Source: Lingula anatina
Lineage: Eukaryota; Animalia; Brachiopoda
DNA length: 64,000 nt
Direction of reading: 5' to 3'
NCBI GenBank assembly: GCA_051362555.1
Contig: CM120641.1
Coordinates: 20,832,001 to 20,896,000, forward strand
In this document: one piece after another, positions 1 through 64,000 of the stretch
How positions within the stretch are numbered: position 1 is the first letter of the stretch
Layout of the letters: every line of letters begins with the position of its first letter
Notes under the pieces: model-generated
The model's database searches: none
Seen by the model: only the letters and a program-made list of their open reading frames with translations
Told to the model about the DNA's origin: nothing
Translations under genes and position numbers: made by a program

Positions 1-2382
1 ACTGACCAACAGATAACCATCCTTTGTTATATTACTTTTCTCCTGTAAATAGAAGAAACAATATATCCTGTTTAATTACATTAAGCCATGATGTTAATGC
101 TTCCACCAATATTTCATGAAAGAAAGGATCCTTTATGCATGTACCCTAACATATCTACTCAAATAAAATTTTTGTCACATTCAAAAGGGTGAAATTTCAA
201 CCAATATAAACCACAAATGACACAGTCTTCCATATATATTACAGTGATAAAAACCAATACATGCTGCTCCCTCAACAAACTAATTCTACCTACCATTTCT
301 TTTAGCCGTGGTCGGATCCAAACTGGTATCCAATCAGCACTATCGATGTGAAACTTTGCTTGGACTTTGGAGTTCACTAAAATCAATAATAGAAATAAAA
401 TAATAACTGATTTTTCGGCATGCAAACATCCAACTTTCTTAGGAAGCAATGAATGAGTTTAAAAATCAATGTCACATTGTAAAAGTATTTATGCTCAAAA
501 TGTCAAAATCAATTGGTGCTTAATTCAAAAATATAATTAGTTCACTATCTTACTACTACAACAGACTACATTCCCACAGATTTTAGATCCAATCTATCCC
601 TGTGGGGAGTTTCACTACATTACTGTCAGCTTAGCCAGCTTAAATGTCTGCCCCGCCTACTGAAAGCTGTAAGGGGGTAATTAACTTCCGTGCACGCTCG
701 GCTGACAGCATTTTGGTGTGAACCCAAGGGAGAAAGGTCGATCCAGATGGATCGATCTAAATCTGTGGGAATGCAGTCTTATTCATCATCTTATAACTTT
801 AACCAGTTTTCATATCCTATGTTAGTTCATCTTTAACCATTTTCAACCTTCATGTTCGTCATCTTTACCTTTATTTACATGTTGTCCTCCAGGTCCACCA
901 CTGAGTGTATACTTAAATTCCAAACTGCCTGTGTCACAAAAAAGTACATATTTATATAATAATTTACTGTGCAGCTTACAAATATAAACAAACAGGAATA
1001 ACCATCCAATTTATAAAGTCATCAAAGGAAGTAGCATAACTGATTACAACAGTAAGTCACTGGATGACCTTGTGGTTAAAGCATCTTCCTCCAGAGCAGA
1101 AGGATGTTGCTTTGATTCAGTTGGGGATATACATGTGTATAGTACCAGTCTTTTATACACAGCACCTTATGTCTGTTTGTTTGGCACTCAATCAGCATTT
1201 AAAGGCTGAAGCAGGGTTACTAATAAGTACCTGGTCTAGTAATGAAGTATATTGTACAGCCATATTTTCTCCAGGGAGGTGAGAATTATCTACTTGTTTG
1301 AATCAGATCCACACATTTTATAAAGCATACCGAGATGCAGTGTCATGCAGTACATATATAATTTTTGACTTACTGTCCCTTAATTAATAACACATTTAGA
1401 AAACACTTTACCTTCAGGAATATACCCATTAAATTCTTCTTGGGTCTCTGTTTCGGGCAATTCTTGAGAAGGTTCCTGAAATTTTACAAGTTTGGTATTA
1501 GTCCATGAAAAGGGTTAAAATCTAATTGCAATCTCATCTTTACAAGTCCTATTCCACATTTTATTATCAATTTTATATTAAAAACAAGACAATCACTCAG
1601 AAAACTATTCATTTTATCCCAAAGACAAAAGCAAAATTAAAGTTAGGGATCATGTTATCGGAATCCCACTGTGCCTTTGGGACCATTCTCACAGATATTT
1701 GGATCCATCTATCTCCCTGGGGAGTCTCACTAAATTGCGATTAACTTAACCAGTTTAAACATCTGTCATGCCTAGTTAAACTGTTAGGGGGCAATATTAT
1801 AGCTGATTCGGTAGGCGTGTGACAGACATTTAAGCCTCTTGAGCTGATAGCAATTTAGCGTGAACCCCCAAGGAGTTAGGTCGATCTAGATGGATCGATC
1901 AAGGTATGGGAACCCATTCTGGGAGACCGATCCCAGAGACTATCGTACTAACTTTGTGTCGAACTATCTCCAAGGGGATTCTCGCTTTTAAAATGCAATT
2001 AACTTGGATGGCGTAGATGACTGTCATGCCAGCTGAGGCTGATAGGGGGTAATTAACTATTGTTTAACAGCTTTAGTGGGCGTCCCAGACGTCTAAGCTG
2101 CATTTGTACCATGCACGATGACACTACTAGACTAGGTTCCATCATATAATGTTGGATCTCAGGATGATATTTCTATTTAAATACATGTACATGTATACCG
2201 ACCTTTGGGGGATAATATTCTTTACTCAATTCCCGAGTATCAGTGACATTAAAATCACTCTTTGGGTATAACGTGTCATAAGAGTAGCGGCTTTTGTATC
2301 CTGCTTTTCGGACAGTTATGCCTGCATCTCCGCGACTTGAGAGCGATATTCTGAGGAAGCATCGTGCTACCGTTGAAAACAT
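1..2382 (-). CDS. MRPL58: Mitochondrial peptidyl-tRNA hydrolase ICT1 / mitoribosomal protein mL62, 5 exons in window, 3' end beyond left edge
   Basis: Exons (minus) 2382-2203, 1475-1412, 928-869, 376-294, 42-<1, all GT-AG and phase-consistent. Protein has an Arg/Ser-rich mitochondrial-presequence-like N-terminus, then YKSRYSYDTLYP, FNGYIPE, YTLSGGPGGQHVNKVNSK (GGQ release-factor motif), FHIDSADWIP and ITKDGYLLVS, as in ICT1. Confidence 0.92.
563..779. mobile_element. MITE, family A copy 1
   Basis: Terminal inverted repeats AGACTACATTCCCACAGATTT / AAATCTGTGGGAATGCAGTCT; close homologous copy at 50253-50473. Confidence 0.8.
1679..2160. mobile_element. Two degraded tandem copies of MITE family A in MRPL58 intron 1
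   Basis: Shared internal motifs with 563-779 (CATTCTCACAGAT, ATCTATCTCCCTGGGGAGT, AGGGGGTAATTAACT, GGTCGATCTAGATGGATCGAT); boundaries approximate. Confidence 0.6.
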
Positions 2383-2651
2383 TTTGCGCTAGCATCTACT
2401 CTTCTAATTTGAAGGATTGAAAAGAAAGTTTTAGTCTGGCTACGATTGCCGTAAACGAAAAGTCACATAATCATTACAATGACAGTATACATACCAACAG
2501 AAGTAAATTTCTCGATATATGAATTACGAATATTTTCATAGAAATAAGACTAATCTTCAATTTACCACATTATCTTTCTAATTTCGTTAGAATAAAATTA
2601 GTAATATGTGGTGTAATAGAGACGTGCTTTGAGGCCGTGCTTCACAACTCG

Positions 2652-2733
2652 GGTAGCGTGGCCGAGCGGTCTAAGGCGCTGGTTTAAGGCACCAGTCTCT
2701 TCGGAGGCGTGGGTTCGAATCCCACCGCTGCCA
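2652..2733 (+). tRNA. tRNA-Leu(AAG)
   Basis: 82-nt type II cloverleaf GGTAGCG...CGCTGCCA with A box TGGCCGAGCGG, anticodon arm CTGGT-TTAAGGC-ACCAG, long variable arm and B box GGTTCGAATCC. Confidence 0.97.
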
Positions 2734-2739
2734 CATGTC

Positions 2740-2749
2740 TTTTTTTTTT
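2740..2749 (+). terminator. RNA polymerase III oligo-T terminator of tRNA-Leu
   Basis: T10 run starting 7 nt after the tRNA 3' end. Confidence 0.8.
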
Positions 2750-4582
2750 CTTCGTTTCCTAGTCACCAGTTACTTGGTAGGTGAGATAGCCACAGAAGGC
2801 TCAGCATAGACATAGTACACTACGTATGTTCAAACACTTTTAAACATTTAAATCATATTTTGCTTTATTGGATGACATTTTAATGTAAATTTCAAATTAA
2901 TTTATGTTTAAAATCTCACTGAAAAATTGCATCCAACTGTCATTTCAAGATTGGCCTCAGTTCATAGGAATGATCACACTTTCTCATTATTTTCTTAACT
3001 GCTAAATTCAAAACCAAATCTCTAGTGCCACTATCATGCTAAACACTTCCTGATATCAAAATGAACATTTTTGAATATTCAAATTTATTTCCGTTTATAT
3101 ATACAGAACATATTAAATTTAATGTCATTCAATCTGGTACTTGCTTTTTAATTATAAATAACAAAAAAGTTTTTAAAAATTTGACATAAATTGTAAATAA
3201 ATTGCAATAATTTGTATATATAATTCTCTACTTCAATGAAAATATTAAACTTTTATTTCAGAACCTTAACTTTTCACAACCATTCACTTCGCAAAATCCA
3301 TATTGCAGTCAGAGGATTCAGACCAGATGGTCCACATACTAACAGATCTGGGAACTAAATATGGGCGACCCAGCTACCAGACTCGGCACTGAATGATCCT
3401 GAAGTCATCGGTAGATTGGGTCACAATACCCGTTTTCAAGGTGTGTATCAGTACATGTACTGTACGTGCTTCGAAGCATCTGACGCGACACCGCTCTTGC
3501 CTAGTACGCGATGAGATAGTGATGATTCTCTGTGGTATTGGAAAGTAGTGCATCTCATCTCAAAATTTGTCAAAATTTGTCCTGGGGTATGATACAGTAA
3601 AATGTGTACTGATGTACACCTTGAAAACAGGTCATGAATTTTTATTGGATATGTGTTGGTCCACAATTTTAATGAAATGCCATTGAATAATATTTGTAAA
3701 ATCAACAGAAATAATACTACAGGTCATTTGTCATTAATGTTCACATTTAGCAGCACTTACTGTATATCTACATTGGCACATACTTATATATTACGTAATT
3801 AATATGTAATACATACTACGATATGCATGAGAAATTCACATACTCCAATAACATAGCAATGCAAATAAGGAAAATATATTTATCTTAACAAAAGTTTAAA
3901 CATATTATAATAATAAAGAGAATACATTTATTAAAATAAATCAATGAGGTATGTGATCAGGTAAGTCATTGTTGGACTTCCTAGTTGATGTCCACTAAAT
4001 CTTACTACTCTGATGTTTTCCAATATATATATGTAAATATTTGATATTACATATCAAGTTACATGGGTATCTAATTAAAATGTTTTTCATTATATGACAA
4101 TATATTGTAATTAAAACATATACACTTCATTAAAAAATTAAAGCTAATACACACTTGCTAAAAAATTAAAACAAAAAGGATATCCAAGATCTAGAAAATA
4201 AGCTTGTGATGAAAAGATTATAATGATTTCTAGCCACAATATTCACATTTCATAAATGAATTATATGTGTCTACAATGAATGAACGAGGCAAATTTGACC
4301 TTGGGGGGAAAAAAGGGAAGTGTTTCTTTGGTGAAATCAATTTTACATGAAAAATTCTGAGCCAATAATTCACCCCATGTCTTTATATAATAATAATTCA
4401 AATAAAACAATGAAACATAATTTTACATAGAATATAAACACACACACATACACAAAAAAATCTTTCCAATCATTAACTCTAAATAAAAGTTTGCATTCCA
4501 ATATCAGCTGCTTTAAAATGTGCAGTGAAAAAAATGCACACACACACAAAAATAAAACAAACCATTTTAGATAAAATGTCAC

Positions 4583-7217
4583 TCAACCAAAATGTATTTC
4601 ATCAATATCAGTCAGCTTCTTCCCAAATATTCTTTCTTCATATTCTGACAACTGCTTTAAAAAACCTAAGTTTGGACGAACAACATTTCTTCTATTCTTA
4701 AGCACTTTGTAGGCATCCATTAATGTCCAATGAAACTCTGTAATGAGATATGCAAGTATTACAGCAGAGCTTCGACTTACTCCCAAGTTACAATGGACTA
4801 GAACCTTGCCTTTACTTTGCTTGGCCTGTCTCATAAAGTCTGTTGCTTTAGGGAATATGTTGATTATGTTGGATCCCGGGTCATCTGTTACACGAACCTC
4901 AAAATATTGCATCCGAACTTTAAAAGGAGAAGGATGCTCCAGTCCCACATTAATGACATGAGTGATGCCAAGATCAGAGATGATTTTCTCATTTGTAGCA
5001 TGCTGCCCAGCCCCCTGATACAGCCAATCTTCCAGGATCATAGAAGGATATGTGAAAAACATCTCCTCTCGCTGCAGTTCTGAAAAAATTATCTCATCAG
5101 TACATAAATAAGGGTGTTTAGTTAGCCATGCATCGAAGCCTCCCTCTAACACTTCTGGTTCAAAGTCTTTAAGTCTCATTTGTAACTGAGACATTGGACT
5201 TTCAGTGAGACAGTGTGTCCTTCCATCTTTGTCATACAGAATGATATGAACATACTTAGAGAAGTCACTGACCATCAGAGATTCACTGAGAACTGTGACA
5301 TGAACAGCAGTGATGATATGAAGAGATTCATATTCTTCCTTTTCTCTTGTGTCTATAATCAAAACATAGTGTGGATCATAAAGGTAAGGACTGGTGGGAC
5401 CCTCCATCAACATATTGTAGAACTCCATGGTGCTCAGCATTCCAAGCTCTTTTCTTTGATTGACAGGGACTGGTACCGCCCCTCTTCCAGAAGTGGCATG
5501 GTCAGAGCCTGCCTCCTTCTTACCAACTTCAGCAGACTCTCCATGCTCACCACTACTGGCTGATACAGTGATGAAGCATTTACAAACTTCTGAGGAAATG
5601 ACAGAAGGCTCCCCCTCTTCAGAATCTACTAATGAAGGACATATCTTAGAATTTCTCCTCCCAAAATTTTGCCTTTTCCCAGCAGAGGAAGATTTGGCAT
5701 TAACCTCCGAACTCTCGGCCCCACCTTAAAAAAATCATAAATAAATCAATAAAGCACATTAAGGGAATGCTTACATAAGATAATATTTTACTAAAGATTT
5801 TACTAGGAATAAAAACTAGCTAAATTTGATGTTTTTTTCTTTATGAAAAAAAAGCAAACTACAATTACATGTATGCAGTTAATTCCCAGATTAATCCTGT
5901 ACTGGCAGCAGTAAAGTTCCTCTGGGAAATCTAAATATTGCCTAAGTTTGATCGATAAAAATATTTGACTTTGATCTTTAATAAATCAGAATCACATCCA
6001 ATTTGTCTAGTTATTGATAAACCTCAAGAAATAACTACATAAAATATTCAAACATTTGCCAACACCATAACATTACTTAAGTATCACCCTGGAGCCAATA
6101 TGACTATTTATAAACATCTTTTGCAAATAAAGCTTATGACAAAATATCTAAAAACAAACTGAATTTGCTTCTTGTACATTTACATACTAACCACAATATT
6201 CTACTGAACAAAGAAAGAAAGAAGAAAAAAAAGAAAAAACAGATTCATTGAGTTATAAGGTTTAATAAAATAATAAGTTGAGTTGGGTGAGTCAACATAT
6301 CAAAATTGCTCAGTGCTATGTTGTGGCTAGGACAGGGAAAAATGACCCATAAGCAATGTCACAACAATAATATCAGGCTGACATCAACAATTTTATTTAA
6401 AGGGATAACAACTCTTCGTATGAGATCCATACTTCACAATAAATATGTGGTAAACAACTCATAGGAATATAATAAATTTTATTTTACCACAAAATTGATA
6501 GAGATTTTTACAAAAATCCAAACCTTTGAGGAAAAAAAAACAAAAAAAACTGGGACTAACTTTGAATGTTTGATCGGTTTCATGAACCATTGGTAAGTAT
6601 GGGAAAGTTGTCGATTACCCCAGGAAGATTCATTTTTTGACCAAAATGAACAGTAACAGTTGTTATCCCTTAAAGAATAATCAGTTCATCTGAAGTATCA
6701 GTTTTTGTGAAAGATTGTAAGGCAATCTTAAAGGCAGTTGTTTTCATTTCAGTATGTACAGGTATTTTACTTAGTAGAAATTTATGCATGATGCATAAGC
6801 AGACATATTTCCCTGTTCTATTTGTTGGGATTTGCACAGGAGTGGTGATGAGTGGAAAAATTATATGTTAAGTGAGGCACCTGCTGTTGAGGTCTCTGGT
6901 TAAAACCTACCTTCTGCACCCATGCTATCCTCATGGCCAACTATGAAGTTCTGATACTTGGCTGCTGGTTCTCCAGAATTCTAAAATACAAAATTATCAA
7001 TTTAACAAATTGATGTCTAACTAATTTCAAATTAAATTCTACCATAAATTGCTTGATGCCTACTCAGATTTGACTTTGAAAAAAGAAAAACATGAATGCA
7101 CATTCTTAAAACAAGAATGTTAATTACTTTGTCATCACCAGGTATCAATGACCTCTCAACTCCTTCTCCAGATACATCTTCAATCTTAGTTGTTGCCTTT
7201 GAAACTTTGTGACCCAT
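4583..7217 (-). CDS. STYXL1/MK-STYX-like rhodanese + dual-specificity phosphatase (~433 aa), catalytic motif intact
   Basis: Exons 7217-7128, 6980-6911, 5724-4583 (1302 nt, in frame). Rhodanese/CH2 domain (IIDTREKEEYESLHIITA...LEGGFDAW) plus DSP domain (YPSMILEDWLYQG, VHCNLGVSRS, RPNLGFLKQL). N- and C-termini resemble STYXL1. Probable noncoding exon boundaries at acceptor 8016 and donor 10229. Confidence 0.85.
6401..6670. mobile_element. PIF/Harbinger-like MITE
   Basis: TIR AGGGATAACAACT / AGTTGTTATCCCT flanked by TAA on both sides (3-bp TWA TSD). Confidence 0.7.
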
Positions 7218-8300
7218 CAATGTCCAGATGAAACTGTACTGTACTCTTTTCGAGGTGATCCTAGTGTGAAGTTAGTTTTTCAACTGATATACACTTTCTT
7301 GTGCCATGTGTTGCAACATAAGTGCCCTCAGTTCAATGTGATAAAATCCAGTTTCTTCTGTAACTGAAGTATAAAATCTCCTGTGTATACTGCTATATGC
7401 TTATGGCTACTTCCATTGCAGTGTGTAGCTTACATCAATTTATATTACTGTAACAGTGCTATTTGCCACATGTGAATCAGGAATCCATATATTTTTGTTG
7501 TGTGATACTAAACTCCTTTATCACTTCTTAGAATTGTTTTCCAGATTTTTCTTCTGTCCATAATATGAATTTCCTTCAGTATCCTTTGAATATTTCTTGC
7601 ACTAATGATGTAAGGTAAACTGCCTCCTGTCGAATTGAAATATTACTTCTATTTGAATGTGTTTGCCTTCTAATAATTCAGCTTCTAATAATTAACCTCT
7701 AGAAAGCAATTTCAACCATTTGACTGTGCTGCAATGATACCTGTGTATGAACTCAGGCTCATTTGCCATAACTGAACAATATGGTAAGTACATGTAGATC
7801 TCTTCATCTATGTTTTCTTGTTTTCAGTCTGACTTTTTCTTGATATCCCATATGCAATTGCTTTCAGTCTGTTTTTTTTCCTAATCTTCTGTTTTTTTCT
7901 GGATTGTAAAGCAAATGCGTATATAGCCTTTCAGAAGCTACTTGTAGGCTGCTTTAGGATTCTGATAGCCTGGTTGCATGACAAGGCCGATAGACCAAGT
8001 AGACTGGTGAATCACACTGGAATATTAGAAACATGCACTAAGTACACATATTATCGACAACAGTTACTGAACCAATAACTTGAGATAAGGAGTACTGTGC
8101 AATAAAACAGTACTAGTACTTCAACACTGAATGGATTGAAGGAACACCAAAAGAATGGCATGTTTTGTCCACTAATGCTATACAGCAGATTTTGCAAAGG
8201 CCGGTGTGGGGGAGGGAATGGGGTACATGGGTACATGTAACAATACATGAAACAAAATATATTTTGCCATTTTTTCTGAAGTGAAGCTTCAAGAAGAGTG

Positions 8301-8302
<2 letters not shown>

Positions 8303-8346
<44 letters not shown>
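8303..8346. repeat. (TG)n microsatellite
   Basis: About 21-22 TG units. Confidence 0.95.
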
Positions 8347-8347
<1 letters not shown>

Positions 8348-10299
8348 CAATATAGAAAAATGATTTGTCTTCATTAGTTTGAGGCATATAAAAGCAATCA
8401 TTTCTTCTGTGGTGTGACTGCAGTGCACTTATGATGCATAGCTAAATGTTTTCTTTTCTATGTACAAGTACTTAATTATTACCACTAAAACAAAAAACAT
8501 ATAAATGCATATTTAGAACATTATTTCACTTTCAAGTCTCTCCAATTATTTCACATGCACAAAGATAAAATCAAAATTTAGAAACATTAGATAACTAGAG
8601 AGGATCAGCAGACAGTTATGCCACTAATGTACTTCATTGGATTGACTGTGACATCCTATTGTCCTAGCAATTAAATCATCTCCATCCACTATTTTGTGGT
8701 ATGAGAAGCAAGTGGGACCAATGCCAAGGACCAAATGAAACATATTTTGCAAATTTCCCTCTGTTATATTTCCAAAACTGGCAGAGATACAATCATAGCT
8801 ATAAGGGGTCATAAATAAGTGTTGGAGGGTCTTGTACAACCTGACAAACTAGGTCATGCTGGCATGGAAACATACCACACAATCATAAACCTGATATGAA
8901 ACTGATCTTGGCATTATATTGTAGAATTTTCTAAAGGTAAGGCATGTGCATTTTACCAATCTGCCATATGATTTCATTTAAATATCAAAATGGATGACAA
9001 AACATGATTTTAAAATAAATTTTAATCAAAATGAAATAAAATATTTTATATGAAATAGATGTTACAACAATTTCAATATTTGTTTCTGTTCATGAATGAA
9101 CCTTATTATAGATGAAATTTGAAATATATTTTTTTAAATGCTGAGAAGTGAGCATGTTTTTCTCAAGTCAGCCAATTTGAACTCACGCACAACACAATCT
9201 ATGGGGACACACTGTTATATATAGTCAGTGTGTAATGAGGTACATCCCTTGTCTTGTCTTGTTATTCCCCTGCATCATTACTCCACACTGGTAAAAATGA
9301 GACACATAAGGGAAAAAAACGATATTCTTGATTTCAAATGTACCCTGTACATATACTTGGGCCTGAAAGTGAAAAATGCTTCAATTAGTCATTAAAAATT
9401 GATGAGGAGAAGGAATGAATGTGGGGATATAAAGATATGACCCTGTGTCATCTAGATAAACTGATAACTCTGTTACTCCACTGCTTTAGTCATCTGAAAG
9501 TCTGAAGAAATATTTCTAGGTAGTTCATTTTGTAGGGAAGTACTAGAAGTCAATTCTAAATGACACATTCTGTACAATACAACAATGCTTAAACACATTA
9601 GAGGTTAGTGTAGAGAAGCATCAGGAAAATCTCTTCAGACTACTGTAAATGGCCCCCCAATGTTTCCCTAGCAAAAATATGTACGTTTTATGCATCAGTA
9701 TTTTAATACTAATACACCACACTGTTACTACTGTACCTCAACATTTTAAATTGAAGATTATACATTTTTTCCACTTTTGGATCCCAATTTTTATGGATAT
9801 GGTTGTAAACTAAGAACTGAGTTTTATGTGTCACATTTTTACCAATGGAGAGTAACAATGTGGCCTTTGTGGGGTAGTACACTGTATAATGCGGTGAGTA
9901 AAGCTGATCACATTCAATCAAACTTCTCTAAGTCAGAAAAAAAAAAGATAATAAGACCTAAGAAAACTGATAGGGTCTCTGTGGTGGGTATTAAGAATGA
10001 AGTTGACAAGGCTGTTTGTTTAGTGGAGAGGTTATTTTAAAAGCCAAACAGTACTACAGCTACGAAAAAGCTTCTACTTCTATGACCCTTGAAGTCTACA
10101 CTGTAACACTAAAGACCATATGATACTACCGGTATTACAATACTAGTAATTTATTTTACTTCAGTTCAGACGTAACTATCATAGTAAGTTTCTTATATTC
10201 AAACATCGTTTAGGCTTAAACAATCTACCTGTGCTTAGACATGGTTGCTTAATATTGCTATTGGTTCTCTTTGCACTGACAATAGTTTATATAGCATAG

Positions 10300-10620
10300 A
10301 CATATGATAACGTATCGACTTTCCCAAAACGCGTGGTAATCTCTGAAGTAGACTAAAAGTTTGTTTGGGTCTCGCAAAATCTCGTTGGTCGAATTATCAA
10401 TAAAATTGACAAACAGTCACAATATAAAGATGTATATTATCCAATTTATCAAAAAGAAGTAGGTAATAGGCTTATGGCGTCTAAATGCCACAAAAATGTG
10501 TTTTTCTTAATTTTTTGACGGTCCGGAATCTCCCAACGATCTGATCTGACATTTGATTGGTTGGTTTGTAAATTTACAGCTGGTTGTACACAGGGAAGGA
10601 GTATTCTAGTGTTTCTTGAA
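10300..10620. promoter_or_regulatory. Divergent promoter between the STYXL1-like gene and UBE2S
   Basis: CpG-enriched stretch between the minus-strand first donor (10229) and the UBE2S ATG (10669); TCTCGCAAAATCTCG motif at 10370; inverted CCAAT (ATTGG) near 10556. Confidence 0.6.
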
Positions 10621-10668
10621 TCGCAGGCAATTTTAGCATTGAATATTTCTCCTGTTGTGCTATCGGCA

Positions 10669-13208
10669 ATGTCTAGGGTAAGTTAACAATATTATTGTAA
10701 ACTGTATTTGTATATTCTGTACTTAAACACGAATTTTATATCAGTAAATTACAACAGCTGCAATAAATTCATGTTTAAAATTACTGCTGAGTTATTACCA
10801 GAATTGTCAGTCACCCAGCACAAACTCATGAAAATAATAACAGTTGTTTAAAGTTTAATGCATTTGTAAGAGCCTTCAACTAGTGAATGTATTAAATATA
10901 ACATGACTGATATTGGTTTGATTTGATGTGTTTTGCCACATTTATATATTTGGATCATCTTTCCATGATGACAATATTAGCAACATTCAGATTTGGAGAA
11001 AAGAATAACATACAGTAATTGACAGGAGTAAGGAAAATGCTTGTCAGTGTCTTGTAATTGACATTTAGTAACTAATTACCAAAATTACCTTCTGTATATG
11101 TAACAGACCGATAGCTCGGGTAGATGTTTCTTTATTGTTGTTGTACAAATATCTACAAATATCTCCAAATATCTGCAAGAGCAATATAGATAAATTAATT
11201 TTAAACAATTACATATACAAAATTTACACTGACGAAAGACAAGAAAGAAAGAACAAAGAAATAAAAATATAGCAATGCCAAAAACACCATAAAAAATAAA
11301 TATATCAATTTAGAAATGGTGTTTTTGGCATTGCTATATTTTTATTTCTTTGTTCTTTCTTTCTTGTCTTTCGTCAGTGTAAATTTTGTATATGTAATTG
11401 TTTAAAATTAATTTATCTATATTGCTCTTGCAGATATTTGGAGATATTTGTAGATATTTGTACAACAACAATAAAGAAACATCTACCCGAGCTATCGGTC
11501 TGTTACATTTGGCGCCCGAACAGGGACTTGAGTACAAATCGATATCTGCAAGAGTCACGGTCTGTTACATAAAAAGGACTATCAGCTTGACCATTTATAA
11601 AACAGTTTCTATGCCCAAAAGTCCGTCCATTGTTGCCAGTCTTCATTAAGTAGGAGCATGCCTTTTAAAAACTCCAGTGAGACACCATGTGGTATCATAA
11701 TGTATATGTATAAATGTCTTTCTTTTTTCAGAGCAATGTGGAGAACTTGTCACCGCAGATTATGCGTCATGTCACTAAAGAGCTGATGACACTCCAGTCT
11801 GACCCACCTGAGGGTATTAAGATTATCCCCAATGAAGAGGACATCACAGACATACAAGCAGCAATAGAAGGTCCAGGTAATGTGGCAGTGAGGGTTCAGG
11901 GGTTGGTCATTGTGCATGAGGGTGTATATTGTGGTTATTTAGTACAGTGTATTATTTTAAAACTATATTTTAGTGTTGCAGGCAGAATATGAGATATTAT
12001 GTATGTTGGAGTATTTTCTCTACTTGTTTAGGTAGCGCTTTAGATGAGATGAGAATATTGATATCTGTTTGGTTTAATAATTTATTTAAATTCATTTATT
12101 TACTAATATTAATATTAAATATTTACAAGAAGTAAAGATTCCCAGGTCTGTTTATGTTGCCAACCATTTAAATCTAATACAACGGGAACATGATGATCTC
12201 AAAGGCAACTGGCATGAGTTTAAAGTCACTTGTCTTATGAACAACAGTCAACTTTTCTTTTATATTTCAGCTGGCACGCCATATGCTGGTGGTATGTTCA
12301 GGGTAAAGTTGGTGCTCAGCAAAGGTTTTCCAAGTGAGCCTCCGAAAGGTTTCTTCCTCACCAAAATTTTCCATCCCAATGTTGCCAAAAATGGTGAAAT
12401 CTGTGTAAATACATTAAAAAGAGACTGGAAGACAGAATATGGAATAAAACACATTTTATTGGTACATCATATTTGTGCTACTAGTTGCATGTTTCTTTAT
12501 ATTATTGTTTATATTCAAAGTAAAAGTTAACAACAATAATTATTAATATATTTTTTAATTATACACTTGTTGAAGCTATTTTAAAATCAATAAGAGGAGC
12601 AATCAGATTTTAAAAGGTGTTTTGTTTTTATTCTCCAGTTTGAACATATTTCTTGATATATACTGAACACTTCTTTTATAGACAATAAAGTGCCTGTTGA
12701 TTGTCCCAAATCCTGAGTCTGCATTAAACGAAGAGGCAGGAAAACTTTTGTTGGAGCAATATGATGATTATTCTCAGAGAGCTAGATTGTACACTGATAT
12801 TCATGCAAAACCTCCAAGGTAAGCAGAATGTTTAATGCTCATGTGGTTGTCCACATTTTTTGACACTAAAGACTACATTTTAGAAACTCGAGACGAAAGA
12901 AGATGCACACAGTATGGATAGCTGATGGATTTCTTTTTTAATTTAACGCATTTTGAAAGTTTTATTCAGTTAATTTTACAAAAGGGTCAATTTACTATTA
13001 ATTATATCTCATGCTTATTTTGTTGCTCTCATTCATTATGTACTAGTAGAGTTGAACTTACAAACACCATTTGGCTTTTAGATCTTCTTGTGAAGAAGAG
13101 TGCTTGGACAAAAATTCAGATGGTCCATCTGCTAAAAAGCATGCAGGAGACAAAAAGCTTGCAGAAAAGAGGAAAAAAGAGAAAAAGAAAACTCTGAAGC
13201 GATTATGA
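10669..13208 (+). CDS. UBE2S: Ubiquitin-conjugating enzyme E2 S (202 aa)
   Basis: Exons 10669-10677, 11732-11876, 12271-12461, 12682-12818, 13082-13208 (609 nt). Motifs [29 protein letters not shown] (catalytic Cys), [11 protein letters not shown] and the basic C-terminal [11 protein letters not shown] typical of UBE2S. Confidence 0.96.
11099..11569 (+). mobile_element. Foldback LTR-end element with tRNA-Lys(UUU) primer binding site
   Basis: Perfect 192-bp inverted arms 11099-11290 / 11316-11507 with TGTAACA...TGTTACA ends; AATAAA at 11470; PBS TGGCGCCCGAACAGGGACTTGA at 11510-11531; second CGGTCTGTTACA end at 11558-11569. Confidence 0.85.
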
Positions 13209-14515
13209 TGGACATTCTAAACTGTTGTCATAGTCTGACTTGGATGTCAGTTGGGACTTGTGATTTTTGCAAGCAGCTGAGACATTTAAATGAAAATTCA
13301 TTCAAATCAATGACGTTTGTTTGTTATCATACAAGTGCATCATCAGTGGCTGAATAAGTGGATTGCAGCAATTTTTTTATACAACTATATCATGTCATTA
13401 AACAGTTTGTTTTAAATGCCCAGCACAAACATCATTATGTGGGGCTTTGAAACTGTTTCAAGCAGCAGCCTGTCTCTTTTTTTTTCTTTTATTGATGAGG
13501 TAATTTATTTCTTTTAAATGTATTGTTTAGTGCTTGAATAGCCCCAGAGAGATTCCAAATTTCAAAGTGATTGGCTGTAGGAGAAATGGTTTCAAGGCTC
13601 CGTGTACAATAAATGGCCCGTTTCTATCCATTTTTATATACCCCTTCCTCACATGGTGTCATATAAAAATATACATATTAATAAATTATTTCTGTAAGAA
13701 ATGTGGTTGTATTTGCCTTTTTCTGGTTTACAGTGCATGTTGTCGATACAGACTGCCCATTGAGTCTTTTTGGAAAATTTTTTGAAGCTGACAAAATTTG
13801 AGCACTTCTTACAAAATGTGGCAAGCCTTTGGTTGCAACTTCACTATTTTGGTGTTAGTTCATGGCGAATGGTTTCACTGTAAAGAAAAAGACCTGGGGT
13901 TACCCCGCGATGCACTCTTATTGCCTATTCAAAACAAAAAGGCACTTATTCAAACATTTTCACCTCATGTTATGAAATACTTATTTTTGGATCATTGTAA
14001 AAATAGATTCCATACCAAATTTACTGTAACTGCATATACGTTTACTTGAATTCAAATTTACCAGAATCTGCCCGAATAAAAAAAAAATCATCAGGGACGT
14101 ACTCCTCAAAATCTAATTACAAACTGTTATTGAGGTCTCTCCTTAGACAAAAAATGCAAGAAGTTATTCTAAGATCTTTAATGAACATTAAAATCATGAT
14201 ACTGATACATACAAATGCAAAAATCTACCTAGTTCAAAAGTTGTAAAAACTTCATGTTGATCCTGTGGGTAGTCATGGTAAAGTTTTTTTGTTGGACTTG
14301 CAATATTAAAATTATTCTGAAGCCAATTGTTTCATGCACATGTTGGTTTTAAAGATTTAACATCTTTCGAAGCCAAAAAATTGATGATATTGACATCTAG
14401 ACAATTTCTTCACTTTTTCCATAAATCTTTTAATTACTGCCTACATATGTAACATAAAGAGAGAAACCAATCTTGATTGAAAAATTCAGTTCAGTCTGTA
14501 TTTTCTATTTAATTT

Positions 14516-17500
14516 TTATCTTGATTCACTGGAACTAGATCTGCTGTGTCTTCTTCGTCTGGCTGGTGATCTGGACCTTGATTTAGAACGTGACCGTCTT
14601 GGAGGTGTGCGTCTTCTTGGAGGTGGTGACCTGAAAGATACAATTTTAAGATAATTCTGTACATTCAGATTTCTCATCACAGCACAGCCTTTATATCTGA
14701 AAAAATATGAACTCAAAATCTCCATTTTTTGACTCGAATATTTAGCAGGCCTGGATACATACCTCCTCCTAAACCTGGGTGGTGATTGCCTCCACCTTGG
14801 TGGGGGGCCTCTCCTGGGAGGACTTCTCCGTGGTGGCATCCTGGGCTGTCTGGGAGCTAAAACGGTTGCCGCTGTCACTTCCTGGCCATCAATCTGACCT
14901 GCATATTGAGGTTACAAATTATGACATGACTGCATACAAAATGAAATAATTTTTTAAGATTAACAACTAACAATAACAATGAAACCACGCGGAGCCTTAA
15001 AAAATCCACAAATCATTAGATTGCTCACATATCTTAGACATAACCTTAAAAAAACCCACAAATCATTAGATTGCTCACATATCTTAGATATAACATTTAA
15101 AAACCCCACAAATCATTAGACTGCTCACATATCTTAGTTATGACATATGGTGAACCACTGTTTAAAACTTTAGTTATGACTTTGGATGCAAATGAGGTCC
15201 TTTCACTTATAATACAATATCTTTAGCACCAATCTAATATTATCACACTATATTAAGCATTATAAAAAATGGGGGTGTGTGGGGAAGGGGGATATACCTC
15301 CATCCATGTGTTTTATAGCTTTTTCTGCCTCTTCGGGTTTTTCATATTCTACATATGCAAAACCTCTGGAAATATTGCCATGTAGTCTGTCATTGGGCAT
15401 CTCAAGGCTCTTGATTGTTCCATACACAGAAAAGATTTCTTGAATGTGGTCCTTGTTTACATTTCGTGTCAGACGACCTATGTGCACTTTGGATGGTTTG
15501 GGGGTTGGGCTTCTTTTCTTTCTCCGGACAGGTGATCGTGATCTGGACTTGGACTTTGGTTTTGCTGCCCTGCAAAATTAAAAGCAATCGCTATACATAA
15601 TCAAATTCATATTTCACCATTAGACAAGTATTCATATTTAAGAAGTGAAATAGTCTACACCTTCCTTAAAGGGGCCCGCACACGGTGAGCATTTGGCGCG
15701 CGCCACTAGCGCTGCGCCGTTTTCTCATCGTTTGCAGGGGTATTTTGGTGAGATTTTTGCCTCTCGCTCGGCTGAGCAAAATAACTCACGTGTTTGATAT
15801 TTTTGGTCTCTTGAGGCGGCAAATGTCTCAGCGTGTGCGGGGTGCAAGCGTCGATTGCTCATGCCATGCCAACAATGCGCATGTGCCGGTAGCCGGAAAC
15901 AAAGAAAATGGCAGCCCCCAGCGAAGTGAACAAAAATGTACACAGTTATAGTTAGTCTGATTGATTAACGTGGTCACCATTTGCCATTACTACAAAAAAA
16001 AAAAAAAATATGTAATGTTTTCTTAATCACACGATCCCATAGTTCGCGGTGCGTCCGATAGGGGCAGGCCGGGAGGCACCTCTGCTGAGCAAAGAGCGCA
16101 TCGTTTGCGGGGAGCTGAGGAGCGCGAGCATCTGGCGCAGCGCAAGTGACGCGCGCCAATTGCTCACCGTGTGCGGGGTGCTTAACACTTCATTTTAGCA
16201 CTTAGTAGCACAATACATTTTATACCCTAAGAGAATATAAGTATTTTCCATTAAAACAGGTTTATGTTTGGAGAGAGGGTGAGAGGTTGTCTTTGACAGC
16301 CTTTTGAGCAAAATTCCCCTTATATGCTGACAGAGAAATATAGTAATGAAATTATTTTCAAAAAAATGAAAACATCTTAATGTATGTAAAATGTTTTCAT
16401 TTTTTAAAAATAATTTTATTACTATATTTCTCTGTCAGCATATAAAGGTGCATTTTAAGTCAATTTTTTGGCACAACAGTCAGCCAAATGTCAACATATA
16501 GTTTCAAATAGTATAACTTACAGAAATATTTACGGTTAGTGTTTCATATAATTAGAATGGGTATTTTCTGCATATTTTCTGCGCTGTTAATAACCGAGAA
16601 AGATAATAAGTGTGAAAGCTCTTTTAAGGTTGACTGAGTGATTAACACATTTGGCACGTCAACTTTATATGAGTCATATAAGAAATTAGTTGAAGTGCCT
16701 TATATGTCTACTGGGAATCCATTCTCAGTTCAAATGTATCTTTAAGAAGATTACATCAATCAGCTGGTTGAACTAATTTGGAGTGTTCTTATAATGTACA
16801 TCATCATCATCAAAGCCAGATGCAGGTACTGGTGTTTACGACAACATATCTGAAATGTAATATCTCTTACTTTGTTCTGCGTCTGGTTCCTCTATCTCTG
16901 GAGCTGGAAGATCCACTGGAACTACTGCTGTCTGAACTAGAGCTTCTTGAACTACCAGAACTACTGCCAGAACTAGAACTGGAACTGCTTGACCTTGACC
17001 TAGATCTGGAACTGCTACTACTGGAACTGTATAATACATGATACCCATTGGTAATAATTTGGAACTAAGTGCTGGGCCTGCTTGGTTAATTATCTTTTTT
17101 TTAAACTGGTACTGTCTAATGTATGTCTTTCACATTTTTATGATTTTATAAAAGTTGACTTACTAAGATGGATAAATGAATTTTATAAATCATTGGTTCT
17201 TCAACTAAACAATCAATTACTGCAACCAACCATACAAATTGGGAAAAAAATTACAGCAATACCAAGTAACCGATTACATAACTTACCTGTCACCACTGCT
17301 GTTACCACCTTTAGTTTTCTTATCTTTTTCCTTTTCTTTTGTGCGTCCTCGCTCCCCTGTCTTTTTTGCACTAGCACTTTTTTCTCTGCTTGCACTGCGG
17401 CTTCGAACCCTATATTGCAAATTATAATAAATAAATATACACTACACACACACTTGGAGGTCACCATTTTCAAGGATTCCACAATGCGGTTGTGGAGCAA

Positions 17501-18145
17501 CTACCACAGTGACAGAATTAGACATACCTATAGTAAAGACCCCAATTAAGTAATTTAAACTGTAAAGGTTGGACTACAGTACAAGAACAGAAGCTGCAAA
17601 AATGAGTGCAACATGATAATGCACAGTAAATATAAATATATACACATATATTCTGGCAAACTATTTAAGATTGTTTCAAGTACTCTTTGTAACAAGACTG
17701 ATTATCTATGGACCATTCTGATCACCAGAAAGTTCCAATAAAATATCATTCTGAAAAAGCTTTTATGACATAAAACACAAATGTGATCTCACAGTAGAGA
17801 GGTTTACTTTGCATACCTAGATATACATATATCGATCCATTTCTTTTAAAGGACGGGGCCGTAGCAATGGTCCCAAGGTTCATTGGTCCAAAAGTTTAGT
17901 ATAGAACTTTCGTACCAATGAACACTTGATTAAAAAACTGAAGAAAATGCTATGATTTTTCAGACCAATGAACCTTAGGATTATCTAGACGCCCCCTTAA
18001 CAAGCAAAATATTTTGCAAGTGGAATACTCAATTTAATCCTTGCACAGGCTGTACTTTACAGTGGAATATTTTTGAAAAACCCAATACCCTTGTCAGCAT
18101 CAATAAGTTGCCCCAGCATGCAAGTCAAGACAATGTGAATGATAG

Positions 18146-18203
<58 letters not shown>

Positions 18204-18790
18204 CATTCACTACAAACAAAAGATCAGCTAGTTTGTTTACAAATAAAATATTCTGACTAGGGTAGCAGCTACCCTAGTCGGAATATTTTATTTGTAAACA
18301 CAACAAATATCTTGTATTTCTGAAGCATGTCAGCAAAACCTAGACAATTAATTTTCTATATTTTTCCACATTCATTTGTTTGGTGACTTTGATAGGTTCA
18401 ACTGCTATAAAAGTAGACGAGTTCATTTACTGACTGGGTGCATGTTCTACTAGAAGTTTTAAGTCTCACTGCATGTAAAAACCAGGGTCCTAATGTAAGG
18501 GATTAGATGAAGGGTATGCTTAAAACTACATTATTATTCTAAACAGCTCCAAAGTTTATAAAATTAAACATAAGGAACTTGATTTGTTTTATTTCCAGAC
18601 CCAGATGAAAATAATTTACGTTTGCAAGTCGTATGAGTTACCCCAACGTTAATATTTTAAGCTCTAGCAAGTACTCAAACATATAAACATAAATGCAGGG
18701 TATGCACATTTATTTGATGAAAAAAATACTTCTCAATATTGCATCGATGGTGAATAAAATCAGAGGATTCAAAGAGATTTTAACTTACAT
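14516..18790 (-). CDS. RNPS1: RNA-binding protein with serine-rich domain 1 (267 aa)
   Basis: Exons 18790-18789 (AT of a split ATG), 17409-17287, 17026-16871, 15569-15298, 14898-14763, 14630-14516 (804 nt). Poly-Ser domain, RRM (KVHIGRLTRNVNKDHIQEIFS...RGFAYVEY...MDGGQIDGQEVTA) and RS/P tail. Confidence 0.95.
14996..15139. repeat. Minisatellite, 3 copies of ~50 bp
   Basis: CCACAAATCATTAGATTGCTCACATATCTTAG core repeated three times in an RNPS1 intron. Confidence 0.85.
15671..16181. mobile_element. GC-rich MITE (Harbinger/Kolobok-like)
   Basis: ~45-bp TIR (CCCGCACACGGTGAGCA.TTGGCGCGCG.CACT.GCGCTGCGCC and its reverse complement); TTAA context on both flanks. Confidence 0.8.
16321..16444. repeat. 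Imperfect palindrome / small foldback (~55-bp arms)
   Basis: TATATGCTGACAGAGAAATATAGTAAT... pairs with ...ATTACTATATTTCTCTGTCAGCATATA. Confidence 0.8.
17855..17996. mobile_element. Small degenerate TIR element
   Basis: GGGGC...GCCCC ends; subterminal AAGGTTCATTGGTC is inverted against GACCAATGAACCTT. Confidence 0.5.
18149..18201. repeat. (AT)n microsatellite
   Basis: About 26 AT units. Confidence 0.95.
18234..18300. repeat. Near-perfect palindrome, 33-bp arms, 1-nt centre
   Basis: TGTTTACAAATAAAATATTCTGACTAGGGTAGC-A-GCTACCCTAGTCGGAATATTTTATTTGTAAACA (one mismatch). Confidence 0.85.
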
Positions 18791-18813
18791 TTTGAGACAC
18801 CGGCTTGTATGGA

Positions 18814-18824
18814 AAGATGGCGGC
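18814..18824. promoter_or_regulatory. YY1-type motif in RNPS1 5' UTR/promoter
   Basis: AAGATGGCGGC, the consensus YY1 site, about 25 nt upstream of the RNPS1 start. Confidence 0.6.
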
Positions 18825-19629
18825 GATATTGTTTATAAAATTTGCTCTTTTCGGCGTGGAGGCGTGAATGCATAGGAGTTTCATTTCATACCATTTCTTT
18901 AGTTAGTCACTATTTACTTATCATTTTTCATTGAAAAAGAAGTCAACTTAACCATGACGTATGTTTGTACTTTGTAGGGATTTCAAATCTTCTTAACTTT
19001 CTAGAAAAGCGAAAAAAAATAAATAGATCGAATCAGATCAGATCTCATTGGTGTGCTTTGTTTGCACTCATCAGTCGTTCAGTTTAAGAGATTGATCTAC
19101 GATATTTTCATCTGATTACACAGTAGCACAATTTAGTATTTATCATTTTGGAGCATCCACCTCATGTGAAGTGCAATGTACAATACATAAAAAATTGAAA
19201 TTGATAATGTTGTGGCATGAATTACACACTAAATAACCAACAAAATGACAAAGAAATGATTCTAAGAAGACTGGTATTTATTTTTCATTAAAAAGATATA
19301 AAATTGTACTACAAATCCACTCATAATACACTTTGATATTGTCAACCAAAAATGAAGGAGACGGCAAAATGTTTTACAAAAAAAAAAAAAAAAAATCTTA
19401 TCTTATTTAAGACTGACATGATTTTAGTCTAAATGTATGTAAACCAAAGAAAAACTCTCTTCAACAAATGTGACCATATCAGCATCTGTCAAATATGAAC
19501 ATCTGAGAAAAATTGTAACAGAACATTTTCTGTTATGCCATCAATAACTGTTCTTCTTTCTTGCTTTTGTCAATGTTTGTTCATTTGTTTTTAACATTAT
19601 GATCCTTTCTTCCGCTTTTATAACAGATT

Positions 19630-21166
19630 TCATACTTCAGGACCTTCTCCTCCAGGCACAAGCTGTAATAAGGAAAACACAAAGAAATAAATAATTAATC
19701 TTTCAAGTAGATTAAAATGCCTCAAACCTCCAAAAAAGAACCCTCACCAGTGGTTGGCAAATTTCTATTTCTGCTGAATCTAATGAAAAATACATCATAC
19801 TTTCTGGCACTTTATCACTCTTCAGGTACATGGCACGAGCAGCATATATATCTATATATCAGATGTATACCTACCATTGTGATGTTGTTTCCATTTAGTA
19901 GGATCTGATCAAGTTTAGTAACTCTTCTACCCTCTGGAGTGCTTTCACTAAATGAAAATAATATTTTAAAAATTTACAAAACCCAACTGGTAAAAATATT
20001 AAAGATGAAATTTCTCAAAAAAGATCCTGATCTTTTGATCCACGATCTTGTATAATTTAGATTTTTTCTAAAATCTTCTTTCAACACATTAAAATTAAAG
20101 TATTAGAGAATAATTGTTAAAATTCAGAGTTTCACTGAATTAAAAACAGAACACTTTTAAATTACCATTTTAACCAGCACAATTATACTCACAATTCAAT
20201 AACATCTTCCAATACCATATCTGATGGTGTACTTAAGGAAAATTCTTTTTCTTTTATGAGAAACATATATTAAATTAATTAAACAAAATTTCCTATGTAG
20301 AAATGTTTACAGCATTATTGATTTAGCTTGTTTTCCTGTAAATGAGGAAGTCTAGCGGTAAAAGAATTTCAACTTCAGTTCAGATTTTTGATTCACTGAC
20401 TGCTTTAAGCTCATTTATGTATTAAATAGGACCTTGACTGGAGAGATCTTCAAACAACATCTGTTGACAGTGGCTTAGTTGTGGATTCAACACCCAGTTT
20501 AATTCCATAAAATGATGACGAGTGCCTTTTAAACATCAGTAAAAAGAATTTCACTGGTCCTAACAGCTTGAGGATTGACAATTCTACATGTTCATGTCAG
20601 CTACCAGTATATGTCTGCCTGACAATAACTTATTTTTGGCAGTGTATAATGACAACATAAAAATTAGAACCACACGACTTATTAAACATATCTTTCCTAC
20701 ATCAGGCACACAACAAAAGGATACTAACAAAATCATCAAATCCTAAGAGAGTGCCAACCACTTCTTTGTCATTCTTCATGATAATATGTATTCTGGACCC
20801 GATGCATTTGTCCACCAACTCTGTAAAAAGGAACAGGCAGCTGATAATAGTGCTATTTTGCGTAAAAACGAGAATAACAACAAGGTAGAATAGTATATGC
20901 TAGCTCTTTACTTTGCAACAGTCTCTAATACTGAAAGTGGCAAAACGTCAAAATTCACGTTGCCATGTTGAGAACAAGCACACCATTTTTAATAATCATT
21001 AATATTATTGCTATTTATTCTGAATACACAACACCAACCACTAGGATTAACAAAAGCATTGTAATGTAGTTTTACATAATATCATACTTTAAGCAAAAAC
21101 ACTTGTTTATTACAGCGAAAACAACGTACCAAGTGGAAGAAGCTGGGTCGGACTGGTCATCGCCAT
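19630..21166 (-). CDS. LSM5: U6 snRNA-associated Sm-like protein LSm5 (88 aa)
   Basis: Exons 21166-21130, 20820-20725, 20220-20193, 19947-19875, 19662-19630 (267 nt) give [88 protein letters not shown]. Confidence 0.97.
20221..20724 (-). other. U12-type (minor spliceosome) GT-AG intron, LSM5 intron 2
   Basis: 5' splice site GTATCCTTTT; branch site TTTTCCTTAAG about 15 nt before the AG; no polypyrimidine tract. Confidence 0.9.
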
Positions 21167-21277
21167 TTTGCCGGCTTTTGAAAAAGGGCAATTCATGAGT
21201 GCCGATTAAAAGAGTATTAACCTAAAGCGATTTACCGTTTAACTTACAAAATGTTTCAGTTCCTCCATCAGAATACA

Positions 21278-21301
21278 AAAAAAAAAAAAAAAAAAAAAAA
21301 A

Positions 21302-21343
<42 letters not shown>

Positions 21344-21347
21344 AAAA
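21278..21347. repeat. Poly(A) + (AAT)n tract
   Basis: A~26 run followed by about 10 AAT units upstream of LSM5. Confidence 0.9.
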
Positions 21348-22031
21348 ACGTTTGTTACATATTTTTCAGTATTTACAACGCAGAAATAAGAGTTTTGAAG
21401 TTCAATTTAAAAGATATAGGACTTGGCCAAAGTAACTGTTGCTCCATATTCAACTTTTTGAGTTCTAGCTCCTTTAACACATATTATATTATCATTGTCT
21501 AAGTCTTTTGTATTGACGAGGTTTGTGAAAATACTATCAAAATGAAAATATCATTTTGGTGCACTTTAAAACATCAAATTTCACATATTAGAATCAAATG
21601 TTTGTCCAGTATATGCTTTAAAATGAGATTAAATGAGTGTATACTACAAATACAAAGGGTAATTAAAAACAATTCATTGTATTCAAGAAATATACATTTT
21701 ATTATTATCAAATAAAATTATCTTTTCATACAAGACATTTTGTATAAATACACAAATGATTAATGTGTAGAAATACATTTTAAATACCAATAATATGACT
21801 AAATTGAAGGTATATGATTTACACAGTGTATATACGAATACACAATTTTCAGTTTTTCACCATCTCTCAAGCTACTTCCATCTTGCAGATATTGTAGGTA
21901 AGGTTGTTTCAGTTACTCTCTGGAGTATCACAGTATGACTACTGCCAGGTTTAATATCTCTGTTTTCATTTGAGAAGCCAATGTCCCACATTTCACTATT
22001 CTCTTCAGCGGAAAGTTTCTATTTTCTAAGA

Positions 22032-28205
<6,174 letters not shown>

Positions 28206-28399
28206 TTAGTAACTGGATTCCCAGTACCTTGGATAAACCGACCAAGATATACTGTAAAACAGTGGTGAGACACAGGCAAATCCAAGTGGCAGATGCTTAG
28301 TAAAATCAGGACATATGCTAAATATCACGGGGTAGTTTCTGGTATTAAACCTAGCTTTTTCGGTCCGTTACCAGTATCACCAATATAAGTAAATTTTGT

Positions 28400-28690
28400 C
28401 GATTACAGTATCAATAAAATGTGAAAATTAGCTCCGTTGCAACCTGCCTCAAGAAGTTTCCTTTCTTCGAATCTCGAAAAGTCTCGTTGTACGTGTCACA
28501 ATTCACAGGGAAAAGAAACAACATACTTTCCATTACTTATATATATCAAGCACAGTTGCATTTATCCCTTTTCAGTGACACCAAATTAATGTAGTAAAAA
28601 TCTAAGATAGGTCTGTATGTTGGTTTGAAGTATTAAAAAAATGAAATACTTGTTGATTGACTCATCCCTGTGTTGGTTTTCAAGATGGCT
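28400..28690. promoter_or_regulatory. Divergent promoter between SRP54 and the C16orf89-like gene
   Basis: Start codons ~490 bp apart, head-to-head; TCTCGAAAAGTCTCG at 28472; CAAGATGGC (YY1-like) overlapping the ATG at 28685. Confidence 0.6.
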
Positions 28691-29406
28691 GCCTCCAGTA
28701 TGTCCTCACTGTTATTACTTATTTTCATGTTTTTAAGGTTAACTTTGTCTGTGGATCCTTTATTTGATGAGTTGTTGAGTGGTATTGAAAAGGCCGTTTC
28801 ATATTACCAAACAAGTTACAAAGAAATGAACCTAGATGGGATATTTGGACTTAGAGTGGTTGAAGGTAAGCAACAACGCGACAACCCTTCCGACACTGAC
28901 GACAACTACATGTACTTCGTGTCTACCTACAGTCTGTCGTACCATATGGGAACTAAATAATAGAGTGGCCCTATGTTCTTAGGCTCGTTGTACCTTTTAT
29001 TTACACTCTTTGTGTGTAGTAATGGCGTGCACACAGTAATCCTCTTACAGTGGCGGATTTAAAAGGGGTGTAGGGGGATCCTGACCCCTCCTTTCGATTT
29101 CTGGTCCCCTCTTGTAATTAGAATTTTGACTAGCTAAATCAAAGTTCTAAACCGTACCAAATGGCACCGTTCGCCCTCTAAAATACCAAAAATTTTCAGG
29201 GCCCTTCAGCGGATCCGAACCCCACGCCAAGTGGGTGGGATGGGTTGGGGGGGGGGGGGGGGGGAGAGAGGGTCGGCCTCGCATCCGCGGACGCCACCTT
29301 CAAATAATCCTGGTTCTGCCCCTGCTCTTACAATAAAATTCTTATAAAATTTAATTGTAGATTTAGTGAAGGAAACGTCTGGCAGTCGTTACATACGACA
29401 CTGCAT

Positions 29407-29489
<83 letters not shown>

Positions 29490-32400
29490 TGGTATAGCAA
29501 TATGGCAGACTTTTTGTACAGTATGTTGCAAATTAAGACAACATATTACACTCATTTTCCATCAGAATGAATGAAATGAATGTATCAAATAAATATTATA
29601 GATAATGTTTTTCTTACCAACAATTTTACAAATTATGAAAATAAAGTGTTGTGAATCTACAAACTAGTAATGCAATTATCAAGATTATTCTTTAATGCTG
29701 AATTGTCCTTTTGTAGGTCAGATTGCCTTACTGATTGATGAAATAGATGACCAAAAGCTTAAAATACAAAATAAAAAAGTACTTGAGAGACTACGTAAAA
29801 TCAAAGCAGATGCCACCTATGCCAGTAAGGAAGCTATACCCTATCTTGAGAAGGGAGATGGAGAATACTACAGATCAATGAAATATTTAGTGGGAGAACA
29901 GTGGAGCATTTTTCATAGGCATCGCAAACTTGATCCTAACCTGAAATGGGTTAAATCTGATCTTGAGAGAATAAAAGAGGAGAGAAAGAAGCAGAATATA
30001 TCAATAAGTATGTATTTAGTAATCACTAAATTAAAAGTATATATTTATAAAATCTACATTTGAGTGAGACATCTAGTATTCTTATTCTAACTTTACCTTG
30101 CATTAACATGAATTTCAGCATTCCTTATTTCTAACCAGTTACATTCTTGGTTAAATATTTTTGTCCTTTTTTTAATAGAGTTCACGCTGAATCTGGGATG
30201 TAGCTTGTATAATACTTAGCATATACAATACTAATTAGCAGTAAAACAAGTACAACTGTATTAAAGGCAACACTTTTGTAATAATATTGATTTTTATTGT
30301 AAATTTGCATTAGTTATTTGCTTACTGTTTCTAGTTGATATCATTATGTTACGGTAATGAATCAATCTTTTCAATGGAGAAAAATTACAAATTTCACATT
30401 TATTGTATTTTTTCAAGTCATAAATTCTTAAAATAAAACCATTCCTTCTGAGCGATAGCAAAAAAACTCATAAACAGGCTACCTTATAGTTCTGTTGTCT
30501 ACAGAGCTAGAAAAAGCAACACAGGTGCTTCACAGAAATATATTATTAATGATTTTAAAATTATGTTTTTGGAAAATTGTTAGTTTTTCCTCATTGAAAA
30601 AATCGAGTCATTACGGCGGTTGAGATTGCCGCATGTATGCTTAACAGTTCCCTTTCTCAAAAAGTAGTTGCCAGTGAATCTTTGTTTCCTTACATAGATT
30701 TAAGACTTAAATGGCTTCATAATGTCTAGATAAACTAGATTTGGTGTGTATGTGCTTTGAGTATCCTGTGTAATCTTAAGTATACATTTGCATTATAGCA
30801 TTTGATGAAGAAGTGAGTGACAGATGCATGGGTGAAGTAATGGGAAATAACGGCAGGCAGCCTTGTAACATTACTAATTTCTGCATGCTGCTTATTACAA
30901 CCAAAGGCCTTACAGACTATGGACTAACACACCAGCTGTTGTTTACACTTTTAGCAGAAAAGGTAATTTGTTTTTTATCATTTTAAAAGCATTTTATTGT
31001 GATTTATAGAAACAATAGATGAAGAAAGAAGTGACAAGTGTATGAAGGAATTGTTTGGTAGTGACACACAAAAACCATGTCAAGTTTCAGATGAGTGCAT
31101 GTATATGATCACTGCTAAAGGATTGAAAGATTATCTTCTTACACATCAACTCCTTTTTACATTACTTGGAGAGAAGGTAAACATGTGAAAAGTAGTCGCC
31201 AGAGTAATTAGAATAATAATGTTATGGTCATAATCAAATATTTTAATTATGGTCTTGATTGTATAAAAAGTGAAGTTTGGAAGCCATGGTTTTTGGATAC
31301 ATTCACCTTTTTTGAACCATTGTATTTGCACAGGTATTTAATTTTTTAATGAATTAAATTATTTGTTTCATTTATTCATCCATGCATACAATCAATGAAT
31401 CACTTACTAGTACTTATGCAGTCATAGAAGCATGAAATTTTATACAAAGCAATTTTCAGTTAATGCTCTTGGGGTAAGAATATATTTTTATTTAGTGCTA
31501 CAAGTGTACTAAGTTTTAAAAAAAGTTTTGCTTATTTGACAATCAAGTTATCTGTTATCAAAAGTATAGACTTTTTTCTCTGTAGGTGGGATGTATAAGT
31601 AAAATCAATGAATGGCTTCATGCTCATGGAGAACCAAGAGGAATAAACCAATTACAGCTAGAGTTTTGCACAAATAATTATTACGAGGTCAAAGAAAGTA
31701 TAGAGTTGATGAAAGGAAAAATATGGCCCATACAGCAAGATATTTTCTTGGAAGAAGGTGAGTCAGGGTGTAATTTATTAAAAGTTTTTAGATTTTCTGT
31801 ATGTTCTTTTTTCTTTTTTTTTTCTGTGAAGTTGTATTGACTTGTATTGACTGAAAAAATAAGAGTTAAGAGAATTTGAGTTTGTGTGTTTTCAATTATA
31901 CTTTTAACAAACTGAGATTTAATGATTTAAGATAATGCAAAAAAGGACACATACAGGCAGGCATACACCTTCTATTATCAGATTTTAGATTTATCAGTAG
32001 AAACTGCTTCAATTTCAAAATAGCAAAAGTACAGGTTAAGGTATCGATACCTTGATTTTCTTGAATATTTAATTTTTTCTATCAAATTTCATCAATTTTA
32101 CATATGGTTGTGGTTGCATAGACAGCACTGAATTTTTCAAATGCATTTTTTTTATTTCTCTTTAGAGTTTGTCTGCCCTAGCATGGGCTTCATCCAGTTT
32201 TTACGCAGAGATTGGCTGCAGCAGATTCTTACCTGGCAGAAACCTAATGGGTGTTTTGGTAAAATGAAGAGAGCTGAGATGAGGGACAGTATTGATGGGC
32301 TAGCCATTGATGAATCAAGCTATGTATATGAAAACGAGGCAGGTATAGACATGATAGAATATTTAAAGAAGCAAAAGAAACAGAGACAGCAGAATGGAGA

Positions 32401-33995
32401 CAGCAATGAGAGATCAAAATCTGAAGAATTTGATAAAATTCAGGGTAATCTAATACAACCAAATTCCCAGGCAGATTCACTTGGAAGCGAAAGAGACAGT
32501 CAAATGCAGGTTCAGTTTCAGCAGCCCGCAGGTGTTATGAATAAAAGCATTCTAAATCAGCCTTTACAAAAACAGGTTCAATGGAATCAACTCAACCAGC
32601 AAACACATTTGTCTAACAGACTGGTTTATCAGAATAAAGAGCAGGCTCTGTTCCAACCACCAAATGAAAAATATATTACCCACATACCCGCACAGCAGCA
32701 ACAGATACCAAAGAATAGGCAGCAACTGTTTCAAGAAAATCAAATGCAACATCAGCTGAATATTGAAAACCATCAAGAAAATGCACATCTACCATCAAAT
32801 CCACTTATGGGTGCTAGGAGACTAATGCAGTATAATGTTAAAAGTTACCGTTCTCGTAGACTTCTTGTGGAAAAAGATCTGGCAGGTAAACAATTCAGCA
32901 TTTTCCTTTCACTGTAAAGATTGGAAATTTTCCGTGTATCATTATCAGATACTTTTCTAAAAAGCGTCCATGTTATGTTAAGATTCCACACTAAGATTGT
33001 TACCATTTTTTTCTTGTTATTTTGTAACATTAAGCAGTATAAAAGAAAGTCTGTCTGAATCTAATATATATTTTCTACAACAAATAATTGTATATAATGT
33101 TCCTATAGCAAATTGTAAGTGTTAAAAATTTTAACTACAGAAAAAGGAGATTGTTAGAGCAATGCAGTAAGCAATTACAATTTGAATGCCACTTGTCCAG
33201 TTTTTCTCTCTGTCAGATTACTATGTGATTGAATATGTAATTCATAAATAATGAAAGAAGTTGTGATTTTTTTTAGGAGGGTGTCTATCTCACAAAACAG
33301 CAGTAGGAACGGCAGCCATGGTGATGTACCTTAGATTCATGCTGGACCCTGGGCCTCCAGAGTTACAAGAATATCACAGAGCCTTGATTGGAGATGAACC
33401 GGCATATAGTTCACATACAACCACAGTTCCTGGAGAAATGTTCCAAAAAACAAAATCTACCAAAAATCTGGATGATGCAGATATGGATATTTTTCACAAT
33501 AAAATGGATGATGATGATCATCATCAAAAGGGAGTCCACCCAAAGCATGAGATTCGGGAAGTGTTAAGGGGTAAAGGTCAGGACTATCTAATTGATGGTG
33601 TTCAGGATAATCCTCATGATCATTTTGATAGGGATGAAGATAATATAGATGAAGGTGAAAACAATGACAAAGAAGAGGAAGATGATGGAAAATTTGACCA
33701 GAATGATTTTATAGCTGAAGAGCCTGATCAGCAATATCACTTGGGTCGAAAGGTCAACCCACTGAAGAGTCATCACAATGAAGATGACATTTTTGATGAC
33801 AAAAATTTAGATCCACTAGATGAAGGTTTAGCTAGCTCAAAGAAAACCACACATCTTGCTCATGAAATGCAAGGGTCATTGGCTCTTCCATGGAGAAATC
33901 TATACATTGTTATGGTTGTTGCAGCAGTGATGCTGTTTTTTATGTTCAGATTTATAAAGAAAAGAAGAATTTCAATAAGATACAGGCACAGATAA
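28685..33995 (+). CDS. UPF0764 / C16orf89-like protein with signal peptide, Gln-rich insert, acidic His/Asp-rich region and C-terminal TM helix (~748 aa)
   Basis: Exons 28685-28865, 29717-30007, [30799-30962 OR 31010-31176], 31586-31757, 32166-32885, 33277-33995; phase-consistent. Motifs NLDGIFGLRVVEGQ, SDxCM, YxLTHQLLF, DIFLEE, WLQQILTWQKPNGCFG and GCLSHKTAV match my recollection of C16orf89. Confidence 0.85.
29048..29324. mobile_element. CAG(T/G)GGCGGAT-type MITE
   Basis: Ends CAGTGGCGGATTT / GGTTCTGCCCCTG; flanked by direct repeat CTCTTA. Confidence 0.7.
29413..29488. repeat. (TA)n microsatellite
   Basis: About 38 TA units. Confidence 0.95.
30351..30616. mobile_element. Degenerate MITE
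   Basis: ~45-bp imperfect TIR: CGGTAATGAATCAATCTTTTCAATGGAGAAAAATT versus AGTTTTTCCTCATTGAAAAAATCGAGTCATTACGG. Confidence 0.55.
31010..31176 (+). CDS. Alternative (mutually exclusive) exon 3b of the C16orf89-like gene
   Basis: Paralogue of exon 3a (30799-30962) with the same phase 1/phase 0 boundaries, an open frame and canonical AG/GT sites. Confidence 0.85.
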
Positions 33996-36039
33996 ACCAG
34001 TACTATCTTTCTGGGGGAAACTGCACGGGTTAAAATTTGCACATTCAGAGATTATATAAAGGTCACATAATAATTAGAGATTATTATTCCAGGGTCAAGG
34101 GCATAAGTTGTTTGTTGTTTATTAATTCAGAGTAACCTATTAAAAGTGCAATATGAAATTACTAAAGGGTCAGCTGAATACCACTACAAATGGCAGCACT
34201 AAAAATGTCTCACTTTTAGATGCAAGAATTGAATCAGTTGTTTCATTGCAGTTTATGTAATGTTTTGATATTGAATTTTGCAGATGGCAAATCAAAATTT
34301 ATAATATTAAATTAAAATTTTTTGTTTTGGTGATATTTCATTTTTATACTGTACTAAAAAAAAAAAAAAAGAATGTGAGAATGTGAAAGTTGCTTATTTG
34401 TTTATTTGAAGATACAGTGGTAAAGAGTGGATTGTTTAACCAAGTGTCTAAGGTTAAAGCAGAGGGCCCTATATTTGGATTGAGTGTTTTGCATACAGCA
34501 TTAGCATTCAAGAGTCCTTGCATTTAAATAATAATAATACAGAGATAAAATAAATGGATAATTTTTAAGCATTTAATTGGATGTCCTGTATTTCCATTAA
34601 AACACTGCCGTGTCCCACCTCCTCTGTGCTTTGAGGCTACAGAATGTTGTTTTATACAGTTTTGCCATGCATTTTTTCTAAATGTGGCATCTTTTCAAAA
34701 ATTCAAGTAGTTGCATGTTTCCAAGTATACATTTTGTATTTTAACACATTTTATACAAAATTTCAGTTTTTGGCATAGTTTCAGTTGTTATTACATTTAC
34801 ACAAAATGTCATTTTTTACTGGGAACTCGAGTATTGAAGTGTGAAGACATATGATGGAATGAACGTAGTGTCCTGTGTGTTTCAAATATAAGTTATGGGA
34901 TGAATTTATAGTATGTACAATCCACTGTCATGCAATAGGATGTCAAAAGACCTTTTTAAGGCTTTTCTTTTTATCAAGTTTTAAGTGAATGTTTTCTGGT
35001 TATGTTTTGTATGTATTTTAATTCCATTATATATGCTACATTTTAGAAGTTTAAAAGAAAGCAATTTAGGTGTGTCAGTTGATGAAGTAGTACCCAGAGT
35101 TTCAGACTTTACAGAAAACTTAGTGTTCTACTAATGTTAAGACAGTGTACTCTGAAACTGTGGGTGTGAACAAGACAATCTGGTTGTAAACAACAAGTCT
35201 GCTTCTTGGTTGTGATCTAACAATGGACTCCCCTTTAAGAAGTTGCTAGTATAATGTACCTTGTTTCATTACAAAAAGGAAGAAATATATATAGTTTTGT
35301 ATGAGTATGTTAAGCACAAATTGTTTTTAAATCATTGTGCTGTTCTTGGAAATATTAGAGAACACAAGAAGATTTTTGCTGAATTACTTCCCAGCTTTTT
35401 AATGGCTTTTTGCTTTTTAATGGTCCGTTTTGAATTCTTTATTTTGTTAAGCTTAAGACAGAAATAAGTTATGAGTTCGATCCCAGACTTATAAACATTC
35501 AGATTTTCTTCAATTTTTAAGCTGGGGAAAAAAATAAAAGATGATTATTCTGCTCGGTAACTCAAAATGTCACTCAATTCAAACAATTTGATCCATAAAA
35601 ATATATAAGGTAATGGCCTTGTTCTCCTCTGAACATCAACATTGCATATCTCTCTGTTATGCATTGTGTTAGCAGTACTGGAAATCTCATATTACGCAAA
35701 AAATTGAAGCAAACCAGTTGAGGGTAAAACTGCTCAATAACATTTTATATTATGAGCTATGATATAAAATTGAATACTTACAGTAAAACTTTCTTTTATA
35801 TAAACAAAAGATAAAAAGATAACAATAAAGCTTTTTTAAATCGTAACTTCTTATATATATATATACTCTCTGATTTCCTTCTGCATTCTTCCTCTAGTTT
35901 CAAACTTTTCATACTTTTTTTAATTCCAGTGTTTTCAACAGTTCCTCAATGCAGCCCATCATAACCTTTTATTCTTCCAATATAACATTGATTCCAATAG
36001 TTGGTATTTAAATAACTATGCCATGCATTCCCAACAGGT

Positions 36040-39000
36040 TTACATGGTGGCTCTTTCATGGGCCTCTGCAGTAAGCTCCTCTAGCCTTTTTTGAGCCTGC
36101 ATTGTCAGATTATAATTTTTACCCATAGTCCATTTGTATTCTGAAAGTAAACAAAATTCTAGCATGTTTTGATTGGGATTGGTCCAGGGGTATATCATTA
36201 AAATTTTTCAGTTCACATAGGTATACATTTTAATATTTAAAAATATGTTAAATTGTAAGTCTCAGCAAAGGTGCAATACAGTTTAATATTAAAATTAAAG
36301 GTTTCATAAAAGTCTCAGTTCCACATATAAAAGCTGGCATAAGCATGGACCCATTAAACAGTATTATATATATTGGGTCTAAGCCATATTGTATGACTTC
36401 AGAGTCATAACCTTAATGTTCAAGCATAAAGTTAAAAACTTTGTAGAACCACTGGTTTTGGTGAAATTAACTTATGTACATATGAAATGTTGGATGCAAG
36501 ATGAACCAGTACACATTACCTTTAACAGTGTGCTGAATGCATGGAAACACTTCAAAAAAGATTGCATTTTGAAGAGGCACAGGAAGCTGCGTGAAAGCAA
36601 AATTTAATAGTGCTATAAATAATTACTGCTCATTATTTCAACCTGGTGAAAAAATAGCAACATGGAAATTGAATAAAAATAGTATCAAATAATGGCTTAC
36701 ACAATTTAGTTATATCAGATTTTTTAAAATGATAAATGGGAACTGGCAAAAACAAATCACTAAGCTATTGTTATCAATTTGGTGAAAAATGCAACTATCA
36801 AAGACCTAATAAAATGATATAAAATTTTTAAAATTATTAGTTTATAAACTACTTTCTTATTCATTTAATACTAGTAATTTATATTTCAAAATATGAAAAT
36901 ACTCACTTCAGTTGCAAAATCCTTGGTGTGCTTCTTTATAAATTCTAAATCTTCTCTGGTCTGAAACAAACAACTAGAATGTTTTTACTCCATTTTCTTA
37001 CTAATAGACCAAATTAAATAGTTGACCATTCCAAATATACTGTGATGTATTAGATCACCTAGTCAAATGTCTAATGTTTTATAATAATGATAATAATAGT
37101 ATATTTCTTAAAAACTGCACTTCAACTGCATCTCAGTGCCATGTACAATGAAAAACTGATGAATGAGTTATATTACCAGAAGAACTCAACAGACAAAGTT
37201 GGAAATTGAAAGAAAAAAAATCCAGCTGGGGTTACTTAATATCAAACTACCAAAACCAAACAATATCTGTGCTTCTCTTGTGATAGTATTGTCAACTTAA
37301 CAAAACTTAAAGGGTTCATTGTGATAATTACAAAATATGTTTACTGAAACACTCCAAGCATAAGAGTATCATAACAATTAAAAAAAAAGAAAAGAAAAAA
37401 ATTAAAATTAAGGTTATTAGTTTCATGTGAGGCTTAATGTGTTTTCCGCTTATGAGGCATGAGGTTTCAACCATTGAACAGAGGGACTTGATAACATGAA
37501 TAACTCATTGATGGCTCCAGAATTGAAGATGTCAGTGAAGATTGGAGAGGGTAGGGAAGCTGATCACTTTTACATAAAACACGATTTTTCCAACAATGAT
37601 TTTATTTAAGCAGTGTTATTCACTGGATACATCCCCAATCTGTTACACATTTTCTTCCTCAAAATTACTTGACATATTCTTACTGACCTTAGCGTAAGCT
37701 TCAGGAGAGTTGAAACTGGCATGCATTCTGGCCCTCCATCTTCGTATGCATAATTTCAGTGTCACTACTGCTGTCCAGCTTAACCCCAGTTTTTGAATAA
37801 TCTGTGAATATGAATGTTGACTAAGATGAAATATAAATATATAAACTTCTAGTAATAAGCAATAAATCCTATTTTAATTGTAAAATATATTGGATTAAAA
37901 TGTCTTTAACAGCATAGCAAGTATGGTGTTGCTTCCAGAAAATGAATTTACGAAAAAATGTTTTAAATTTTACCTCTTGTTGTTCTGCAAGTTCTCTCTT
38001 GTGTTTGATTTCCATTTCTTGCTGGGCAGTTTTGTTTTTGCGCTTTTTCATACGCACTGCAATGTTAATAGCTGCTCCCATGTCCAACTTTCCTGGATCT
38101 GTGCTAATGCCTGCAAGAGTTCAGAGTAAAATATGATTCACTGCAGAGCCTGTGACACAGTTTAACAAAAAACAAAATATTCCATTTACAAATTGTATTT
38201 TCAAATTTCTAAAATAAACATTTGATTTTCATCTATACATAATGATGCAATTCAATATATTATAGGCAGTATCTGAATCTAAATGTAATAATAATAATAA
38301 TAATAAAGAGAGAAACACATCATACCGACTCCAGCTTGTTGACTGAGTTTCCCTAAATAGCCAGCCAAACCTTGTCCCTGCCATTGTTAATATAAAAAGA
38401 AAGTACGTAATGTCCATTAAAGACCATTCCACTGAACAGATCGTGTACAACTTTTGAGCTTTGAAAATTTTTTTCCCATTTAAAAGATTTAATTTTAATT
38501 AAATTTAATTGATAGTTTTTGTTCTATTCATAAAACTGTTACTGTGTTAATAATGCAGGGACATACTTGATTTAACCACAGAATAACTTCCTGTAAAATA
38601 TTGAATGCATGATTTTTTTCAAACAGATAATTCATATTTCTATAACATCAATCAAATAAGTGAACATTAAACAATAATTCCAGTAATCTCTGCTGTATTT
38701 TTCACTACTTTTTTACACAGTCATTTCTATTGATTTAAAAGAAGCATGCCAATATTAAACTTAGACCTACCCGCCTTCTAATATCTGAGGAGCCTGTAGG
38801 CTTATATATTTGACTGCTGGGGCCAGCTGCAGGTAAATAAATAACTAAAAGTACCTAGGTAAATTTCTTGACTAATGCTACGTTATATTCTGTTTGCGTT
38901 TTAAACTTAAAAGTGATTAATGGCCAGCACTCAATTAAATCTAGTTTTAAACAACGTCATTAGGAACATAATTAATCCTGTAGCTCTGTACATTTGACAA

Positions 39001-39386
39001 TAATTTCCTGTTACGTATGGACATTTGCCTGTTACCTTTACTTTCATCACCTTTAGTACTTTCATCATTTTGGCGTTCTGAACTATCTGCATCAGAACTG
39101 AAGTTGACAAAAACAATATAAATGGAGAAGTAGTTTTTGTAAAATAAGAATGGTAATGGATAATGTTATCATAGCATTAATTGGAAATCCAACATAATTT
39201 AAATAAATAGCTTTTTTAATCCAAATATAATAACAGATTACCCGCAGTGTCAAATACATAAACTGTTCGTGGTATCAGACGCCGTATAATATTATAGTAT
39301 CAAATCAACAATCAAACATCAAATCAATCAGTCTGTAAAACTAACTCGCTAATTTCTTGGTTTTCTCCACCATCTGAATCTGCCAT
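36040..39386 (-). CDS. Uncharacterised 9-exon gene, 227-aa protein
   Basis: Exons 39386-39346, 39097-39036, 38826-38771, 38377-38326, 38110-37974, 37801-37688, 36960-36907, 36586-36520, 36140-36040 (684 nt); every junction is GT-AG and phase-matched, with no internal stop. Confidence 0.75.
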
Positions 39387-40331
39387 TTCTTCCCCTCACT
39401 TCTTATGCAAAATATATGAATGGAGAAGGTTATGTCGACAGGCAAACTTACAAACACTTCCGCGTCATGTAATCAAGAGCGAAGTACTCATTTATCAACT
39501 GACGTGAAATCTTTTTATATTTGTTTTGAGTATTTTTCATGAAGTTCTTACTAAGTTTTTGGTAACAGCTATTTTGCGTTCAGGCAATCAGACACTTGGT
39601 AAAAACATATCTGTCTCAAGCAAAAGATGAAAATGTTTTATGTCTCACGAGAAATACAGTACCCATTGATGGAACCCGAAAAACTACTCGGCAAATCCCG
39701 TACATTTTCGTCCACGAATGCGAGTCGTTGACAAGTAAAGCTCTACAAGTTCTTCATTTGGTCAGATTCATACTAAATAAATCGGGACATTTAGTACTTT
39801 TAATTACTCAGTGCTTCTGTTATATTTTAAAGGGACGTAGGAAGCCAAGGTACATAGTAACTCCTTGCACAATATTATTTTGAATGTACTTTTTGTCTTT
39901 GCAGTTTGATCCATCAATCATGTGTTAGGTGTGCCAGGACATCACATCACAACACAACCGGTGGAGTTCGGCACTCGGCCCCACTCGGCCGCGTTTATTC
40001 CTGTTTATATCTATTTTCTAGCTTAAGTATCATTTTATATGCAATAATTAACGTTAAGCCAGTCCTATATGGCCATGCAGGTCAGAAACAAAGAATGATA
40101 TTTTGCATATGATTATGAAACTAATATTTTCTCCTATCATGTCTTTTCACATAATATTTTTGCATTTGTAACCACTTTCTACATCAGATCTAAAGTTAAT
40201 GAAAACAAAGTGATAAATAGAGACAGAATGTTTATAAATATCAGCAAACATTTTACTGATTAGATAAGAGGTTGAACAGCTGCAAGGCAAACCCCTGCTT
40301 GTGGCTGGGGGTGGCAGACAACTACCCAGAA

Positions 40332-40502
40332 CGGGCGGATTTAGGCCGGCCGTCTTCTGGGTCTTCCGGAAGACGGTCAGATTTTCAAGTTTACATTGAC
40401 GGGTATCTAATTTTTTTCTGTCGGAAGACGGTCAAAAATGAACAACGGATCAACAAAGATAATTTGGAAGACTGTCAGAAAATATCTCTGAATCCGCCCC
40501 TG
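40332..40502 (+). mobile_element. GGGCGGAT-type MITE, family B copy 1
   Basis: Ends GGGCGGATTTAG / CTGAATCCGCCCCTG; flanking 5-bp direct repeat CAGAA. Confidence 0.75.
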
Positions 40503-41473
40503 CAGAAGAAATGACGCCAAGGCATCATCACACTCAACATTATTATGACCATGGTCATCATTTCCCTTGTATTTTTAGTTTGTTTCAATAGAAGATACGT
40601 AAATGTGAAAAGCATATTCAAAAGCTCTTTTATTGAATATTTTGTTCCAGTGAATCACTATCTTTATCAGTAATAGAACTGTATTATAAACATTCTGAGA
40701 AATGTATTTTCAAGGCAATTGACTACGTTGAAAATATTGGAGATATTGATTTTGTGTAGACTCTTCTTTATTATCGTTGTTTATGATAAGATATTTTCTT
40801 TTAGAACCAGTAAGCTGGTTAAACTGCATTTTGATTGGGTTCAGTCAATCATGAAATTGCCCTAATAAATTAAATTGATTTTTTTCAGTAGCTTTTCTGT
40901 CTTGACACTATCAACAAAACATATAAAAACACTTATTTGAAACCAATAGGACATATGATATAAGAATACAATAAGGAACCTTAGCCACAATTTACATTAC
41001 ATTGTGTAAAAAAAAAGTTCAAAAATAGGTTTTATTAAAAGACTATTATGAATTTAGGGCATCTTAGTTTTCCCATTCCCTGACTGTGCAAGTATCTTCT
41101 ATTCTTCTATTCTCATTTTTAAATGATTTTATCTGAAAATATTGTCATAAAAAGGCTTCTCATGGTTGTTTGAAGGTGGGTTTTGCTTTTGTTATGAAAG
41201 ACGTACCAGTTATTAATTTTGTAGGAGACCTGTAATATGTATAGACACCACATCAGCCCTAAGAAAGGGTCAGTTTCCACAATCCAAACATCAATAGAAT
41301 TCGTCGTTTGCCGAATTATAAAATAAAAATTGCCTCGGCTACCATTTTGTACCCAACAAGTAGTAATGAAAACATTGTTTAATAATTCAGTTTTACCACC
41401 ATATGTCTCTTCCTATGATAAAACACTACACATTGACCTTTTGAATCATCAAAGATTGAAATAATGTGATGAT

Positions 41474-41642
41474 CAGGGGCGGATCCAGAGATATTTTCTG
41501 ACAGCCTTCCACATTATCTTTGTTGATCCATCCTCCATTTTTTGACCGTCTTCGGACAGAAAAAATTAGGTACTCATCAATGTAAACTTAAGAATTTGAC
41601 CATCTTCCGGAAGACCCAGAAGACAGCCTCAATCCGCCCCTG
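41474..41642 (-). mobile_element. MITE family B copy 2, inverted relative to copy 1
   Basis: CAGGGGCGGAT...ATCCGCCCCTG; internal sequence is the reverse complement of 40332-40502; flanking direct repeat ATGAT. Confidence 0.75.
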
Positions 41643-44600
41643 ATGATGCAGTGTTGAATGTGACAGAAGAAAAATATGCCATCGATTTGAAGCATATGGA
41701 CATCATCTAGGTTTGCTCCCATGGGGTAGCAGCCCTGGGAATGGCTATTTATATGAGTTATAATGAAGTGATTGGTGTCCTCACGCATTGGTCATGTTTT
41801 AGATAATCATCTTAAAAGGAAAAGAAATGTACTTTACTTTCATATGGATCAACTTTGAAAATGCCTGGACTTCATTCGGCCAGGACTCTGGGCTGTCACC
41901 GGGTGGACAAGATGGTTAAAAATCAGGAATTGATTGAAGCCGAATGAGATTATTTACCGACATTCTTTTTCATCTCTGATAAAATATCACTGTTACTGAC
42001 CACTGAATACATTTATTTGATGGGCAAAAGGGAAGGATTTCTTTTAAACCTGAGCAGATTAACTCTGTAGTTGTTATGTGGCCTGTCTTATCAACAGATA
42101 TGCATACACTTTTATTCCTACATGGCATATATAATCAGCCTGCAACGTTAACACTAGTCTCAAGCCAAATGCCAGTGAATTTGAATATGTGCCAGTAAAA
42201 TAAATTTGTTCTGTTACTTGCCCCTATATCTGATTTGCCCAGCCAGTAGATTTTTAATTCATGGTGTTGTCAAGGGCCAATAAACTTTAATTTTTTGAGC
42301 ACAGACTGGGCATAATTAGTCTTATCTAGTGCTTACATATATGTAGTTTTAGCTATACCGGATAGTCTGTGTAGTAATATATATAATATAGAGGGAAGAT
42401 AGGGTAGGTTTATGTTGTTTGAATAAAATCTAATGTTTTACATTGGTGTTTTTTTTAATCTGAGCTATTTGTTGCCCATCAGACATCACTGCTACTGATT
42501 TCATTTACCCAACGCTTTTAACTTGTGACATTCAATTTCAAATGAATGAAGATAACAAACTTAATCCTCTCTATCGATCACATAGTTTTATTGCAGTCCT
42601 GGGAAGTTAATTTGTCAGGCATGAAGGCAATTCATCAGTAAATTGTCATTCAAAAATCAGCAACCATTACGAGCGTCATTGTTTAGTTGCCTTGATTTAT
42701 TGATACCCTCAGTTATTTTTCAGTGTCTTAACATAAAAATGTTTCATTACTTTTTACTTTTTTTTAATGAAGACTGGTGGATGTCTTTTTGCATGCTGCT
42801 TTTCTAAGAGCTATGAAAGGGCTATTGAAACACTGCCTACACACTTAATATTGAATGACAAGACTTATTTTCATCCATTTCAAGTTAAAAGCCTGCCGTT
42901 AACCCAGGTAAGGGTTACACTGGCAAGTACTTATCCTTGGTTTCTGTTTAACCAAGCCTCCTGCATAGATTACTTGTCTATCCCAGGATACCAGTCTATA
43001 GCCAGTGCATAACAGGCTACTCCCCAACATTTATTGTGACATGTTTTGATGCATCTCACCTAAGAGAGGAAGGAAGCAGGTGTGAAATGTCTTGCCCCAT
43101 GGCATAGTGTTTGAAGGTTTAACTGCAGCAGCAGATTAAAGAAAAAAAAAAGAGGCTTAGCATATCTCAGATGATTGTAGGAGTTTCCCATTTTCCCTCA
43201 GTCTAGTTTTCTAGGTGTGCACGTTTCTTTAAACGTGTGCAGAAACATGGATTATTAAGATATTTTTTATGCGTGTTTTCTATTTTCTAAATTGCTTAAT
43301 TATTCTAGGTGAAATATTGTATTGAAAGTCTTAACATAAAGCTTGTCATATCTTCTTTAAAGGTGTTTTAGCCAACAGAGCCAATTAAATAACTTGTGGG
43401 ATCTGTATTCCACTATAAAAAAGATATATGAAGCAACAAAAAGACACAGATAACTTATATTATAATTAATATTCTAACTAAACATAAATTGTATGTTTTC
43501 TCACTGTTGCTGTTTAAATGAGAACAAAACCTTTTGAGATATGTCCTCTAGCCAGTTAGCCTGCAGATTGCCATTTGCCAAATTTTTACTGGAAAACTGA
43601 AGAGTATAAGTACAAAATGAAGAAAACAATGTTGGAAGAAATTTTTGAAAATTAACATGAAAATTTAATTTGACATACTTTTATTTGAAATGTATAATAA
43701 GGCACAGAGAAATGCCCTCAGAACTATGCAATGTTGTGTCAGGATCTAGTGAGAGAAAAGGTAGAGCTAATTCTTATTATAATGATCGAGTTGTGGTTAG
43801 CTAATGCAGTCAGTGAAAAGTCGCTACTTTAAACTGTCCCAGGATGAAAACAAACGTATTCCTTGAAGTATTCTTTTAACATGGGTAGATTGTGTTGACA
43901 CATTTTTTCTTTACTCAGCTTACCTTAAATAGTTTCATTAATCTTTGTACAGGTATACATGACTGTGTGAATGTTTTTTCTCATTTTTGATATAATATGG
44001 TTTAAAATTGTGATAACAGACCACCTTTTTAAAAACATACTTTTAAATAAAATTGACTGATGCCCCCTCCTCCCCCCCCCCCCCCCCCCCCCCCCAAAAA
44101 AAAGAGAGTTGTGCTGCCATTTCCTGCAGGCTAAGCATGTTTGTTGTAGCAGAATAATCTACCTATCCATCCACATAACAAGGCCTGGGTTTCATGTTTT
44201 CTTTACCATTTATTCATTAGTTTAGGGTTCATTTTGTTCCTCAGTCTTTTTTTTAATTTAAATAATAATTCTTTTAAACATAATTACAGTTATTTGATTA
44301 ATTTACTTTGTACATATTGATAAGGCATTGGTATGTACACACAGGCATAATACCAAAGTGTAACAGATTTTTTAAATAGATAATCCACAACATTGATAAA
44401 TCTATAAAATTGTGAGAGTCTAAAATTTAAAGTCCCAAAAGTCAATAAAAAGTATTGGTTCACCTTAGATTCTCAGTGTATAATTCAGATAACGATGGCA
44501 GTTTGAATACCACGTAGGCAGAGTAAATCAATAGGGTGTAGTATAAATAGGCCACCAGTTCTTGCATTTAGGTGCATAAGGCCGATTTGCTTTCACCGAG

Positions 44601-47600
44601 AATGTTGTTATAATTACCTGCAAACCAGTACTGGAAATGTTGGGTATTAAGCCAGGATTTAATTGGTCTATTGATGAAATATACTGGTGTTGATGTATTT
44701 CCTAGCACAAATAGGGGCAAATGAATTATATGCCAAATTTATCCGTGCTTGGTATAGAATAAATGTTTACCAGGAATTGGACTTGAAAACCACTGTAAGA
44801 GTTGTTACAGCTCCACCTGAAGATTAAGTTCGTAACTTATAGACCTCATGACGACAGTGAACATGGTGGACTTAAAAAGTTATGTCATATTAGTGGTACA
44901 GACAAAGGATAACAAAGTAAAAGTTTATGGTAAGTGATGCATGCACTTTCAGTGTATAAATATCTTTGAAATAGATAAATTTGCCCTAAAGCCTCTGGTT
45001 TTTGCCCAAAAGCTTCTGGCTTAAGCCAAGACTGTAAAGTGATGCTTATATGTAGCAGTTGTAAAAACACTGTTAAAAACAGGGATTTGAACACCAACTA
45101 CTTGACCATGTATATATATTTAGGGGAGGAGGACTCTATCATGAGGGTTCTAATGTAAATCTTGAAGTGCATTTTGTTCAAGGAAGCAAATATCTACTTC
45201 CTTGATTTGATACACTATAGTACAGTTTCTGATTTTGATCCTTGATTCTAATTCAGGCTAATTTTGGTAGTATGGTGAACTTTATTTCCGTTGAGTGGTA
45301 AGAAGGACTATAAAAACTGTTTGCTTTACAGCAAAGAGATTGATTAGTATTGCATGGTAAACAGTTTAATTGAAAATCATGTGTAGATAATGTTTTATCA
45401 GTTCTGGGAAGAAACTGTTTTGCTCAGACATACTAACCATTCCAAGTTATGGATTAAGCAGTGTTTACATAGAGATTTGGAGAAGTACTTTCTGTGGTGT
45501 CAGAAATTGGATTACCAGCGCTTTAAATGAAAAAAAGAGAAAGAAACAGGGAATTTTGGCAAAAGTAGCTGATTAAATTCTTTTTAAGACACAAAAATTT
45601 TCTGTTAAAACAACTGTTTCTTAGAAATACTCAGGCTAACACAAATTCACTCTCTTGCGACAGTCACAAAATAAGTGGATGAGTGTTCTGGTGTACCATG
45701 CCATGTACCACGCAGCCAGCATAGTAATTCGTTTTTGCCCTACTTTAAGATATAATTGTGCATCATTAAAGTATGGTACTTAGTATGTCAACATACAACA
45801 CCAGCATAGCCAACAAAAATCATGTCGGTTCCCTTTGAAAAACCTTCATTCTCACTTGCTTATGTACATGTATATGTAGGCTTTCTGAGGGAATTATCTT
45901 CATCTGAAGTGAAGCAATTTCTGGAACTGGTGAATTTCCCTTAGGGCTTGCACAGAATGAACAGTCCTCAGGCATCATTTTTCCAGTAAAATAAGATTTT
46001 GCCATTCAACTGTGTCATTTAATTGACTTTGCACTATCATAAATAATGGTACGCTGTAAAATATCTGCATGTGAAATACCTTCTAAACATAATTATTGAT
46101 CTTACTAGTATCCTAGCTACTATTATCACCAATAGAGCATCTCTGACAGTAGTATTAATAAAACTGTCATTATTTGATTTCAAATTCTAAAATAAAATAG
46201 TTATACATTTGGTGGATTAACATATATGAAAAATAGAGGATGGTCATGTTTAGCTAGGCAAGTTTAAGTAAATATACACCGGGATGATATTTTCCCAACT
46301 ATTAGTGGATTTGCTACTTTTTGGGAACCAAAAATATAATTGGCCTAGGCGGCCTACCTGGATTCCACACCATATTTTTCTACTTTTTCTTTGAATGGCA
46401 GTCTCATATATTATATACTGTATTAAATATCTAGTAAGGGGATTTGTACCTTTATTTTCCTTACACCATGATTTTGTGCTTTTTGCATGTCATAATTATA
46501 CAGTAATTGACTGTGTTGAGCTGTGATGAGGGTGACACTTAAAACTGACTATATTATGTAACAGTTCTTATGGCAGGACCTGTTATTTAAACAGTTAAAG
46601 GCTTTTACAAGTATCCTTAAAGTAAAGGGATCCTTGTGATCAGTCCCAAGCCGGATGAAAAATATGAGGTCGTCAAAAGGATTTTTGCAGGTGCAGTTAC
46701 TTGTATCCATAGTTCCATCATGTTGGTGGCTGATGATTGATATTGACTTTGTTACCTAAAAGCAGCACCATGAATTCCAATGTTGTAACACCAACACATG
46801 TAGCTTCCAAAGACTACCTAAACCCTTGTACTTCATAACTTCATAACTGCAATGCCTTTAAATCATGGGGATTTTTTTTCTGAAAATGAAATGTGGACTG
46901 AAATTCACTCAACATTTATGTCTGAGGTGAAACAAAGAATGCAAAGATCAAGTTACAGAAAGTCAAACCTCTGGTTAAATAATAATAAAAAAATTTAAAG
47001 GATTTGGAATCAAAATGATTTTAGCTCAGATTTGTCTTACTGGGAAATTTCACCCTGTCCTATTCAATCAGGCAATTAGTGTCATTGGTAAATGAATGTG
47101 ATATTATCATTAGTAGAATGTCATAAAAGCAGTTTCGTGTCTATTAATTTTGTGCTAATTAGAATTGTTATGACAGCTATGAGTGATTTGTCAAAGGGAT
47201 CTAAATCAATGTGAATTTGAAAGGAATATCTCCAGATTGGAGGCTATTGTTTACCATGGATTGCATTTAGATGTTGCATTTAGATGTTATTATAAATTCA
47301 TTGAGTGGGCCCTCGGTTGACCGCATTAACATGGCTTGCCATGATTGCATTATATCTCATGGCCATAAGACTCATTGTTGCTTGTGGCTGATACAGGAAA
47401 CTTTTATACATGGCACTTGAATGGAAAAGATTGGATTTCTAAGAAAGGGAATAAGCATCAGTCATAGAATCAACATGTAACAATTAAGTCCAAAAACAGA
47501 TGAAACCTGTTAGCTGCTCTTTTAGATGTGATGTTCTTTTTTAAAAACATGAATATAGCTGACTTGCAAGAATAATATGAATATTATCTACATGAGGAGG

Positions 47601-49850
47601 TCACTTTTTAAACATAAAAACAAAATGAAAGACTTTTTACATTGATGTTACAGTGGCAATAAGTGAATAAATTGATGAGTAATTGGTATATATTTAACTG
47701 GATTAAAATGTATGCAAGGAATTTTCCAAACTTTTATATCAATTTTGAACAATAATACTTGTGTTTACTGTTCTATTTTAACAACATGAAGATAGCTGTA
47801 CAGTACACTGGGTTGCTTTTCAGTGATAAACAAGCCTTATTTTTATTCAAGAAGGCGCATTCACTAATATTAGCACCTTTTTGCTTTGTGGATTGAGTTT
47901 TATTCAGATAAAAACATAATAGACTTCTTAATTGAGTTCTGTGCAAATAAGTGGATTGTAAATTCACCCGATTTTCCACAAAGAAAAAATGCTCATAAAT
48001 GTCGTAAGAGCTTTCTATAAGATCAAAGAATACATTTGCTTAAGATATTGATAGTTTTATTAAGTAAGGTAATCACAGGCTATCAAACTACAAAGCTCTG
48101 TGACCTGAAGTCATACTTTATATTTCTGATGCATCCTTAGTCATTTTACATGTTGTTTTGTGGCTTCAATACATTTCAGCCTTAAGCTGTGCATTTTCTT
48201 AAAGAACACATTTCAAGCAATTTACAGAGAAAGCAGTTAATAGGCATGTCTTTTTCAGGACTATCTAATGTTGAGAAAAGTTCTTTTCCTTCACAAGAAA
48301 AAAAAAAAAGGGGAGGGGGGTGAGAGGTGGGTGGGTCAAATCCTTTGAAAAATGGGGAAATTCAATTTCCCATTTCATTGTTTTATATTTAAATACCATC
48401 TCATATTTCGCAAGTTTAGATTCAGTCTCCAGGCAAGTTACAATTTCAGCTGAAGCACTTTCCTTCTGCCAGTATACAAAACCTAATTATAGTTACCAGC
48501 ATTTTTCCATTAAAATAATATTTTTATAAATGTGGAGAAACTACAGACTTTTGACATGAACTTTACAAATGGCACACAATGCTGATGTACATGAGTGATT
48601 CCATTTTGTCTGCAAAAAGATGGTATTGTTTTCTAGGTAAGTCATTTCTTTGTATAGCCAGAATGATGTATGGCAGATGCAGCGTATCATTCAATACATT
48701 TCCGATATCAATGTGTTGAAAAATCCCTCGGCAATGTTTTTATACCACAATTTTTATACCTCATTATAGCTAGCTGTCATTTTCAAAGTGTGATATTTAC
48801 CCATGCAATGCAATACAAAGCTTTTAAATGACTCTTGAAGTTGAGAACATCTTTTTTTAAACTATTGTGGATATATACGTTGTTCAATTACATGTAGTTG
48901 CATTATATTAGATTGGCATTGATTTTGGAAGATCTCTCCATTATTTTGATACAATAAGAGAAATCAATTTTAATGTGAAAGCCGCCTACTGGCATGTGCC
49001 TGTTTCAGTTCTAAAAATCAAATATTGGGTTTCATGGCCAAAAAAATAAAAATAAGTGTGTGTATCATCTGAGTTTCAAAGAGAAATTAAAATGATTATA
49101 TGATGGATATTTCATCTAGTTACAAACTAAGTAAAATAATATAATTTGCATGAAAATAGAATTAATAACAGTAGGTAGTTATATTTGACTTAATTTCATA
49201 TATCATTTTTACACTATGTATTGACCAGTTATATTTTTGATGGAAAAGTGGTCCAAGAAACATGGTGATAGCTGCATGTGGCCTAATGATTGCTGCTATT
49301 GTAGCATCACTTAATTTTCTCGGGACATAAAGCACCTGTTTGGATTTGATTATAAAAGAACTAATGCAGTTACTGTGGAAGCATACTGAAACATTAGATC
49401 AGTGAAGGAGCATGTAACATTAAAACCGCATTATTTGTTTTAGCTAGGTCAGGAAGCTGAGATGTTAGTATGGAATGGGTCACTAAATTAACAATTACTG
49501 TAGTCCATATTATGGCGAAGCTAATGCTTAAATAGAATGTTACAAAAAATTAGTTACTGAAACACAAAAAACAGCATTATGGCAAAACATCAAAAGGTAC
49601 TGAAAAAATGGATCTCATTTCACAGGAAGGATGCTGTTTTATAGTAATGGACAATTGAAAAGAAATCAGAAGTTAGGGATCTCATTTCAAGGGAATGATC
49701 TGTTACGCATGTATATAACCGTATCACTTATTTTTTCATTATCGTGGAGATATTTGTCTATGTATTGTTTCTTTGTGCATTGAAATGAATCCATTATAGA
49801 GAATCAAATCACTTTGTATTGTCATTCAGAGTGTACATGTACATTAGACC

Positions 49851-50059
49851 CAGGCCTGTAGGCGTTGGAGGGGTGGCAGTGGGTTGGGGGGGGGGGGTTC
49901 AAATGCACATCACTTGGGCGGGAAAAAGTCTGCTCTGAATCAAAATTTGATCTAAGTTCTATGTGCCATTTCTCATGATGGATCAATCAAAGGGATAAAA
50001 ACATAGTAACAAGGTCCATTTTTCCAGTTAAAAAATTGAAGTTGCTGGCTACAGAGACC
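49851..50059. mobile_element. Degenerate CAGGCC(C/T)GTAG-type MITE
   Basis: CAGGCCTGTAG start with G-tract and a GGCTACAG... end; related to the nested element at 53242-53384. Confidence 0.45.
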
Positions 50060-50252
50060 CATGTCACCTAATGGGAATTTTTGTAAAAGGCTTCAGAATA
50101 GATGCTTATTAATTTTGGAAAGGGAATGGGTCTTTTTCTTTTATGGCCTCAATTTCCACTCAGGCAGATACTTAGGGCATGTATAGTTTTGTGGGTCTTA
50201 GAAATGGACCTTATTGTGGGTGAGTGAGAAGTGTTTTTGTTATGCTTGTATA

Positions 50253-50473
50253 AGACCCCATTTCCACAGATTTTAGATCGATCTATCCCTGTGAGGAGTA
50301 TCACTAGATTACTGTCAGCTTAGCCGGCTTACGTAAATGTCTGTCCCACCTACTAAAAGCTGTAAGGGGGTAATTAACTACCGTGCACGCTTGGCTGACA
50401 GCAATTCAGCATGAACCCCCAGGGAGTTAGGTCGATCTAGATGGATCGATCTAAATCTATGGGAATGCACTCT
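50253..50473. mobile_element. MITE family A copy
   Basis: Colinear and highly similar to 563-779 over its whole length. Confidence 0.8.
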
Positions 50474-50699
50474 CAATGTCACAATTTATAAAGTTGAAAT
50501 TCTTAAAACAACTTCAAAACAATCCAAGGGGTTTGGACCTATGATCGAAAGAAAAAAAAAAAACTGTAGATTTCAGCATTTCCTCTATCTCCAGAGTATA
50601 CCCTTCCAAAAATTTTCTCAAAAATTTTTCTTATATATTAATTTTGCTATACACAACCCCTGCATACTTTAAAATTTTCATTGCATTTTGTTTTGTCAG

Positions 50700-51046
50700 G
50701 TTCCACAACAGGTGAATCAGCTTTAAAATGTGAAGATGAAATATTTGAGATCAATGGAAAGAGGGTCAGCTTTGACACACATGGTGAAGCAATACGTCTC
50801 ATACAGCAGGTGAGAATACTAGTGTTTTGTTAGTGTTTTCACAACCAATTTGCTTAGTAGACACGAATCCTTTTTCACAAGAGCACTTTGGACAAAAAGT
50901 TTTTAGTCTGTTCTTGGACATAATAACATTATTATGTCCAGGCAATGTATTGTGACTGAAGGAGTCCACTTATTATGTCTGTTGCTGGTAATTTTGACTC
51001 AATATGTCTTGATCAGTCCTTACTCTAAATGAAATAATTAAAACCT

Positions 51047-51078
<32 letters not shown>

Positions 51079-54000
51079 GATATTGCTACTGTAGACTTAA
51101 ATTCATTGTCCTTTGATAATTTTGATATAAAGTATATAAAAAAAAGTATGGAAGTTTTTTTCTAAACGTATTTGAGTAAATCAGAACTGACTTGCATGTA
51201 GATGAATGCATACAATAACAGATCACCTGGAAAATTATTTATTATATTTCAAAATTGTACTCACAGGTACTGTAAGTATGTACAAATGAAATGAAATGCT
51301 GATCATTGTCTTACGATATTAATTTTTTCAAAAATCGTGTCTTTGTCTTGTTAATTGTAAAAAAACTGCACGGAGAAAACTCTTTGGCGCTGTCAATTGG
51401 TGAGATGCCAATGCCATTGCTTTCCTATTCGCACCTGCTGCAATCGGTGTGCTCACAATTATTGGCGATCAGAGACATCTGGTAGCAATTATTTCAATTA
51501 CTAAGACAGGTGTTTGTATTTGTGCGCAGCCTAAGGGGCCTCTGTGTGTGTGTGTGAATGTATGTGATGGCTGTGACCTGTTTCATTGTCAGCCATTTTG
51601 AATAACTGGCATAGTCCACAGTTTAATAAGTGAGAGGTGAGTCAATGCGGATATGTATGTATGCCTGAAATTAAACTTAATGCTTATTTGAAAGATGATT
51701 AAGGAGAGAAGAGCGTCTGTTTTAAGCAGTTAGCAAAAGGTGGGGTTGTGTTTGTCTGTGTGTGTGTGTGAACCAAAACTGTACGTTGAATATATATATC
51801 ATTTATATGTACTACAACAGGTGCTTGCTTTCTCTTAATAATTTTTGTAAGGAGTTTAGGCTACTTATCAAGTAATGATGGAAGTTAAATTTGGTATTTC
51901 AGAGTATCAAGAGTAAAAACATCACATTGAGGATAAGAAAAAGAATAGGACTTGTAACAGGTAAGTTTTTAGTGTCCAGAAACTAGTTTTGGAACTTGAA
52001 AGTTGAAAAAGTTTCTCTGTATTTAAACAAATTTACTTGTGCCATTGGATAGCAAGACAAACTTTTTCTCTTACTGATTCAAACTAGCTGCACTTGATAA
52101 GTTACACTGTATGTTATTATGGCAACACAGAAATGTTTGAACTGCTGGGGTTGAATTTATAAGCAAACCGCTTATATTACAGTAATTTACTCTGTGCAGA
52201 ATATTTTGTTTATTGATTAAAGACAGCCTCCAAGAATGTGGAATGGAAATGTGTTTTTGTTGCATTTTTTAAAAACTTTTTTATTTGGTAAAAGGGAATA
52301 TTTGAGAATATTTTTTTTTCTTTTCTGTCACATACACTTTTTTGAAGTTTTGATCCCACTCTACATTAATTATGCTATTTATATGAACACAACAATTTTA
52401 AAATGATGAATCGGTGTATCCAAGTTGCTTTCTGTATGCTATTGTTTATTACAAAAATTAAGATATTGGATTGCTACATACTATAAGTAATAACAACCAA
52501 CAGGAAAGTCATGTTCTTTGTATTGAAAAGTATGAAAAATGTATCTGATGTTCATTTTATTACTTTACACGGGCATGTGCCTGTAGGTATTTGGGTGATA
52601 GGAATTAATGAGCGTATTGTATTGTTGTTTAAAAAACTGTCTGCCGGCTAGTTCTCTATGTAATGTACAGTACACCAAACATTTCAAAACATGCATGTGT
52701 AGTAATGTAGCAGATTTATTTAAAAGTTTAATGTAAAAAATCTTGACACTGTAACAGTTGTTAAAAACATGAAAATTGACCTTGATACAATTACTACTTT
52801 CTTAGGTATGCAATATGCTATAAAAACTGACAATAAATAATAATATTAAAATAATATGATATATATATAATATATGTAGCAAGTCAAATGTTTGCACACT
52901 GTGTTCAGTTTTATATGGGATGCCATATTTAGGATGAAAGTGCGTCAGACAGGCAATGTATTGTGACTGAAGGAGTCCACTTAATATGTTAATTAAAGTA
53001 TAATGTGTTCCTGTTGGACTATGTACTTGTTCAAAATATGATTTCAATGATTTGTGATTTTGCACTTTCTTCTTTGTTGCACGAAGATTGTCATACATAT
53101 TAGAGAGTTTCCGGTGCATTTGGGATACGACGGCTAGATTGTTACGTATGTGCTAATGTATCCAGTAATGCGCTTCTCTCTTCGCGTTCCGGTAATGTCC
53201 CGGAATGCTGGCGCTCATTCCAATATAATAATAACAATATACGGCCCCGTAGCCATCTATTTCCAAGGGGGGGGGGGATTCTTTTTTATGAAAAAGGAGA
53301 CAAATATTACCCAAAAGTGTAATTTTTCCCGACAAAAATGGCGGTTCGTAAGAACCCCACGATCAACCCCCGACTACGTGCCTGATAAACCAAAACTAGC
53401 AGCTCCTCTCTGTTAAAAAGTCGAAATTTGCATGAACGTACACTTGAACTATTGTAAAAAAGTATATAAGTCATATAAATTAGCAAACAAAACCTTTAAT
53501 AACTATTTTCAATAATCTTCCGCACTGGCTAGATAGGAGCGCTTGTATTCCGCAGACTAGATGGGATGACGGTATATGAATGCGGTGAACGTCACAAGTG
53601 CGCACAAACCGATGACGTATTAATCTAGCCAGCGTATCTCACCGGCAACGGAAACTCTCTATTATACCAGTATTACTGGAACAATTGATAAGAAGAGGGA
53701 AAGATTGGCTCATAATCAATTTTTGATCCAGCTAATGAAGGGATAGAGACATTTACTTTAGGATTAATGGCAATTAGTTTTAATAGTAAATAAACAAACT
53801 AGCGATTCTTAGCATTCTAGTTTGATGATAAATCTTTTGGTATGGTTTGCAGCAAAACCATACACCTTGTCTCAAAGTGGCTTCTGGCCCATTTAATAAG
53901 TGCAGATAGATATCCAATTAGATGATGTTCTAATGTACCCCCCAACCCCATATTTTAGACGATAGGCTTACTCGTGACTAAATTTGTAATCTCTGCCTGT

Positions 54001-57000
54001 CTGAATGATGTTGCTTTAATGCTAAAAATGTTTCCTTAAGCCCCAAGTTACCACAAAGATAAGTTATTACTTGAGTCATTGAACTTATGCAGTCTATTAA
54101 TGACACCATTGTCTTTGGCAGTAAAGCAGTTGGCTTACTTGACTTGGTGATCTAAGTTCGACGAAACTACTCTGGTCAATTATTCAGCAGTGCAATCCAG
54201 TCTCCCTGAAGATTATCAGTAATTTATTGATCTGGGGCCCTCCTGAAACTTCAGTAATGAAGAGATAAGATGTAGAGGACCTTAGTCAACTCCGTTATTC
54301 CTTACTGATTTCTCTCCCCAGCTTCATCTCATTGTTTTATCTGCAAACATAACTTTAAGCTTATAATACACATTCAACAGTGATTTATTGTTTTTGAACA
54401 GACTTGGTTAAATATCATCAACTTAGATATAAAACACCCTTTCAAGATCCGTCACTTGTTTCACAAGGTCATTTATTTATAATTTTTTTGCTGCAGTTTT
54501 TGTTTCTTTGATGAAATAGTTGTAGCTCAATGTTTATGAAAAAGATTAGTTTGAATAATACATTCAATTTTGAAAGTGATAGTCTTGATGTATATTTATG
54601 CTTTTGTGATGAAAGTGCGTCAGACAGGCAATGTATTGTGACTGAAGGAGTCCACTTAATATGTTAATTAAAGTATAATGTGTTCCTGTTGGACTATGTA
54701 CTTGTTCAAAATATGATTTCAATGATTTGTGATTTTGCACTTTCTTCTTTGTTGCACGAAGATTGTCATACATATTAGAGAGTTTCCGGTGCATTTGGGA
54801 TACGACGGCTAGATTGTTACGTATGTGCTAATGTATCCAGTAATGCGCTTCTCTCTTCGCGTTCCGGTAATGTCCCGGAATGCTGGCGCTCATTCCAATA
54901 TAATAATAACAATATACGGCCCCGTAGCCATCTATTTCCAAGGGGGGGGGGATTCTTTTTTATGAAAAAGGAGACAAATATTACCCAAAAGTGTAATTTT
55001 TCCCGACAAAAATGGCGGTTCGTAAGAACCCCACGATCAACCCCCGACTACGTGCCTGATAAACCAAAACTAGCAGCTCCTCTCTGTTAAAAAGTCGAAA
55101 TTTGCATGAACGTACACTTGAACTATTGTAAAAAAGTATATAAGTCATATAAATTAGCAAACAAAACCTTTAATAACTATTTTCAATAATCTTCCGCACT
55201 GGCTAGATAGGAGCGCTTGTATTCCGCAGACTAGATGGGATGACGGTATATGAATGCGGTGAACGTCACAAGTGCGCACAAACCGATGACGTATTAATCT
55301 AGCCAGCGTATCTCACCGGCAACGGAAACTCTCTATTATACCAGTATTACTGGAACAATTGATAAGAAGAGGGAAAGATTGGCTCATAATCAATTTTTGA
55401 TCCAGCTAATGAAGGGATAGAGACATTTACTTTAGGATTAATGGCAATTAGTTTTAATAGTAAATAAACAAACTAGCGATTCTTAGCATTCTAGTTTGAT
55501 GATAAATCTTTTGGTATGGTTTGCAGCAAAACCATACACCTTGTCTCAAAGTGGCTTCTGGCCCATTTAATAAGTGCAGATAGATATCCAATTAGATGAT
55601 GTTCTAATGTACCCCCCAACCCCATATTTTAGACGATAGGCTTACTCGTGACTAAATTTGTAATCTCTGCCTGTCTGAATGATGTTGCTTTAATGCTAAA
55701 AATGTTTCCTTAAGCCCCAAGTTACCACAAAGATAAGTTATTACTTGAGTCATTGAACTTATGCAGTCTATTAATGACACCATTGTCTTTGGCAGTAAAG
55801 CAGTTGGCTTACTTGACTTGGTGATCTAAGTTCGACGAAACTACTCTGGTCAATTATTCAGCAGTGCAATCCAGTCTCCCTGAAGATTATCAGTAATTTA
55901 TTGATCTGGGGCCCTCCTGAAACTTCAGTAATGAAGAGATAAGATGTAGAGGACCTTAGTCAACTCCGTTATTCCTTACTGATTTCTCTCCCCAGCTTCA
56001 TCTCATTGTTTTATCTGCAAACATAACTTTAAGCTTATAATACACATTCAACAGTGATTTATTGTTTTTGAACAGACTTGGTTAAATATCATCAACTTAG
56101 ATATAAAACACCCTTTCAAGATCCGTCACTTGTTTCACAAGGTCATTTATTTATAATTTTTTTGCTGCAGTTTTTGTTTCTTTGATGAAATAGTTGTAGC
56201 TCAATGTTTATGAAAAAGATTAGTTTGAATAATACATTCAATTTTGAAAGTGATAGTCTTGATGTATATTTATGCTTTTGTGATAATAGATGATTACAAT
56301 GAAGGGGACTTGACTCAGGGATTTATTTCTGGACCAGAGCTCATATGTTAACACAGGAATTTAGTTTTAATGCTGACATTATTACTAGTACTGCATTTTC
56401 ATGTATTTTTTTTAATCCACAAAAGAAGATGTGGATAGTTATTTTATGAATTACAGAAGCAGGCTTTATCTATCATTATATGTTGAAGAACTGAATCTCT
56501 GTGTGTACTCAAAAAATGTTTTGATAATAGTAAGTCTACAAAAACCATGAGTCATTGTGAAAGCACTCTCTTGGCCATATTTGTCATGTTGAAATTTTAT
56601 GTAGTCAGAAGGCCTGTCAGCTATGTTTTGATAGGTATTTGCTAGATTAAAAAATATCTTTTACAGTGTACCTAGGTTATTAATTTATCAGATAATTAAG
56701 ATAAGAAATTTTTAGGTAAAGATTCATAAGCTAGTTGAGGTTTGTTTCAATTTTAGATTTATCTTAAAAATGGGTGATAAAATAAACCGTAGACACCAGT
56801 TGTTATTGACTTCAACCTATTTTTACCATTTTTGGTTAAATTGGCTTATCTTAAAAAATTCATTCCTTTTTTTTCTGCCCCACTATCCAGACATGTAAAG
56901 ACAAGTGATCTTTTATCTCTGACCTACAGTCAGACTAAAATCCATTCAACGGTGATATTTTCCAAAGTTTGCACAGAGTAGGACTACTTCAGACTCGAAA

Positions 57001-60000
57001 CCAAACTATCTTTAATTTTCAAATGACCAGATCAAAATGTTTTATAGTAATTCACAAATTTCAAAAAACCATTTCACATATCTTGGCATTATATTTCTTC
57101 ATAACTTGAATGATTATTTTTGTTTACTTTTCCACAATTATCACATAGCAATGGTTAAGACTGTCTGAAACACATCGGTGTATCTAGATCTGGATTTGGC
57201 AGTGTGAGTTGGTCAGGTATTCAGTTTAAAAAGCTACTTTTTTTACCGTTTGTTAGAACCCTCTTTTTTCCCAAGCATTGAAATGGGTACATCTACTTGT
57301 ATCAAATCTTAAACAGGGAAGATCTTCATTCTGGCATGTTGGACTTAAACAACTTCTCAGTTTCCCCCAAAATACCATACACCAGCGGGAGCAGAATACA
57401 TCTACAGGGAATAACAGTTTGTAGAAGACCATGTTTAGCAAACATCCCTGTAGAATTTACGTGGTCCACCCAACTCAGCCATCTCTTCTATGATAAAGCG
57501 AACATTTTGGCACATGCTTTGCAGTTTTCACCTGCCATTTGGGTTCTTCCTGCTGAGGAGGTACAGTACTTAGATTTGCTCTTATGAGGAATTGTCTCAC
57601 TCTTAGAAATTATCTCAGATATTTAAAGCCATGTTACATCTTAACAGCAGTTTAGATTATCTATTCGAGTATAGCAATGGGAATTTGTAAAAATTTACAA
57701 TATCTAGGTAATGAATCTGGTATTTAAAAAATGTTCTTTTGAAGAGACATTGTAAGGTATTTGTAAGATGAATAACAGTTTCCAGTCCAGGGATATTCAC
57801 AGTGCAGCTATGTGAATGTGTATTTTGTGACATTCTTTTAACTATTCAGAGGTAGAGAGTGCAGAATACCATAGACCATATAATGATAATGGTTCACCTT
57901 TAAGCTGGAGGCAAGGATGTGCCAATCATATCACCCTCAACGATACAATTTTGACTATAAATAGTTTCTGGTTTAGAAATGGATGTGTCTAGTCTACAAA
58001 AGCTGCTACATCTTTAATTTGTGAGTACTAGTACTAACTACTTCTCTACTCAGTACTGGCTTTTGGTGTTTTGTATTTTGTATTGAAATTTAGAAGGAGC
58101 AGTAATGCATATTATAAGGTGTCCAAATTTTCTGCATGCAGATAGATCTGTTTTTAGAATGTGTTAAAATTGCCAGTGGCAGACATTCTTGCATGAGACA
58201 CAACATATAATCTTGTCGGTCATGTGCCAAGACCTTAGGCTGAAAATCTATTAGAAAGTACCCTGATGAACAGGTTCAGTTTGTGTTCACCACTCCAAAC
58301 TTACATCAATCTGCCCAGCTCCTTAACACATTTTTAGTCACCTACATAATTCAGTCTCTGTTTATCTCTGATTTTTTTTGTAGCAAAAAAAAAAAAAAAC
58401 AAAAAACAAAAAAAATTGTATGTGGAAGTGCAATTTTTAGATAAATTGCTTGGTGAAGTATGTATATGAGTAAGAGTTTGCATCTTGCACTATATATTAG
58501 ATTTATGCAATCGACAAAGTCTGGGGTTGAAAGATAATGGTACAAATATGGCATTGTTGCCCGAGTTACATAAGCCTTACAGTTTAGAGTATTGAGAAAT
58601 GGTATATATTCCTGCTTTTACAAACACAGGTTGATTAGTATACTTATGGTGCTTAGCCAAAATGATTCCTTTTTATCTGTAAAATAAATTGTTTTCACAT
58701 AGTTGGAGGTTGATAACAGCCCCTAGTCCTTCTTGTTTACCCCATGAAGTGGGCACATTTATCCATAATTAATTTATCAGCTTCTGGTGATGCATTGATG
58801 CACCATCTATGTTATAACCACATTTTGATTTCCTATATTTTATTTGTAGCTTGACCCACCTTCATGTTTGCATAGGCTATTGTGTAGTAGGTTTACTGAC
58901 ATTCTTGAGGTGTGTTTGGTAAAGACCATAATACACAGAGATGAGTCAAGCGTAAATTAAGAGGGAAGGGAGGATGGGAATTTTATGATACAGTGCCACT
59001 TGCTAAATGTATGTTTTTAGTAAATAAAAGGCTATGAGAAGTCAATGAATTATCATAAATTTGTGTTGTAAGAGAGGCAGCTCCAATGGAAATGACAGCA
59101 TCTTTCCGTTGAACACCCACCACTCCTCCTCTCCTCCCCCGAAATTGGTGGCTGTCATCACAGGGCCAAATTCTTGACATGCTTCCAACAGGATAGAGTG
59201 ACACAGGTAGTGGGGCCCAGAGTGCTAGGTGGACTAGAGGTGGTGGTGCAGCAGGTAGCCCGGTGAGTTACTGACCTGGAACCTTGACAAGACAAATGTC
59301 CCCTCTTTGAGAGACACCAGGGGCCTGTTGCACAAAACAACTGTTAGCCCGAATTTTTCTCTTTTTGAATTTTTAGACCAATGTTTTAGTCAACTTTTAC
59401 CCAAGACAAATCAGTAGTAGTCCAATTGAATAAAAGTCTGCTTGTTTTAAAGCAAAGATTATTTAATTGGACCACTATGAATCTATCTTGAACTGAAGTT
59501 GACCAACTTTTTGGTCTAAAAGTTTAGACCAATTTTGGGTTAAAGTTCTTTTGTGAAATAAGCCCCAAAAGTTAAATCATTAGCTGACTTTATAAGCGTT
59601 AGGTTAGTGCAAGAAGAGTCTTTACAAATTCTTGGTTTGTGGGACCTCCAGTATCCTAGATGGTGTTTCAGGTTAAAAGTGGTTAAATAATCAAGATGCA
59701 GCACCTGTGATAAAGAGCCATCTGTTTCATTTTGATCTCGTAGGTGAGTTGGACAAGTCAGGGAACAGAACAAACACTGTACAATATATATCCTAGCACG
59801 GATACATTAGCATTCAAGTTGTGCCTAGTCAGATGAAAATACTGCCATCATTGTAAACAAAATGTGCTGTGCATTCAACTTAAGGAGTACATAATGCATG
59901 TGGGTTCTGATATTTTCCTGATTTAAATATAGTTGAACAAGATGATGAATTGCTATTGACTAATGACATACATGTACTACTATCAGAAGTCTTGATTTTT

Positions 60001-62951
60001 GAGAGGTTAGGTGTGTTAAATGACAAGGTACTAATTTAAAACTGATAACAAAATGCATCAGAAATACAAATTGAGGACAGCATTGGTCCTCGATACAAAT
60101 AACAATTGTATTTATATATTCTTGATTTATTTTTTTCAAACTTGCTATTTTTTTTTTCATTTTTTTTAGAATGGTATGCAGAAGAATACAGGTTTCTTTG
60201 TAAATATTCAGTAGGAAGAGGATGCAAGTTGCACGCTCTGCTTAACCCATTATTTGTAGCGAAGGCATCAAAGGAATTTCCCTTATCTTTTATCCTAATT
60301 CTCACTATTATCATTGTAAACATTGATGACCTTTTTAGAATGGGGTTTGAAATGGATTTCGCAGGTAGACAGGAGAGCCTATCCATGACTCCTGGCTTTG
60401 GTTTCCCTGGGCTCAGGGTGAAGTGTAGAATATCTGCACAAGATCACATCAGGTGAATAACAACATTATGAGAAATAGGTTTGGATGTTCTGTAACTCAA
60501 ATTTTTCAAAAGTTCTATGTATCATTATCATTAGTATAAAAAATACCTGGAAACAGGAATTGATAGTCAAGTTGAGCAGATAGGGTTTTATGTGTAGATT
60601 TGGCAAGGTGTATAATGCATGCTTAGAAAGCGTGATATAATAGACTAGTGTCTTCTAGCTTGACAGGATCATTTTACAGGTTGGATTATGCTCTGTGTTG
60701 TAAAGCCAGTAAAATGTCATTAAGCAAAACCAGACAAACTGTGAATGAAAAAGACCAGTGTACACTTGGAGGCCCAACAAAATATTCTTGCTGTTTAAGT
60801 TGAATAAGATGCTAGGTGCCTGCCTTGAAACAGGGTAGCCAAAGTTCAATTTCAATGCAGTTTTGAATTGAGGTCCTCGGTCAGACTTAGCTTTTAAAAT
60901 TTTATGTAACAGATTTTTTTCTTAGGTAAAATCTTGAATCTTTGCATACCCAAACAAATTCTACAATCTCAATGTCCGAGTCATGTGGAGTCTAATGTAA
61001 TTTTAAGGCAATTCTCGTTCACCTGTTGCTGGATAGGGCCTGGGGTTACACAGTGCAAACTTTGTGGTTGTTATCTAATACCAGGATTATTTGTGATAAT
61101 TGGTGGGTTTTGGTTACATTGGATTAAAACATTGGGCTCAGATTACCTGTATTATTTGAGCAGTGGGTGAGTGGTAGTTGGCAGCAGGAGGGTACCCAGT
61201 TGGTCCAGCTTTATTAGTAGAGATGATACTGTATTTGGAAATTTAGTAATCATAAAACACATTTCCATTTTGTAAATATAATTTTTTAAATGGAGAAAAC
61301 ATTCATCTTGTGCAGTGAATGGCTCTTATTAAGTATATTATATGAATGTTTTTTTTTATAAAAGCCCCAAATTACAATATAGAATTAGCCATTCTCCTTT
61401 GAAAGATTACTGCAAAAGTAACATCATGATAATAAAAAGTAAATGTCATTAATGCAGTCTTTCCTAGTAATGTCATTTAACAACGTCGACTGGTAATTTT
61501 GTTAGTAGGATTCTCTTTTATTTGAATTTCACCATTAGGGCACACTGATACAAGTGATGAAACTTCCTGTAGAGTATTGAATAAAGATCTCCTTTCAAAG
61601 CTGCGGTCTTCATATAGAGCTTTTTTTTCTGTAAGCAGACTCTGATCTTGGGCACAATGAGCTGTAACATACTTGAGCGAGCTTAAGGATTGGCAGTTTG
61701 GTTGCAATATTATTCACTTTCAGGAATCCAGAGAACACAATAGGAGAGACACAAAATATGTTGATTTATATTCCATTCAAAATGTTTATGGTCACACTGG
61801 AGAGTTTTGGGTAAAGGGTTACTTTTAAAGGTAGGCGTGTTGGCAATATGGTGGAGAAGTTTGTAAAATCAAACAATCTGCTTCCCATGGGGTGAATTGG
61901 TAGAAGATGACGTTGAAATGGATTCCTTATGTTCTTGTTGTGTAAAGAAGTTTTTATTTTCTCCTTGCAGACCCAGATCTGACAGGCATTCAAGATGCAT
62001 TTGTTATGGCATTTTCGGAAGAACAGCGGCAGCGAATAGAGAAATATGGTGGATTTGCTAGAGTGAAGGATGAGGATATGAAAAAGGAGAAGTATGATGG
62101 TCAGCGTTATCAGATATCTGCACCAGAAGAAGTAGACATAGAAACAGAACCTAGTCCCGTGACAAGTAAAGGAGGGCAAAGCAATTCAGCATTTTTGAAT
62201 AGTGAAGATATTATGGAAGGGAGTGCAATAAATGGACACCACATTATGAATGGACACATAGGCCCTGATGTACAAGTAAAAGTGAAACACAAAGGAATGG
62301 AAAATCCAGATATTGATATGATTGAGGGAAGAATGACCCCTACCAAAGTGGCTCGCCGTGATTCGCCACAGGATTATGCAAAATATGGACACCAGCAAAA
62401 TGGCAGTGCAAACAATCTCCATCAAGAAAATGGAGAGGAGAATGGGATAGATGGTCCCCATCGGGAAATGGCCATTGACTGCCCACCTAGTTTTGTTGCT
62501 GAGAGCAAAGAGCCCCCCAGGTACCCCCCAGTCAATGGAGGTACAAGGCAGCTGGGGTCAGGACGAGGGAGGAATGAACACAAACCAAAATCATGGATAC
62601 CTATGCATCAACAGCAGCAATATCAAATGACTAAGGAAGAGGAGCTAGAAAGACTCCGTTATCATCAGGAAGAATTGAGGAAACGTCGCGAAGAAGAAAA
62701 CAGAATTCAGAGAGAACAGGAATTTTTGCGTACTTCACTTCGAGGCTCTAAAAAACTCCAGGCATTGGAGGATAAAAGGCCTGCATCCCCTCCAACAGGG
62801 TTTGTGAACACAGCCTTCGAGGAAGATGATGAGGAAGAAGCCACTGGAGCTGTGGCTGCTGGTGGAGAAGCAATACCTATGAAACCAGTCAAACCACCCA
62901 GACATTTTGACCAAGTGGACCAGAAGCCTCCACCAGCAGCAAAACCACTTG
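50700..62951 (+). CDS. PALS1: PALS1/MPP5 (stardust) MAGUK, partial 5' exons; gene continues beyond the window
   Basis: Large exon 61971-62951 (phase 1/1) encodes HREMAIDCP (Par6-binding ECR1 motif) and ELERLRYHQEELRKRREEE...EQEFLRTSLRGSKKLQALE (ECR2-like coiled coil). Upstream in-phase exons 50700-50809 and 51903-51960 encode the C-terminal half of a PDZ domain. An internal ATG at 62006 could start a short isoform. Confidence 0.85.
52933..56284. repeat. Near-perfect tandem duplication, 2 x ~1675 bp
   Basis: Copy 1 52933-54607, copy 2 54608-56281; the only difference I saw is G11 versus G10 in a homopolymer; GAT microhomology at the junctions. Confidence 0.95.
53102..53660. mobile_element. 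Harbinger-like MITE carrying a nested small MITE (duplicated at ~54777-55334)
   Basis: TIR AGAGAGTTTCCG.TGC / GCA.CGGAAACTCTCT with 3-bp ATT flanks; nested GGCCCCGTAG...CTACGTGCCTG element at 53242-53384. Confidence 0.75.
59319..59566. mobile_element. Palindromic MITE
   Basis: Ends GGGGCCTGTTGCACAAAA / TTTTGTGAAATAAGCCCC with an extended internal imperfect inverted repeat (TTTAGACCAA...TTGGTCTAAA). Confidence 0.65.
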
Positions 62952-62987
62952 GTAAGTTTTAATTAAATTATTAAGTTTTAAAGAAAT

Positions 62988-63016
62988 ATATTTATTTATT
63001 TATTTTATTTATTTAT

Positions 63017-63051
<35 letters not shown>
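62988..63051. repeat. Compound (ATTT)n(TTAG)n microsatellite
   Basis: Tetranucleotide arrays just after the PALS1 exon donor. Confidence 0.85.
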
Positions 63052-64000
63052 TCGATGTACAGTATTGTGAGACATGTATCTTCAATATTGTTTTATTACA
63101 TAAAATGTGTATTATTTGAGACAATGTAAAAGATACAGAAAAAAAGATTGCCTTTTTTTCTGACGATGAAAGGTCATTAGAATTGTTGATACCGTTCAGT
63201 CCCAATCACTGAGAGATATTTCTGCTTGGGCTTCTCTATGTGGATTCTGAACAAAACTCTTTCTGACTAAAAGAAGTCTGCAATATATTGACTTTGAATG
63301 TACACCCAGTTCCAAGGGTCATAAGATAAAAAAAAAAGAATTCAGCTTTGAAACAAAACAGTTCAGTGTGCTGCTCTTAGAAAACATTACAAAGAGCAGG
63401 GGGTTGTGATTGGATGTTTGATGCCTGACAAATGGCTCCATCTGGACCAGATTGTGTTCCCCCATGTGGGTGTGTAAGGTGATCTTCTTGCCCTCTTCCA
63501 ATATTTGCCAATCTAGAGCTTGGGAAGAATCATGGCCGCCAGCTGCCCAACTTGTTCTTGCTGAATTCACAGTAGGTTTTTACTTGGTTTTTCTTAAGAT
63601 TAATCAACTAAAAGAGGGTGATTTGTTGGAACCAAAATGTTGATATTAGTCACCATGTTTTACTTATCAGGGTGCATTGCTTTAAAATGGCTATTCTTTA
63701 CCTCATGCAATTTCATGCCATTGGTATTCCTGTGGATAGTAGCAATTGGATAGTAAAAACTGGAATAGTTTTCTGCATGAGAAAGATATGAAAATCAAAC
63801 CCATTGGTTGAGATAACTTGTTAGTCTACTTCCCATATGTACCCTGGTTTGCCCTTAGACAGAGATTTAAGAGATGTTTTGAGAAGCGGATATATTTCAT
63901 AAATCTTGGGCTCTCATCAGGATGTCTCCTGCCAGGTTCAAAGAACACCATGCTATGTATAGAGCTCACCCAGTGATGTATGTTAGTTGGATAACAACAT

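What the first reader, a model, noticed from the sequence alone, without database searches (positions are those of the whole stretch)
11099..11569. Perfect 192-bp foldback of an LTR end followed by a tRNA-Lys primer-binding site: a possible LTR-to-TIR hybrid element
Seen: arms 11099-11290 and 11316-11507 are exact reverse complements around a 25-nt loop, starting TGTAACA and ending TGTTACA. The right arm has AATAAA at 11470. After a TT spacer comes TGGCGCCCGAACAGGGACTTGA (11510-11531), then 38 nt built from arm fragments (GTACAAAT, ATATCTGCAAGAG) ending in a second CGGTCTGTTACA terminus. The flanks are TATA / TAAA, a possible imperfect 4-bp TSD. Known: the 22-mer is complementary to the 3' end of mature tRNA-Lys(UUU) including CCA, and its first 18 nt are the PBS used by HIV-1. 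LTR-CA + short spacer + PBS is the canonical 5'-LTR layout. Ginger DNA transposons have Gypsy-like integrases, TG-starting long TIRs and, in some families, tRNA-derived sequence. Inference: an R-U5 cDNA of a Gypsy-type element folded back on itself, giving integrase-type TG...CA ends on both sides. It could be a young non-autonomous family bridging LTR retroelements and Ginger-like TIR elements. Identical arms imply it is recent or homogenised.
Basis: partly seen in the sequence, partly recalled or inferred. Interest (0 to 1): 0.8.

Follow-up and report, generated by a model that had tools for sequence, protein, structure and literature searches.

The report
Mirror-image retrotransposon end, one-off insertion
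A 471-base insertion in an intron of an animal ubiquitin-enzyme gene is a perfect mirror-image double of the end of an ordinary retrotransposon repeat, missing from the same site in two other samples and without a target-site duplication, so it is likely a one-off accident of reverse transcription rather than a new family of mobile elements.

Summary
The structure is real: exact 192-bp inverted arms, 25-nt loop, TT, tRNA-Lys primer site, 38-nt tail, in intron 1 of a UBE2S-like gene. Public runs of the same organism explain the parts. Left arm plus loop is the reversed last 220 nt of a multi-copy LTR; right arm, primer site and 36 of the 38 tail bases are the donor's ordinary LTR end and leader. 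The empty site, seen in 2 runs of 2 studies, equals the two flanks joined: no 4-bp TSD. In the one deep genomic run laid, no contig holds the fold junction or the short second end. The fold sits on a 3-nt inverted match, and both arms share a base seen in none of 12 contigs covering it. Best reading (0.6): a self-primed minus-strand cDNA, extended through the primer site, inserted once. Self-priming is known from HIV-1 in vitro and cDNA capture from yeast; I found no paper with such a genomic fossil. A mobile Ginger-like family is not supported. No laid run confirms the filled allele. The scan had not noted this on other DNA.

The parts
11099..11290 (-). Left arm: last 192 nt of the donor LTR in reverse, starting exactly at the LTR's terminal CA
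   Evidence: Exact reverse complement of the right arm; X4 contig 10 and X9 contigs carry it joined to the loop in this orientation
11291..11315 (-). Loop: 25 nt of native LTR lying just upstream of the arm sequence in the donor
   Evidence: X4 contig 10 (5069 nt) reads 4849 nt of other sequence, then 11318-11291 reversed, then the arm; X9 contig 8 covers 11243-11318
11316..11318 (+). Fold point: ATG that still belongs to the native reversed LTR and pairs with CAT at 11288-11290 (3-nt inverted microhomology)
   Evidence: Contigs of X2, X4 and X9 leave the window sequence behind 11318; sequence
11316..11507 (+). Right arm: last 192 nt of the LTR in donor sense, with AATAAA at 11470-11475, ending TGTTACA; T at 11357 (mirror A at 11249) is particular to this copy
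   Evidence: G at 11357 in 12 of 12 contigs counted there in 4 runs
11508..11531 (+). TT spacer and tRNA-Lys primer-binding site
   Evidence: 11510-11527 complements the HIV-1 18-nt primer RNA; contiguous with the LTR end in X2, X4, X9 contigs
11532..11567 (+). First 36 nt of the donor's native leader; its last 10 nt (11558-11567) repeat the LTR end at 11496-11505
   Evidence: X4 contig 11 (969 nt) and X9 contig 20 (192 nt) match to 11567 and continue into other sequence; repeat
11568..11569 (+). Terminal CA completing a second LTR-end-like terminus; likely picked up by a jump between the 10-nt repeats
   Evidence: Not shown by any of the 3 runs covering 11567; origin inferred
11094..11098 (+). 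Target: GTATA, followed in the empty allele by T (11570); no duplication
   Evidence: Empty allele in X2 contig 7 and X9 3340-nt contig
10678..11731 (+). Host context: intron 1 of a UBE2S-like ubiquitin-conjugating enzyme gene; the insert ends 162 bp before the acceptor
   Evidence: Spliced contig X4-13 joins 10676/7 to 11731/2; PF00179 in a later exon; the name UBE2S is from recalled similarity

Best explanation
The insert is a mirror-image double of the end of an ordinary multi-copy LTR retrotransposon plus its primer site and leader start, and it likely arose once when a minus-strand cDNA primed on itself during reverse transcription and was then inserted into this intron. It has no upstream LTR part, codes nothing and is likely dead; being inside a transcribed intron it is predicted to form a 192-bp RNA hairpin.
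For: Donor architecture: X4 contig 10 (5069 nt, internal sequence running into loop + arm) and contig 11 (969 nt, LTR end + primer site + leader + about 880 nt more). Multi-copy LTR: in X9 summed depth is about 1900-2600 on the loop and 317 on primer site + leader against 110 on the flanks, and LTR-end contigs with other flanks occur in X4 and X9 (depth is only a rough guide). Fold geometry: native sequence is left exactly at 11318, giving a 3-nt inverted match with a 25-nt loop. One arm copied from the other: family contigs in X9 differ from the window by 0-9 letters, yet the arms are identical and share T11357/A11249 while 12 of 12 contigs counted there read G. Both ends fall exactly on an LTR-type CA. 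Polymorphic: empty site in X2 (study P1) and X9 (P3). Precedent: PMC4668388 (passages) reports HIV-1 strong-stop DNA priming on itself through 3 nt and extending to the primer's 5' end; PMC11372161 (passages) reports Ty1 LTR cDNA intermediates captured at breaks; PMC11724301 (passages) reports inverted insertions formed within single-stranded DNA and captured by end joining.
Against: No laid run (7 distinct runs, of which 1 deep genomic) shows the filled junctions or the fold junction, so the allele rests on the assembly alone. The donor's start site is not mapped, so the fold point may not be the strong-stop end. A 3-nt match is weak: the terminal 59 nt fold at only -0.5 kcal/mol and the predicted structure does not pair CAT with ATG. 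Two exact CA ends suggest integrase processing, yet there is no TSD, so an extra step is needed. The shared T could be an allele of an active donor in the assembled animal rather than a copying error. Host polymerases can make the same foldback.
Confidence: 0.6

Rival explanations
1. Host repair made it: a break was patched by template switching on a genomic donor copy, or an ordinary insertion at the TATA site was later rearranged in place (foldback in one LTR, switch to the 5' LTR and leader, loss of the rest and of the right-hand TSD).
For: No TSD; short microhomologies at both internal junctions; such inverted templated insertions are described in yeast (PMC11724301 passages). The left junction lies where a 4-bp stagger in GTATAT would put it (RTATAY is the Ginger2 preference in PMC2836005; 228 such sites in 64 kb; noticed after the fact).
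Against: An in-place foldback would copy back into the left flank, not into TT + primer site; both ends sit exactly on LTR-type CA; the content matches the first product of reverse transcription; flanks show no loss against the empty allele.
Confidence: 0.17
2. A young non-autonomous element with inverted ends, moved by the donor's integrase or a Ginger-type transposase, present in the assembled animal's population only.
For: TGTAA...TTACA termini fit the TGTNR pattern of Gypsy and Ginger; whole insert has 12-bp inverted ends; polymorphic and identical arms, so recent.
Against: No TSD, whereas Ginger gives 4-5 bp. In X9 depth is 0 over 11329-11350, 3 contigs leave at 11318, and a 192-nt contig passes 11567 unbroken. 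Single copy in 64 kb. Caveat: one genomic run, contigs only, some records filtered out.
Confidence: 0.11
3. Assembly or library artefact (chimeric or palindromic read).
For: Filled junctions and fold junction seen in none of 7 runs laid; perfect arms.
Against: Both flanks run on in line with the empty allele (1 other letter in 153 and 1 in 320); the insert has exact LTR ends; polishing with family reads would be expected to give the majority G at 11357, not T.
Confidence: 0.07
4. Two separate copies of the LTR family inserted back to back and were trimmed by deletion.
For: The family is multi-copy and transcribed; PMC2836005 proposes this route for Ginger1 ends (Discussion read).
Against: Arms identical with a shared rare base while family contigs differ by up to 9 letters; the two break points lie 25 nt apart in donor coordinates on an inverted match; no TSD.
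Confidence: 0.05

Closest known systems
Self-primed minus-strand strong-stop DNA of HIV-1 (PMC4668388, passages read; Guo 1997 seen only in its reference list)
   Same: Same 18-nt primer site; hairpin made by a 3-nt intramolecular match and extended back to the primer end
   Different: There an abortive in-vitro product; here a germ-line insertion that also holds 40 nt beyond the 18-nt primer copy and a second LTR-type end
Ty1 cDNA intermediates and inverted single-stranded DNA captured at double-strand breaks in yeast (PMC11372161, PMC11724301, passages read)
   Same: LTR-end piece inserted without TSD; inversion through short microhomology
   Different: Induced breaks in yeast; the passages read do not describe an LTR hairpin running through the primer site
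Ginger1 / Ginger2 DNA transposons (PMC2836005: passages and Discussion read)
   Same: TGTNR ends; inverted arm of 192 bp within the 40-270 bp range; site lies in RTATAY
   Different: No transposase, no 4-5 bp TSD, no dispersed copies seen, arms come from one LTR end, primer site present
TRIMs, incl. Helenus of Lingula (PMC10886601 passages and supplement hits; PMC6934838 passages)
   Same: Short, non-coding, LTR end + primer site
   Different: TRIMs have two direct LTRs, a polypurine tract and 4-5 bp TSD; three motifs of this insert are absent from the Helenus/Ajax supplement and the three Helenus_LAn LTRs are 127-132 bp tRNA-like sequences
Mu killer of maize (recalled; two look-ups not held)
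   Same: Inverted duplication of a transposon end inside a host transcript, able to form hairpin RNA
   Different: Retroelement, intronic; no small-RNA evidence here

Membership tests
Ginger1/Ginger2 DNA transposon (incl. non-autonomous) | TG...CA termini of pattern TGTNR | tested here: met
   TGTAA...TTACA; pattern from PMC2836005
Ginger1/Ginger2 DNA transposon (incl. non-autonomous) | 4-5 bp target-site duplication | tested here: not met
   Empty allele gives 0 bp for TGT...ACA ends
Ginger1/Ginger2 DNA transposon (incl. non-autonomous) | Dispersed copies with the same two ends | tested here: not met
   Not in the window nor in contigs of X9; the assembled genome itself was not available, so the test covers one other individual
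Ginger1/Ginger2 DNA transposon (incl. non-autonomous) | Integrase-like transposase in or acting on the element | not testable with these tools
   No ORF of 100 aa or more overlaps the insert; partner elements cannot be read from the runs
TRIM / Helenus | Two direct LTRs around primer site and polypurine tract | tested here: not met
   Arms are inverted; only 12 nt repeat directly; no purine tract before the last end
TRIM / Helenus | tRNA- or 5S-like promoter in the LTR (Helenus/Ajax) | tested here: not met
   No tRNA by ARAGORN there; Rfam gives only sub-threshold hairpin matches; motifs absent from the supplement
LTR retrotransposon (donor) | LTR ending in CA, short spacer, tRNA primer site, long internal region running into an LTR | tested here: met
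   X4 contigs 10 and 11, X9 contig 20; that contigs 10 and 11 belong to one element is inferred
Gypsy superfamily (donor) | pol order PR-RT-RH-IN and Gypsy-type RT | not testable with these tools
   Contig interiors are not returned; tRNA-Lys priming occurs in oyster Gypsy-125_CGi but is not diagnostic
Self-primed strong-stop cDNA | One end exactly at the LTR/primer boundary and a fold on a short inverted match | tested here: met
Self-primed strong-stop cDNA | Fold point at the donor's transcription start | tested here: inconclusive
   Only 3 raw RNA reads laid from 3 runs; no start site seen
DIRS-type (tyrosine recombinase) retroelement | Inverted terminal repeats as the normal donor form, no tRNA primer site (features recalled) | tested here: not met
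   Donor contigs show an unfolded LTR followed by a primer site

The most novel reading that the evidence does not exclude
The insert is the collapsed remnant of a full-length cDNA that self-priming plus normal plus-strand transfer bounded with inverted R-U5 ends: a single reverse-transcription slip would turn an LTR retrotransposon into an integrase-coding element with roughly 200-bp inverted ends, giving a one-step route from Gypsy to Ginger1-like DNA transposons, a step PMC2836005 calls unclear. Such alleles inside host introns would also act as hairpin silencers of their donor family.
Probability: 0.15. Interest if true: 0.65.

Novelty: new variant of a known kind. Interest (0 to 1): 0.33.

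Why it matters
As a single dead insertion it matters little to the animal. Its value is as a clean trace of a side reaction of reverse transcription known mainly from the test tube. It suggests a search that can be run on any long-read genome: LTR end reversed + short loop + LTR end + primer site. Copies that keep the interior would make the open question of how LTR elements gave rise to inverted-end Ginger elements testable; fold points that cluster would mark donor start sites; and intronic copies are candidate sources of small RNAs against their own family.

Tried and rejected
Whole genome: none held, so copies in the assembled animal could not be counted. LTR-end + primer-site pattern: 0 matches in viral contigs and metagenome contigs. 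A 19-nt LTR-end pattern gave 2 metagenome loci that share only 20 nt with the insert and were dropped as chance. Run search: no RNA holder listed, although X2 and X4 contigs join exons and so look RNA-derived; 7 of the 21 listed runs were laid. Raw RNA runs X11, X14, X17 gave 2, 0 and 1 reads: no test of start site, poly(A) site or allele. X20 covered only 67 nt at 90-95% and no flank: uninformative. Pairing of the leader with the LTR in donor RNA is predicted (-36.5 kcal/mol) but 12 of 200 leader shuffles reach it, so it is only a hint. Rfam: 20 matches, all below gathering score, generic hairpins. Atlas look-up for the host clade did not run. Literature: 10 searches listed no paper that, from titles and abstract starts, describes a genomic LTR-end hairpin with primer site; the library lacks most subscription papers and Repbase/Dfam were not available, so this is not proof of absence. 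Mu killer could not be read (no mention). Supplements of the Ginger papers were not opened and may bear on the tRNA claim.

Full report
Observation. The two arms (11099-11290, 11316-11507) are exact reverse complements around 25 nt, followed by TT, a 22-nt stretch and a 38-nt tail, as reported. The first 18 nt of the 22-mer complement the HIV-1 primer RNA printed in PMC4668388; chance expectation in the window is about 5e-8. The structure is single-copy in the window and lies in intron 1 (10678-11731) of a ubiquitin-conjugating enzyme gene. The window is AT-rich animal DNA; earlier scan notes on this genome call the host Lingula, which I did not test. No whole genome was held.

Related sequence. 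A run search with the insert listed 21 runs; 9 runs of 3 studies, all organism A, hold 46-61% of the sampled words. I laid 7 of the 21 in two calls. X2 and X4 contigs join exons and so look RNA-derived; X9 is genomic with about 110-fold depth on the flanks; X20 was uninformative; three raw RNA runs gave 2, 0 and 1 reads.

What the parts are. X4 contig 10 (5069 nt) reads 4849 nt of other sequence, then the loop reversed, then the arm to its last base; contigs of X2, X4 and X9 all leave the window sequence behind 11318. So left arm + loop + ATG is simply the last 220 nt of an unfolded LTR, reversed. X4 contig 11 (969 nt) and X9 contig 20 (192 nt) carry LTR end, TT, primer site and the tail up to 11567 and then continue into other sequence; the X2 contig matches to the same place. 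So 36 of the 38 tail bases are the donor's own leader, and its likeness to the arms is a property of the donor, not of this locus; pairing between leader and LTR is predicted but weakly supported (12 of 200 shuffles reach it). Summed depth in X9 is about 1900-2600 on the loop and 317 on primer site + leader against 110 on the flanks, and LTR ends joined to other flanks occur in X4 and X9: a multi-copy LTR family with a few internal regions, though summed contig depth is no copy number. The coding region could not be read, so 'Gypsy' is untested.

Empty site. One 3340-nt X9 contig and a 227-nt X2 contig join the left flank to the right flank. Every boundary that fits gives 0-2 bp of duplication, and 0 for TGT...ACA ends. 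The proposed TATA/TAAA TSD is therefore wrong. The site is GTATA^T; RTATAY is the Ginger2 preference and occurs 228 times in the window. The left junction is where a 4-bp stagger would put it, but the second TATA is missing.

Is it a family? In X9 depth is 0 over 11329-11350, three contigs leave at 11318, and contig 20 passes 11567 unbroken: neither the fold junction nor the short second end is seen. This is one individual, contigs only, with some records filtered out, so it argues against a widespread family but cannot exclude one confined to the assembled animal's population. Equally, no laid run shows the filled allele, so it rests on the assembly; in-line flanks, exact LTR ends and a minority base in both arms make an artefact unlikely.

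Mechanism. Shown: content, order, junction positions, no TSD, polymorphism. Inferred: the left half equals the first product of tRNA-primed reverse transcription, beginning exactly at the LTR end. Its 3' end ATG matches CAT 25 nt back. Extension from there copies the arm, TT and the primer site; identical arms that share T11357/A11249, where 12 of 12 contigs counted in 4 runs read G, fit copying of one arm from the other. Sequence beyond the 18-nt primer copy needs a donor template, which normal plus-strand transfer supplies. The leader's 10-nt repeat of the LTR end explains the last CA by a jump or later deletion. Against: the 3-nt match is not a stable fold on its own, the start site is unmapped, and exact CA ends without TSD need an extra step (end joining of processed ends, one-sided integration, or later loss of the right TATA). 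Host template switching can give similar inversions and is the main rival.

Comparison. PMC4668388 (passages) describes HIV-1 strong-stop DNA priming on itself by 3 nt and extending to the primer end in vitro. PMC11372161 (passages) describes Ty1 LTR cDNA intermediates captured at breaks; PMC11724301 (passages) describes inverted insertions formed in single-stranded DNA. Ginger membership fails on TSD and dispersed copies; TRIM/Helenus membership fails on repeat orientation and sequence. PMC2836005 (Discussion read) calls the LTR-to-Ginger step unclear and suggests two LTRs in opposite orientation; the mechanism inferred here would give inverted ends from one LTR in one step, but this locus lacks the interior and the TSD that would show it. 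Ten searches found no paper on such a genomic structure (listings only, limited library). The scan's notes hold nothing alike.

Possible effect. On the host's sense strand the insert is predicted to fold into a 192-bp hairpin (-324 kcal/mol) within a transcribed intron; like Mu killer in maize (recalled) it could feed small RNAs against the donor family. Nothing here tests that.

Verdict. Real sequence feature, most likely a one-off polymorphic fossil of a folded-back LTR cDNA (0.6); new variant of a known kind; interest 0.33. The bold reading, a one-step route from LTR element to inverted-end transposon, has probability about 0.15 and would rate 0.65.

Noticed in passing
window 22740-22970: A second, older palindrome: 113-bp arms, 88% complementary, 5-nt loop; unrelated to the LTR insert, MITE-like
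   Followed up: no
window 40333-41639: About 1.3-kb element with roughly 170-bp inverted ends at 87% identity, likely an old non-autonomous DNA transposon
   Followed up: no
window 52933-56284: Tandem duplication of about 1675 bp at 99.9% identity: very recent duplication or an assembly duplication
   Followed up: no
window 563-779, 1707-1920, 50253-50473: Three copies of an interspersed repeat of about 220 bp at 86% identity
   Followed up: no
window 16310-16456, 18234-18300, 59320-59566: Three further short palindromes (88%, 96%, 67%)
   Followed up: no
window 4583-5725 (-): Single long frame with rhodanese + dual-specificity phosphatase domains
   Followed up: partly
window 2652-2734 (+): tRNA-Leu(AAG) gene
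   Followed up: no
runs X2 and X4, laid on window 11291-11567: The donor LTR element appears in spliced-RNA-like contigs of two studies, up to 5069 nt long, so the family is transcribed; X4 and X9 show small length variants just beyond 11318 and 11567
   Followed up: partly
window 14999-15148: Three tandem copies of a 50-nt unit in the RNPS1-like gene region (name from recalled similarity; RRM found)
   Followed up: no
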